From sequence record SRR22947725_1507: 47,989 nt of DNA. The stretch is one strand, 5' to 3'. Each line of letters opens with the position of its first letter. Within the stretch, counting starts at the first letter, position 1. The notes under the pieces are model-generated. The model was not told the origin of the DNA. It did no database searches and saw only the letters and a list, made by a program, of their open reading frames with translations. The position numbers and the translations under genes are program-made. Below are positions 1-47,989 of this stretch, piece after piece.

Positions 1-30
1 TCTGCTCCATTACCACTCTGGCACCTCTCC
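1..30 (-). tRNA. tRNA-Ser, 5' part only (truncated by window edge)
   Basis: Reverse complement GGAGAGGTGCCAGAGTGGTAATGGAGCAGA is a GGAGAGG acceptor 5' strand, an AGTGG D-arm and an anticodon-stem start typical of tRNA-Ser. The anticodon lies outside the window. Confidence 0.8.
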
Positions 31-51
31 AATTTACGCCCTAAGCGCGGG

Positions 52-82
52 CAAAAATACGGTTTCAATTGCAAAGTGACAA
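52..82 (-). promoter_or_regulatory. Bacteroidota housekeeping promoter for the tRNA
   Basis: TATTTTTG (52-59, minus) matches TAnnTTTG, with TTG 20 nt upstream (80-82). Confidence 0.6.
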
Positions 83-187
83 CTAATTATCACGTTCCTC
101 AAAATCTTCTTGATCTTTCTGTCGAAACCTGTTGACTATAGCAAGTATTAATGCGACACCTATGCCAATCCAAATGATAACATCCAT
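83..187 (-). CDS. 34-aa single-TM small protein (not in ORF track)
   Basis: Manual translation MDVIIWIGIGVALILAIVNRFRQKDQEDFEERDN*. Hydrophobic helix plus charged tail; starts 3 nt after the ybjQ-family stop. Confidence 0.7.
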   Translation of the reverse strand: MDVIIWIGIGVALILAIVNRFRQKDQEDFEERDN

Positions 188-190
188 CCC

Positions 191-505
191 TTATTTTATT
201 TTGACAGCAGTGCCATAAGCTAAAATCTCAGAGGCGCCTTGTGTTACAACTGAAGTGGCAAAACGTACGCATATTACAGCATCTGCTCCGAGCTTTTGTG
301 CATCGCTTAGCATGCGAGTTAACGCTTGCTCTCGTGCATCTGCCTGCAGTTTGGTGTATTCTTCAATTTCACCACCGACAATATTTTTTATGGATGCAAA
401 GATGTCACGACCAATATTTCGAGAACGCACCGTGCTACCTCTAGCGACGCCTAATGATTCAGAAATTGTTTTTCCAGCAATGGTCTCAGTAGTTACGTAT
501 AGCAT
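191..505 (-). CDS. YbjQ/UPF0145 family protein
   Basis: GRDIFASIKNIVGGEIEEYT, LGADAV and AYGTAV motifs. Confidence 0.9.
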   Translation of the reverse strand: MLYVTTETIAGKTISESLGVARGSTVRSRNIGRDIFASIKNIVGGEIEEYTKLQADAREQALTRMLSDAQKLGADAVICVRFATSVVTQGASEILAYGTAVKIK

Positions 506-507
506 AG

Positions 508-1590
508 TTACATGTTTTTAGTTAGTGCGCGAACAAGTCTATTGTCACTCAGAAACTCGCTCATTACAACCTTTATAAGTGTGTAGAAGGGCACAGCCAC
601 TAGCATTCCCAGCGGTCCAGCAAGTAATCCTGCTAAAATGATGACAAGAAAGATTTCTAGTGGGTGTGACTTAACACTCTTTGAAAAAATAAGGGGCTGT
701 GAGAAGAAATTATCAATCATTTGGCCAGCAACGAAACCAATTAGCACATAAATGGTTTTAGGAACAATTACAGTTGCCACATCGGCTCCTAAATTACTCG
801 TCATTGTTAGAACGATCATAAATAATCCGCCAATCAATGGCCCGATATATGGAATGATATTAAATAGTGCACATATCAATGCAATGGTTAATGCATTAGG
901 AATTCCAAATAAAAGTAACACACCAGAATAGAATAAAAACAAGATACTAATCTGCAGCAAAATCCCATTAAAATAGCGCGAAAGCAGCGATATGATTTTA
1001 GTAAATGATCGTTCAACGCGGTCTTTTTGGTCTGATGAAAAAACCAATAGAATTCCTCGAAGCAATAAAGAGCTATCCTTAAGCAAGAAAAAACTAATAA
1101 AAAGCACAGAAAATAATGCGATTGTAAATCCGCCTAAAAACCCTAAAAAACCATTAATTAACTCTGGAATAAAAGCAAAATCAACACTAGAGAATAATGT
1201 TGTGATTCGTTCTGTGAGATTAATATCATACCGACTAAAATATCCGTCTAAATCAGAAACCAATACAAGTAAATCAGCTTCCCATTGATCTATATGTAAA
1301 AGGGAAAGGTTTTGAGCTTGTGCAGCAATAACAGGAACGATTAGAGATCCTAGGCCAAAGAGCAACAATAACAGTAGAAGGAGAGTCAATATGGTAGCAA
1401 TCGTACTTTTAAAGCGCAGACGGCGCATAAGAAAATCTTTGATTGGCTTACCAACTAGAGATACTACAACCGCTAAAAAGACATAACCTAACAATGATTG
1501 CGCCATCAAAAGCAATTTATAGAGTGCTATAATGCCAATAATTACAAGAAAGGCCTGTACTATTCCACGTGTAAGAGTGTTTGCGTTCAT
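508..1590 (-). CDS. AI-2E (PerM/TqsA) family transporter
   Basis: Multi-TM protein with FNIIPYIG and IDNFFSQP..SKSVKSHP..GPLGMLVAVP signatures. Confidence 0.9.
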   Translation of the reverse strand: MNANTLTRGIVQAFLVIIGIIALYKLLLMAQSLLGYVFLAVVVSLVGKPIKDFLMRRLRFKSTIATILTLLLLLLLLFGLGSLIVPVIAAQAQNLSLLHIDQWEADLLVLVSDLDGYFSRYDINLTERITTLFSSVDFAFIPELINGFLGFLGGFTIALFSVLFISFFLLKDSSLLLRGILLVFSSDQKDRVERSFTKIISLLSRYFNGILLQISILFLFYSGVLLLFGIPNALTIALICALFNIIPYIGPLIGGLFMIVLTMTSNLGADVATVIVPKTIYVLIGFVAGQMIDNFFSQPLIFSKSVKSHPLEIFLVIILAGLLAGPLGMLVAVPFYTLIKVVMSEFLSDNRLVRALTKNM

Positions 1591-1609
1591 TGCTCTAAAA
1601 TACCAAATT

Positions 1610-2311
1610 TTATGATTCGTTTATAAGAAGTACGGTATGGCAGGCTACTAATGCAGCCGTTTCTGTTCGTAAACGCGCTTTTCCCAAATCAACCGCCTTG
1701 ATTCCTAGTTCTTTAGCCCATGTAATTTCTTTCTTAGAGAAGTCTCCTTCAGGTCCAATGAGTATGCATACGTTACTTTGTTGATTGACAACACGTTGTA
1801 GTTTTTCTTTATCTGTATTCTCACAATGCGCTATACAAGAAATGGATGCACTAGTATTTAACTCTTTTAAAGGAGTAAGCGGGTCTAAGATGGGTTTGTG
1901 AGCACGCAAAGACTGTTTTAAGGCAGCTTCAATAATTTTTTCACAACGTTCGGTTTTGAGTACTTTTCGTTCACTTCGATCACATAATATAGGAGTGATC
2001 CGTTGAACACCTAATTCAGTAGCTTTTTCAAGAAACCACTCAAAACGATCCATGTTTTTAGTTGGGGCAACGGCAATGTGAACATAAGTTTCAGGTGTGT
2101 TTACGAATTCTGTAGAAGTTATTGTTATCGAACAATGCTTTGGACTATTAACTTCCAATATTCCATAAAGAATTAGTCCTTTGCCATTGGTGAGACGTAT
2201 AGTGTCACCTGATTTTTTTCGCAAAACCCGTGCAATATGTTTACTTTCATTCTCGTTGAAAGCATGAGTTTTTATATCGGCATCAATATCTGGTGTGTAA
2301 AACTGCTGCAT
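1610..2311 (-). CDS. rsmE: 16S rRNA m3U1498 methyltransferase
   Basis: HIARVLR, EKATELGV, IGPEGDF and LRTETAA motifs. Confidence 0.95.
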   Translation of the reverse strand: MQQFYTPDIDADIKTHAFNENESKHIARVLRKKSGDTIRLTNGKGLILYGILEVNSPKHCSITITSTEFVNTPETYVHIAVAPTKNMDRFEWFLEKATELGVQRITPILCDRSERKVLKTERCEKIIEAALKQSLRAHKPILDPLTPLKELNTSASISCIAHCENTDKEKLQRVVNQQSNVCILIGPEGDFSKKEITWAKELGIKAVDLGKARLRTETAALVACHTVLLINES

Positions 2312-3306
2312 TAGATAGACATTCTAGGATTTGGTTCACTTGCTAGGGTATCGATTTGCTGATCCATATATTTTAAATACCCTGCCATAGCAATCATAGC
2401 AGCATTGTCTGTAGTATAGGGTAGAGGTGGCAAGAAAACAGTTGCTTCAGTTTTTTCTAGGGCCTTCCTAAGGCCACTATTTGCTGAAACTCCTCCACCT
2501 AGGACCAACTGGTTTAGTCCTGTTTGTGAAAGTGCTGCGTTCACTTTTTCATTTAATATGGTAACAATAGCCTGTTGAATCGATGCGCATAAGTCATACA
2601 GATTCGTTTTGATGAAATCGGCGTTCTTGTCTTGTTGCTCACGCAGGAAATACAAGACACTTGTTTTAAGGCCACTAAAACTAAAATCCAAGCCATCGAC
2701 CACTGGTTTTCCAAAAGTAAAGCATGGACTTCCTTTCGCAGCATAGCGATCCATTATTGGTCCTGAGGGGTAAGGGAGCCCCAGCATTTTTCCTGTTTTG
2801 TCAAAAGCTTCGCCAGCTGCATCATCTAAGGTTTCGCCCAGAATCTCAAATGAATTTCCCCCACTGACTTTAACAAGTTGAGTGTGTCCTCCAGATACGG
2901 TCAGTCCTAAAAACGGAAATGATGGAGTAGGGAATGCATCGTCAATAAAATGAACTAATAAATGGGCTTGCATATGGTGTACTGCGATTAGGGGGATGTC
3001 TAATGCAATTGCCAAAGATTTTGAAAATGAATTCCCAACCAATAAAGAACCGAGTAATCCTGGACCTTGCGTATAAGCCACAGCAGTTAGGTCTTTTTTA
3101 TCGATATTTGCTTTTGCCAAAGCGGTTTCTACAACAGGAATTATTCGTTCCACGTGGGCACGAGAGGCCAATTCGGGGATTACACCCCCGTAAGTTTCAT
3201 GCTCAAGTTGTTGAGACACAACATTGGCACATAGTTTGCCATCGACAAGAACAGCAGCAGCTGTGTCGTCGCAAGAGGTTTCAATACCTAAAATTATTGT
3301 TGACAC
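2311..3306 (-). CDS. tsaD: tRNA N6-threonylcarbamoyltransferase
   Basis: LGIETSCDDT, GGVIPELASRAH, HHMQAH, VSGGHT, DDAAGEAFDK and TDNAAMIA motifs; GTG start. Confidence 0.97.
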   Translation of the reverse strand: MSTIILGIETSCDDTAAAVLVDGKLCANVVSQQLEHETYGGVIPELASRAHVERIIPVVETALAKANIDKKDLTAVAYTQGPGLLGSLLVGNSFSKSLAIALDIPLIAVHHMQAHLLVHFIDDAFPTPSFPFLGLTVSGGHTQLVKVSGGNSFEILGETLDDAAGEAFDKTGKMLGLPYPSGPIMDRYAAKGSPCFTFGKPVVDGLDFSFSGLKTSVLYFLREQQDKNADFIKTNLYDLCASIQQAIVTILNEKVNAALSQTGLNQLVLGGGVSANSGLRKALEKTEATVFLPPLPYTTDNAAMIAMAGYLKYMDQQIDTLASEPNPRMSI

Positions 3307-3335
3307 AAATTAAATATTAGTACAAAATTAACACT

Positions 3336-6300
3336 TTGGAACAGAAACCAGCACCATCAAAAAAAATCAGAAGAATTGTTGTTCTGCTTTTGGTGTTATT
3401 AGCACTCTTTGTAGGTGTAATTCTTCTTCCTGTCACCCAAACTTATTTGGGAAAACGTGTGGCCTCGACTTTGGTTGAGCGTTTTGGCACAAACATATCA
3501 GTAGATCATATTAGTATTTCACCATTTGGTAATGCCACTTTGAAAGGCATTTTAGCCATAGATCACAAGCAAGACACCTTAATTTACGTTGGCTATGCTA
3601 GAATGAGTGCCCAACGCCTAAGTGCTGTTGCTCAAGGGGATACTAATTTTGGCAAAATAATATTATCGGATGTTGTTTGTAATATAACTACCTACCAAGA
3701 TGAAAATACGACCAACATGAGTCAGTTTTTCAATCGTTTTAATAGTACTGAAAAAAGTAAAAAGGAAAATAACCCTCTTGCGATGTCTTCAATAAGTATG
3801 ACTCGGGCAAACCTTTTTATAGACAACAAGAATTTAAAAGATCAAAAGATTCAAAGTTTCACTTCCCTCAACGCTAATATTAAAGATTTTAAAATTAGTG
3901 ATGGAGCTATCGAAGGAGATATTTTGCAATTAGACTCTCAAACAAACTGGAATCACACGCAACTCACTTCTTTATCGGGTCATTATGCGTTTTCTGCTAA
4001 TGAAATGAAGCTGACTAATGCTTCTATTCAAACTCAATCTAGCACCCTAGATGTTGATGCCGTTTTGTCGTACCCTGAAAATGGGCTTAAGAATTTTTCA
4101 GATTCTGTTCATATTTCAGTTGACATCAAAAAATCCTTACTGGGCGCTAAGGAGTTGGTAAAGTTCATTCCAGATTGGAGAGGAGTAAACCCTTCAGTCC
4201 GAGGTGTTTTTAAGGGTACTCTTAAGGATTTTTCACTTTCGAATATAGTTTATGAAGATGAAGCTAATGTTTTAAATTTTTCAGCTTCGTTTAAAAACAT
4301 GTTTAACCTTGAGGACCGTACTTTTTCTGGATCCTGGAGTTTGACGTCATCTAATTTGGATGTGTCACTACCAGAAAACATTCCACCAAAGACAAGGGAT
4401 TTGATTAATCGTGTGAGTACGCTATCAACAACGGGTGAATTTATTTTTAGTAATAGTTTATGGGATGTTTCTTCTTTTTTGAAAACTGATTTAGGGGATT
4501 TACAACTCAAAGCACTGTTAAATACTTCTGGAAAGAAGACGTTGTATCAATTGGCTTTAAAGTCAAATATTTTTGATGTTGGATCTTTTTCTTCTGTTTC
4601 TAACTTGGGTCTTTCTGGATTTGATTTAACATTAACAGGAAATGGATTAGATTTTTCAGCATCTAATATGCAAGCTAAAGGAGTATTGCATGACTTTGAG
4701 TATCGTGATTTTAGTTATGATAAAGTTAATCTTGAGGGTACGGTAAACTCAAGCCAATTTAAGGGGGTGATAGCTGTTTTGGATCCGGTTTTAAACTTGG
4801 ACTTACAAGGAGCTATTGATTTTGCAACTGCAAAACGGAATTTTTCTTTTACAGCAGATATTACTCATGCTAATTTGAGTGATTTGGGTTTAATTTCACC
4901 ATCAGTGCAAGGTGTTTTTTCAGGTTCTGTTGATTTAGCATTACAGGGAAATAACATTGACGAGATGATTGGGGATTTGTATATCGACCAGGGTAAATTT
5001 AAGAATACGGATAAAACCTATTCATTTTCATCATTATCCGCTCAATCAAGATTGCTAAATGGAATTCGAGTAATTAACATTAACTCCGAAGATGTTGCCA
5101 CAGGAATTGTGATTGGCAAATTCAAGCCTAGCGAACTTATTAAATTGACACAAAACACATTTGGTAGTCAATATGAAAATTACGTACCACATCCTGTTGC
5201 TCCAGGTCAATATTTAGACTTTAATTTTAATTTAAGAGGTAAAATTACAAACGCTCTTTTTGGAGATGCTGTTGTTATTAACGATAACACATTTATTAAG
5301 GGTAAAATTGAACCAAGCAAGAAGCTTTTTCAACTTAAAGTTCGCGCTCCTGAAATTACGATTAAAGATGTTTCAATTAATGATATTGAGGCTCAAATAG
5401 ACACAAAGAATACCATTTACCATTCTTTTATTTCTGCCAAAAGGGTAACAACTGATAAGGGTTCCTTTGATGATATAAACTGGATTAATTCACGTATTAA
5501 AGACACACTTTATGGTAGGGCTGAGTTTTCATCCTCTAAAAACTCCAATATATTAAATCAGATTAGTACAACTTTTACTATTGACGATGCTTCTCATGCT
5601 GTTTTAGGTTTTAAATCTGCTGATGTGTACTTCAACAACAAGCACTGGACACTTAGAAACGCCATAACGCCAGTATTGCGTTTTAAAAGCACAAAACAAT
5701 TTAGCCTTTCTGAGTTAACTCTTGAAAGCAATGTATCTAATATCACGGCAAGTGCCTCACAAAATGGGGATGATTCATTCTCACTTGGACTTAACTTTAA
5801 TTATGTTCAGTTAGATGATGTTTTATCGTTCGGGATAAACAATTGGGATGGTATAGCTGATGGGGATTTAAACATAGCACAAGCCAAAAGTGGATTTACA
5901 GGAAACTCTAGCCTTCGTTTTTCCAATCTAAAGCTAAATTCGATTCCACTTGGTGATGCCTTATTGACTTTAAACTCTGGAGTTGAAATCGAAAAATATC
6001 AAATGGCATTTAAGCTTAACAAGGAGAATAAAGAGGTTTTGTCTGCTTCTGGAACAGTTGGCTTAAAGGATAAAAAACCAATTTTAGACATTGATGCTTT
6101 GTTTAAGGATTATGACCTTTCTGCTTTGGCAGGTCTGACTAAGTCTACGTTTACACCCTTTAAGGGAAATGCGAATGGTTTAATAAAGGTTTTCACAACC
6201 TCTGAGGGATTAGTTTCTGATGGAACACTGATTGTTGACTCACTTGGTTTAGGTATTGATTACTTAAAAACCCAGTATGCATTTAATGGTGAAATACCAT

Positions 6301-7685
6301 TTATTTTAAGTGGAAGTGAGGTTAAAATCAACTCATCTTCTTTTACTACTCCAGGCACAAATCAACTAGGTACTCTTAGTGGGTCACTTAATCACACCTC
6401 TTTTAAAGATTGGGGGCTTGACATGAACATTGGCGCTGATAATTTAAAGGTGCTAAACACCGAATTTTCAGAGCAGGCACTTTATTATGGGGATATCTTT
6501 TTCACGGGTGATGCACACTTACATGGGCCTTTTACAAATATGCAAATTGATGTAATAGGTAAAACGGCCAAAGGGACTGCCATGTTTATTCCTATCCAGT
6601 ATGATACTGCTATCGGAGATGTTTCCTATATAAATTTTGTTAAGAAAGAACGCACAGATGAAGAGCGGGATGCTGAAGTTAATATAGTGAAGGGGCTTCA
6701 AATGAGCTTCGACTTGGATGTTACACCAGATGCAGAAGTAGAAGTTGTTGTCGATCCTGAGTCAAAAAGTTACTTACGAGGCACTGGGGCTGGGAACTTA
6801 TTACTTGAAATTGATACTAGCGGTTCTTTTGCCATGTGGGGTGATTTCATTGCTTTTAAGGGAGTATATAATTTTAAAAATTTAGGATTAATTGATAAGA
6901 AATTTAACCTTAAACCTGGTGGTACTATTGTTTGGGAAGGAGATCCCTCCGGAGCTCAGATAAACATGCAAGCGGTTTATGATGTTCCTGGGGGTGCAAA
7001 CCCAGCCTTATTACTTGAGGGTGATAACATAAGTCAAAATATTCCGACTGAAGTGACAATAAACCTTTTTGGGAATCTACTTAACCCAGAAACCCCAACT
7101 TTTGAAATCGACTTTCCAAATGCTTCAGGCGTTGTGAAGAACGAACTGAATTATAGATTGAACGATCAAGAGCGTAGGCAATTGCAGGCGATATCTTTAC
7201 TCTCACAAGGTTCGTTTATTAACGAGGTATCCTTGGCTGCAATTTCAAGTCAAACCCTTACAAATAATCTTTTTCAAAAGGCTTCCGGAGTTTTTGATAA
7301 TATTTTCACCAACGAAAACGATAAATTAAACTTTAGTTTAAACTACCTACAAGGAGATCGGAATGCAGCAGCATCAATTAAGAACAGAGATCGATTAGGA
7401 GTTAGTCTTTCTACAAATATCAATGAACGCATACTTATTGATGGAAAAGTTGGGGTTCCTGTAGGTAGTGAGGAAGAAACCACGATTATTGGAGATGTTA
7501 AACTAGAATTTTTATTAAATCCCGAAGGCAGTTTGCGCGCTCGTGTTTTTAATAAAGAGAATGAATTCCAATATTTTGGAGATGAATTGGGCTATACACA
7601 GGGTCTGGGAATAAGCTATCAAGTTCGTTTTAATTCATTCCAAGAGCTCCTTCATAAAATCTTTAGTAAAAAAAATGATTTTTAA
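3336..7685 (+). CDS. tamB: TamB/AsmA-like translocation and assembly module protein
   Basis: 1449 aa with N-terminal TM anchor, long beta-rich body and DUF490-like C-terminus (GGTIVWEGDP; YTQGLGISYQVRF). Divergent from tsaD. Confidence 0.8.
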   Translation: MEQKPAPSKKIRRIVVLLLVLLALFVGVILLPVTQTYLGKRVASTLVERFGTNISVDHISISPFGNATLKGILAIDHKQDTLIYVGYARMSAQRLSAVAQGDTNFGKIILSDVVCNITTYQDENTTNMSQFFNRFNSTEKSKKENNPLAMSSISMTRANLFIDNKNLKDQKIQSFTSLNANIKDFKISDGAIEGDILQLDSQTNWNHTQLTSLSGHYAFSANEMKLTNASIQTQSSTLDVDAVLSYPENGLKNFSDSVHISVDIKKSLLGAKELVKFIPDWRGVNPSVRGVFKGTLKDFSLSNIVYEDEANVLNFSASFKNMFNLEDRTFSGSWSLTSSNLDVSLPENIPPKTRDLINRVSTLSTTGEFIFSNSLWDVSSFLKTDLGDLQLKALLNTSGKKTLYQLALKSNIFDVGSFSSVSNLGLSGFDLTLTGNGLDFSASNMQAKGVLHDFEYRDFSYDKVNLEGTVNSSQFKGVIAVLDPVLNLDLQGAIDFATAKRNFSFTADITHANLSDLGLISPSVQGVFSGSVDLALQGNNIDEMIGDLYIDQGKFKNTDKTYSFSSLSAQSRLLNGIRVININSEDVATGIVIGKFKPSELIKLTQNTFGSQYENYVPHPVAPGQYLDFNFNLRGKITNALFGDAVVINDNTFIKGKIEPSKKLFQLKVRAPEITIKDVSINDIEAQIDTKNTIYHSFISAKRVTTDKGSFDDINWINSRIKDTLYGRAEFSSSKNSNILNQISTTFTIDDASHAVLGFKSADVYFNNKHWTLRNAITPVLRFKSTKQFSLSELTLESNVSNITASASQNGDDSFSLGLNFNYVQLDDVLSFGINNWDGIADGDLNIAQAKSGFTGNSSLRFSNLKLNSIPLGDALLTLNSGVEIEKYQMAFKLNKENKEVLSASGTVGLKDKKPILDIDALFKDYDLSALAGLTKSTFTPFKGNANGLIKVFTTSEGLVSDGTLIVDSLGLGIDYLKTQYAFNGEIPFILSGSEVKINSSSFTTPGTNQLGTLSGSLNHTSFKDWGLDMNIGADNLKVLNTEFSEQALYYGDIFFTGDAHLHGPFTNMQIDVIGKTAKGTAMFIPIQYDTAIGDVSYINFVKKERTDEERDAEVNIVKGLQMSFDLDVTPDAEVEVVVDPESKSYLRGTGAGNLLLEIDTSGSFAMWGDFIAFKGVYNFKNLGLIDKKFNLKPGGTIVWEGDPSGAQINMQAVYDVPGGANPALLLEGDNISQNIPTEVTINLFGNLLNPETPTFEIDFPNASGVVKNELNYRLNDQERRQLQAISLLSQGSFINEVSLAAISSQTLTNNLFQKASGVFDNIFTNENDKLNFSLNYLQGDRNAAASIKNRDRLGVSLSTNINERILIDGKVGVPVGSEEETTIIGDVKLEFLLNPEGSLRARVFNKENEFQYFGDELGYTQGLGISYQVRFNSFQELLHKIFSKKNDF

Positions 7686-7746
7686 CGTGTCTTAAAACAC
7701 ATATATATGTGTAGAATTTTGTTTATTTGCAGTGCTATTATTTCAA

Positions 7747-8751
7747 ATGACTAAAGAAAAATCAAATTCTTCTAAATTTTCAAAAATTGCCGTTTTAACC
7801 TCCGGTGGTGATGCCCCTGGTATGAACGCAGCAATACGCTCTGTAGCTCGCTCTGCTGCTTTTTACAAAATTTCGTGCCTTGGTATTACGCAAGGGTATC
7901 AAGGGTTGATTGAGGATAAGATAAAACAGTTAGGTCCTAGATCTGTAAATAACATCATTAATAAAGGCGGTACTGTTTTAAAATCTGCTCGTTCTGATGA
8001 GTTTAGAACCAAAGCCGGAAGAAAGAAAGCATACGAAAATCTTAAAAAACATGGTATTGAAGCCTTGGTTGTCATTGGTGGAGATGGAAGTTTTACTGGA
8101 GGATTAATTTTCCAACAAGAATTTGGAGTTCCAGTTATTGGTATTCCTGGCACAATTGATAATGATATATATGGTACGTCACATACCATAGGCTACGATA
8201 CAGCGCTTAATACTGTTGTAGAAGCTGTTGACAAAATTCGTGACACTGCTATTTCACACAATCGCTTGTTTTTTGTAGAAGTTATGGGCCGTGATGCTGG
8301 CCACATTGCCTTAAACTCTGGAATAGGTGCAGGAGCTGAGGAGATCCTAATTCCTGAGGAAGACATGGGCCTTGAACGTTTATTAGATTCATTAAAGCGA
8401 TCCAAGAAGTCTGGGAAGCTTTCCAGTATTGTTATGGTTGCTGAAGGGGATAAAATTGGTAAAAACGTGTTTGAATTGGCCGAGTATATTGAAGATAACC
8501 TTCCTGCATATGAAATACGCGTTTCTGTGCTTGGGCATATGCAACGCGGAGGCGCACCCTCTTGTTTTGACCGCGTTCTTGCAAGTCGAATGGGGCTTAA
8601 AGCTGTAGAGGCACTTCGTGATGGAATTTCTGGAAATATGGTTGGTATTTCTGATGGGAAAATGATTTTCACCCCATTGGAAAAGGCAATAAAAGGAAAA
8701 TCTAAAATTGATAACGAACTTGTTCGTGTATCTGAAATAATGAGACTTTAA
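7747..8751 (+). CDS. pfkA: ATP-dependent 6-phosphofructokinase
   Basis: LTSGGDAPGMNAA, IGGDGS, PGTIDND, EVMGRDAG and GHMQRGG motifs. ATG at 7747 preferred over GTG at 7732. Confidence 0.97.
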   Translation: MTKEKSNSSKFSKIAVLTSGGDAPGMNAAIRSVARSAAFYKISCLGITQGYQGLIEDKIKQLGPRSVNNIINKGGTVLKSARSDEFRTKAGRKKAYENLKKHGIEALVVIGGDGSFTGGLIFQQEFGVPVIGIPGTIDNDIYGTSHTIGYDTALNTVVEAVDKIRDTAISHNRLFFVEVMGRDAGHIALNSGIGAGAEEILIPEEDMGLERLLDSLKRSKKSGKLSSIVMVAEGDKIGKNVFELAEYIEDNLPAYEIRVSVLGHMQRGGAPSCFDRVLASRMGLKAVEALRDGISGNMVGISDGKMIFTPLEKAIKGKSKIDNELVRVSEIMRL

Positions 8752-8767
8752 ACTATAAATTATATAA

Positions 8768-9772
<1,005 letters not shown>

Positions 9773-9775
9773 GAA

Positions 9776-10627
9776 ATGAGACTTATTGTTGATAGCGGCT
9801 CGACCAAAACAGATTGGATTTGTTTAAACGATGAAGGTCAAATTGTTTTTGAAACCCAAACTCTAGGGTTAAATCCTCAGGTGCTTTCGGATCAAATTAT
9901 CGAAGAGCGCATTATAAATAATTATGACTTATATCGACCAAGAAAATCGATTGTAAAAATTTATTTCTACGGGGCAGGATGTGGTACACGTCCTCCCCGT
10001 ATTTTATTAAAAAAAGTACTACAAAGTATTTTTCCAGTTGCTGAAATTGAAGTTTACGAAGACACTTTTGCTGCCGTATACGCTTCTACTAATTCGGGTG
10101 AAAAAAGTATTGTATGTATTTTAGGAACAGGTTCAAACTGTAGTTATTTCGATGGTGCTGAAATAGAGCAACGCATCGATTCTTTGGGCTATATACTAAT
10201 GGATGACGGTAGTGGGAATTATTTTGGACGTCAATTAATTCGAGATTATTACTTTAAAAAAATCCCTTCAAAAATGGCTGCTATTTTTGAAGAAACTTTT
10301 GATCTTTCTTCTGAAATGATTAAAACTAATTTATACAAAAAACCGAACCCAAATACGTATTTGGCAAAGTTTGCACGATTTCTAATTGAAAATAAAGAAA
10401 ACGAATACAGTCAAAACCTGATTAAAAAAGGATTTGATTTATTTGTTCGTCATCAAATACTTCAATTTGAAAACGCTAAAGATGTCCCTATACATTTTAT
10501 TGGGTCAATATCATTTTATCTTCAAGATGAACTCAAAGAGGTGTTAACTGGGTTGGGTCTAACTGCAGGAAAAATTTTAAAAAAGCCAATTGAAGGCTTG
10601 GTGGAGCACCATCTAAAAAATGCCTAA
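9776..10627 (+). CDS. BadF/BcrA-type sugar kinase (N-acetylglucosamine kinase-like)
   Basis: VDSGSTKTDW, ILGTGSN and GYILMDDGSG ASKHA motifs. Confidence 0.85.
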   Translation: MRLIVDSGSTKTDWICLNDEGQIVFETQTLGLNPQVLSDQIIEERIINNYDLYRPRKSIVKIYFYGAGCGTRPPRILLKKVLQSIFPVAEIEVYEDTFAAVYASTNSGEKSIVCILGTGSNCSYFDGAEIEQRIDSLGYILMDDGSGNYFGRQLIRDYYFKKIPSKMAAIFEETFDLSSEMIKTNLYKKPNPNTYLAKFARFLIENKENEYSQNLIKKGFDLFVRHQILQFENAKDVPIHFIGSISFYLQDELKEVLTGLGLTAGKILKKPIEGLVEHHLKNA

Positions 10628-11004
10628 CGCATTGCGATTAGGGAAATTTCTACATTTACATTTTTTGGTAGCACAGATACTTGAACCGTTTCTCTTGCAG
10701 GAGCTGTTTCGTCGTTAAAATAAGATCCGTAGACTTCATTTATAGATGAGAAATCATTCATGTCCGAAATGAAGATACTGCACTTTAAAACGTTTGAAAA
10801 ATCCATTTTAGCAGCTTCTAAGACTGCTGACAGATTTTCCATCACTTGTTTAGTTTCTTTCTTTATATCACCTTTAACTAGCTCATTCGTTATCGGGTCT
10901 AACGCTATTTGACCACTTGCATAGAGCATGTCGTTTGCTAGTATAGCCTGATTATATGGGCCAATAGGTAAGGGGGCTTTGTTCGTTTTTATTATTGTTT
11001 TCAT
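10624..11004 (-). CDS. ridA: RidA family reactive-intermediate deaminase
   Basis: APLPIGPYNQA, SGQI, PARETVQV and VEI motifs. Confidence 0.92.
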   Translation of the reverse strand: MKTIIKTNKAPLPIGPYNQAILANDMLYASGQIALDPITNELVKGDIKKETKQVMENLSAVLEAAKMDFSNVLKCSIFISDMNDFSSINEVYGSYFNDETAPARETVQVSVLPKNVNVEISLIAMR

Positions 11005-11008
11005 AATA

Positions 11009-13639
11009 TTAAAGTTGTTTGTCTCTCTCTCTTCTTTTCTCGTATTTCAAATCACGTAGCATCCCCGATTTTATCCCTATGAAAAAAAACCAAGATTCAC
11101 GATTTCCAAATGGCGTCCATGCAATGTTCATAGTCCAACTATCAAGGTCTCTGTCAATACCCAAGTTTGTATAGGTTACCCCTTTATTTTTAAAATCATA
11201 TCCTGAAGAAACATTTACTTTCCATTTAGGTGTTAATGAAACATTTGCAGATGCCATTAGTGAATTGTTTGCTATCTCTTGTTGTTGTTTTGAGTTAGCG
11301 TAAGTTAAGCTATGTCTTAGATTTATTGACCAAGGAATCTTGGTTCGATATAAACTTGTGTTTTCTTCAGATTTTGATTCCTTTTCATCTTTTACTCCAT
11401 TCGATCCATACCCGCCACTATTCTCATCTAGACCTAAGACGTTTCTATTCATCCCTGGAATTGCGCCATTATTATCGTCATTATCTTCAGAAGAATTATT
11501 TCCAGAGTTGCTAAACGTATATCCCCAATTGAAATTTGCACTTGTCATTCTAAACAGCGGCCCACCATTGTCTATATTAAAGGTGTTGATTCTTTTGTTG
11601 TCTTTGTCTAGCGCATAGGGGTCAAAAGTCGCACCGAGATTAATATTTAATTTGTCTAAAACAGGAATGACTGTGCTCATTCTTACAGGGCTCCAACGCA
11701 GTGAATCAGCGGTAATATTATAGTTGGTAGAGAAATTAAGGTTGTTAAGGATTTTTATTTTTTTCAATTCTGTAGCCGTAGAATCCTTGTCTTTTACTTT
11801 TGCTTCTAAGCTATTCCGTAGGGTAAAGCCTAATGAACTAGATTTCCTGTTTCCAGGCTGCCCAAACAAACCACCTTGAAAACGGGAATAATCCCTTGTA
11901 TTGCCTTCTGCATCAATAATATATTCATCGTAGTATTGTTCAAAACTGGGGCTGTTGCTGTAGTTAACATTGGCATTTACAACATGACGTATGCTTTGAA
12001 TTTTTTTATCTTCCTTAAAATTAAACACACCATACAGCGTTGTTGCTACTCCAGCACTTAAATTATATTGGGCAAACCTGTCGAACCCACGTATAGTATC
12101 TTGTTCAGGCAATGTCTCCAGTAGGGGATCATAATCGTTTTTCTTTATGGTTTCATTGGTCCATGTTTCATTATAATTTCCACCTAAATTAAAGTTAAAA
12201 TGCTTTGCGATTTTAAAGTTTGTTGAAATTGGGATACTGTGTTTTATTCCTGATTTGGCTCCATAAAACAACCCTTTTTCGCTAATGATTTCATCCGTTG
12301 TGTTTATTCTATTATCTCCGCGCATGGTATATTGGAAGTTAATGTTTTGAAACGCTCCTTTTTTAATCCCGTTTCTTTTTACGAACGGAAATATACGCTC
12401 CATGTTAGCGGTTAACGATGGAAGAGTCATGCTAACGGTTTTTGCACGGGTGTTTTGGCTATGTGTTGCAGACATTGAAAGGTTAACAGAAGGGTATTTT
12501 GGGAATGTCTTGGAGTACGAAATCGATGAACTAAGGGTGTTGTTTAAAAAGTTTGTTGTGTTAATTTGATTGAGAGATTCTCTAAAATAATTACTTGTTC
12601 CCAAATTCACAGAAGCAGAAAAACGGCTATTCGGATTAGATTTGCTGTCTTTACTATGCGACCACCTTAAATTGAATATCGTTGATTTTCCATAGCCAGG
12701 AAGGCCACGCTCCCCATTAATTAAATTCTCATATCGAAAACCAAGGTTTCCACGGTACTTATATCGTTTGTTATAGTTGTTTTCGACTCTAAATCCATAG
12801 CTGCCATTGGTGTAATAATCTCCGAGAACGGCAACATCCAAATTATCACTCAATACAAAGTAGTATCCTCCATTTTGTAAAAAATACCCACGATTAAAGT
12901 TTTCTCCGATTGTAGGGAATAAAAAACCTGTTGCACGATTTTGTGTCATTGGAAAGTATGCAAATGGCAAAAACAGTGGGGTGGGGACATCAGCGATGTA
13001 TAAATTACTAAGCCCTGCAATCATTTTTCGTTTTGGGACAAACTTGGCCGTTCGTATTCGAATATAATATTCTGGGTTATCTATGTCTTCGGCTGTTGTG
13101 ATTTTGGCATTTCGCAAGTAATAAACCGAGTCGTTTTGTTTTTTAGTAGCTGCAGCTTTTACATTCATACCCTGCTGCTCACTTCTTGAATTCCAAATAA
13201 TTGCTTTTTTTGTTTCAAAATTAAATCGGATGGAATCTGGAAATACTTCATCTCCACCTTGCTTGAAAGAAGGAGGCTGCACCAATACGCCTAAAGAGTC
13301 TTTAATACGACCCGCAGTCACCTCACTGGTGTTGTAGTCTAAAACAATAACCCCCGATTTGAGTTCTATGTCTTGATAATATAGTTCTGCACCATCATAC
13401 ATGTAGAGTTTGTTTTCTTTCCTGTCAACGACCATATAACCTTCGGCATGGCGTTTAATTTTATCAAGAAGTGTAGCGTCTTTTTTAGGAAGAGAATCTT
13501 GAGTCGCTAAAGGAATTGTATCTTGAATAATTGGAGATTCCTGTGCCACAGCCACAATTGTGGAAAACAAAATTATAAGGAGGCAGTGCGAAATAAAACG
13601 GATGCCAGAATATTGTGTTATTTTTGACAAGGACTTCAA
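11009..13639 (-). CDS. lptD: Putative LPS assembly outer-membrane protein (Bacteroidota LptD-like)
   Basis: Beta-jellyroll N-terminus, GFLFPT..GYFLQNGGYY, large beta-barrel and RDLDSW C-terminus. Start moved to TTG 13639 (or 13630) because a TATTTTTG -7 element sits at 13652-13659 on the minus strand. Confidence 0.8.
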   Translation of the reverse strand: MKSLSKITQYSGIRFISHCLLIILFSTIVAVAQESPIIQDTIPLATQDSLPKKDATLLDKIKRHAEGYMVVDRKENKLYMYDGAELYYQDIELKSGVIVLDYNTSEVTAGRIKDSLGVLVQPPSFKQGGDEVFPDSIRFNFETKKAIIWNSRSEQQGMNVKAAATKKQNDSVYYLRNAKITTAEDIDNPEYYIRIRTAKFVPKRKMIAGLSNLYIADVPTPLFLPFAYFPMTQNRATGFLFPTIGENFNRGYFLQNGGYYFVLSDNLDVAVLGDYYTNGSYGFRVENNYNKRYKYRGNLGFRYENLINGERGLPGYGKSTIFNLRWSHSKDSKSNPNSRFSASVNLGTSNYFRESLNQINTTNFLNNTLSSSISYSKTFPKYPSVNLSMSATHSQNTRAKTVSMTLPSLTANMERIFPFVKRNGIKKGAFQNINFQYTMRGDNRINTTDEIISEKGLFYGAKSGIKHSIPISTNFKIAKHFNFNLGGNYNETWTNETIKKNDYDPLLETLPEQDTIRGFDRFAQYNLSAGVATTLYGVFNFKEDKKIQSIRHVVNANVNYSNSPSFEQYYDEYIIDAEGNTRDYSRFQGGLFGQPGNRKSSSLGFTLRNSLEAKVKDKDSTATELKKIKILNNLNFSTNYNITADSLRWSPVRMSTVIPVLDKLNINLGATFDPYALDKDNKRINTFNIDNGGPLFRMTSANFNWGYTFSNSGNNSSEDNDDNNGAIPGMNRNVLGLDENSGGYGSNGVKDEKESKSEENTSLYRTKIPWSINLRHSLTYANSKQQQEIANNSLMASANVSLTPKWKVNVSSGYDFKNKGVTYTNLGIDRDLDSWTMNIAWTPFGNRESWFFFIGIKSGMLRDLKYEKRRERDKQL

Positions 13640-13676
13640 CTTGATAGACTCCAAAAATACACATATTTTATCCAGT

Positions 13677-14777
13677 ATGCACTTCATAATTCGTGTTTCG
13701 TTTTTTATAGCCTTCTGTACCTTGATTCCATGCAAACTGCATGCCCAAGGCAACAAACCATTTACAGTTGTTATTGATGCAGGACATGGAGGGAAAGATC
13801 CAGGGAATAGAGGTAATAATTATTTCGAAAAAAAAATAGTCCTCAATATTGCTTTAAAGACAGGAGATATACTTAAAAAACAAAAGGGTTTTAAAGTTGT
13901 ATATACACGTACCAAAGATGAATACATTACACTTAATGGCCGCGCTAACATAGCCAACAAGGCTAAAGCAGATCTTTTTGTATCCATTCACTGTGATGCA
14001 CATAATTCAAATGCATATGGAGCTGGAACGTTTGTTTTGGGCCTCCATCGAAATAAGGACAATTTTAGAATTGCCCAAAAAGAGAATGCTGTGATTTTCT
14101 TGGAAGACAATTATGAACAAGAATATGGTGGTTTTGATCCTAATAACCCCGAATCGGTAATAAGTTTAGTGCTCATGCAAGAAGATTATTTAAATCAGAG
14201 CATTGAAGTGGCGAATTACATTCAACAAAGCTTTGTTAAAAATTTAAAAAGGAAAAACAGAACAGTTAAACAAGCAGGATTTTTAGTACTTCGTAACACC
14301 TATATGCCTAGTGTTTTGGTAGAAACGGGCTTTTTAACAAATTCTAAAGAAGGGGCATATCTTAATTCTAGAAAAGGTCAAACTGAAATGAGTAATGCTA
14401 TTGCTAAGGCCGTTTTACGTTATAAGGCTTCTTTAGATGGAACCTTATCGGATGATACTGTCTTGGATGAAACTACAACTTCTAAAGTATCTTCTAATGA
14501 ACCCCAGACTCCTCAAACAGCCATTTCATATCGTATACAAATAGCTGCAAGTAAAAATAAAATCAAAACAGCGGCCTATAATTTTAAGGGGCTTTCTCCC
14601 ATAAGACGTGTGAAAAATGGAAGTTTATATCGCTACTATTTTGGCGATTTCACATCCTATAAACAAGCTGAAAACTCAATCAATAAGGTTGTTAAAAAAG
14701 GCTATCGAGGAGCATATATAAAGGCTTTTGATAATGAGAAAGGGATGTCAATAACTCCTGAAATGAAATCTAAATAA
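13677..14777 (+). CDS. N-acetylmuramoyl-L-alanine amidase (Amidase_3) with C-terminal SPOR-like domain
   Basis: VIDAGHGGKDPG, FVSIHCDA and SVLVETGF motifs; signal peptide from ATG 13677. Confidence 0.92.
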   Translation: MHFIIRVSFFIAFCTLIPCKLHAQGNKPFTVVIDAGHGGKDPGNRGNNYFEKKIVLNIALKTGDILKKQKGFKVVYTRTKDEYITLNGRANIANKAKADLFVSIHCDAHNSNAYGAGTFVLGLHRNKDNFRIAQKENAVIFLEDNYEQEYGGFDPNNPESVISLVLMQEDYLNQSIEVANYIQQSFVKNLKRKNRTVKQAGFLVLRNTYMPSVLVETGFLTNSKEGAYLNSRKGQTEMSNAIAKAVLRYKASLDGTLSDDTVLDETTTSKVSSNEPQTPQTAISYRIQIAASKNKIKTAAYNFKGLSPIRRVKNGSLYRYYFGDFTSYKQAENSINKVVKKGYRGAYIKAFDNEKGMSITPEMKSK

Positions 14778-14826
14778 GATATAGAAACTGCTTAAATAAT
14801 TCTTATTTTTGAACAAATTGCTCTTT

Positions 14827-15780
14827 GTGAAGCTTTCAAATGAAATAAAAACTGCGCTCCTCTTTATTTTTGGAATTAGTCTTTTCCTTATTGGTTTCAG
14901 TTACCTTAAATCAAACGATGTGTTTGTTTCTGACCGTATTTATTATGGCATCTATGACAATACTGAGGGACTGGTAAATGGAATACCCGTCACGATTAAT
15001 GGGTATCAGGTTGGTTCCGTTGAATCTAGTGAGTTGTTAATTCCTTCAGCTAAAATTTTAGTCACGTTTCGTGTAGAAAGTGATTTTCCATTTTCTACTT
15101 CAAGCATTGCTCAAATTTATGAGTCGGGCTTGATAGGGGGTAAGGCTTTAGCGATAATCCCTGATTTCTCCGATAAAACTATTGCTAAATCAGGAGATAC
15201 CTTACAAACTGATGTAGCCCCTGGTCTTACGGACTTGGTTAATGAGAAATTAACGCCGTTACAAGACAAGATTGAGAGTATGATTGTTCATGCCGATTCG
15301 GCACTTATTGCAATAAATAAAGTATTAGATACTCAACGTCAGGAGGCACTTCGATCCTCCATTGATCAATTTAACTTGACGGCTAAATCTCTAAGTACAC
15401 TTACAGCCTCTTTGAATTCTTCGTTAAACGATACTGATGGTTCGCTGTACAACACATTTTTATCCCTTGAACGCATTTCTTCAAATGCAGAAGCGATAAC
15501 AGATTCGTTGCAGCAAGCTCCACTTGCGGAAACCATTCTTTCTTTGGAACAAACAAGTAATGATTTAGCATCCATAACAGCCAAAATCAGCGCAGGCGAG
15601 GGGTCATTAGGCAAATTGATTTATAGTGACTCTCTTATAAATTCATTAAACCAAACTTCAAATCAAGCACAATTATTACTGGAAGATTTACGTCTCAACC
15701 CCAAGCGATACGTGCATTTTTCGATGTTTGGAAAAAAAAATAAGGCATACCAAGAACCTAGCAAATCTGAATATCAATGA
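14827..15780 (+). CDS. MlaD/MCE family protein
   Basis: N-terminal TM, VTINGYQVGSV MCE domain, coiled coil and DLRLNPKRYVHFS end. The -7 element at 14804-14811 favours GTG 14827. Confidence 0.88.
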   Translation: MKLSNEIKTALLFIFGISLFLIGFSYLKSNDVFVSDRIYYGIYDNTEGLVNGIPVTINGYQVGSVESSELLIPSAKILVTFRVESDFPFSTSSIAQIYESGLIGGKALAIIPDFSDKTIAKSGDTLQTDVAPGLTDLVNEKLTPLQDKIESMIVHADSALIAINKVLDTQRQEALRSSIDQFNLTAKSLSTLTASLNSSLNDTDGSLYNTFLSLERISSNAEAITDSLQQAPLAETILSLEQTSNDLASITAKISAGEGSLGKLIYSDSLINSLNQTSNQAQLLLEDLRLNPKRYVHFSMFGKKNKAYQEPSKSEYQ

Positions 15781-17099
15781 CTGCTTACATTCCAAATATT
15801 GCTTTTGCAGTGCTCTTTATTGTGTTGGTTGGTTTGTTTGTGCGAAATGTAAAACGCATTATTAGAAATATACGCCTCGGCACTCCTATAAATAGATCTG
15901 ATCAGCCTAAAAAGCGATGGATGCATATGGCGCGTATTGCGTTGGGTCAATCTAAGATGGTGAGCAAGCCAATTTCGGGTGCATTACATGTTATTGTGTA
16001 TGTTGGTTTCATTGTAATAAACATTGAGTTGCTTGAAATTGTTATAGATGGTTTCTTGGGCACCCACCGAGTTTTTGCTCCCTTTTTGGGATCATTTTAT
16101 GATGTGTTGATTTTTACATTCGAAATTTTTGCTTTGTTGGTTTTAATCAGTGTGTTTTTCTTTTGGACACGCCGTAATGTGATGCGTATTAAGCGTTTTT
16201 GGAAACCCGAAATGAAGGGATGGCCAAAATGGGATGCCGATATTATTCTTTATGCAGAAGTAGTATTGATGACCCTGTTTTTAACAATGAATGCTGCTGA
16301 TTTTTGGCTGCAGACTGTCGCACAAGATTCACAGTATTTGCGTGCAGGCAATTTCCCTGTTAGCCAATGGATTGTTCCGCTATTTGATGGAATGTCTGTG
16401 TCGCAAGTTATCAACCTAGAGAGGATTACATGGTGGCTTCATATCACAGGAATTCTATTGTTTTTAAATTACCTTTATTATTCTAAGCACCTACATATAA
16501 TATTGGCTTTTCCCAACACCTATTTTGCCAAACTTTCCCCGCAAGGGTCACTTCCTAACATGGAGGCTGTGACCAATGAAGTAAAACTAATGATGGATCC
16601 TTCTGCTGATCCCTACGCAGCTCCTGCAACGGACCCTAGCACTTTTGGAGCACAAGATGTTACTGATTTGAATTGGGTACAACTTATGAATGCATATTCA
16701 TGTACAGAGTGTGGTCGTTGTACAGACGAATGTCCGGCTAATCAGACAGGGAAAAGGTTGTCTCCACGAAAAATCATGATGGATACAAGAGATAGACTGA
16801 CTGAGGTAGGTGAATTTTTTAACAGAGGAGAAGAACCCAACAACAGTGTTCTTTTAGGAAATTATATTAGTAGAGAAGAATTATGGGCTTGCACAACGTG
16901 CAATGCCTGTGTAGAGGCCTGTCCAATTGCTATAGATCCGCTGTCCATTATTATGGATATGCGTCGTTATCTTGTAATGGAACAATCGGCAGCGCCAACC
17001 GAATTAAACACAATGATGTCCAATGTAGAAAACAACGGTGCTCCTTGGCCATTTAATCAACAAGACCGTACAGCCTGGCGCGAAGAATTAAAATCATAA
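15777..17099 (+). CDS. Membrane-anchored 2x[4Fe-4S] oxidoreductase subunit (FadF/HdrE-C-like)
   Basis: About 5 TM helices, then CTECGRCTDECP and CTTCNACVEACP. Confidence 0.88.
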   Translation: MTAYIPNIAFAVLFIVLVGLFVRNVKRIIRNIRLGTPINRSDQPKKRWMHMARIALGQSKMVSKPISGALHVIVYVGFIVINIELLEIVIDGFLGTHRVFAPFLGSFYDVLIFTFEIFALLVLISVFFFWTRRNVMRIKRFWKPEMKGWPKWDADIILYAEVVLMTLFLTMNAADFWLQTVAQDSQYLRAGNFPVSQWIVPLFDGMSVSQVINLERITWWLHITGILLFLNYLYYSKHLHIILAFPNTYFAKLSPQGSLPNMEAVTNEVKLMMDPSADPYAAPATDPSTFGAQDVTDLNWVQLMNAYSCTECGRCTDECPANQTGKRLSPRKIMMDTRDRLTEVGEFFNRGEEPNNSVLLGNYISREELWACTTCNACVEACPIAIDPLSIIMDMRRYLVMEQSAAPTELNTMMSNVENNGAPWPFNQQDRTAWREELKS

Positions 17100-17101
17100 T
17101 T

Positions 17102-17548
17102 ATGAACAAAGAAGATATGGAACAATTGCTAAAAGAAAAGCTTGAAGATGGTGAACATGTAAGCCCAGTACTTCCTGATGGTATCAAAAATTATTTAATT
17201 GATATTGATGGAACAATCTGTGATGACATTCCAAACGAAGAGCCAGAACGCATGGCAACAGCCGAAGTATATCCAGATGCCTTAAAAACACTAAACCGTT
17301 GGTTTGAGATGGGTCATATGATTTGTTTTTTTACGTCTCGAACTGAAGATCACCGTAAGGTAACAGAGGACTGGCTAAACCAAAATGGATTTAAATATCA
17401 TTCGTTGCTAATGGGAAAACCACGTGGTGGAAACTACCATTGGGTTGATAATCATTTGGTACGTGCCACACGTTACAACGGTAAGTTTACAGACTTGGTA
17501 GAGAAAGAAGTTACCATAGAGGTTTTTGACGATGGCCAACACGACTAA
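17102..17548 (+). CDS. Small capless HAD-superfamily phosphatase
   Basis: LIDIDGT motif I, FFTSR motif II, MGKP and WVDN. Confidence 0.8.
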   Translation: MNKEDMEQLLKEKLEDGEHVSPVLPDGIKNYLIDIDGTICDDIPNEEPERMATAEVYPDALKTLNRWFEMGHMICFFTSRTEDHRKVTEDWLNQNGFKYHSLLMGKPRGGNYHWVDNHLVRATRYNGKFTDLVEKEVTIEVFDDGQHD

Positions 17549-18326
17549 AAACATACCGACAATTTCTGAATTAGCAGCTGAGGGCAAACACCCCGAGGTG
17601 CTTTTTTGGGTTGGTTGCGCTGGAAGTTTTGATGAGCGAGCAAAGAAAATCACAAAGGCCTTTGCACAATTGCTTATTAATGCGAAGGTTTCTTTTGCTG
17701 TTTTGGGACCAGAAGAGAGTTGCACCGGAGATCCGGCAAAGCGTGCTGGAAATGAGTTTTTATTCCAAATGCAAGCAATGACTAACATAGAGGTTCTTAA
17801 TGGCTATAACGTTAAAAAAATAGTGACCACATGTCCTCATTGCTTTAATACCCTAAAAAATGAATATCCTGGTTTAGGCGGTAATTACGAAGTAGTACAC
17901 CATACGCAGTTTTTGAAACAACTCTTAGAAGAAGGAAAACTAACTGTAGCTGGAGGCGCCTTCAAGGGAAAGCGAATCACATTTCATGACCCTTGCTATT
18001 TAGGACGAGCAAATAATGAATATGAGGCTCCTCGTGCAGTTTTGGAGAAACTTGAAAGTGAACTTATTGAAATGAAAAGTTGTAAGGCAAAAGGACTATG
18101 TTGTGGTGCAGGTGGCGCACAAATGTTTAAGGATGCCGAGCAAGGAAAAAAAGAAATCAATATTGCCAGAACAGAACAAGCCTTAGATACAAACCCCGAT
18201 ATCATTGCTGCTGGATGTCCGTTTTGCAATACCATGATGACCGATGGTGTAAAAAATAAAGAGAAAGAAGGACGCATAGCTGTGATGGATATTGCTGAAC
18301 TTTTACAACAAGCCCAAGACTTATAA
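17532..18326 (+). CDS. CCG-domain Fe-S protein (HdrB/HdrD/GlpC-like)
   Basis: FWVGC, ESCTG, TTCPHC, HDPC, LCCGAGG and AGCPFC; ATG at 17532. Confidence 0.9.
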   Translation: MANTTKNIPTISELAAEGKHPEVLFWVGCAGSFDERAKKITKAFAQLLINAKVSFAVLGPEESCTGDPAKRAGNEFLFQMQAMTNIEVLNGYNVKKIVTTCPHCFNTLKNEYPGLGGNYEVVHHTQFLKQLLEEGKLTVAGGAFKGKRITFHDPCYLGRANNEYEAPRAVLEKLESELIEMKSCKAKGLCCGAGGAQMFKDAEQGKKEINIARTEQALDTNPDIIAAGCPFCNTMMTDGVKNKEKEGRIAVMDIAELLQQAQDL

Positions 18327-18327
18327 T

Positions 18328-18810
18328 ATGTTTATTCCTTTTGATACTCTTAGCGATGATGCGCGTATATGGATTTACCCGGCAAGCCGTCCTTTTAGCG
18401 CACAAGAACTCCCAGAAATATCTGAGAAAATTGAAACATTTCTAACACAATGGACTGCACATGGAGCCTCGCTAAAAGCAGGATTTATGATTCCATACAA
18501 GCGTTTTATTGTTTTCGGCTTGGATGAAACTGAACAGACAGCTACAGGCTGTTCCATTGATGCCTCTGTCCATTTTATACAATCTCTAGAACAGGAATAC
18601 GATCTTGTTCTACTTGATAAAATGAATGTTAGTTTTAAGCAAGGTGCCTATATAACCCATAAATCCTTGTTGGATTTTAAAACGCTAGTAAAGAAGAAAT
18701 CAATAACTGAAAACACTATTGTTTTTAATAACCTGGTGATTAATAAAGCAGAATTTACTTCACAGTGGGAGGTACCAGCTCATGAAAGTTGGCACGCTCG
18801 TTATTTTTAG
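18328..18810 (+). CDS. Conserved Bacteroidota hypothetical protein
   Basis: ARIWIY, WTAHG and TGCSID motifs; no Walker A motif; ATG 1 nt after the upstream stop. Confidence 0.75.
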   Translation: MFIPFDTLSDDARIWIYPASRPFSAQELPEISEKIETFLTQWTAHGASLKAGFMIPYKRFIVFGLDETEQTATGCSIDASVHFIQSLEQEYDLVLLDKMNVSFKQGAYITHKSLLDFKTLVKKKSITENTIVFNNLVINKAEFTSQWEVPAHESWHARYF

Positions 18811-18825
18811 CCTATTTTTATTGGT

Positions 18826-20433
18826 ATGATTCGTCCTCTTTTATGGATGTTGTTTTTTCTGCCATTATCTCTTTTGGCTCAGGAGCAGCGCATTTGTGTA
18901 GATAGCATTTATAATTCTCTAACACTTGATCAAAAAATTGGGCAGCTATTTATGATTATGGTTCATCCTGACCGGGATGCCGTAAAGCGTAAACAACACT
19001 TAGACCAAATTCAGCATCAGCACGTGGGTGCTATCGTGTTCTCAAAGGGAACCGCTGCGCAACAGCAGATAGATACTAAGGTTTATCAATATCACAGTGC
19101 AATCCCGTTGCTTGTTGGAGCAGATGCTGAATGGGGGATGGCAATGCGCCTTTCTGATGTCTCTCCTTATCCTTTTGCCATGACGCTTGGGGCATTGCCT
19201 CATGATGATCTTATTTATGCCTTAGGGAAGCGTATAGGTGAACGTAAACGGAATATGGGCGTACATGTTTCTTTTTCTCCAGTAGCGGATGTTAATATAA
19301 ACCCTGATAACCCAATTATAGGAGCTCGCTCTTTTGGAGACAATCCAGTACGTGTTTCAAAAAAGGCAATAGCCCTAATGGAAGGACTTCAGGATGCAGG
19401 TGTTTTGGCTGTTGCCAAACATTTTCCAGGACACGGAGCTTCAGGTAAAGATTCCCACAAAACTCTTGCTAAGATCAATCGCTCAAAAACCGCATTAGAT
19501 GCTGTTGAGTTGATTCCGTTTAAACAGCTTATTGAAAAAGGAGTAAAAGGAATTATGATAGGACACCTATCCGTGCCTGCATTAGAATCTAACACTTCTG
19601 TGCCCGTTTCTATTTCTAAAGCGGTTGTTTCAACGTTCTTAAAAAATAAAATGGGATTCGAAGGATTGGTGTTTACTGATGCCCTTAATATGTCGGGAAT
19701 AACTAATTATGTGAAGTATCCTTCGTTGTCTTGTTTTATGGCTGGGGCTGATGTGCTGGTAATGCCCGTAAACCTTAAGAAAGCCATTCAATCCATAAAA
19801 GATGCTTACTTGTCTGGAAGTATTTCATCAACACGACTTGAACATTCTGTTAAAAAAATCCTTGATGCTAAATACAACGCACAACTTTTTAAACAGCACC
19901 AAAAACCTCCATCTAGTGATGCACTAATGACTACCTTTTACGATCGCTATTTAAAAAAGCATATTGCAGAACAAAGTATTGTTTTAGTGCATGAAGACAA
20001 AAAGACTTTTCCCATTGAGGCTCGTTCAACTATTGGTTACATAGCAGTTGGTGCTCCAAACGACACCACTTTTATTAAGGAATTAAATAATTTCGGAATT
20101 GCCAGTCAACTCGCTTCGGATGAAGCAATAAATTTAATGGACGCGTATAAAACGATTGTCGTTGGCGTTTTTAAAGACACTACTAGCCCGTGGACAAAGC
20201 AATTAATAGATCAATCAGAAAGAAAAATCATTGACGATTTGTCCATGCATCCAAACATGCATGTTGTATTTTTTGGCAACTCATATGGATTATCTTGTAT
20301 AAGTCCTTTAGATCGATTCTCAAGTGTTATTCTGGCTCATGAGCAACAAGTTGCCTTTAAAAAAGCCGCAGCTAGAACTCTTTTTGGCAAGCTAAGTGCG
20401 ATTGGCACATTACCTATTAATGTCCAACAGTAA
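18826..20433 (+). CDS. GH3 beta-N-acetylglucosaminidase (NagZ-like), secreted
   Basis: Signal peptide, KHFPGHGxxxxDSH motif and FTDAL nucleophile. Confidence 0.85.
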   Translation: MIRPLLWMLFFLPLSLLAQEQRICVDSIYNSLTLDQKIGQLFMIMVHPDRDAVKRKQHLDQIQHQHVGAIVFSKGTAAQQQIDTKVYQYHSAIPLLVGADAEWGMAMRLSDVSPYPFAMTLGALPHDDLIYALGKRIGERKRNMGVHVSFSPVADVNINPDNPIIGARSFGDNPVRVSKKAIALMEGLQDAGVLAVAKHFPGHGASGKDSHKTLAKINRSKTALDAVELIPFKQLIEKGVKGIMIGHLSVPALESNTSVPVSISKAVVSTFLKNKMGFEGLVFTDALNMSGITNYVKYPSLSCFMAGADVLVMPVNLKKAIQSIKDAYLSGSISSTRLEHSVKKILDAKYNAQLFKQHQKPPSSDALMTTFYDRYLKKHIAEQSIVLVHEDKKTFPIEARSTIGYIAVGAPNDTTFIKELNNFGIASQLASDEAINLMDAYKTIVVGVFKDTTSPWTKQLIDQSERKIIDDLSMHPNMHVVFFGNSYGLSCISPLDRFSSVILAHEQQVAFKKAAARTLFGKLSAIGTLPINVQQ

Positions 20434-20464
20434 AAATCATGTTTTTTACTTCGTGTTTTTCTGA

Positions 20465-20472
20465 TACTTTTG
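20465..20472 (+). promoter_or_regulatory. -7 promoter element for bshA
   Basis: TACTTTTG matches TAnnTTTG, 45 nt upstream of the ATG. Confidence 0.55.
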
Positions 20473-20517
20473 CATCATGTTTTTGAATCACGATTCCCTT
20501 AATCTTAATCTATCACT

Positions 20518-21639
20518 ATGAAAATTGCGATTGTTTGCTATCCCACCTATGGTGGTAGTGGGGTAGTAGCTACCGAATTGGGTATTTCCCTAGCAGATCG
20601 AGGTCATGAGGTTCATTTTGTGAGCTACAAACAGCCTGTTCGACTCCAATCTTTGGCAGGAAATATTCACTTCCATGAAGTTCACGTACCCAAATACCCA
20701 TTATTTCATTTTCAGCCTTATGAGCTTGCCCTTTCAAGTCTCCTTGTGGAAATGGTTAAACTCCATCAAATCGAATTGTTACACGTGCACTATGCAATTC
20801 CCCATGCGTATGCAGCTTATATGGCTAAGCAAATGCTAAAAGAGGCAGGTATTGATATTCCAGTAGTAACAACCTTGCACGGATCTGATATAACACTTGT
20901 AGGGAACCATCCGTTTTATAAACCAGCGGTAACTTTTAGCATCAACAATTCAGATGTAGTTACGGCTGTTTCTAATGATCTACGTCACGATACGTTTAAC
21001 TTTTTTGATGTGCATAAAGAAATTCATGTAGTCCCCAATTTTATTAATGTTAAACGTTATGATAGAATTCGAGTAAACTGCGAGCGCTCTTCTGTTGCCA
21101 GTGATGATGAGTGTATCATTACTCACGTAAGTAACTTTCGCCCTGTAAAGCGGGTTTTGGATGTTGTAGAATCCTTTGCTCGAATTCGAGAAGCAATCCC
21201 AGCAAAATTGATGATGGTGGGAGATGGTCCAGATCGAATGGCAGCAGAGAAACGTTGTCGTGATTTAGGTATTTGGGATGATGTTATTTTTTATGGAAAA
21301 ACAGATGAAGTAAGTAAAATTTTATGCTTCTCTGACTTGCTACTTTTACCTTCGCAAACTGAGAGTTTTGGTCTGGCCGCTTTAGAAGCTATGGTAGCTG
21401 CTACTGCTGTTATTTCAACAAACACAGGTGGTCTTCCTGAAGTGAATATTCACGGGGAAACAGGTTATTTAACGGATGTTGGAGATGTAGAGGCCATGTC
21501 AAACTATGCCATTAAATTATTATCTGATAAAGCACTGCTGATAAGGATGAAAGAACAGGCCTATGCACATGCATGTATGTTTGATGTGGAAAAAATTGTT
21601 CCGTCATACGAAGCCTTATACAAAAAGGCGTTAGCGTAG
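20518..21639 (+). CDS. bshA: N-acetyl-alpha-D-glucosaminyl L-malate synthase
   Basis: [45 protein letters not shown] and [10 protein letters not shown] motifs. Confidence 0.95.
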
Positions 21640-23247
21640 TTACATTCTAAAAACACCAAAGGCATCGCTACCCTCAATGGGAGCGCTATAGATAGTAGCC
21701 AAAGAAAGACTCAAGTGTTTACGTGTATCTCTAGGGTCAATAACCCCATCATCCCATAGTTCTGAAGTTGCGTGCCAAACACTAGCCTTTTGGGTTGCAT
21801 CTTGATACATGGCGTCTTTCTCCTTTTTAAGCTGTTTTTCGTCTATTGCTTTGTTAAGTGATGCCGCCGATTGCCGCTTTACAATTTCCATTACACCAGA
21901 GATCTGTTCGGCACCCATGACACCTGATTGAACATTGGGGTAGGAGAATAAAAAACGGGGTTGAAACGATCTTCCACACATGGCGTAGTTTCCAGCTCCA
22001 TAGGAGTTGCCGATAAGCAAGCTTATATGAGGAACCGTGCTTCCAGAAACAGCATGGATTAGTTGTGCACCACTATTAATCATGCCATTTTGTTCATGGC
22101 GTTTGCCTACCATAAAACCAGTGGTGTTATGAATAAATAGGAGGGGAGTATTCGATTTATTTGCAAGCTGTATAAACTGTGTTGCTTTTTGAGCAGCTTC
22201 AGCAAAAATGACTCCGTTGTTCGCAATTACGCCAACCTTATAGCCGTTAATGTTTGTCCAACAGCAAACCATAGTAATGCCGTAATTCGCTTTAAATTCG
22301 GTAAACTGTGAGTTGTCAACTACCCGAACGAGTAGTTCACGTACATCAAAAGGTTTTTTCAGATTGACAGGGACGATACCTAGCAGTTCCTCTGCGCTAA
22401 ATCTTGGGGGAACTATTGGTAATGATGGTGCAGCATAAGGCTGTGCTGGCTTTAAAGTTTTGACTACATCACGTGCAATACTGATAGCGTCCTGTTCATC
22501 ATCAGCTAAAAAATCTGCTACACCGGAGATACGGCTGTGCATCATTGCACCTCCAAGCTCTTCGTCATTTGCAATTTCATTGGTTGCCATTTTCACTAAA
22601 GGGGGTCCAGCCAAAAACACTTTTGCAGTATTCTTTTGCATGATGGTGTAGTCTGACATTCCGGGTACATATGCACCTCCAGCAGTAGCATTTCCAAAGA
22701 CGACAGAAATTGTTGGGATGCCCAGTTTTGAACGTCTCGACATTTCTCTAAATGAGGCGCCATAATTATTAAAAACCCTGTCTTGATCAGGAAGGTTTGC
22801 ACCACCACTCTCTACAAGGTTTATGGTTGGCAATTTGTTTTCAAGTGCAATTTCACCAAGACGAACTATTTTTAGGCTTGTTGCATAGTCTACAGCACCG
22901 CCTTTTCGTGTACCAAGATTAGCATTGATAAGGCATAAGCGTTTATTTACATAACCAATCCCTGCAACTGTGGTGCCGCCTGGGCCAAAGCCTCCTTGAT
23001 GTAACAGTCCCACAAGTGGCATTAGCTCTAAAAATGGGCTGTCTGTGTCAAGAAGTAAAGTAATTCGTTCACGAGCAAGAAATTTTCCCCGTTTTCTTGC
23101 ACGGGAAATAGATGCTTCACTTCCTTGATGATGGCTTTTGCCTAAATGTTCTTGTAATTCTTGAACCAAGCGCTCCATTTCGGAATAATTCTCCTTATAG
23201 CTTGCTTTTTTGGTATTCACAACAGATTTAAACGGTTTCAATGGCAT
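21640..23247 (-). CDS. Acyl-CoA carboxylase carboxyltransferase (beta) subunit, MccB/AtuC-like
   Basis: LARERI, VESGGANLP, TAGGAY, GAGNYAMCGR, DDGVIDPRDTR and FGVFRM motifs. Confidence 0.9.
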   Translation of the reverse strand: MPLKPFKSVVNTKKASYKENYSEMERLVQELQEHLGKSHHQGSEASISRARKRGKFLARERITLLLDTDSPFLELMPLVGLLHQGGFGPGGTTVAGIGYVNKRLCLINANLGTRKGGAVDYATSLKIVRLGEIALENKLPTINLVESGGANLPDQDRVFNNYGASFREMSRRSKLGIPTISVVFGNATAGGAYVPGMSDYTIMQKNTAKVFLAGPPLVKMATNEIANDEELGGAMMHSRISGVADFLADDEQDAISIARDVVKTLKPAQPYAAPSLPIVPPRFSAEELLGIVPVNLKKPFDVRELLVRVVDNSQFTEFKANYGITMVCCWTNINGYKVGVIANNGVIFAEAAQKATQFIQLANKSNTPLLFIHNTTGFMVGKRHEQNGMINSGAQLIHAVSGSTVPHISLLIGNSYGAGNYAMCGRSFQPRFLFSYPNVQSGVMGAEQISGVMEIVKRQSAASLNKAIDEKQLKKEKDAMYQDATQKASVWHATSELWDDGVIDPRDTRKHLSLSLATIYSAPIEGSDAFGVFRM

Positions 23248-23381
23248 AGGTGTTACGCTTGTAAAAGTACAAACTTGCTTTAACTTCTACCCAATCATAG
23301 AATGTTATACCTTTGAATTATTAAAAATAATATTATACAATCACCTGTTTTAAAAATTGTATTGCTCCAAATAGTTGAATT

Positions 23382-23522
23382 ATGAATAAAGATCAATCCA
23401 TCGCTACTCTCTTAGAAGTGTTACATAACCGTATCGAAAACGGTATTTATAAGGATGCAGTTCATAAAATTACACTTATGACTACGCTCCAAACGATAGA
23501 GCGGATGTTAGCGGGCAAATAA
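23382..23522 (+). CDS. 46-aa hypothetical small protein (not in ORF track)
   Basis: MNKDQSIATLLEVLHNRIENGIYKDAVHKITLMTTLQTIERMLAGK*; -7 element TACCTTTG at 23308-23315. Confidence 0.6.
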   Translation: MNKDQSIATLLEVLHNRIENGIYKDAVHKITLMTTLQTIERMLAGK

Positions 23523-23545
23523 GTTGAAAAAACTATATTTGATTT

Positions 23546-24376
23546 GTGGAAACATTAATCGCATACTTTGAATCAATTCCTTCCTTACACCGAAGTCTTA
23601 TTTTGGTTGGGGGAATAAGTTTTTTTTGGTTCTTGGAAGGCTTGGTACCTTTGAGGAAGCTCAACTACAGCAAGTGGAAACATGCTATTCCCAATATGTT
23701 TTTCACATTGACATCTGTTTTAGTTAACTTTTTATTGGCTTTTTTATTCCTAGCTGCTGCCGATTGGACGCAGTATCAGGAGTTTGGACTCCTGTACCTT
23801 GTTGACCTACCATTTTGGTTGTTTGTGCTGCTAGGGGTAATGCTACTAGATCTAATAGGTGCTTATATGGTACATTGGGTAGTACATCGCGTTAAGCCCC
23901 TGTGGAAGGTGCATTTGGTACACCACTCAGACCAACATGTTGATACGACCACGGCAAACCGCCACCACCCACTTGAAAGTTTGGCGCGGTTTATTTTTAC
24001 ATTATTCGGAGTTATTCTTATTGGTGCGCCTATAGGCGTTGTTATGCTGTATCAGGCGCTTTCTGTAGTACTTACGCAATTTAATCACGCTAACATTCAA
24101 TTTCCAAAGCGAATTGACGCCATTCTAAGCTATGTGCTTGTAACGCCTCATATGCACAAGGTGCATCACCATCATGTTTTGCCTTATACAGACAGTAATT
24201 TCGGTAATATTTTTGCAATTTGGGATCGAGTATTTGGTACTTATAAAACACTATCTGCAGAACGTATTGTTTATGGGGTAGACGTGTTCCCAAATGAGCA
24301 AGAAAATAGCAGGATTGGTTCATTGCTCAAACTGCCGTTTCAACCCTATCAAAAACCTACTTCACACCCTGAATAA
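23546..24376 (+). CDS. Sterol desaturase / fatty acid hydroxylase family
   Basis: His boxes HWVVH, HLVHH, RHHP, FNHAN and HKVHH plus TM helices; -7 element at 23534-23541. Confidence 0.9.
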   Translation: METLIAYFESIPSLHRSLILVGGISFFWFLEGLVPLRKLNYSKWKHAIPNMFFTLTSVLVNFLLAFLFLAAADWTQYQEFGLLYLVDLPFWLFVLLGVMLLDLIGAYMVHWVVHRVKPLWKVHLVHHSDQHVDTTTANRHHPLESLARFIFTLFGVILIGAPIGVVMLYQALSVVLTQFNHANIQFPKRIDAILSYVLVTPHMHKVHHHHVLPYTDSNFGNIFAIWDRVFGTYKTLSAERIVYGVDVFPNEQENSRIGSLLKLPFQPYQKPTSHPE

Positions 24377-24494
24377 AGAGGTGCATTACAAATGCATTTT
24401 TCATAGTTCCAAGAGGCACTTCTTTTACTTTTAAGCACGATCCACTTTTAGTTAATAATAATTTAGTTAAATTGTATCATATTAATTCATCGTA

Positions 24495-24668
24495 ATGAAG
24501 TTTTTAAACACCTATTATCCTATCATTTTAGCTTTTTTAAGCTTTGTATACTCTGTGTATTTATGGTTTACAGGAAATGAACTTGAAGGTATTTATGTTG
24601 GTCTTTGGCCGATCACTATCCTTGGTTTTTCTATTGCAATACGACAAAGACGAAAAGATGACAAATAG
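24495..24668 (+). CDS. 57-aa two-TM small membrane protein (not in ORF track)
   Basis: MKFLNTYYPIILAFLSFVYSVYLWFTGNELEGIYVGLWPITILGFSIAIRQRRKDDK*; helical hairpin with basic tail. Confidence 0.75.
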   Translation: MKFLNTYYPIILAFLSFVYSVYLWFTGNELEGIYVGLWPITILGFSIAIRQRRKDDK

Positions 24669-24849
24669 TATCATGTTTTTTATCGGATTGACTATTGTAA
24701 TCATCTACACATTTTTTCTGCTTGGCATCATTTTAAAACAGCGCAAGACTTCAAAAAGAAAACCTATGCTAGAATTTGATGTAGAGGATCTTGATGGTAT
24801 GGGCAACCAGGGTAGGGTTCCGACTAAGGAGCCAAAGAACCGCGCGTAG
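24658..24849 (+). CDS. 63-aa single-TM small protein
   Basis: ATG 24658 overlaps the previous gene end: MTNSIMFFIG...DLDGMGNQGRVP. The ORF-track start at 24544 is likely an over-extension. Confidence 0.7.
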   Translation: MTNSIMFFIGLTIVIIYTFFLLGIILKQRKTSKRKPMLEFDVEDLDGMGNQGRVPTKEPKNRA

Positions 24850-24875
24850 TTTTCAACAACCTTACAACCCAGCGC

Positions 24876-24946
24876 TTTGTTATTTGATTTGATTGTCATT
24901 TTAACAATGCGCGTAGTGTTAAAATAGTCTTATAATCAAATACAAA
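24876..24946. repeat. Long imperfect inverted repeat
   Basis: TTTG(T)TATTTGATT/AATCAAATACAAA outer arms and ATTTTAACA/TGTTAAAAT inner arms around a 10-nt loop. Confidence 0.7.
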
Positions 24947-24970
24947 CTTTTCAAAAGTGTCAGGGTCTAA
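24943..24970 (+). promoter_or_regulatory. Putative ECF-sigma promoter for the sulfatase
   Basis: CAAACTT-N16-TCTAA resembles the sigmaE-type GGAACTT-N16-TCnAA; 15 nt before the ATG. Confidence 0.4.
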
Positions 24971-24985
24971 TTTTAATATTAGTTA

Positions 24986-26284
24986 ATGAAGACAAATATC
25001 TTTTTAGTGTTCTTGTCCATATGTCTTTTGTCTTGTGGTAGCGAATCTAGTTCTGTTGAGAGTGAAACCCCAGAATCGATAACCCCACCAAATATACTCC
25101 TCATTATTACTGACGATATGGGTAAAGACGCCACTCCAAATTATCCTGAGGGCACTCAAAAGCCACAGATGCCACATCTTCAAAACCTAATCAATAGCGG
25201 AATTACATTTGACAATGTTTGGGCTTACTCAGTTTGTTCGCCAACTAGAGCTGCTATATTAACAGGTAAATATGGGTATCATACTGGAGTGTTGGAGGTA
25301 GAACAAGATATATCATTGAGTGAGGTATCCCTTCACGATTATATCGATACACAAAGTCCATACGATTATGATACCGCATTAATTGGTAAATGGCATCTTT
25401 CAAATGTAGTGACAGATCCAAATACTATGGGGATTGATTATTATTCTGGTATTTTGGGTGGCGGTGTGTCTTCCTATACCAATTGGATGAACGTTACCAA
25501 TGGAACTCGAAATAATAATACAGAATATGTAACAACCCAGTTAACAGACACAGCCATAAATTGGATTAATCAGCGAGAGAAGCCTTGGTTTCTTTGGTTG
25601 GCATATAATGCACCACACACACCATTTCATCTAGCGCCAACAGAATTACACCAACAAGGGAGTTTACCAATAGACGCTGCTAGTATTGATTCAAATCCAT
25701 TGCCATATTATTTTTCTGCAATTGAAGCAATTGATCACGAGATGGGTCGTCTGATAGAATCACTACCTGGGGGTTTTGAAAATACACTAATTATTTTTTT
25801 AGGGGATAATGGTTCTCCTGGAGCAGTCGTTCAAACGCCTTACACCCGCAGACGCACAAAGGGAAGCATTTATCAGGGTGGAATTAATGTACCTATGATT
25901 GTTGCAGGGAATGGAGTTAATCATAAAGGGGTACGTGAGGAAGCGTTAATTCATGTAACAGATATATTTTCAACTATCGCTAATGCTTCAGGAGTAAAAA
26001 CACCTAATATTTACAACAGTCAAAGTTTTTATTCCTTATTCTCAAATACAAATGATTCACCCAGAACTACTGTTTATACAGAGAAATCTAGTGATAATGC
26101 TATAAGTTACACATTAAGAGATGCACAATTTAAACTTATTGTAACAGCCGATGGATCGGAAGAGCTGTATGATTTGGTAAACGATGCCTATGAATCTACA
26201 AACCTTCTAAATAGTACATTAACTGATAAAGCTGCTATTGCTTTAGAGAACCTTAGAACAGAAGCGATTAGAATCCGAAGCTAG
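24986..26284 (+). CDS. Formylglycine-dependent (S1) sulfatase, lipoprotein
   Basis: Lipobox LLSC; PNILLIITDDMG; CSPTR (CxPxR); GKWHL; APHTP; GDNG. Confidence 0.92.
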   Translation: MKTNIFLVFLSICLLSCGSESSSVESETPESITPPNILLIITDDMGKDATPNYPEGTQKPQMPHLQNLINSGITFDNVWAYSVCSPTRAAILTGKYGYHTGVLEVEQDISLSEVSLHDYIDTQSPYDYDTALIGKWHLSNVVTDPNTMGIDYYSGILGGGVSSYTNWMNVTNGTRNNNTEYVTTQLTDTAINWINQREKPWFLWLAYNAPHTPFHLAPTELHQQGSLPIDAASIDSNPLPYYFSAIEAIDHEMGRLIESLPGGFENTLIIFLGDNGSPGAVVQTPYTRRRTKGSIYQGGINVPMIVAGNGVNHKGVREEALIHVTDIFSTIANASGVKTPNIYNSQSFYSLFSNTNDSPRTTVYTEKSSDNAISYTLRDAQFKLIVTADGSEELYDLVNDAYESTNLLNSTLTDKAAIALENLRTEAIRIRS

Positions 26285-26501
26285 TGGTTCTAATGTAATT
26301 CGTAGCACTTTACTACTTACGATTACAAACTATACTTGTTGGCTTATCTACCTGCATAGAATAAGGAAAACTCTTTTGCATCAGTTATGCTAACTCATAC
26401 TACATTTTTACTTAGGCCTGATGTGTGCTATGCGTTTTCAGGACTTTTAACTCCCTTATTCTATTCTGGAATTATTAATTTAGTGTCATTAAAACAAAAC
26501 G

Positions 26502-27068
26502 ATGTATAAATTAATTTTACTTTTCACTGTCCTACTAATACTCTCATGTTCAGAAGATAATAGCAATCAACAACAAGAACAACAACCGGTAGTAGTTCAG
26601 GAAACTGTGGAAGTATATTTATTAAATAGCCTTAATGACTCAAGAGGTTATTGCATCGATATGATGGGTTATAAAACGGATGCCGATGCAACTAAATCAT
26701 TACAAGCACATTCGTGTTATTCATATCAAGGTGAAATTTCAGTAGATCAGGGTTTTGATAAAGCTAGAATTCTTAGTGAGGAATTTTACATCCCCCATTT
26801 TAATACGTGTATGGAAGCAGATAAAATTGAACCTTCATCATCGTTAAAGTTAAGCAGTTGTGACACTAATGATAAACAAAAATTCATACTTCAAAGCGAT
26901 GGAAAAATTCAGCCTAAAAATGATTTGAGCTTATGCCTAACTGTTTCGGAGAATTATAGAGAAGGCGGAGGTGGAAACCCTGTTCACTTAATTCGAAATT
27001 TGACTTTGGATAATTGTGATGAAACGTTTTCATCCAGACAAAAATGGGGCATTCGAAAAACCAATTGA
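26502..27068 (+). CDS. Ricin B-type (beta-trefoil) lectin lipoprotein
   Basis: Lipobox ILSC; three Cys-pair repeats (YCID..HSC, TCME..SSC..QKF, LCLT..DNC..QKW). Confidence 0.75.
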   Translation: MYKLILLFTVLLILSCSEDNSNQQQEQQPVVVQETVEVYLLNSLNDSRGYCIDMMGYKTDADATKSLQAHSCYSYQGEISVDQGFDKARILSEEFYIPHFNTCMEADKIEPSSSLKLSSCDTNDKQKFILQSDGKIQPKNDLSLCLTVSENYREGGGGNPVHLIRNLTLDNCDETFSSRQKWGIRKTN

Positions 27069-27083
27069 TAGAATAGTTTTTTC

Positions 27084-27107
27084 ATAGGTTAATTTAACCT
27101 AACTTTG
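27084..27107 (+). promoter_or_regulatory. DtxR/IdeR-like operator overlapping a -7 promoter element
   Basis: Perfect 8-1-8 palindrome TAGGTTAA-T-TTAACCTA (27085-27101) and TAACTTTG at 27100-27107. Confidence 0.55.
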
Positions 27108-27111
27108 CATT

Positions 27112-27181
27112 TCCTAAATGAAGAGGTTGAATTGAAAAGCTATGGTTGGCTCTCTTTTCGACCTTTTCGCTTTTTATAGGA
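27112..27181 (+). ncRNA. Candidate structured small RNA (or terminator hairpin)
   Basis: 12-bp stem 27120-27131/27157-27168 with two G-U pairs, an inner stem, then GCTTTTT; directly downstream of the orphan promoter. Confidence 0.35.
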
Positions 27182-27343
27182 TTAGTTCTTCACCACCTAA
27201 TACGTTAGCTCTTCGTTATTTGACTTGTCTGTTGCTTTTACGATATATGTAGCTGTAGACAGGTGCTCCACCAGTATAGCGTTTCTCTCCTTGCCCAAAT
27301 CCAATCACAGGTACAATAAGCAGTATTAAAAGTAATTTTTAAT
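27182..27343 (-). pseudogene. Collapsed remnant of a T9SS-secreted protein gene
   Basis: KLLLILLIVPVIGFGQGEKRY with no valid start codon, joined out of frame to VEHLSTATYIVKATDKSNNEELTY*VVKN*. Confidence 0.7.
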
Positions 27344-27415
27344 TATTTATGTTTTAATAAATATATCTAGCGTAATATGTATGTTGCAATAGGTCAGTTT
27401 ATACGTAACTACAAG

Positions 27416-28810
27416 TTACTTTCCAATACAGAAATTAGCAAAAATGTTACCAAGAATGTCATCTGTTGTGACTTCTCCTGTAATGGTGCCGAGTTCATGT
27501 AAAGACTGACGAATATCAATTGCCAACAAGTCGCTACTGCGGTTTTCCACAATGCCTTGGGTAACCTCGTTGATGCTTTTAAATGCGGCTTGCAGTGCAA
27601 CCCAATGCCGTTGATTACTCACCAATGCACTTCCAGTATTCCATTGCATTTGCGAGCTAAAGCGTTCAGTAAGCATATCAATTCCTTCTCCAGTTTTGGT
27701 GCTGATCGCAATAGAATCAAAAACAAGCGAGTCGGTTTTTAACGCCAGCAATTCATCCATATAGTTCTGAAGAGTTTCTTGTTCAATAAGATCTTTTTTA
27801 TTGAGCACCAAAAGTAATGTGCAATCTTCTCTATGAAGCTCCTTTAAGGCTTTGTTGGTTTCTTCAGGAGTTTGTGTCGTAGGGTCTACCACATAAACAA
27901 GAATTCGTGCTTTCTCAATCTTTTCTTTGGTACGTTTTACGCCCATGGCTTCAATGGTGTCGGATGTTTTCCGAAGGCCAGCAGTATCTATAAAGCGGTA
28001 TTGAATGCCTCCAATGCTAAGGGTGTCTTCAATGCTATCTCGAGTCGTCCCTGCAATAGCTGAAACCAAGGCCTTTTCTTCTTGTAGTAGGGCGTTTAGT
28101 AAGGATGATTTACCCGCATTGGGCTTCCCAATTAATGCTACTGGGATTCCGTTTTTCAGTGCGTTGCCCGTAGCAAATGAGTCCAATAAATTTTTTAGGG
28201 TTTCACGAATTTCACCAACCAAATGGTTTAATTGTTTTCTATCCGCAAAAGCAACATCTTCTTCGCTAAAATCCAATTCTAATTCAATTAGCGATGCAAA
28301 TTCTAGAAGTCGTTCTCGAAGCTGTCCCAAGCTGGTGCTGATTCCACCACGCAAATGTTGTACCGCAATATGATGCGCTGCTTCCGATTCTGAAGCGATA
28401 AGATCTGCCACGGCTTCCGCTTGGGCTAAATCCATCTTTTTGTTTAAAAAGGCACGGAGTGTAAACTCACCGGGTTCTGCCAATCGTGCTCCTAAATCTT
28501 GTAGCGTTTGAAGGATTTGTTGTTGTACATAAACCGATCCGTGGCATGAAATCTCAATCACATCTTCACTGGTGTATGTGTTTGGGTTTTTGAAAATAGA
28601 AACCAATACTTCATCGAGGATTTTGGTGTTTTGATAAAAATCACCCAATAATACCTGATGGCTTTTTTGTAGGGCAACTTTTTTCCCAAATCGTGATTTA
28701 AAAACCTGTTCAGCAATCGAAATAGCACGGTCGCCACTTAGCCGTATAACAGCAATGGCGGCACTTCCTGGCGCCGTAGAAAGCGCTACTATGGTGTCGT
28801 TAATGTTCAA
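27416..28810 (-). CDS. mnmE: tRNA modification GTPase MnmE
   Basis: DTIVALST, GEFTLRAFLN, GKPNAGKSS, GTTRD, DTAG, NKKD and terminal FCIGK. Confidence 0.98.
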   Translation of the reverse strand: MNINDTIVALSTAPGSAAIAVIRLSGDRAISIAEQVFKSRFGKKVALQKSHQVLLGDFYQNTKILDEVLVSIFKNPNTYTSEDVIEISCHGSVYVQQQILQTLQDLGARLAEPGEFTLRAFLNKKMDLAQAEAVADLIASESEAAHHIAVQHLRGGISTSLGQLRERLLEFASLIELELDFSEEDVAFADRKQLNHLVGEIRETLKNLLDSFATGNALKNGIPVALIGKPNAGKSSLLNALLQEEKALVSAIAGTTRDSIEDTLSIGGIQYRFIDTAGLRKTSDTIEAMGVKRTKEKIEKARILVYVVDPTTQTPEETNKALKELHREDCTLLLVLNKKDLIEQETLQNYMDELLALKTDSLVFDSIAISTKTGEGIDMLTERFSSQMQWNTGSALVSNQRHWVALQAAFKSINEVTQGIVENRSSDLLAIDIRQSLHELGTITGEVTTDDILGNIFANFCIGK

Positions 28811-29937
28811 TAGGATATTTCTTTACGGTACGTACGTCGGCGTTTGTGTAATTGGTGCTCATAGTTTTTCCAAAGGGCTTGTATGGCTTTATTTTCTTCA
28901 AGCTCTGGATTGGTTTCTACCTCGGTAATTCCACGGCGGTTAAACATGTCCTGAATCTCTTGAAAAATGATAGCTGTAACCCCTTTGTTTTGATAGCTTT
29001 CCTCAATGCCTATCAAGTAGAATGCGGCACGGTTATTTTTCCGTTGAGCACGCCACAAACGTAACATGCCCAATACCGACATCTTACCATTAATTTTTTT
29101 CAGTGCTTTTGTAAAGGAAGGCATGGTAATCGTAAACGCAACCATTTTTCCCGTCTCATCGATCACGCATTTTATAAAATCGGGATGGACGTAAGGCAGA
29201 AACTTATCTTTATAATGTGCAATTTGATGTTGCTGTATAGGTACAAACGATTGAAGCTTGCTATAGGTTTGATTGAGCAAGTCAAACATTTCATCAATCC
29301 GAGGTTCTATATCTTCCGTAGTTTTAAAATCGAGAACACGGAGTTTGTAGCGTTCTTTGATAACCTGCGCAAACTTCCGCACCTTTTCAGGAGCATCTTT
29401 AGCATCATAAATGTTGATTTTAAATTCAATCCACTCACTTTGCTTCACCAAGCCCAATTGCTCCAAATGTTCTTTTTGATAGGGGTGATGATACCAAGTA
29501 ATCATGGTATTCATGTGCTCAAAACCATGAGTTAATATCCCAGCTTTGTCCATATTAGAAAAACCCATAGGCCCTTCAATATAGGTCATGCCTTCAGCAA
29601 TTGCCACACCTTCAACAGCGCGCAATAACTTTTCACTTACTTCAATATTGTTTATGGTGTCGTACCAACCAAAGCGCACCTTTGTCTTTTTGAGTTCTTC
29701 AACTTCTACCCAATTAATCATGGCTGCAACACGCCCAACAACAACACCGTTCTTTTTTGCCAAAAAAAGTCGTGCCATAGCATGGTTAAAAACCCTGTTT
29801 TTTTTGGGATTAAAAGTGTCGTATTCTTCTTTGGTAATAGGAGGGACCCACTGTTCGTAATTTCGATACAATTCAAAAGGAAATTGAAAAAACGCACGGA
29901 ATTGCTTTCGGTTTTTAACTTCAATAACTTCAATCAT
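28807..29937 (-). CDS. YghO-like tandem GNAT-fold acyltransferase
   Basis: WVPP, VVGRVAA, RFGW, GPMGFS, YQNKGV acyl-CoA loop and ELEEN. Confidence 0.7.
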   Translation of the reverse strand: MIEVIEVKNRKQFRAFFQFPFELYRNYEQWVPPITKEEYDTFNPKKNRVFNHAMARLFLAKKNGVVVGRVAAMINWVEVEELKKTKVRFGWYDTINNIEVSEKLLRAVEGVAIAEGMTYIEGPMGFSNMDKAGILTHGFEHMNTMITWYHHPYQKEHLEQLGLVKQSEWIEFKINIYDAKDAPEKVRKFAQVIKERYKLRVLDFKTTEDIEPRIDEMFDLLNQTYSKLQSFVPIQQHQIAHYKDKFLPYVHPDFIKCVIDETGKMVAFTITMPSFTKALKKINGKMSVLGMLRLWRAQRKNNRAAFYLIGIEESYQNKGVTAIIFQEIQDMFNRRGITEVETNPELEENKAIQALWKNYEHQLHKRRRTYRKEISY

Positions 29938-31025
29938 CGTAACTTCCTTAGCTTTCTTTCTATTCGTTTTTGCTCTTTATCCAACTTGCGTAATCCTTTA
30001 TTGCTCCGTTTTTCAGATTTTCGATTAAATTTATTTTGACGATTTGCCGCCTTACGATTCTGACGTGATTTTTTCAATTCATTATAACTCTGAGGTTGCC
30101 CAACAAAATCATTATGGCGGTCAATGCGAAACGACACCCCAACACCGGCTGTCATAAGTTGTGGCGTTTCTTTTACTGAACGTTGCAAAAAAGTATCTAG
30201 TTGAAGGTTGGATGATACTAAATAAGCAAAACCCGTAGCAAGGGTAGTGTCGGTATATAATATGCTGTCATCAATGCGATATTCAATGAAGTACGACCAG
30301 TCAGAACGCGTGCTATATGTTAAGGTTCCAATTAACTTTTGTTGTGTGATTTCAGCACCAATATAGCGCATGCCTAAGTTGTGAACGAGTACCAATCCAG
30401 GGCGTAAATGCTGCTGTAAGATTAAGGTTGCTTGCCCCGATACAGTAGGCTCTGTAATTGGTTTGAAATTGAATTGGTATAATTGATGAAAGTTTTCTTG
30501 ATACGGAAATGTTCCAGACGTACTAAATTGAGCACCACCATAAATAGATACTGCAGGTACTAAGTCACGCCAACGTAAACGTCGGTTAGCATGCCAGCTG
30601 TATACATTTACTGCATATTTATCTACTCTTCGAAATGGATCAAAAACTAGGTATTTTATTCCTGCTGAAAAATCTCGCGGAGCATTACGATCTATTTTAT
30701 ACGCGCCTAGTGAATTTGAATATGACAATGCATCTATTTGGTAGTCAACAGAACCAACAAGTTCTAGTTGCTCTCTAAACACCCCAATGCGAAGCTCTGT
30801 TTTTGTTCCTAAGCCAATATATGAAGCATCGTATAGGGCGGAAAAAGAACCTTGCCGTAAGGAAATGCCCTGCTCAAGTTGGTAAACACTTTTACCCACT
30901 GCAAAGGCACCCATTGATTGACTGGGCCTGTTACTATTAATAACGTCGGTGTACTGTGCATGTATATTATTTAGCACAAAAACAACGAGAATAATACTAA
31001 AACTATAAGATGAAAACCATCGCAT
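29934..31025 (-). CDS. Outer-membrane beta-barrel 'transporter' (MetA-pathway-like) with basic tail
   Basis: Signal peptide, QYTDVINSNRP and GVGVSFRID. The -7 element TATCTTTG at 31029-31036 puts the start at ATG 31025. Confidence 0.65.
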   Translation of the reverse strand: MRWFSSYSFSIILVVFVLNNIHAQYTDVINSNRPSQSMGAFAVGKSVYQLEQGISLRQGSFSALYDASYIGLGTKTELRIGVFREQLELVGSVDYQIDALSYSNSLGAYKIDRNAPRDFSAGIKYLVFDPFRRVDKYAVNVYSWHANRRLRWRDLVPAVSIYGGAQFSTSGTFPYQENFHQLYQFNFKPITEPTVSGQATLILQQHLRPGLVLVHNLGMRYIGAEITQQKLIGTLTYSTRSDWSYFIEYRIDDSILYTDTTLATGFAYLVSSNLQLDTFLQRSVKETPQLMTAGVGVSFRIDRHNDFVGQPQSYNELKKSRQNRKAANRQNKFNRKSEKRSNKGLRKLDKEQKRIERKLRKLR

Positions 31026-31082
31026 ATTCAAAGATACATCAATTATAAATTCTGTTAGTTACGGATAGAGTTGTATTTTTGA

Positions 31083-33473
31083 ATGATGATGTATGCTCGG
31101 TTTCGTTTTTTGTTACCTCACATTTTAGTAACGGCTTTTTTTGTCGTTATATCGCTTGCATATTTCTACCCTGTATTATCGGGCAACTCGCTTGTTCAAT
31201 CAGATATTGTACAGTTTAAAGGGATGCAACGTCAAATTTTGGAGCATCGTGCTGAATTTGATGAAGAGCCTTATTGGATTGACAACGCATTCGTTGGGAT
31301 GCCTACCTATCAAATTACATCCAAGTATCCGTATGACGTGCTGCGTTACATAGACAATGCACTACGCTTTCTTCCACGTCCTGCAGATATGCTGTTTTTG
31401 TATTTGTTCTTCTTTTATCTTTTTGCACAAAGCCGTCGATTTTCCATTCCCGTATCTGTTTTTGGATCCTTGGCATATGGTTTTTCTTCGTATTATATCA
31501 TTATTTTAATGGTTGGACACAATACAAAAGCGATGGCACTTGCCTATGCGCCACTTGTGTTTTTAGGTCTATTTCAGGTATTGCTTGATAAGAACAAGTT
31601 TGGCGTATTGTGGCTTAGTTTAGCCTTAGCACTTCAACTGCATTCAAATCATGTGCAAATGAGTTATTATACACTTGTAATGGCAGCCATTTGGTTTTTA
31701 TTATGGTCACTGCATAAAGTTAAAAACAACAGTACTAAAGCGTTATTACGTCCTTTTGGAATGCTCATTTTATCAGGTATAATTGCTCTGTTGTTAAACG
31801 CACAAGGCGTTTTGGCAACACTTGATTACACCAAACAAAGCACGCGTGGTACGAGTGAACTTACAATAACTCCTGAAGGAGTACCAAAACCGGCTTCAGA
31901 TGGGCTTTCCTTTGACTACATAACTGAATACAGCTATGGAATTTTTGAAACACTCACTTTCATTTCGCCCAATGTAGTAGGGGGGAGCTCTGGAGCTAGC
32001 TTTCCAATGGATAGTGATTTTGTACGTTTTTTACGCACTCTCGATGCCGAAACGGCGAACACAATTTTTCGATATGCACGGCCATACTGGGGAGATCAAC
32101 CCATAGTTGCAGCTCCTGTTTATTTGGGAGTTCTTGTGCTTTTGTTTGCCCTTTTTGGATTAGTCGTAACACAACGAAATACTAAAATCGTTCTGATAAG
32201 CATTATAAGTGTTTCCCTGCTTTTTTCATGGGGCAAGCATGTTCCTGAGATAACTCAATTTTTTATCGACTACCTTCCTTTGTATGATAAATTCCGTGCT
32301 GTAAGTAGTGCCCAGATTATGATTTTGCTCTGTGTGCCTTACGCTGCTATGTTAGGGCTTTCCTACCTGACTAAAGACGCTGTTATTACCCGTAAAAAGT
32401 TACTGCAATTGTACAGTGTTTTAAGTGTGTTTATCCTTTTGATCTTCTTTTTTATAGCTGGTGCCCAAGGTTTTTTCTCTTTTACTTCGGCTAATGAGCC
32501 ATTTGCAGACTATCCAGAAATAATGAGCCCCCTTAAAGATGCGCGTGCCTCTTTGCTTTGGAAGGATATTCAACGGATTATACTTATACTGGTCATTATT
32601 ATTGCTGTTGTTATACTGTTTTGGCGTAAGAAAATTAATATTTCCTTGTTTATAACACTGCTCACTATAGTTCTTTTGACAGATTTGTGGCAACAAAACC
32701 GAAGCTACTTTGATAAAGACCAATTTGTTTCCTCTTTTAAACATTCACACCCTTTTATTGCTACAGCACAAGACAAAGAAGTTTTAAAGGACACTACACG
32801 TTACCGTGTTTTTGAACCGCGCCTTGGTCTTTCAAATGCACGTACAGCTTATTTTCATCGCGCTATAGGAGGATATCACGGAGCAAAACCTGCTGCATTA
32901 CAAGAACTGTATGAGTTTTATTTGCAACAAGAGGACAGTGTCGTTTTGGACATGCTAAATGTGAAGTATGTTTTTGATCCTGCTTATGAAAATGGAGTTG
33001 CTAAACGTGCCTCTGCACTTGGACCAGCCTGGTTAGTCGATGAAATTATTCATGTACCCACAGCTAACGACGCAATTGTTTCTTTAGGCACAATCGATCC
33101 AAAAAAGCAAGCAATTTCGAGGACACTTGATCAGCAACGTTTTAAAACTTCAGAAACAGATGTTATCAATCTTCAGACCCATCAAAATAATCTATTGAAG
33201 TATAATGCAACGGTTCAGCATGAACGCTTAGCTGTATTTTCTGAGCAGTTTTACGCGAATGGTTGGCAGGCTTATATTGATGACGTAGCAGTGCCGCATT
33301 TTAAAGTAAATTACCTTTTACGAGGTATTATTGTTCCACCAGGGAAACATACAATAACATTTACCTATTCTCCTACTGTAATTCAACGTGGTACGTTATG
33401 TATGGCTTCGGGTTGGCTATTGTTTATTCTTGTACTTGGTCTTCTAATTCGAAAACCAAAAGAGATTGCTTAA
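31083..33473 (+). CDS. YfhO family GT-C membrane glycosyltransferase
   Basis: QSDIVQF, GMPTYQ, GHNTK, YWGDQP, IGGYHGAK and VFSEQFY..GWQAYID. True start may be ATG 31086 or 31089. Confidence 0.85.
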   Translation: MMMYARFRFLLPHILVTAFFVVISLAYFYPVLSGNSLVQSDIVQFKGMQRQILEHRAEFDEEPYWIDNAFVGMPTYQITSKYPYDVLRYIDNALRFLPRPADMLFLYLFFFYLFAQSRRFSIPVSVFGSLAYGFSSYYIIILMVGHNTKAMALAYAPLVFLGLFQVLLDKNKFGVLWLSLALALQLHSNHVQMSYYTLVMAAIWFLLWSLHKVKNNSTKALLRPFGMLILSGIIALLLNAQGVLATLDYTKQSTRGTSELTITPEGVPKPASDGLSFDYITEYSYGIFETLTFISPNVVGGSSGASFPMDSDFVRFLRTLDAETANTIFRYARPYWGDQPIVAAPVYLGVLVLLFALFGLVVTQRNTKIVLISIISVSLLFSWGKHVPEITQFFIDYLPLYDKFRAVSSAQIMILLCVPYAAMLGLSYLTKDAVITRKKLLQLYSVLSVFILLIFFFIAGAQGFFSFTSANEPFADYPEIMSPLKDARASLLWKDIQRIILILVIIIAVVILFWRKKINISLFITLLTIVLLTDLWQQNRSYFDKDQFVSSFKHSHPFIATAQDKEVLKDTTRYRVFEPRLGLSNARTAYFHRAIGGYHGAKPAALQELYEFYLQQEDSVVLDMLNVKYVFDPAYENGVAKRASALGPAWLVDEIIHVPTANDAIVSLGTIDPKKQAISRTLDQQRFKTSETDVINLQTHQNNLLKYNATVQHERLAVFSEQFYANGWQAYIDDVAVPHFKVNYLLRGIIVPPGKHTITFTYSPTVIQRGTLCMASGWLLFILVLGLLIRKPKEIA

Positions 33474-34710
33474 ATCAAAACACATCGCATTGGTTGTTTA
33501 TTACTGGCCTCCTTCTGGGGGTTCGGGTGTACAACGGTGGTTGTTTTTCGCCAATGCTTGGGCAAAGGCGGGTATACAGTTAACCGTATTTGTGCCATTT
33601 AAGCCAAGAGTTCCCGAACAGGACGAAACGCTGTTAGAAAAGCTTGATTCACGAATTAACACTATTGTAGTAAAGGGATGGGAGCCTCTAAGTAATAGTA
33701 AATCTCCCATTGCTGAAAATATAGGGATGAATAGGGGTTTTAAAAATCAGCTATTTCGTTGGATTCGCGCTAATTTTTTTATTCCGGATGCACGTGTATT
33801 TTGGGCAAAAGCGGCATATAAGCGTTTACGGCAACAATCTAAGCTTACGCCTTTTGATGTTGTGGTTACTTCAGGCCCTCCACATTCGTTGCATCGAGTA
33901 GGGTTAAGCGCTAAAAAAAACTTAGGTCTTTCTTGGGTTGCCGATTTTCGTGATCCATGGACAGGCTTTTTTCAAAACGACAGTCTACCGATGCTTAAGC
34001 GAATTAAACAGATTCATCAAAAGCAGGAACGTGTTGTAGTTACCAAAGCTGATGCTATTGTGGTTACCGCTCCGTCTTTGGCTGCTACTTTTAAGAAGTA
34101 CAATGCGAATACGTATTGCATGACAAATGGCTTTGAACGCATATTGCAACAAACTACTGCTACTCCTCATGCCTTGGTTTATGCGGGAAGTTTAAAAGCC
34201 CAACAAAATCCAAAAACATTGTGGCGTGCTATTGCTGAGCTCACACAAGAAAATGAAGTATTTCGAGCTGAATTTAAACTTGAGCTATATGGGCAGGCCT
34301 CCAATGCTGTTAAAGAAGACATTCGTGCTATTGGAATCGAAAATCATGTAAAACACATGGGATACCTAAGCAAATCAGAAATTGACAAGCGCCTTCCTAA
34401 TGCAAAAGCATTATTGCTATTGGGAATCAATATGCCCAATACTGAAAATGTAATTCATGGTAAGTTGTTTGAATATATGGCAGCTGAACGGCCTATTCTT
34501 GCCATAGGACCAAAACCAAGCGACATGGAACAACTATTTGTAGCGCATAAACTTGGTATTTATACTACATTTGATGACATGGTGACTATCAAAAGCACAC
34601 TTTTGGAGTGGTTTTCTGATAAACAACTCGTAAATGCTAACAGCAACATTGATCAATTTGACAGAGCACATATTGCTAAAGACTACTTAAATTTAATTCG
34701 TTCGATATAA
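33466..34710 (+). CDS. Glycosyltransferase family 4
   Basis: YYWPPSGGSGVQRW, TSGPPHS, ADFRDPW and GKLFEY motifs. Confidence 0.9.
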   Translation: MLKSKHIALVVYYWPPSGGSGVQRWLFFANAWAKAGIQLTVFVPFKPRVPEQDETLLEKLDSRINTIVVKGWEPLSNSKSPIAENIGMNRGFKNQLFRWIRANFFIPDARVFWAKAAYKRLRQQSKLTPFDVVVTSGPPHSLHRVGLSAKKNLGLSWVADFRDPWTGFFQNDSLPMLKRIKQIHQKQERVVVTKADAIVVTAPSLAATFKKYNANTYCMTNGFERILQQTTATPHALVYAGSLKAQQNPKTLWRAIAELTQENEVFRAEFKLELYGQASNAVKEDIRAIGIENHVKHMGYLSKSEIDKRLPNAKALLLLGINMPNTENVIHGKLFEYMAAERPILAIGPKPSDMEQLFVAHKLGIYTTFDDMVTIKSTLLEWFSDKQLVNANSNIDQFDRAHIAKDYLNLIRSI

Positions 34711-36170
34711 TGAATATGCTTACCTCACAATCGACAAAAAACCTCGCTAGCATCATGCTTGGCTTTGGTGTTGGTGCGGTAAACACCTTAGTTTTATATC
34801 CCTATTTTTTTGGAGCTGATCAACAAGGGTTGGTTGTGTTTTTATTGTCGGCATCAAATTTATTAATGCCTCTAATTGGTTTTGGGGTTGCTCAAACGAT
34901 TATTAAATTTCACAGTAGTTATGACGCAAGTCATCAACAGGGATTTCTTTCATTTTCGGTATTACTTCCATTAGTGATTGCCTTGCCGTTATGTTTTTTA
35001 GCTATCTTTTTTCACGATAGCATTGCTGCTTTATTATCCGTTGAAAACCCAATCATATCGAGGTATACATGGGTTATTTTTAGCATTGCATTTGCTACAG
35101 CTTATTTTGAGGTGTTTTATTCATGGGCTAGGGTTCATTTTAAGTCTGTAGGCGGGAATATGCTCAAAGAAATTTATCCACGGATTAGCATCTTTTTGCT
35201 TCTATCGCTTTATGCACTTGAATTAATTTCTTTAGATCAGTTCTTTATTCTTCTTGTTGGGTTGTATTATTTGCGTTTATTGCTGATGATGATGATTGCT
35301 TTTCGCATCCAACCTCCTAAACTCAATCTTTATATACCAACTAATTTCAAAGAAGTATTACGCTATTCGTTCTACCTTGTACTTGCTGCCTCAGCAGGGA
35401 GTTTGATTATTGATATTGATAAATTTATGTTGCCGCAATACAATGCGATTGAACAGACTGCATTTTACGCAGTTGGCATTTTTACGGCTACACTGATTGA
35501 AGTTCCCGGCCGTGCTTTATTTCAAATTCTTAATCCGCTTGTAGCAAAAGCAATTAACACTAACGACACGGGTCAAGTTGCTAGTCTGTATAAAGATAGT
35601 TCGATTAATTTATTACTCTTAGCCGGTTGGTTTTTTCTTTTGGTGAATGGCAGTATCGAAGCTTTATTTGAATTAATTAAAGATGAAGGTTATGGTAATG
35701 CTATTTGGGTAGTGCTTATGATTTCATTTGCAAAACTTGTTTACATGAGTTCTGGGGCATCCAATACCATGCTAATTAATTCTAAAAAATACCGCGTAGC
35801 ATTGATTATAACAATTTTAATGGCACTTTTTGTAGTGTTTGGAAATCTTGTATTTATCCCTATTTATGGGATTAACGGCGCTGCACTTTCTACATTACTT
35901 GTTGTGGTGGTATTCACCTATGTGCGTATGGGATATGTTTACCATTATTTTGGGGTACAACCTTACAATAGAAATACACTTTATGCTTTCGCTATAATTG
36001 GCGTATTATTTTGGGCCATGTCATTTGTGGTGTTCTCTTTTAGCCCAATCGTTTCCATCCTTTTAAAATCCACTCTGATTACGTTGGTTTATGGAATATT
36101 GGTAATCAAGTTGAAGCTTTCATCAACCCTTAATGGAATCGTGGAAAAACGAATTAAGTCTAAGTGGTAA
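34710..36170 (+). CDS. Polysaccharide flippase (Wzx/MOP family)
   Basis: About 14 TM helices, IDKFML, FIPIYGINGAA; follows the glycosyltransferase genes. Confidence 0.85.
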   Translation: MNMLTSQSTKNLASIMLGFGVGAVNTLVLYPYFFGADQQGLVVFLLSASNLLMPLIGFGVAQTIIKFHSSYDASHQQGFLSFSVLLPLVIALPLCFLAIFFHDSIAALLSVENPIISRYTWVIFSIAFATAYFEVFYSWARVHFKSVGGNMLKEIYPRISIFLLLSLYALELISLDQFFILLVGLYYLRLLLMMMIAFRIQPPKLNLYIPTNFKEVLRYSFYLVLAASAGSLIIDIDKFMLPQYNAIEQTAFYAVGIFTATLIEVPGRALFQILNPLVAKAINTNDTGQVASLYKDSSINLLLLAGWFFLLVNGSIEALFELIKDEGYGNAIWVVLMISFAKLVYMSSGASNTMLINSKKYRVALIITILMALFVVFGNLVFIPIYGINGAALSTLLVVVVFTYVRMGYVYHYFGVQPYNRNTLYAFAIIGVLFWAMSFVVFSFSPIVSILLKSTLITLVYGILVIKLKLSSTLNGIVEKRIKSKW

Positions 36171-38916
36171 GCAATAAATTGAACAGACTAGACTTCTTGT
36201 TTACATTAATTTCTTCAGGAGTACCAGTCGCCAAAATATAACCACCATTTGTTCCGCCCTCAGGTCCCAAATCAATGATATGGTCTGCTTGCTCAATAAG
36301 ACTGATATTGTGCTCTATCACAATTAAGGAATGTCCGCGTGCAATTAGGGCTCTAAACGACCCTACAAGTTTATTAATATCATGCATATGTAATCCCGTA
36401 GTAGGCTCGTCAAAGAGAAAAAGTGTTTTGTTTTTCTGTGCCCCTTTTAGTAAAAAGCTTGCTAATTTTATGCGCTGTGCTTCACCACCAGAAAGGTTAG
36501 ATGAGGACTGACCCAAAGCGACATAGCCCATTCCTACGTCTTGTAAAGGCTGTAAGCGGTCTGCAATTTTATTATTCTGATGCTGGGCAAAGAAAGCAAT
36601 GGCTTCATCGATACTCATACTCAATAGATCGTGAATATTTTTGTCTTGAAATTTAGCTTCTAGCACTTCTTTTTTAAAGCGCTTGCCATTACATTCCTCA
36701 CAAATCAAATCTACATCTGCCATAAATTGCATTTCAATTTTAACAGTGCCTTCTCCTTTGCAGTTGGAACAACGACCGCCATCAACATTAAAAGAGAAAT
36801 GTTTAGCCTGATAACCACGCTGTTTAGAAACCCCTAATGAAGCAAAAAGCTTTCTGATTTCATCGTACGCCTTTATGTAAGTTACCGGATTAGATCTAGA
36901 GGACAAACCAATTGGTTTCTGACTAATGTATTGTATATCATCAAAAGCATTTAAATCACCTTCTAAAGATGTAAATTCACCAGACTTATCACCATGAATT
37001 CCTTTCTGCTTTCTTATAGACGGTAGTAGAATATCCTTTACCAACGTACTCTTACCACTTCCTGAAACACCGGTTATTACGGTAAGCATATGCAATGGGA
37101 AGGAAACATCAATATTTTTGAGGTTGTGCTGTCTTGCGCCTTGAATTTGTAATTTTTTTGTTGTTTTGATCCTTGTGCTTGGAAGCGGTATACTAGCGCG
37201 TTTTGACAAGTATTTCCCTGTCCAGGTATCTGCTTTCAGCAACGCTTCAAACGTACCTTGTGCTACCAATTCACCTCCAAAAACTCCAGCATCAGGACCC
37301 AAATCAATAATCTCATCAGACGCACGCATGATGTCATCATCATGCTCTACAACAATTACAGTATTCCCTAAATCACGTAAAGCATGTAATACTGCAATCA
37401 ACCGCTTGGTGTCCTTAGGATGAAGCCCGATACTTGGTTCATCTAAGATATACAACGAGCCAACCAAGCTACTGCCCAATGAGGTTGCTAGATTAATCCG
37501 CTGCGATTCACCACCAGAGAGGGTGCTAGCACGTCGGTTTAAGGTTAAGTATCCAAGGCCTACTTGATTTAGAAAGTGCAATCGATCATTGATTTCGACT
37601 AGAAGCCTACGCGCAATATGTTGTTGATGTTCTGACAATGTTAACTCAGCAATAACTCGGGTTAATTCATTTACAGGCATATCCACGAAATCCGATAGGG
37701 TATAGCTATCTATTCGAACATAATTTGCAGCTTCATTTAGGCGTTTACCATTACATGTATTACACCGAGTTCTGCCTCTATAGCGTGATAATAAAACCCG
37801 GTTTTGAATTTTGTAACTCTTAGCTTCTAATTTGGCGAAAAACTGATTGATTCCTTTAATCCCTTTTGATCCATCCCATAATATTTTTTTATGCGCGTCG
37901 GTGAGCTCAAAATATGGTTTATGTATTGGGAAATCAGCGAGGTGTGCATTATTTATAAATCGCTCCAAGTGGCGGCTTAGACTTTCGCCTTTCCAGGGTG
38001 CCACTGCACCTCCGAAAACAGATAAATTGGTATTTGGAATAACCAATTGCTCATCGACTCCGATAAGATCTCCATAACCCTCACAAGTTGGACAGGCTCC
38101 AAGAGGATTATTAAAACTAAATAAATGCTCGTTGGGTAGCGTAAATGTCATTCCGTCTAAGGCAAAACGATTAGAGAATTCACGGAGAGTATCGCTTTGA
38201 ATTGTGTAAACCTGCATCGTACTGTTTCCTTCATGAAAAGCAGTTTCTATGGATTCTGCCAAGCGATTATAAAAATCATCATCACTTTGAGTAATTACTC
38301 GATCGATAACCAGTACAATTGGTTGATTTACTTTAATGTCAACATCATCAATACGGACCATTGTGTTGTTTATCCATAATCTAGCAAAGCCTTGTTGTTT
38401 GTATAAATCAATGGTTCCTTCTAAGGTTCTATTTTTAGACACCGTAATTGGAGCAAGGATAAGGAGTTTTTCTTTTTCGTTATGAGTTTTGATGTAGGCT
38501 AGGACATCTTTGGTGCTATCTTTCTTAACTTCATTCCCAGAGAGTGGAGAGTAGGTTTTTCCAATGCGAGCAAATAGTAATTTTAAATAATCATAAATTT
38601 CTGTTGCGGTTCCAACTGTGGACCTGGGGTTGTTGCTTATAACTTTTTGTTCAATTGCAATTGCAGGTGCAATACCATTTATCTGATCTACTTTTGGTTT
38701 GTTCAGCCTACCTAAAAACTGCCTAGCATAGGAAGATAAACTTTCTACATAACGTCGCTGACCTTCTGCATATAAGGTATCAAACGCTAATGAGGATTTT
38801 CCTGAACCTGACAAGCCTGTGACAACAACAAGTTTGTTGCGCGGGATGTTAACATCAACGTTTTTAAGGTTGTGCATTCGAGCACCCTTTATTTCAATAT
38901 TCTTGTTTGTGTTCAA
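36160..38916 (-). CDS. uvrA: Excinuclease ABC subunit A
   Basis: Two Walker A motifs ([18 protein letters not shown]), two LSGGE signatures and CxxC zinc fingers. Confidence 0.96.
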
Positions 38917-39002
38917 TGGAAATTAATCAAGCGTTAAAGATATAGATTAGTCCTAGTTATTTAAAAAAGAAAGTAGAATAGTTAAGTATAAAATATGTTT
39001 TC

Positions 39003-39010
39003 TATATTTG
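39003..39010 (+). promoter_or_regulatory. -7 promoter element for the ECF sigma gene
   Basis: TATATTTG matches TAnnTTTG. Confidence 0.55.
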
Positions 39011-39080
39011 AACAACTCAAAACAATACCTATAGAAAGACATTTACTCTAATTAATTATTAAACTTAAAAAGAGCAAATT

Positions 39081-39662
39081 ATGTCTATTACACCAGATAA
39101 CGTGCTGATTACTCAGTACTTAAGTGGTTCTAACGAAGCGTTTGACACGCTCCTTTCACGCTACAAACAACGTATATATAGTTTCATTTATTCCAAAATT
39201 AAAGACAAGGAAATAGTCGATGATATTTTCCAAGACACTTTTATTAAGGTTATTAAGTCGTTAAAAAAAGGAACTTACAACGAAGAAGGACGTTTTTTAT
39301 CTTGGGTGATGCGTATCGCACACAATTTGATTGTAGATCATTTTAGACGAAAAAAACGCATGCCTATGTATGATTCGCATGACAGTGCATATGATGTTTT
39401 TTATAAAATGTCTGAACCATCAAAAAACGTAGAAGATTCTTTGATTGATACCCAAATAAAGTGTGACTTAAACACGTTGATGCTTGAATTACCACAAAAT
39501 CAACTCGAGGTACTTCGTATGCGCTTATATCAAGACATGAGTTTTAAAGAAATAGCGGAGCGCACAAATGTAAGTATCAATACTTCCCTTGGTCGTATGC
39601 GGTACGGGCTAATCAATTTACGGAAATTAATAGACGAACGTAATTTGACGATGACGCAATAA
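39081..39662 (+). CDS. ECF-type sigma-70 factor
   Basis: Region 2 (DDIFQDTFIK..SWVMRIAHN) and region 4 (MSFKEIAE..VSINTSLGRMRY). Confidence 0.93.
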   Translation: MSITPDNVLITQYLSGSNEAFDTLLSRYKQRIYSFIYSKIKDKEIVDDIFQDTFIKVIKSLKKGTYNEEGRFLSWVMRIAHNLIVDHFRRKKRMPMYDSHDSAYDVFYKMSEPSKNVEDSLIDTQIKCDLNTLMLELPQNQLEVLRMRLYQDMSFKEIAERTNVSINTSLGRMRYGLINLRKLIDERNLTMTQ

Positions 39663-39697
39663 ACTAAAACTGTGTGCGTTATCCAATTAAACAAAAT

Positions 39698-39838
39698 ATG
39701 GATAAACTCTACCCAGTATTACCATCAAAAAACACTCCCAGCCCTAGCAAGGCTTCGCTATTGTTAATCAAACAGTTCGCAGCTGTATATCAGCCCATGA
39801 AGACTCAAGGGACGAACACAGATTTTATAGCGAATTAA
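39698..39838 (+). CDS. 46-aa small protein downstream of the ECF sigma (not in ORF track)
   Basis: MDKLYPVLPSKNTPSPSKASLLLIKQFAAVYQPMKTQGTNTDFIAN*; A-rich leader. Confidence 0.65.
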   Translation: MDKLYPVLPSKNTPSPSKASLLLIKQFAAVYQPMKTQGTNTDFIAN

Positions 39839-39910
39839 CGTTTATTTAAATATTGATAAGCTGTCAGATATAGACTTATTACATCTTGAATTTTATCTGT
39901 TATAACTAAG

Positions 39911-40558
39911 CTAATACCCGTGTTTTTTCAAAAGACTTTTTCTGCCAATAGTTCTGGTTATTATGTCTTTTTCAATATTCCACGCTCGTGCAGTGCTATA
40001 TTCTCTTCCATACCAGATGATTTGTAAATGTAGATCGTTCCACTTTTCTTTTGGAAAAAGGCGCTTTGCATCCCGCTCCGTTTGGATTACATTTTTACCA
40101 TTGGTAAATCCCCATCGATACATTAATCGATGAATATGAGTATCTACGGGAAATGCAGGCACACCAAAAGCCTGCGCCATAACAACACTTGCCGTTTTAT
40201 GACCCACTGCGGGTAGCGCTTCTAAGGCTTCAAAGCTTTTTGGCACGTTTCCACCATGTTTTTCTAAAAGTATTTCAGAAAGCCCATGAATCCCTTTTGC
40301 CTTCATAGGCGATAAGCCTACGGGTTTAATAATTTCCCTAATTTGAGAAATACTCAATTTCACCATATCAGTAGGGTTATCGGCTTCTTTAAAAAGTAAA
40401 GGAGTTATTTTGTTAACACGTACGTCTGTGCTTTGCGCAGATAGTAATACGGCAATGAGCAGCGTATAAGGATCTTTATTATCAAGCGGAATAGGAATAG
40501 TAGGATAAAGTGCTTCTAACGTATTGATTGTAAAGGAAACCTTTTCGGCTTTGTTCAT
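39911..40558 (-). CDS. nth: Endonuclease III (HhH-GPD)
   Basis: LLSAQSTDVRVN, LPAVGHKTA and PVDTH. True start is ATG 40558; the ORF-track extension overlaps bcp. Confidence 0.92.
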   Translation of the reverse strand: MNKAEKVSFTINTLEALYPTIPIPLDNKDPYTLLIAVLLSAQSTDVRVNKITPLLFKEADNPTDMVKLSISQIREIIKPVGLSPMKAKGIHGLSEILLEKHGGNVPKSFEALEALPAVGHKTASVVMAQAFGVPAFPVDTHIHRLMYRWGFTNGKNVIQTERDAKRLFPKEKWNDLHLQIIWYGREYSTARAWNIEKDIITRTIGRKSLLKKHGY

Positions 40559-40590
40559 TTTTGTATTTTTATGATCTAAAAATAAAGAAA

Positions 40591-41040
40591 ATGCTACAAG
40601 AAGGAAGTCAACTCCCAGTTTTTTCGGGAGCAAACCACTTAGGTGAAGCTGTAAGTCACAAAGACTACGAAGGAAAAAAATTAATTGTGTTTTTTTATCC
40701 ACGAGCAAATACACCGGGTTGTACAGCAGAAGCATGTAATTTAACCGATAATTATGCAACGCTTCAAGCGGAAGGCTACGAATTATTGGGCGTAAGTGCT
40801 GATTCAGTAAGTAAACAAGCAAATTTTGCCACAAAATATAGCTTTCCCTTTCCGCTTCTAGCAGATGAAGGTCACAGCGCAATTAAAGCTTTTGGTGTAT
40901 GGGGTCCTAAAAAGTTTCAGGGAAAGGAATATGAAGGAATTATTCGGACTACATTCGTTATTGATGAATCAGGTACAATAGTGCGTGTTATCAATAAAGT
41001 TAAAACAAAAGATCACGCTGCCCAGATTTTAGAGGGCTAG
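40591..41040 (+). CDS. bcp: Thioredoxin-dependent peroxiredoxin Bcp
   Basis: FFYPRANTPGCTAEAC and RTTFVID; ATG at 40591. Confidence 0.93.
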   Translation: MLQEGSQLPVFSGANHLGEAVSHKDYEGKKLIVFFYPRANTPGCTAEACNLTDNYATLQAEGYELLGVSADSVSKQANFATKYSFPFPLLADEGHSAIKAFGVWGPKKFQGKEYEGIIRTTFVIDESGTIVRVINKVKTKDHAAQILEG

Positions 41041-41053
41041 AAGTAGCAGCATG

Positions 41054-42484
41054 CTATTTTAGTCCAAAGAGTTTTTTACTTTTTATAAGTTTTGAAACTC
41101 CTTCGGGAAGCTTATCTTCCCAACCGCTTTCTCCGGACTTTATTTGATCTAAAATGGTTCTGGAATAAATCTTCATGTCATCAATATTATAGTCGATAAT
41201 GTCGACAACCTTATCGTTGTATTTGAAGAAATTATAAAGTTCCTTTAATCGAGGGTTCACACGCAGGTTATTACTGCTGATGATTTGACCAGAATCGGGG
41301 TCAAATATAGGGTAGAGGTAAACTTTTAAATTTTTAAAAAACAACTTTCCAAAAGCCTCTAGGATACCGCCACTTAGATGGCGGTAATATTTTTCATTAA
41401 AAATTTCTATTAGGTTATTTACACCCATGGTCAAACGGATCTTTTTCTTGGTATACTCAGAAAAATACTCTGCTAGACGGTAATATTCTTTAAAGTTAGA
41501 AATCATCACAGTTTGCCCCAACGAACAAAGTAATTTTGCCCTATCCATAAAGTCTTGCTCGTCTATTTCACCTGTGGACATTAGATTTGATAGGGTTATT
41601 TCAAAAATAACCAAGGTTTTTTCAGGATCGGAATCTGGCTCTTTTTCAAATATTGCCAATGACTTACGGTACATGTCAACATTTACTTTAGTGACTGGTC
41701 TAAAACTACCACGAAGTGCAATAATATTTTTCTTATATAATTCTCTTGCAGGCAATAAATTATTACCATCAGGTCCAAACATGACCGCATCAGTCATGCC
41801 TAACCGAACGAGCTCTAAACTAAGCACACGATTATCAATATCTTCAAATAGGGGCCCCGTAAAATTAATGGTGTCAATCTCCATTGAATCACGATCGATA
41901 TGATCAAAAAGGTATTGAAGTAATTTCTTTGGACGGTCGTTTTGGTAAAAAGCTCCGTAAATTAAATTTACGCCCATTACTCCTAGCGAAAGTTGCTGAG
42001 ATTTAGCGTCATTTTCACGAAAACGTACATGGGTTGTAATAGTCGAATAGGGTTCGTCTGGTTTTGTTTGAAATTGAATTCCCATCCATCCATGACCTTT
42101 AAATTTTTTAGCAAAGTCAATGGTTGTGACTGTATTGGCATACGTAAAAAATAGTTTGTCCTTGTTTTTCGTCCGATCTATTCGTTCTTCAAGCAAGCCC
42201 ATCTCCCAATCCAGCATCTTATTAAGCCTAGATTCTGACACATAACGACTATCATCCTCACGTCCGTATATGGCGTCGCTAAAATCTTTATCATAAGCAC
42301 TCATGGTCTTGGCAATGGTTCCGGATGCGCCACCACATCTAAAAAAATGACGTGCTACTTCTTGACCTGCGCCAATTTCAGCAAAAGTGCCGTAGATGTT
42401 ATCATTTAAATTAATGCGAAGCGCTTTTGCTTCTAGTGAAGGAGTATTCTCAAAAGGATGATCACCTGAAAGTGCTATGGCCAT
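41054..42484 (-). CDS. Conserved protein with nucleotidyltransferase-like C-terminal domain
   Basis: IYGTFAEIGAGQE N-terminal motif; LRGSFRPVT resembles the GSFxPxT/HxGH loop. Start ATG 42484, -7 element at 42500-42507. Confidence 0.6.
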   Translation of the reverse strand: MAIALSGDHPFENTPSLEAKALRINLNDNIYGTFAEIGAGQEVARHFFRCGGASGTIAKTMSAYDKDFSDAIYGREDDSRYVSESRLNKMLDWEMGLLEERIDRTKNKDKLFFTYANTVTTIDFAKKFKGHGWMGIQFQTKPDEPYSTITTHVRFRENDAKSQQLSLGVMGVNLIYGAFYQNDRPKKLLQYLFDHIDRDSMEIDTINFTGPLFEDIDNRVLSLELVRLGMTDAVMFGPDGNNLLPARELYKKNIIALRGSFRPVTKVNVDMYRKSLAIFEKEPDSDPEKTLVIFEITLSNLMSTGEIDEQDFMDRAKLLCSLGQTVMISNFKEYYRLAEYFSEYTKKKIRLTMGVNNLIEIFNEKYYRHLSGGILEAFGKLFFKNLKVYLYPIFDPDSGQIISSNNLRVNPRLKELYNFFKYNDKVVDIIDYNIDDMKIYSRTILDQIKSGESGWEDKLPEGVSKLIKSKKLFGLK

Positions 42485-42552
42485 AGGGCTAAGTTTTCTC
42501 AAAATTATAAAACTTATCGCTATAGATGCATACAATACTGTAATTTTACACG

Positions 42553-43323
42553 GTGGGACTGAAAATAAATTTTCTTGGCACGGGTACTTCACAAGGAATT
42601 CCAATTATTGGTAGTACTGATCCTGTTTGCTTAAGCGAAAATAGTCGTGATAAACGACTCCGATCATCCGTTTGGATTGAATGGGATGATGTTTCAGTTG
42701 TTATAGATTGTGGTCCTGATTTTCGCTATCAAATGTTACGGAGCGCGTGTCCTCGAATTGACGCATTATTGATTACACACGAACATGCCGATCATACTGC
42801 AGGATTGGATGACATACGTCCCTATGTTTTTAAACAAGGGGCTATGCCAATTTATAGCCTTAAACGCGTCTTGGATAATTTGGCTTCTCGGTACGCTTAT
42901 ATTTTCTCGGACAAAAATAAATATCCAGGAGCTCCATCAGTAACCACACATGCTGTAGACCCCAAAAAGCCTTTTACTATTGGTTCAAAAACCATCATTC
43001 CCTTAATTGTGGAGCATTATGGATTAGCTGTTTTGGGTTATCGATTTGGTCCTTTTGCATACATTACTGATATGGCGCGTATTTCTGAAGAAGAAAAACA
43101 AAAGTTAGTTGGTGTGGAAGTTTTGGTAATTAATGCCCTTCGAATAGCTCCGCATCCTTCTCATTTACACCTAGAAGCAGCGATAGCTTTTGCGCAAGAA
43201 ATAGGAGCAAAGCAGACTTATTTTACCCACATTAGTCATAAACTTGGCTTTCATGACGTGGTTAGTGCATCCTTACCTAAAAATATTCATCTAGCGTATG
43301 ATACGCTAACAATAACGTTATAA
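42553..43323 (+). CDS. MBL-fold metallohydrolase (PhnP/YycJ-like)
   Basis: FLGTGTSQG, THEHADH, YITD and THISH motifs. Confidence 0.9.
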   Translation: MGLKINFLGTGTSQGIPIIGSTDPVCLSENSRDKRLRSSVWIEWDDVSVVIDCGPDFRYQMLRSACPRIDALLITHEHADHTAGLDDIRPYVFKQGAMPIYSLKRVLDNLASRYAYIFSDKNKYPGAPSVTTHAVDPKKPFTIGSKTIIPLIVEHYGLAVLGYRFGPFAYITDMARISEEEKQKLVGVEVLVINALRIAPHPSHLHLEAAIAFAQEIGAKQTYFTHISHKLGFHDVVSASLPKNIHLAYDTLTITL

Positions 43324-43332
43324 CTCAATCAA

Positions 43333-43527
43333 GTGAAACAAAAAATTACATTCTACTGCTTATTGTTTTCAATTCTTATTAATCTTTATTTGATTTCAGA
43401 TTACGGAAAACGTTTACAATACACCCAAAATAAGACAGCGCTACTTATTACAAAAGTTGACCGTTTAAAAGATTCTATTCAAGTACTTAATAAGCGTCTT
43501 ACTGCTGTTCCACAAGCCACTGAATAA
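43333..43527 (+). CDS. Small TM plus coiled-coil hypothetical protein
   Basis: 64 aa with N-terminal hydrophobic helix and LKDSIQVL heptads; 9 nt after the MBL gene. Confidence 0.6.
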   Translation: MKQKITFYCLLFSILINLYLISDYGKRLQYTQNKTALLITKVDRLKDSIQVLNKRLTAVPQATE

Positions 43528-44122
43528 GCGACATTAGGTTTTCTTGGTTTATTCCATGTCCCTGCGGATAGGAATGAAAAGCAGGAGTACATCCTTTTTC
43601 TTTTAAAAGAGCCACTGATTGCTGCGCCCATGAGTAGGGAACTACTTCGTCGTGTATGCCATGCGAAACATAAACCGATTTCAGATTGATATTAGTAATG
43701 TTTTGAAAGCGCGGATCAAGGTATCCACTTAGGGCTGCAATTCCTTTTACGACAACAGATTGAAGACCCACGGCATAACTAAGCATCGCTCCTTGACTAA
43801 AGCCTAATAACACGACATCACTGTTATCAGAACTATTTTTGTTTGCATAAAAAGACAAAAAGTCATTAACGTAGGAAATAGCAGTTATAACTTCCTTAAC
43901 ATCTGTCCATCGCTCCATATTTTCTTCAAAATGAATGGGAAACCAAGCATAACCTTGGCCTAAGGACAAAGGAGCTTGTAATGAAACTACATGGTAGTGG
44001 TTAGGAATATGTGATGAAAATGAAAACAAATCAGCATCGTTACTGTTATAACCATGAAGTAAGAGTAGTAGTGTTGCGTCTGGCGAATTACTTCTGCGCT
44101 CTAAATAAATATAATCGGACAT
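43499..44122 (-). CDS. Alpha/beta hydrolase (phospholipase/carboxylesterase)
   Basis: LLHGY, GFSQG nucleophile elbow, HGIHDEVV and GHGI. Confidence 0.9.
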   Translation of the reverse strand: MSDYIYLERRSNSPDATLLLLLHGYNSNDADLFSFSSHIPNHYHVVSLQAPLSLGQGYAWFPIHFEENMERWTDVKEVITAISYVNDFLSFYANKNSSDNSDVVLLGFSQGAMLSYAVGLQSVVVKGIAALSGYLDPRFQNITNINLKSVYVSHGIHDEVVPYSWAQQSVALLKEKGCTPAFHSYPQGHGINQENLMSLIQWLVEQQ

Positions 44123-45378
44123 TATACTTCTTGAAGTAATGCCTTACCCTGTGCCAATACACCATAAACGTTTCCAGGTAGAACTTCCCCAATGTAAAGA
44201 CTATTTTTTGAGGTTGATAGCAGTGAGTCTTTTGTTACCGTTGTAGTTCCCTTAGGAGTGAAAAGAGTTATATCTGCCTGTGCACCAGCTTCTATGGTTT
44301 TTGAAGGAATTCCAAAACGGGTTTTACCACGTGTTAAAAAGGAAACAACATCTTCAATTGGGAAAATCTTGAGCAGTACCCCAAAAGCATGTTCTATTCC
44401 CAATGATCCAAATTCAGCGCGGTCTAACTCTACATCTTTTAACTCACTGTTTAGTGGTTGATGGTCTGAGGTAACCATATCGATAGTACCATCAATTAGT
44501 CCAGCACGAAGTGCTTCAACATCTGTATCTTCTCTTAGTGGTGGAAGTAGTTTAGCATTTGGATTAAAACCTTTTAAGGTTTCATCTGTAAAGAATAAGT
44601 TGTGAATGGAAACACTCGTGCTAACATCCATAGCGGCGTTTTTAGCCTCTTTAAGGAGCTCCACTGCTTGTGCTGTTGAAATTGTAGGAACATGTAGTTT
44701 TCCTGATGTATACCCCAATAATCCCAAGTCACGTTTAAGCTGTATTTCTTCAACAATACTTGGAATCCCACTCAATCCCATGACAGTGCTCACCGCACCT
44801 TCATGCATTTGGCCACCATCACCTAAATCACTATTAAAAGGAAACGATTCTACCAATCCATCAAAGTCTGAACAATACTGTAGTGCAAGCTTTAAGGTGT
44901 TTGCGTTGCAAATTGAAGCTTTGTGATTGCTAAATGCAACGGCTCCGGAGGCGGCTAATTCTCGAAGTGGTGCTAAAGTTTTTTCGTTACTGGAAGTCGT
45001 GATACATGCTTTTGGGTGAAGCGTTACAGCAAAGCCAATTGCTTGCTCTAATAAAAAGGCTATATCAGCCCTGCTGTCTGGTTTTGGAAAGGTATTGGTG
45101 TTATACGCAACATGCGTAAAACCACTGAGTCCTGCCACCTTTAAACCATGTTCTACAGTTTCGCGCTCTTCGTATCCTGGTTCACCAAATGACACACTGC
45201 TATCAAACCATCCTTGAGAGACATACAGTTCATCATAGTTTAGTACAGTAGCATTGGGATACGATAGGTCTTGGCCTATTTCTTCAATAATGCCATCTTT
45301 AACATAGATGTCTTGTTGCGTGTTGTGGAATGGACTAGAAGGGTCTAGTATGTGAGCCGCTTTGATTAAAAAATTCAT
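44122..45378 (-). CDS. Dihydroorotase-like protein lacking canonical metal ligands
   Basis: GEPGYEERET, SGFT, PPLR and SDHQP are present, but HxH is replaced by SVS. -7 element at 45405-45412. Confidence 0.8.
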   Translation of the reverse strand: MNFLIKAAHILDPSSPFHNTQQDIYVKDGIIEEIGQDLSYPNATVLNYDELYVSQGWFDSSVSFGEPGYEERETVEHGLKVAGLSGFTHVAYNTNTFPKPDSRADIAFLLEQAIGFAVTLHPKACITTSSNEKTLAPLRELAASGAVAFSNHKASICNANTLKLALQYCSDFDGLVESFPFNSDLGDGGQMHEGAVSTVMGLSGIPSIVEEIQLKRDLGLLGYTSGKLHVPTISTAQAVELLKEAKNAAMDVSTSVSIHNLFFTDETLKGFNPNAKLLPPLREDTDVEALRAGLIDGTIDMVTSDHQPLNSELKDVELDRAEFGSLGIEHAFGVLLKIFPIEDVVSFLTRGKTRFGIPSKTIEAGAQADITLFTPKGTTTVTKDSLLSTSKNSLYIGEVLPGNVYGVLAQGKALLQEV

Positions 45379-45431
45379 AGGTAGCACGCGCTATAGTGTC
45401 GCTACAAAGATAGAAAAACCCACAACACCAA

Positions 45432-46202
45432 CTAAAAGCTTTCAAATACGCCTAGCCCAAAGAGAGCAAAATCATATTTAACGGGGTCATCGGGGTCTAA
45501 AATTCGTAGTTGTTTATCTAATTCTTGAACGGCTAACAGGTCATTTTGTTTGCGTTTTAAAAGACCTAAGGAACGTGCAACATTACCAGAATGCACATCA
45601 AGAGGGCAGGAAAGTAGGTTCATAGGGATAGATTTCCAAATGCCTAAATCAACTCCAGCAGCATCTGACCGCACCATCCAGCGTAAAAACATATGCATCC
45701 TTTTAGCTGCTGATTTTTTAGCAGGATTAGCGACATGCTTTGTTGTTCGTTTGGGATGAGCTGTTTCAAAAAAAGTGTTGTGAAACCTCGAAAGGCTGTC
45801 ATGCATCGCATTAGCAGATGGAACAGGGGCAAATAAGACTTCCAAGCTACCATGCTTCTGGTATAACTGCTGCAATCGCTGCGCAAAATACTTGGTGTCA
45901 ATTGCATTAAAAGTCCGATGAACAAAATCATCAAAAACAGATAGATCTTGTGGATTATGATTTAAAATAAAATCGTGTGGTGCATTATCCATGCATTCCA
46001 TCAACTTTTTTGCATTGGTCAATATGCTTTTACGGTTTCCCCATGCAATTGTTGCAGCAAAAAAACCTGCAATTTCAATATCCTCTTTTTTAGAAAAACT
46101 ATGCGGTACAGCTATGGGATCATTCGGAATAAAAGAGCGGGTGTTATACTGTAGCACCTTTTCGTTTAAAAATGATTGCAGTTCTGCTCGGCTCAATTCC
46201 AT
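45432..46202 (-). CDS. TIGR02757/DUF2400 family protein
   Basis: DPI, AWGNR, KRMHMFLRWMVR, PLDVH and DPVKYDFALFG motifs. Confidence 0.9.
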   Translation of the reverse strand: MELSRAELQSFLNEKVLQYNTRSFIPNDPIAVPHSFSKKEDIEIAGFFAATIAWGNRKSILTNAKKLMECMDNAPHDFILNHNPQDLSVFDDFVHRTFNAIDTKYFAQRLQQLYQKHGSLEVLFAPVPSANAMHDSLSRFHNTFFETAHPKRTTKHVANPAKKSAAKRMHMFLRWMVRSDAAGVDLGIWKSIPMNLLSCPLDVHSGNVARSLGLLKRKQNDLLAVQELDKQLRILDPDDPVKYDFALFGLGVFESF

Positions 46203-46852
46203 TTACCGTCTACAAGGGTTAACATACGATCTGCCCTGGAAGCAATGGTTATGTTGTGAGTAACCAATATAATACTTAGTGAAAAACGATCTCTAAGCTG
46301 AAAAAATAAATCGTGTAATTGCTTTGCTGATGCCGAGTCTAAATTTCCGCTGGGTTCATCGGCAAGAAGTAACTTTGGGTTATTGATTAGCGCACGTGCT
46401 ACAGCAACACGCTGTTGCTCACCACCAGACAGCATGGTAGGTTTGTGTTGCGCTCTATTTTCAAGCCCAAAATAGGTTAATAGCTCAAAGGCTTTTTCTT
46501 CAGCCTCTTTTCTAGAAGTTCCTTTTATATAGGCAGGTAAACAAATATTTTCAAGAGCGGTAAACTCAGGAAGTAGTTGGTGGTTTTGAAAAACAAAGCC
46601 CAAGGTATTGTTTCTAAAAGACGACAACGCCTTGTCTGAGAGAGAATCTATTCGTATTCCATTAATACTGAGCGTTGATTTAGCATGCTTATCTGGCTTT
46701 TCTAAAGTGCCCAATATATGCAATAACGTTGTTTTTCCTGCTCCAGAAGGACCAACAATAGAAACGATTTCTGCAGGTTTAAGTGAGAAATCAATAGATT
46801 TTAAAACTTCTGTGCTACCATAAGCTTTTGATAATGCTCTTGCCTGTATCAT
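46193..46852 (-). CDS. ABC transporter ATP-binding protein (LolD-like)
   Basis: [32 protein letters not shown] and VTHN. Confidence 0.9.
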
Positions 46853-46962
46853 ATTGTTGCAAAGTAACCATTTTCTGTTTTTCTATATCTATAAACAATC
46901 TTCTTTTTGTAGGGGATAGCAAACATTTTTGTATAAATTTGTATAAATTATTATTAAATTAT

Positions 46963-47490
46963 ATGGAGTTAGCCACATTTGCTGGTGGGTGTTTTTGGTG
47001 TACAGAAATACTTTTTTCTCGTCTTGATGGTGTTTCAAAAACGGTTCCTGGATATACCGGTGGTTTTATTAAGAATCCCCCATATAGAGAAGTTTGTACA
47101 GGACGTACTGGTCATGCCGAGTGTGTACAAATTGAATTTGACCCTAGCATCGTAAGCTTTGAAACGCTATTGGCTGTTTTTTTTGACACGCATGATCCCA
47201 CTACCTTAAATCGCCAGGGGAATGATGTTGGAACTCAATACCGTTCAGCTATTTTTTATCACAATGAAGAACAAAAGATTGCAGCATTACAGTTTATTCA
47301 AAAAGTCACAAGCGCATTAGTGTTCAAAAACCCGATTGTTACTGAGTTAAATGCTTTTGATGTTTTTTATCCGGCAGAAGTCGATCATCATAATTATTAT
47401 AATCTAAATAAAAATCAGCCTTATTGTTCAGCAGTGATTACTCCTAAAGTTCAAAAATTGGTTGCCAAATATTCATCTAAACTAAAATAA
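46963..47490 (+). CDS. msrA: Peptide-methionine (S)-S-oxide reductase
   Basis: [25 protein letters not shown] and QPYC. ATG 46963 follows the -7 element TAAATTTG at 46934-46941. Confidence 0.96.
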
Positions 47491-47491
47491 T

Positions 47492-47989
47492 ATGTCGTTT
47501 GAGACAAAACATGTGTATGACACTGATGTTACAACATCAATCCAAAAGCATTATTTAGAAGTACTCACTGATCTAGGAGAAAACCCTTACAGAGTGGGTT
47601 TGATTGAAACTCCGAAACGTGCAGCTAAGGCCATGCAGTTTTTAACACAAGGGTATGAAATGGATCCTGCTGCCATTCTAGAAGGAGCAAAGTTCGCTGA
47701 GACCTACAATGAAATGGTAGTTGTTAAAGACATTGAGGTATACTCGCTTTGTGAACATCATATGCTACCCTTTTTTGGTAAAGCGCATATTGCTTATATT
47801 CCAAATGGTCACATTGTTGGATTGAGTAAAATACCACGTGTTGTCGATGTTTTTGCACGCCGTTTACAGGTTCAAGAACGTTTAACTGAACAGGTGATGA
47901 ACTGTATAGACGAAACGCTAAAACCTCGCGGTGTTGCTATTGTAATTGAAGCGGCACATATGTGTATGATGATGCGTGGCGTTCAAAAA
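47492..47989 (+). CDS. folE: GTP cyclohydrolase I (partial, runs off window)
   Basis: Manual translation: [47 protein letters not shown]. Confidence 0.97.

Follow-up and report, generated by a model that had tools for sequence, protein, structure and literature searches.

A candidate small RNA gene shared within a single genus of marine Flavobacteriaceae with small genomes

Features of the spacer between the lectin lipoprotein gene and mnmE

The window, a stretch of 47,989 nucleotides from sequence record SRR22947725_1507, contains a 347-bp spacer (27069-27415) between two convergent genes, and this spacer holds a perfect palindrome, a promoter box of the Bacteroidota type and an imperfect hairpin with a T run directly behind it (Table 1). 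The palindrome, the TAACTTTG box, the hairpin, the T run, a five-codon ORF and an outer pairing had all been described in the original prediction, and each was found where it had been placed. The outer pairing is optional: TCCTA (27112-27116) can pair with TAGGA (27177-27181). The element belongs to uncultured marine Flavobacteriaceae with assemblies of 1.0-1.8 Mb (metagenome-assembled genomes, MAGs). Streamlined marine Flavobacteriaceae have few transcription factors and no Hfq, and the regulatory RNAs of the uncultured, genome-streamlined members of the family are, to our knowledge, almost unknown.

Table 1 Coordinates of genes and sequence features at the locus, numbered from the first letter of the window
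Feature	Position	Strand	Basis or remark
Lipoprotein gene, 188 aa, Ricin-type lectin domain	26502-27068	+	Pfam
Perfect 8-1-8 palindrome TAGGTTAATTTAACCTA	27085-27101		Overlaps -27 to -11 of the predicted promoter
-7 box TAACTTTG, Bacteroidota sigma-A type	27100-27107	+	Sequence; consensus TAnnTTTG
Candidate small RNA, ~60-65 nt	27112-27176	+	Start predicted from the -7 box, end from the T run
Mini-ORF MKRLN*	27118-27135	+	ATG AAG AGG TTG AAT TGA; inside the 5' arm of the hairpin
Imperfect long hairpin	27119-27169	+	Folding and RNAalifold consensus
Main stem	27119-27131 with 27157-27169	+	Folding; includes G-U pairs
Short inner pairs	27134-27135 with 27153-27154	+	Folding
Apical stem	27138-27142 with 27147-27151	+	Folding
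Loop UGGU	27143-27146	+	Folding
T5 run right behind the stem, intrinsic-terminator tail	27171-27175	+	Sequence; terminator-like site on the plus strand in a consensus scan
mnmE/trmE	27416-28810	-	Convergent with the lectin gene

Beside the hairpin block, the minus strand carries the remnant of a gene for a T9SS-secreted protein (27185-27338). Positions 27185-27283 correspond to the last 33 residues of genes that are intact in two relatives (188 aa in L149 and 213 aa in L148; 91% and 85% identity, respectively), with an in-frame stop five codons ahead of the end. Positions 27291-27338 lie in another frame, lack a start codon and match the signal peptide of the same two genes, the middle of the gene having been deleted. 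In L149 the homologous protein is a cupredoxin that ends in a Por_Secre_tail domain.

Both strands of the region 27108-27200 were folded. The plus strand reaches -26.3 kcal/mol (z -3.6; 1 of 200 shuffles as good) vs -17.6 kcal/mol on the minus strand (z -1.4), and the plus-strand fold is the hairpin of the original prediction, whose G-U pairs form on that strand only. The predicted RNA itself folds at -23.1 kcal/mol (z -4.4), a value equalled by none of 200 shuffles, and the corresponding 65-nt RNA from four variants representing different lineages gives z values of -3.6 to -5.5.

Each of the 27 variants of the element described below has the promoter box at this position. It takes the form TAnnTTTG in 7 and TAnnTTCG in 18, with TACATTTA or TACATTAG in the remaining 2. 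The -7 box of Flavobacterium psychrophilum spans -12 to -5 (PMC9723704), and transcription would therefore start near 27112. For F. johnsoniae, no -33 motif could be identified (PMC7366714). A promoter that needs no -33 motif fits the observation that conservation of the element ends ~21 nt upstream of the predicted start, across differing gene contexts. A box at fixed distance, albeit of exact consensus in only 7/27 variants, supports the prediction that the candidate RNA has its own promoter.

Conservation, structure and changing neighbours of the hairpin block

Conservation was assessed in a comparison set of mnmE neighbourhoods from species-representative genomes. The 72-nt block at 27108-27179 is ~88-93% identical in relatives, against just 71-73% for the adjoining mnmE DNA, and the spacer outside the block is unalignable between the window and its relatives. 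Over the 74 nt from 27104 to 27177, identity is 88-92% in six loci and 93% in L026, and locus L077 shows 83% identity over 195 nt. A covariance model (R1) built from nine copies (alignment A1) and run on the window with filters off gives a sole strong match, 27108-27179, at 98.8 bits. In the Flavobacteriaceae genus to which L026 belongs, the same model finds a strong copy in 15 of 29 genomes, always exactly one. It finds no copy in the 32 relatives searched from beyond this genus, where diverged homologues may escape a model made from such close sequences. Across a family sample of 151 genomes, the only matches are in the query genome (G001) and one weak match (E 0.003).

Among 76 other loci, which comprise the mnmE neighbourhoods of more distant Flavobacteriaceae together with L001, L151 and L163, R1 returned weak terminator-like matches only (best 26.9 bits). 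The block is absent from the ~100-400 nt downstream of mnmE in L067, L068, L071 and L072, and L080 likewise lacks it; L078 and L079 offer almost no sequence downstream of mnmE to inspect. Scans with an exact-core pattern, in which 15 of 16 genome loci and 16 of 19 metagenome loci were true copies, gave 0 matches in viral contigs. The hairpin of the window matches no Rfam 15 family at E values of 10 or below, and those of L149, L150 and L153 match none at 1 or below; a match to ncr952 that touches the palindrome is weak, scoring 16 bits where the threshold is 100. None of the papers searched contains the core 17-mer, and a literature word search on marine flavobacterial small RNAs returned nothing on the element.

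After removal of duplicates (L148 is the same as L026) and of the unrelated matches L179, L192, L203 and L207, the variant alignment (A2) comprises 27 sequences. Loops, bulges and the single-stranded 5' tail, UCCUAAAU, are invariant among them, although invariance in columns 27-51 of the 11 sequences obtained from the metagenome scan alone is partly imposed by the search pattern. The T5 run is present in 27/27 variants, and conservation ends directly after it.

The RNAalifold consensus contains 18 pairs, and every one of them can form in all 27 sequences (0/486 pair cells broken). Six pairs vary and all six changes preserve pairing, one as G-C/A-U/G-U and five by wobble. L150 and L193 gain two further pairs through two linked changes. 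Read on the plus strand, 414/414 of the paired cells remain paired vs 343/414 on the minus strand; the 71 mismatched cells on that other strand indicate that selection acts on the plus strand. A single pair varies on both of its sides, and the observed covariation score was reached by 19 of 500 shuffles. Formal covariation is weak because variation is so small, and with covariation this thin the main support for the structure is conservation and energy.

The genes around the block change within the genus. The upstream gene encodes the lectin lipoprotein in the window and L148, a SnoaL-like lipoprotein in L152-L157 and other small proteins in L149 and L150. Upstream of the block in L147, L158 and L160-L162 lies a divergent gene for an OmpA-like lipoprotein, and in L159 a gene resembling those of membrane transporters. 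These divergent genes (L147, L158-L162) are 336-650 nt away, and there is no co-oriented gene for the hairpin to terminate. The downstream gene is mostly convergent, being mnmE, a gene for a T9SS-sorted protein or another, and in at least two genomes the block and mnmE are on different contigs. Across L147-L162 the site has the character of a hot spot where genes for small secreted proteins are gained and lost. The flanking genes in L148, L160 and L162 include some that encode a tail-fibre-like coiled coil at the C-terminus. The loops and the promoter box are kept through these rearrangements, which is not expected of a plain terminator.

Coding potential in the block is low. The mini-ORF reads MNWSN* in relatives vs MKRLN* in the window; it starts with ATG in 23/27 variants and TTG in 4/27, and its TGA stop is kept in 25/27. 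In the other 2/27 (L150 and L193) the in-frame TGA is replaced by GGA, which is not a Cys codon, a point that bears on a selenocysteine reading, and the replacement fuses both short ORFs into one of 19 codons. Changes in the second in-frame ORF (MVGSLF..LFAF) are nearly all non-synonymous, only one substitution type, located in a covarying pair, being synonymous, and its C-terminus is free to vary after the T run. Most substitutions in the mini-ORF alter the amino acid and are better explained by base pairing than by coding, so that it is probably not a gene. No ORF beyond ~36 codons was found at the block in relatives. The fallback offered in the original prediction, that the block is the leader of a decayed metal-regulated gene, is ruled out by relatives that all lack a long ORF here and by conservation that ends at the T run.

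The palindrome and metal regulation

The palindrome had been read as a DtxR/IdeR operator that confers a response to iron or manganese. The 19-mer at 27084-27102 agrees at 15/19 positions with the DtxR/IdeR iron box, whose consensus is given as TTAGGTTAGCCTAACCTAA, a 19-bp inverted repeat, in PMC7762939. The outer TAGGTTA/TAACCTA arms are identical, and the mismatches fall on the first base and the three positions at the centre. When the window was simulated 300 times as a first-order Markov sequence, matches of at least 15/19 arose 0.10 times per window and in 9% of simulated windows, and 1.4 perfect 8-1-8 palindromes are expected per window vs 3 observed. As RNA, the palindrome forms a weak 7-bp hairpin (-5.5 kcal/mol, z -1.0). 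Judged by shuffled folds and by Markov simulations, respectively, the long hairpin exceeds chance, whereas the palindrome and its DtxR likeness do not clearly do so.

The palindrome is also restricted in distribution, being present in only 3/27 variants (the window, its closest relative L148 and the metagenome contig L206); sister lineages have TATAACTATTTAACATA in its place. The DtxR N-terminal domain (PF01325) was found above the Pfam cut-off in 0 of 5 and then in 1 of 29 genomes of the genus (MAGs), and G001, the closest relative, is among those without it; the same search was positive in 12-13 of 14 control genomes. The sole exception, G159, carries a 219-aa DtxR-family gene, and its copy of the element (L155) lacks the palindrome. 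No regulon of such boxes emerged in G001, where 11 sites lie within 3 mismatches (1 perfect and 10 with 3 mismatches) vs 35 for a reversed control pattern. The proposed operator and its metal response gain no support from these results on relatives, namely the palindrome in 3/27 variants, the lack of a DtxR-family gene in 28/29 genus genomes and the absence of an excess of boxes in G001. The original proposal of a metal-responsive small RNA accordingly divides: the small RNA part gains from a single-copy block with conserved box, T run and paired structure, and the metal-responsive part fails, as far as relatives can show, on regulator, regulon and operator conservation. A general warning follows, in that a 15/19 likeness to a textbook operator can be within chance in AT-rich DNA, and regulator, regulon and conservation are needed before metal sensing is inferred.

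The exact 17-mer palindrome occurs at 65 loci across 185,579 species genomes and is always intergenic because it has stop codons in every frame. The 68 outward ORFs beside it include 8 of the PadR family, 0 of the DtxR family and 1 that is iron-linked, a siderophore-interacting protein in Frankia. In the PadR loci (L003, L011, L035, L041, L042, L052, L061 and L066), which make up 8 of the 65 and come from Bacillota, Actinomycetota and Verrucomicrobiota, TAGGTTAANTTAACCTA stands 3-153 nt ahead of the PadR-family gene; the palindrome is at ~2501-2517 of these loci, and at 336-352 in L066. From this placement, TAGGTTAANTTAACCTA looks like a widespread PadR autoregulatory operator. The PadR domain (PF03551) is absent from G001, G003, G005 and G204 and occurs once in G002. 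None of the 40 main window ORFs scanned (36 + 4) belongs to the PadR family, an ECF sigma factor being the only regulator family among them. In the window, the palindrome is a late, lineage-specific addition to the promoter; it may be a chance sequence, a weak terminator of the upstream lectin gene or an operator for another factor.

An identical 24-mer, comprising the palindrome and TAACTTTG, occurs in an unrelated Bacteroidetes MAG (L001 4001-4024, the same as L060), where the intergenic spacer is flanked by genes for a glycosyltransferase and a membrane protein. By a rough estimate, the chance of this coincidence between the window and L001 is of order 1 in 100. The MAG of L001 (G204) has an mntR-mntH pair, the upstream region of which lacks the palindrome box, and near-matches in G204 number 35 vs 153 for the control; neither a DtxR-type nor a PadR-type explanation for the shared 24-mer was found in L001 and G204. 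In the pair, at 1489-3167 of L211, the gene for an NRAMP (MntH-like) transporter comes directly after that of the 218-aa DtxR-family protein, and the spacer upstream of the pair contains a 9-1-9 AT-only palindrome, TTTAATTAATTTAATTAAA. In five Nostocales loci (L013, L017, L022, L036 and L037), the 17-mer palindrome follows TTGCACAG and precedes a hairpin, ~120-255 nt from a glutathione S-transferase-like gene, a shared context that suggests a real conserved site in those genomes. Units that include TAGGTTAACTTAACCT are repeated several times in tandem in a Bacteroidales MAG (L034, ~2450-2600).

Interpretation and comparison with known systems

On balance it is probable, though well short of certain, that 27100-27176 constitutes a self-contained small non-coding RNA gene conserved within one small-genome marine flavobacterial genus. 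In the scheme that we favour, the housekeeping Bacteroidota sigma factor would read TAACTTTG (27100-27107), transcription would begin near 27112, and the RNA would fold into the single long imperfect hairpin (27119-27169) and end at its U5 tail (27171-27175), giving a transcript of ~60-65 nt. By analogy with other Bacteroidota small RNAs, it would most likely act in trans through base pairing with mRNAs, probably by way of its invariant 5' tail and the weakly paired, invariant apical half. Trans-acting base pairing in this Hfq-less phylum is described for GibS and Rfp18 (PMC7366714, PMC9723704). Target predictions for the candidate RNA are at background: RNAduplex against 38 start regions of the window gave a best value of -30.9 kcal/mol vs a shuffled-RNA mean of -31.3 kcal/mol, and the 11-mer complementary to the 5' tail is as frequent as its control, with 1-4 occurrences in each of 5 genomes. 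Since mnmE or a different convergent gene points towards it, the hairpin would probably halt transcription arriving from the other side as well.

Other functions for the block were weighed against this interpretation. That it is simply a conserved, possibly bidirectional intrinsic terminator, closing the upstream and convergent genes without a separate functional RNA, is unlikely. In its favour, the hairpin and T5 run sit between convergent genes in the window and most loci, exactly where a terminator of such genes is expected, the convergent gene of L148 and of L149 has its stop codon within a few bases of the T run, and a consensus scan flags a terminator-like site. The scarcity of the exact TAnnTTTG consensus (7/27, with TAnnTTCG in 18) also counts against a separate RNA gene. 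A terminator alone, however, does not account for loops, bulges and a 5' tail that stay invariant while spacers are unalignable and mnmE retains only 71-73% identity, for a -7 box that travels with the block, for the six loci without a co-oriented upstream gene within 336-650 nt (L147, L158-L162) or for a minus strand that has 71/414 mismatched pair cells and no T run after the stem. The strong differences between flanking genes on both sides within the genus, and the decayed gene remnant right beside the block in the window, would suit a site acting as DNA, either a recombination or attachment hot spot or an integron-like folded cassette site. Such a site is nevertheless highly improbable given that each genome, like the window, has one copy and no array, that the 3-kb loci contain no recombinase gene, and that the entire sequence is conserved, not only its ends, with a box and T run that are signals of a transcription unit. 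A shade less probable still is a tiny peptide (MKRLN/MNWSN or MVGSLF..LFAF) serving as a leader peptide or small hydrophobic toxin; two short ORFs do lie in frame with start-like and stop-like triplets mostly kept, and GGA fuses them into 19 codons in L150 and L193, but ATG gives way to TTG in 4/27 variants, KRL to NWS, the second ORF shows only one synonymous type of change, its C-terminus varies freely after the T run, and most loci have no co-oriented downstream gene to attenuate.

How the promoter of the RNA might be controlled is a related question. Repression by a DtxR/IdeR/MntR-type metalloregulator bound to the palindrome, making the RNA responsive to Fe or Mn, draws on the 15/19 consensus match, on the position of the palindrome over -27 to -11, on the 219-aa DtxR-family gene of G159 (1/29 genus genomes) and on the mntR-mntH pair in the unrelated MAG with the identical 24-mer. 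We regard it as the least probable of all the readings, since the palindrome occurs in 3/27 variants and is missing from the L155 copy in G159 itself, 28/29 genus genomes, including the palindrome-sharing G001, have no DtxR-family match above the cut-off, near-matches in G001 (11 vs 35 in the control) and in the unrelated MAG (35 vs 153) show no excess, the mntR-mntH upstream region of that MAG lacks the box, chance alone would give 0.10 matches of 15/19 per window, and the 68 ORFs at the 65 palindrome loci include none of the DtxR family and one linked to iron. A variant of the small RNA gene reading, for which we see a slim chance, is that the RNA is genus-wide and its promoter was rewired in one sub-lineage, where TATAACTATTTAACATA-type DNA would have become a perfect 17-bp operator for a new PadR-like, DtxR-like or other repressor. 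If true, the rewired promoter would represent natural rewiring of a small RNA regulon in streamlined ocean bacteria.

As a sharply bounded, single-copy and strongly conserved candidate of 64 nt, the element offers a probe for metatranscriptomes and a test case for small RNA action in the phylum. Metal-repressed small RNAs are its closest counterparts under the original prediction: RyhB is reportedly repressed by Fur and MrsI by IdeR, and the candidate resembles them as a small RNA with a palindrome over its promoter. Unlike in RyhB and MrsI, the operator of the candidate varies among orthologues, no matching regulator gene was found in 28/29 genus genomes and G001 has no regulon of similar boxes. 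With intrinsic terminators between convergent genes it shares a G-U-containing stem, a T run and the convergent setting, and it differs from them in keeping its loops, in having its own promoter box and in occurring without a co-oriented gene. At ~64 nt, the candidate RNA is much shorter than GibS, which is roughly 145 nt long. It further differs from GibS and Rfp18 in consisting of a single hairpin with only ~7 unpaired nt at the 5' end and in having no Rfam family. The resemblance to GibS of Bacteroides thetaiotaomicron (PMC7366714) and Rfp18 of Flavobacterium psychrophilum (PMC9723704) is otherwise broad: all three stand alone, with a TAnnTTTG-type box and a Rho-independent terminator, are AT-rich, strongly folded and conserved within a genus or little beyond, and belong to a phylum without Hfq or ProQ.
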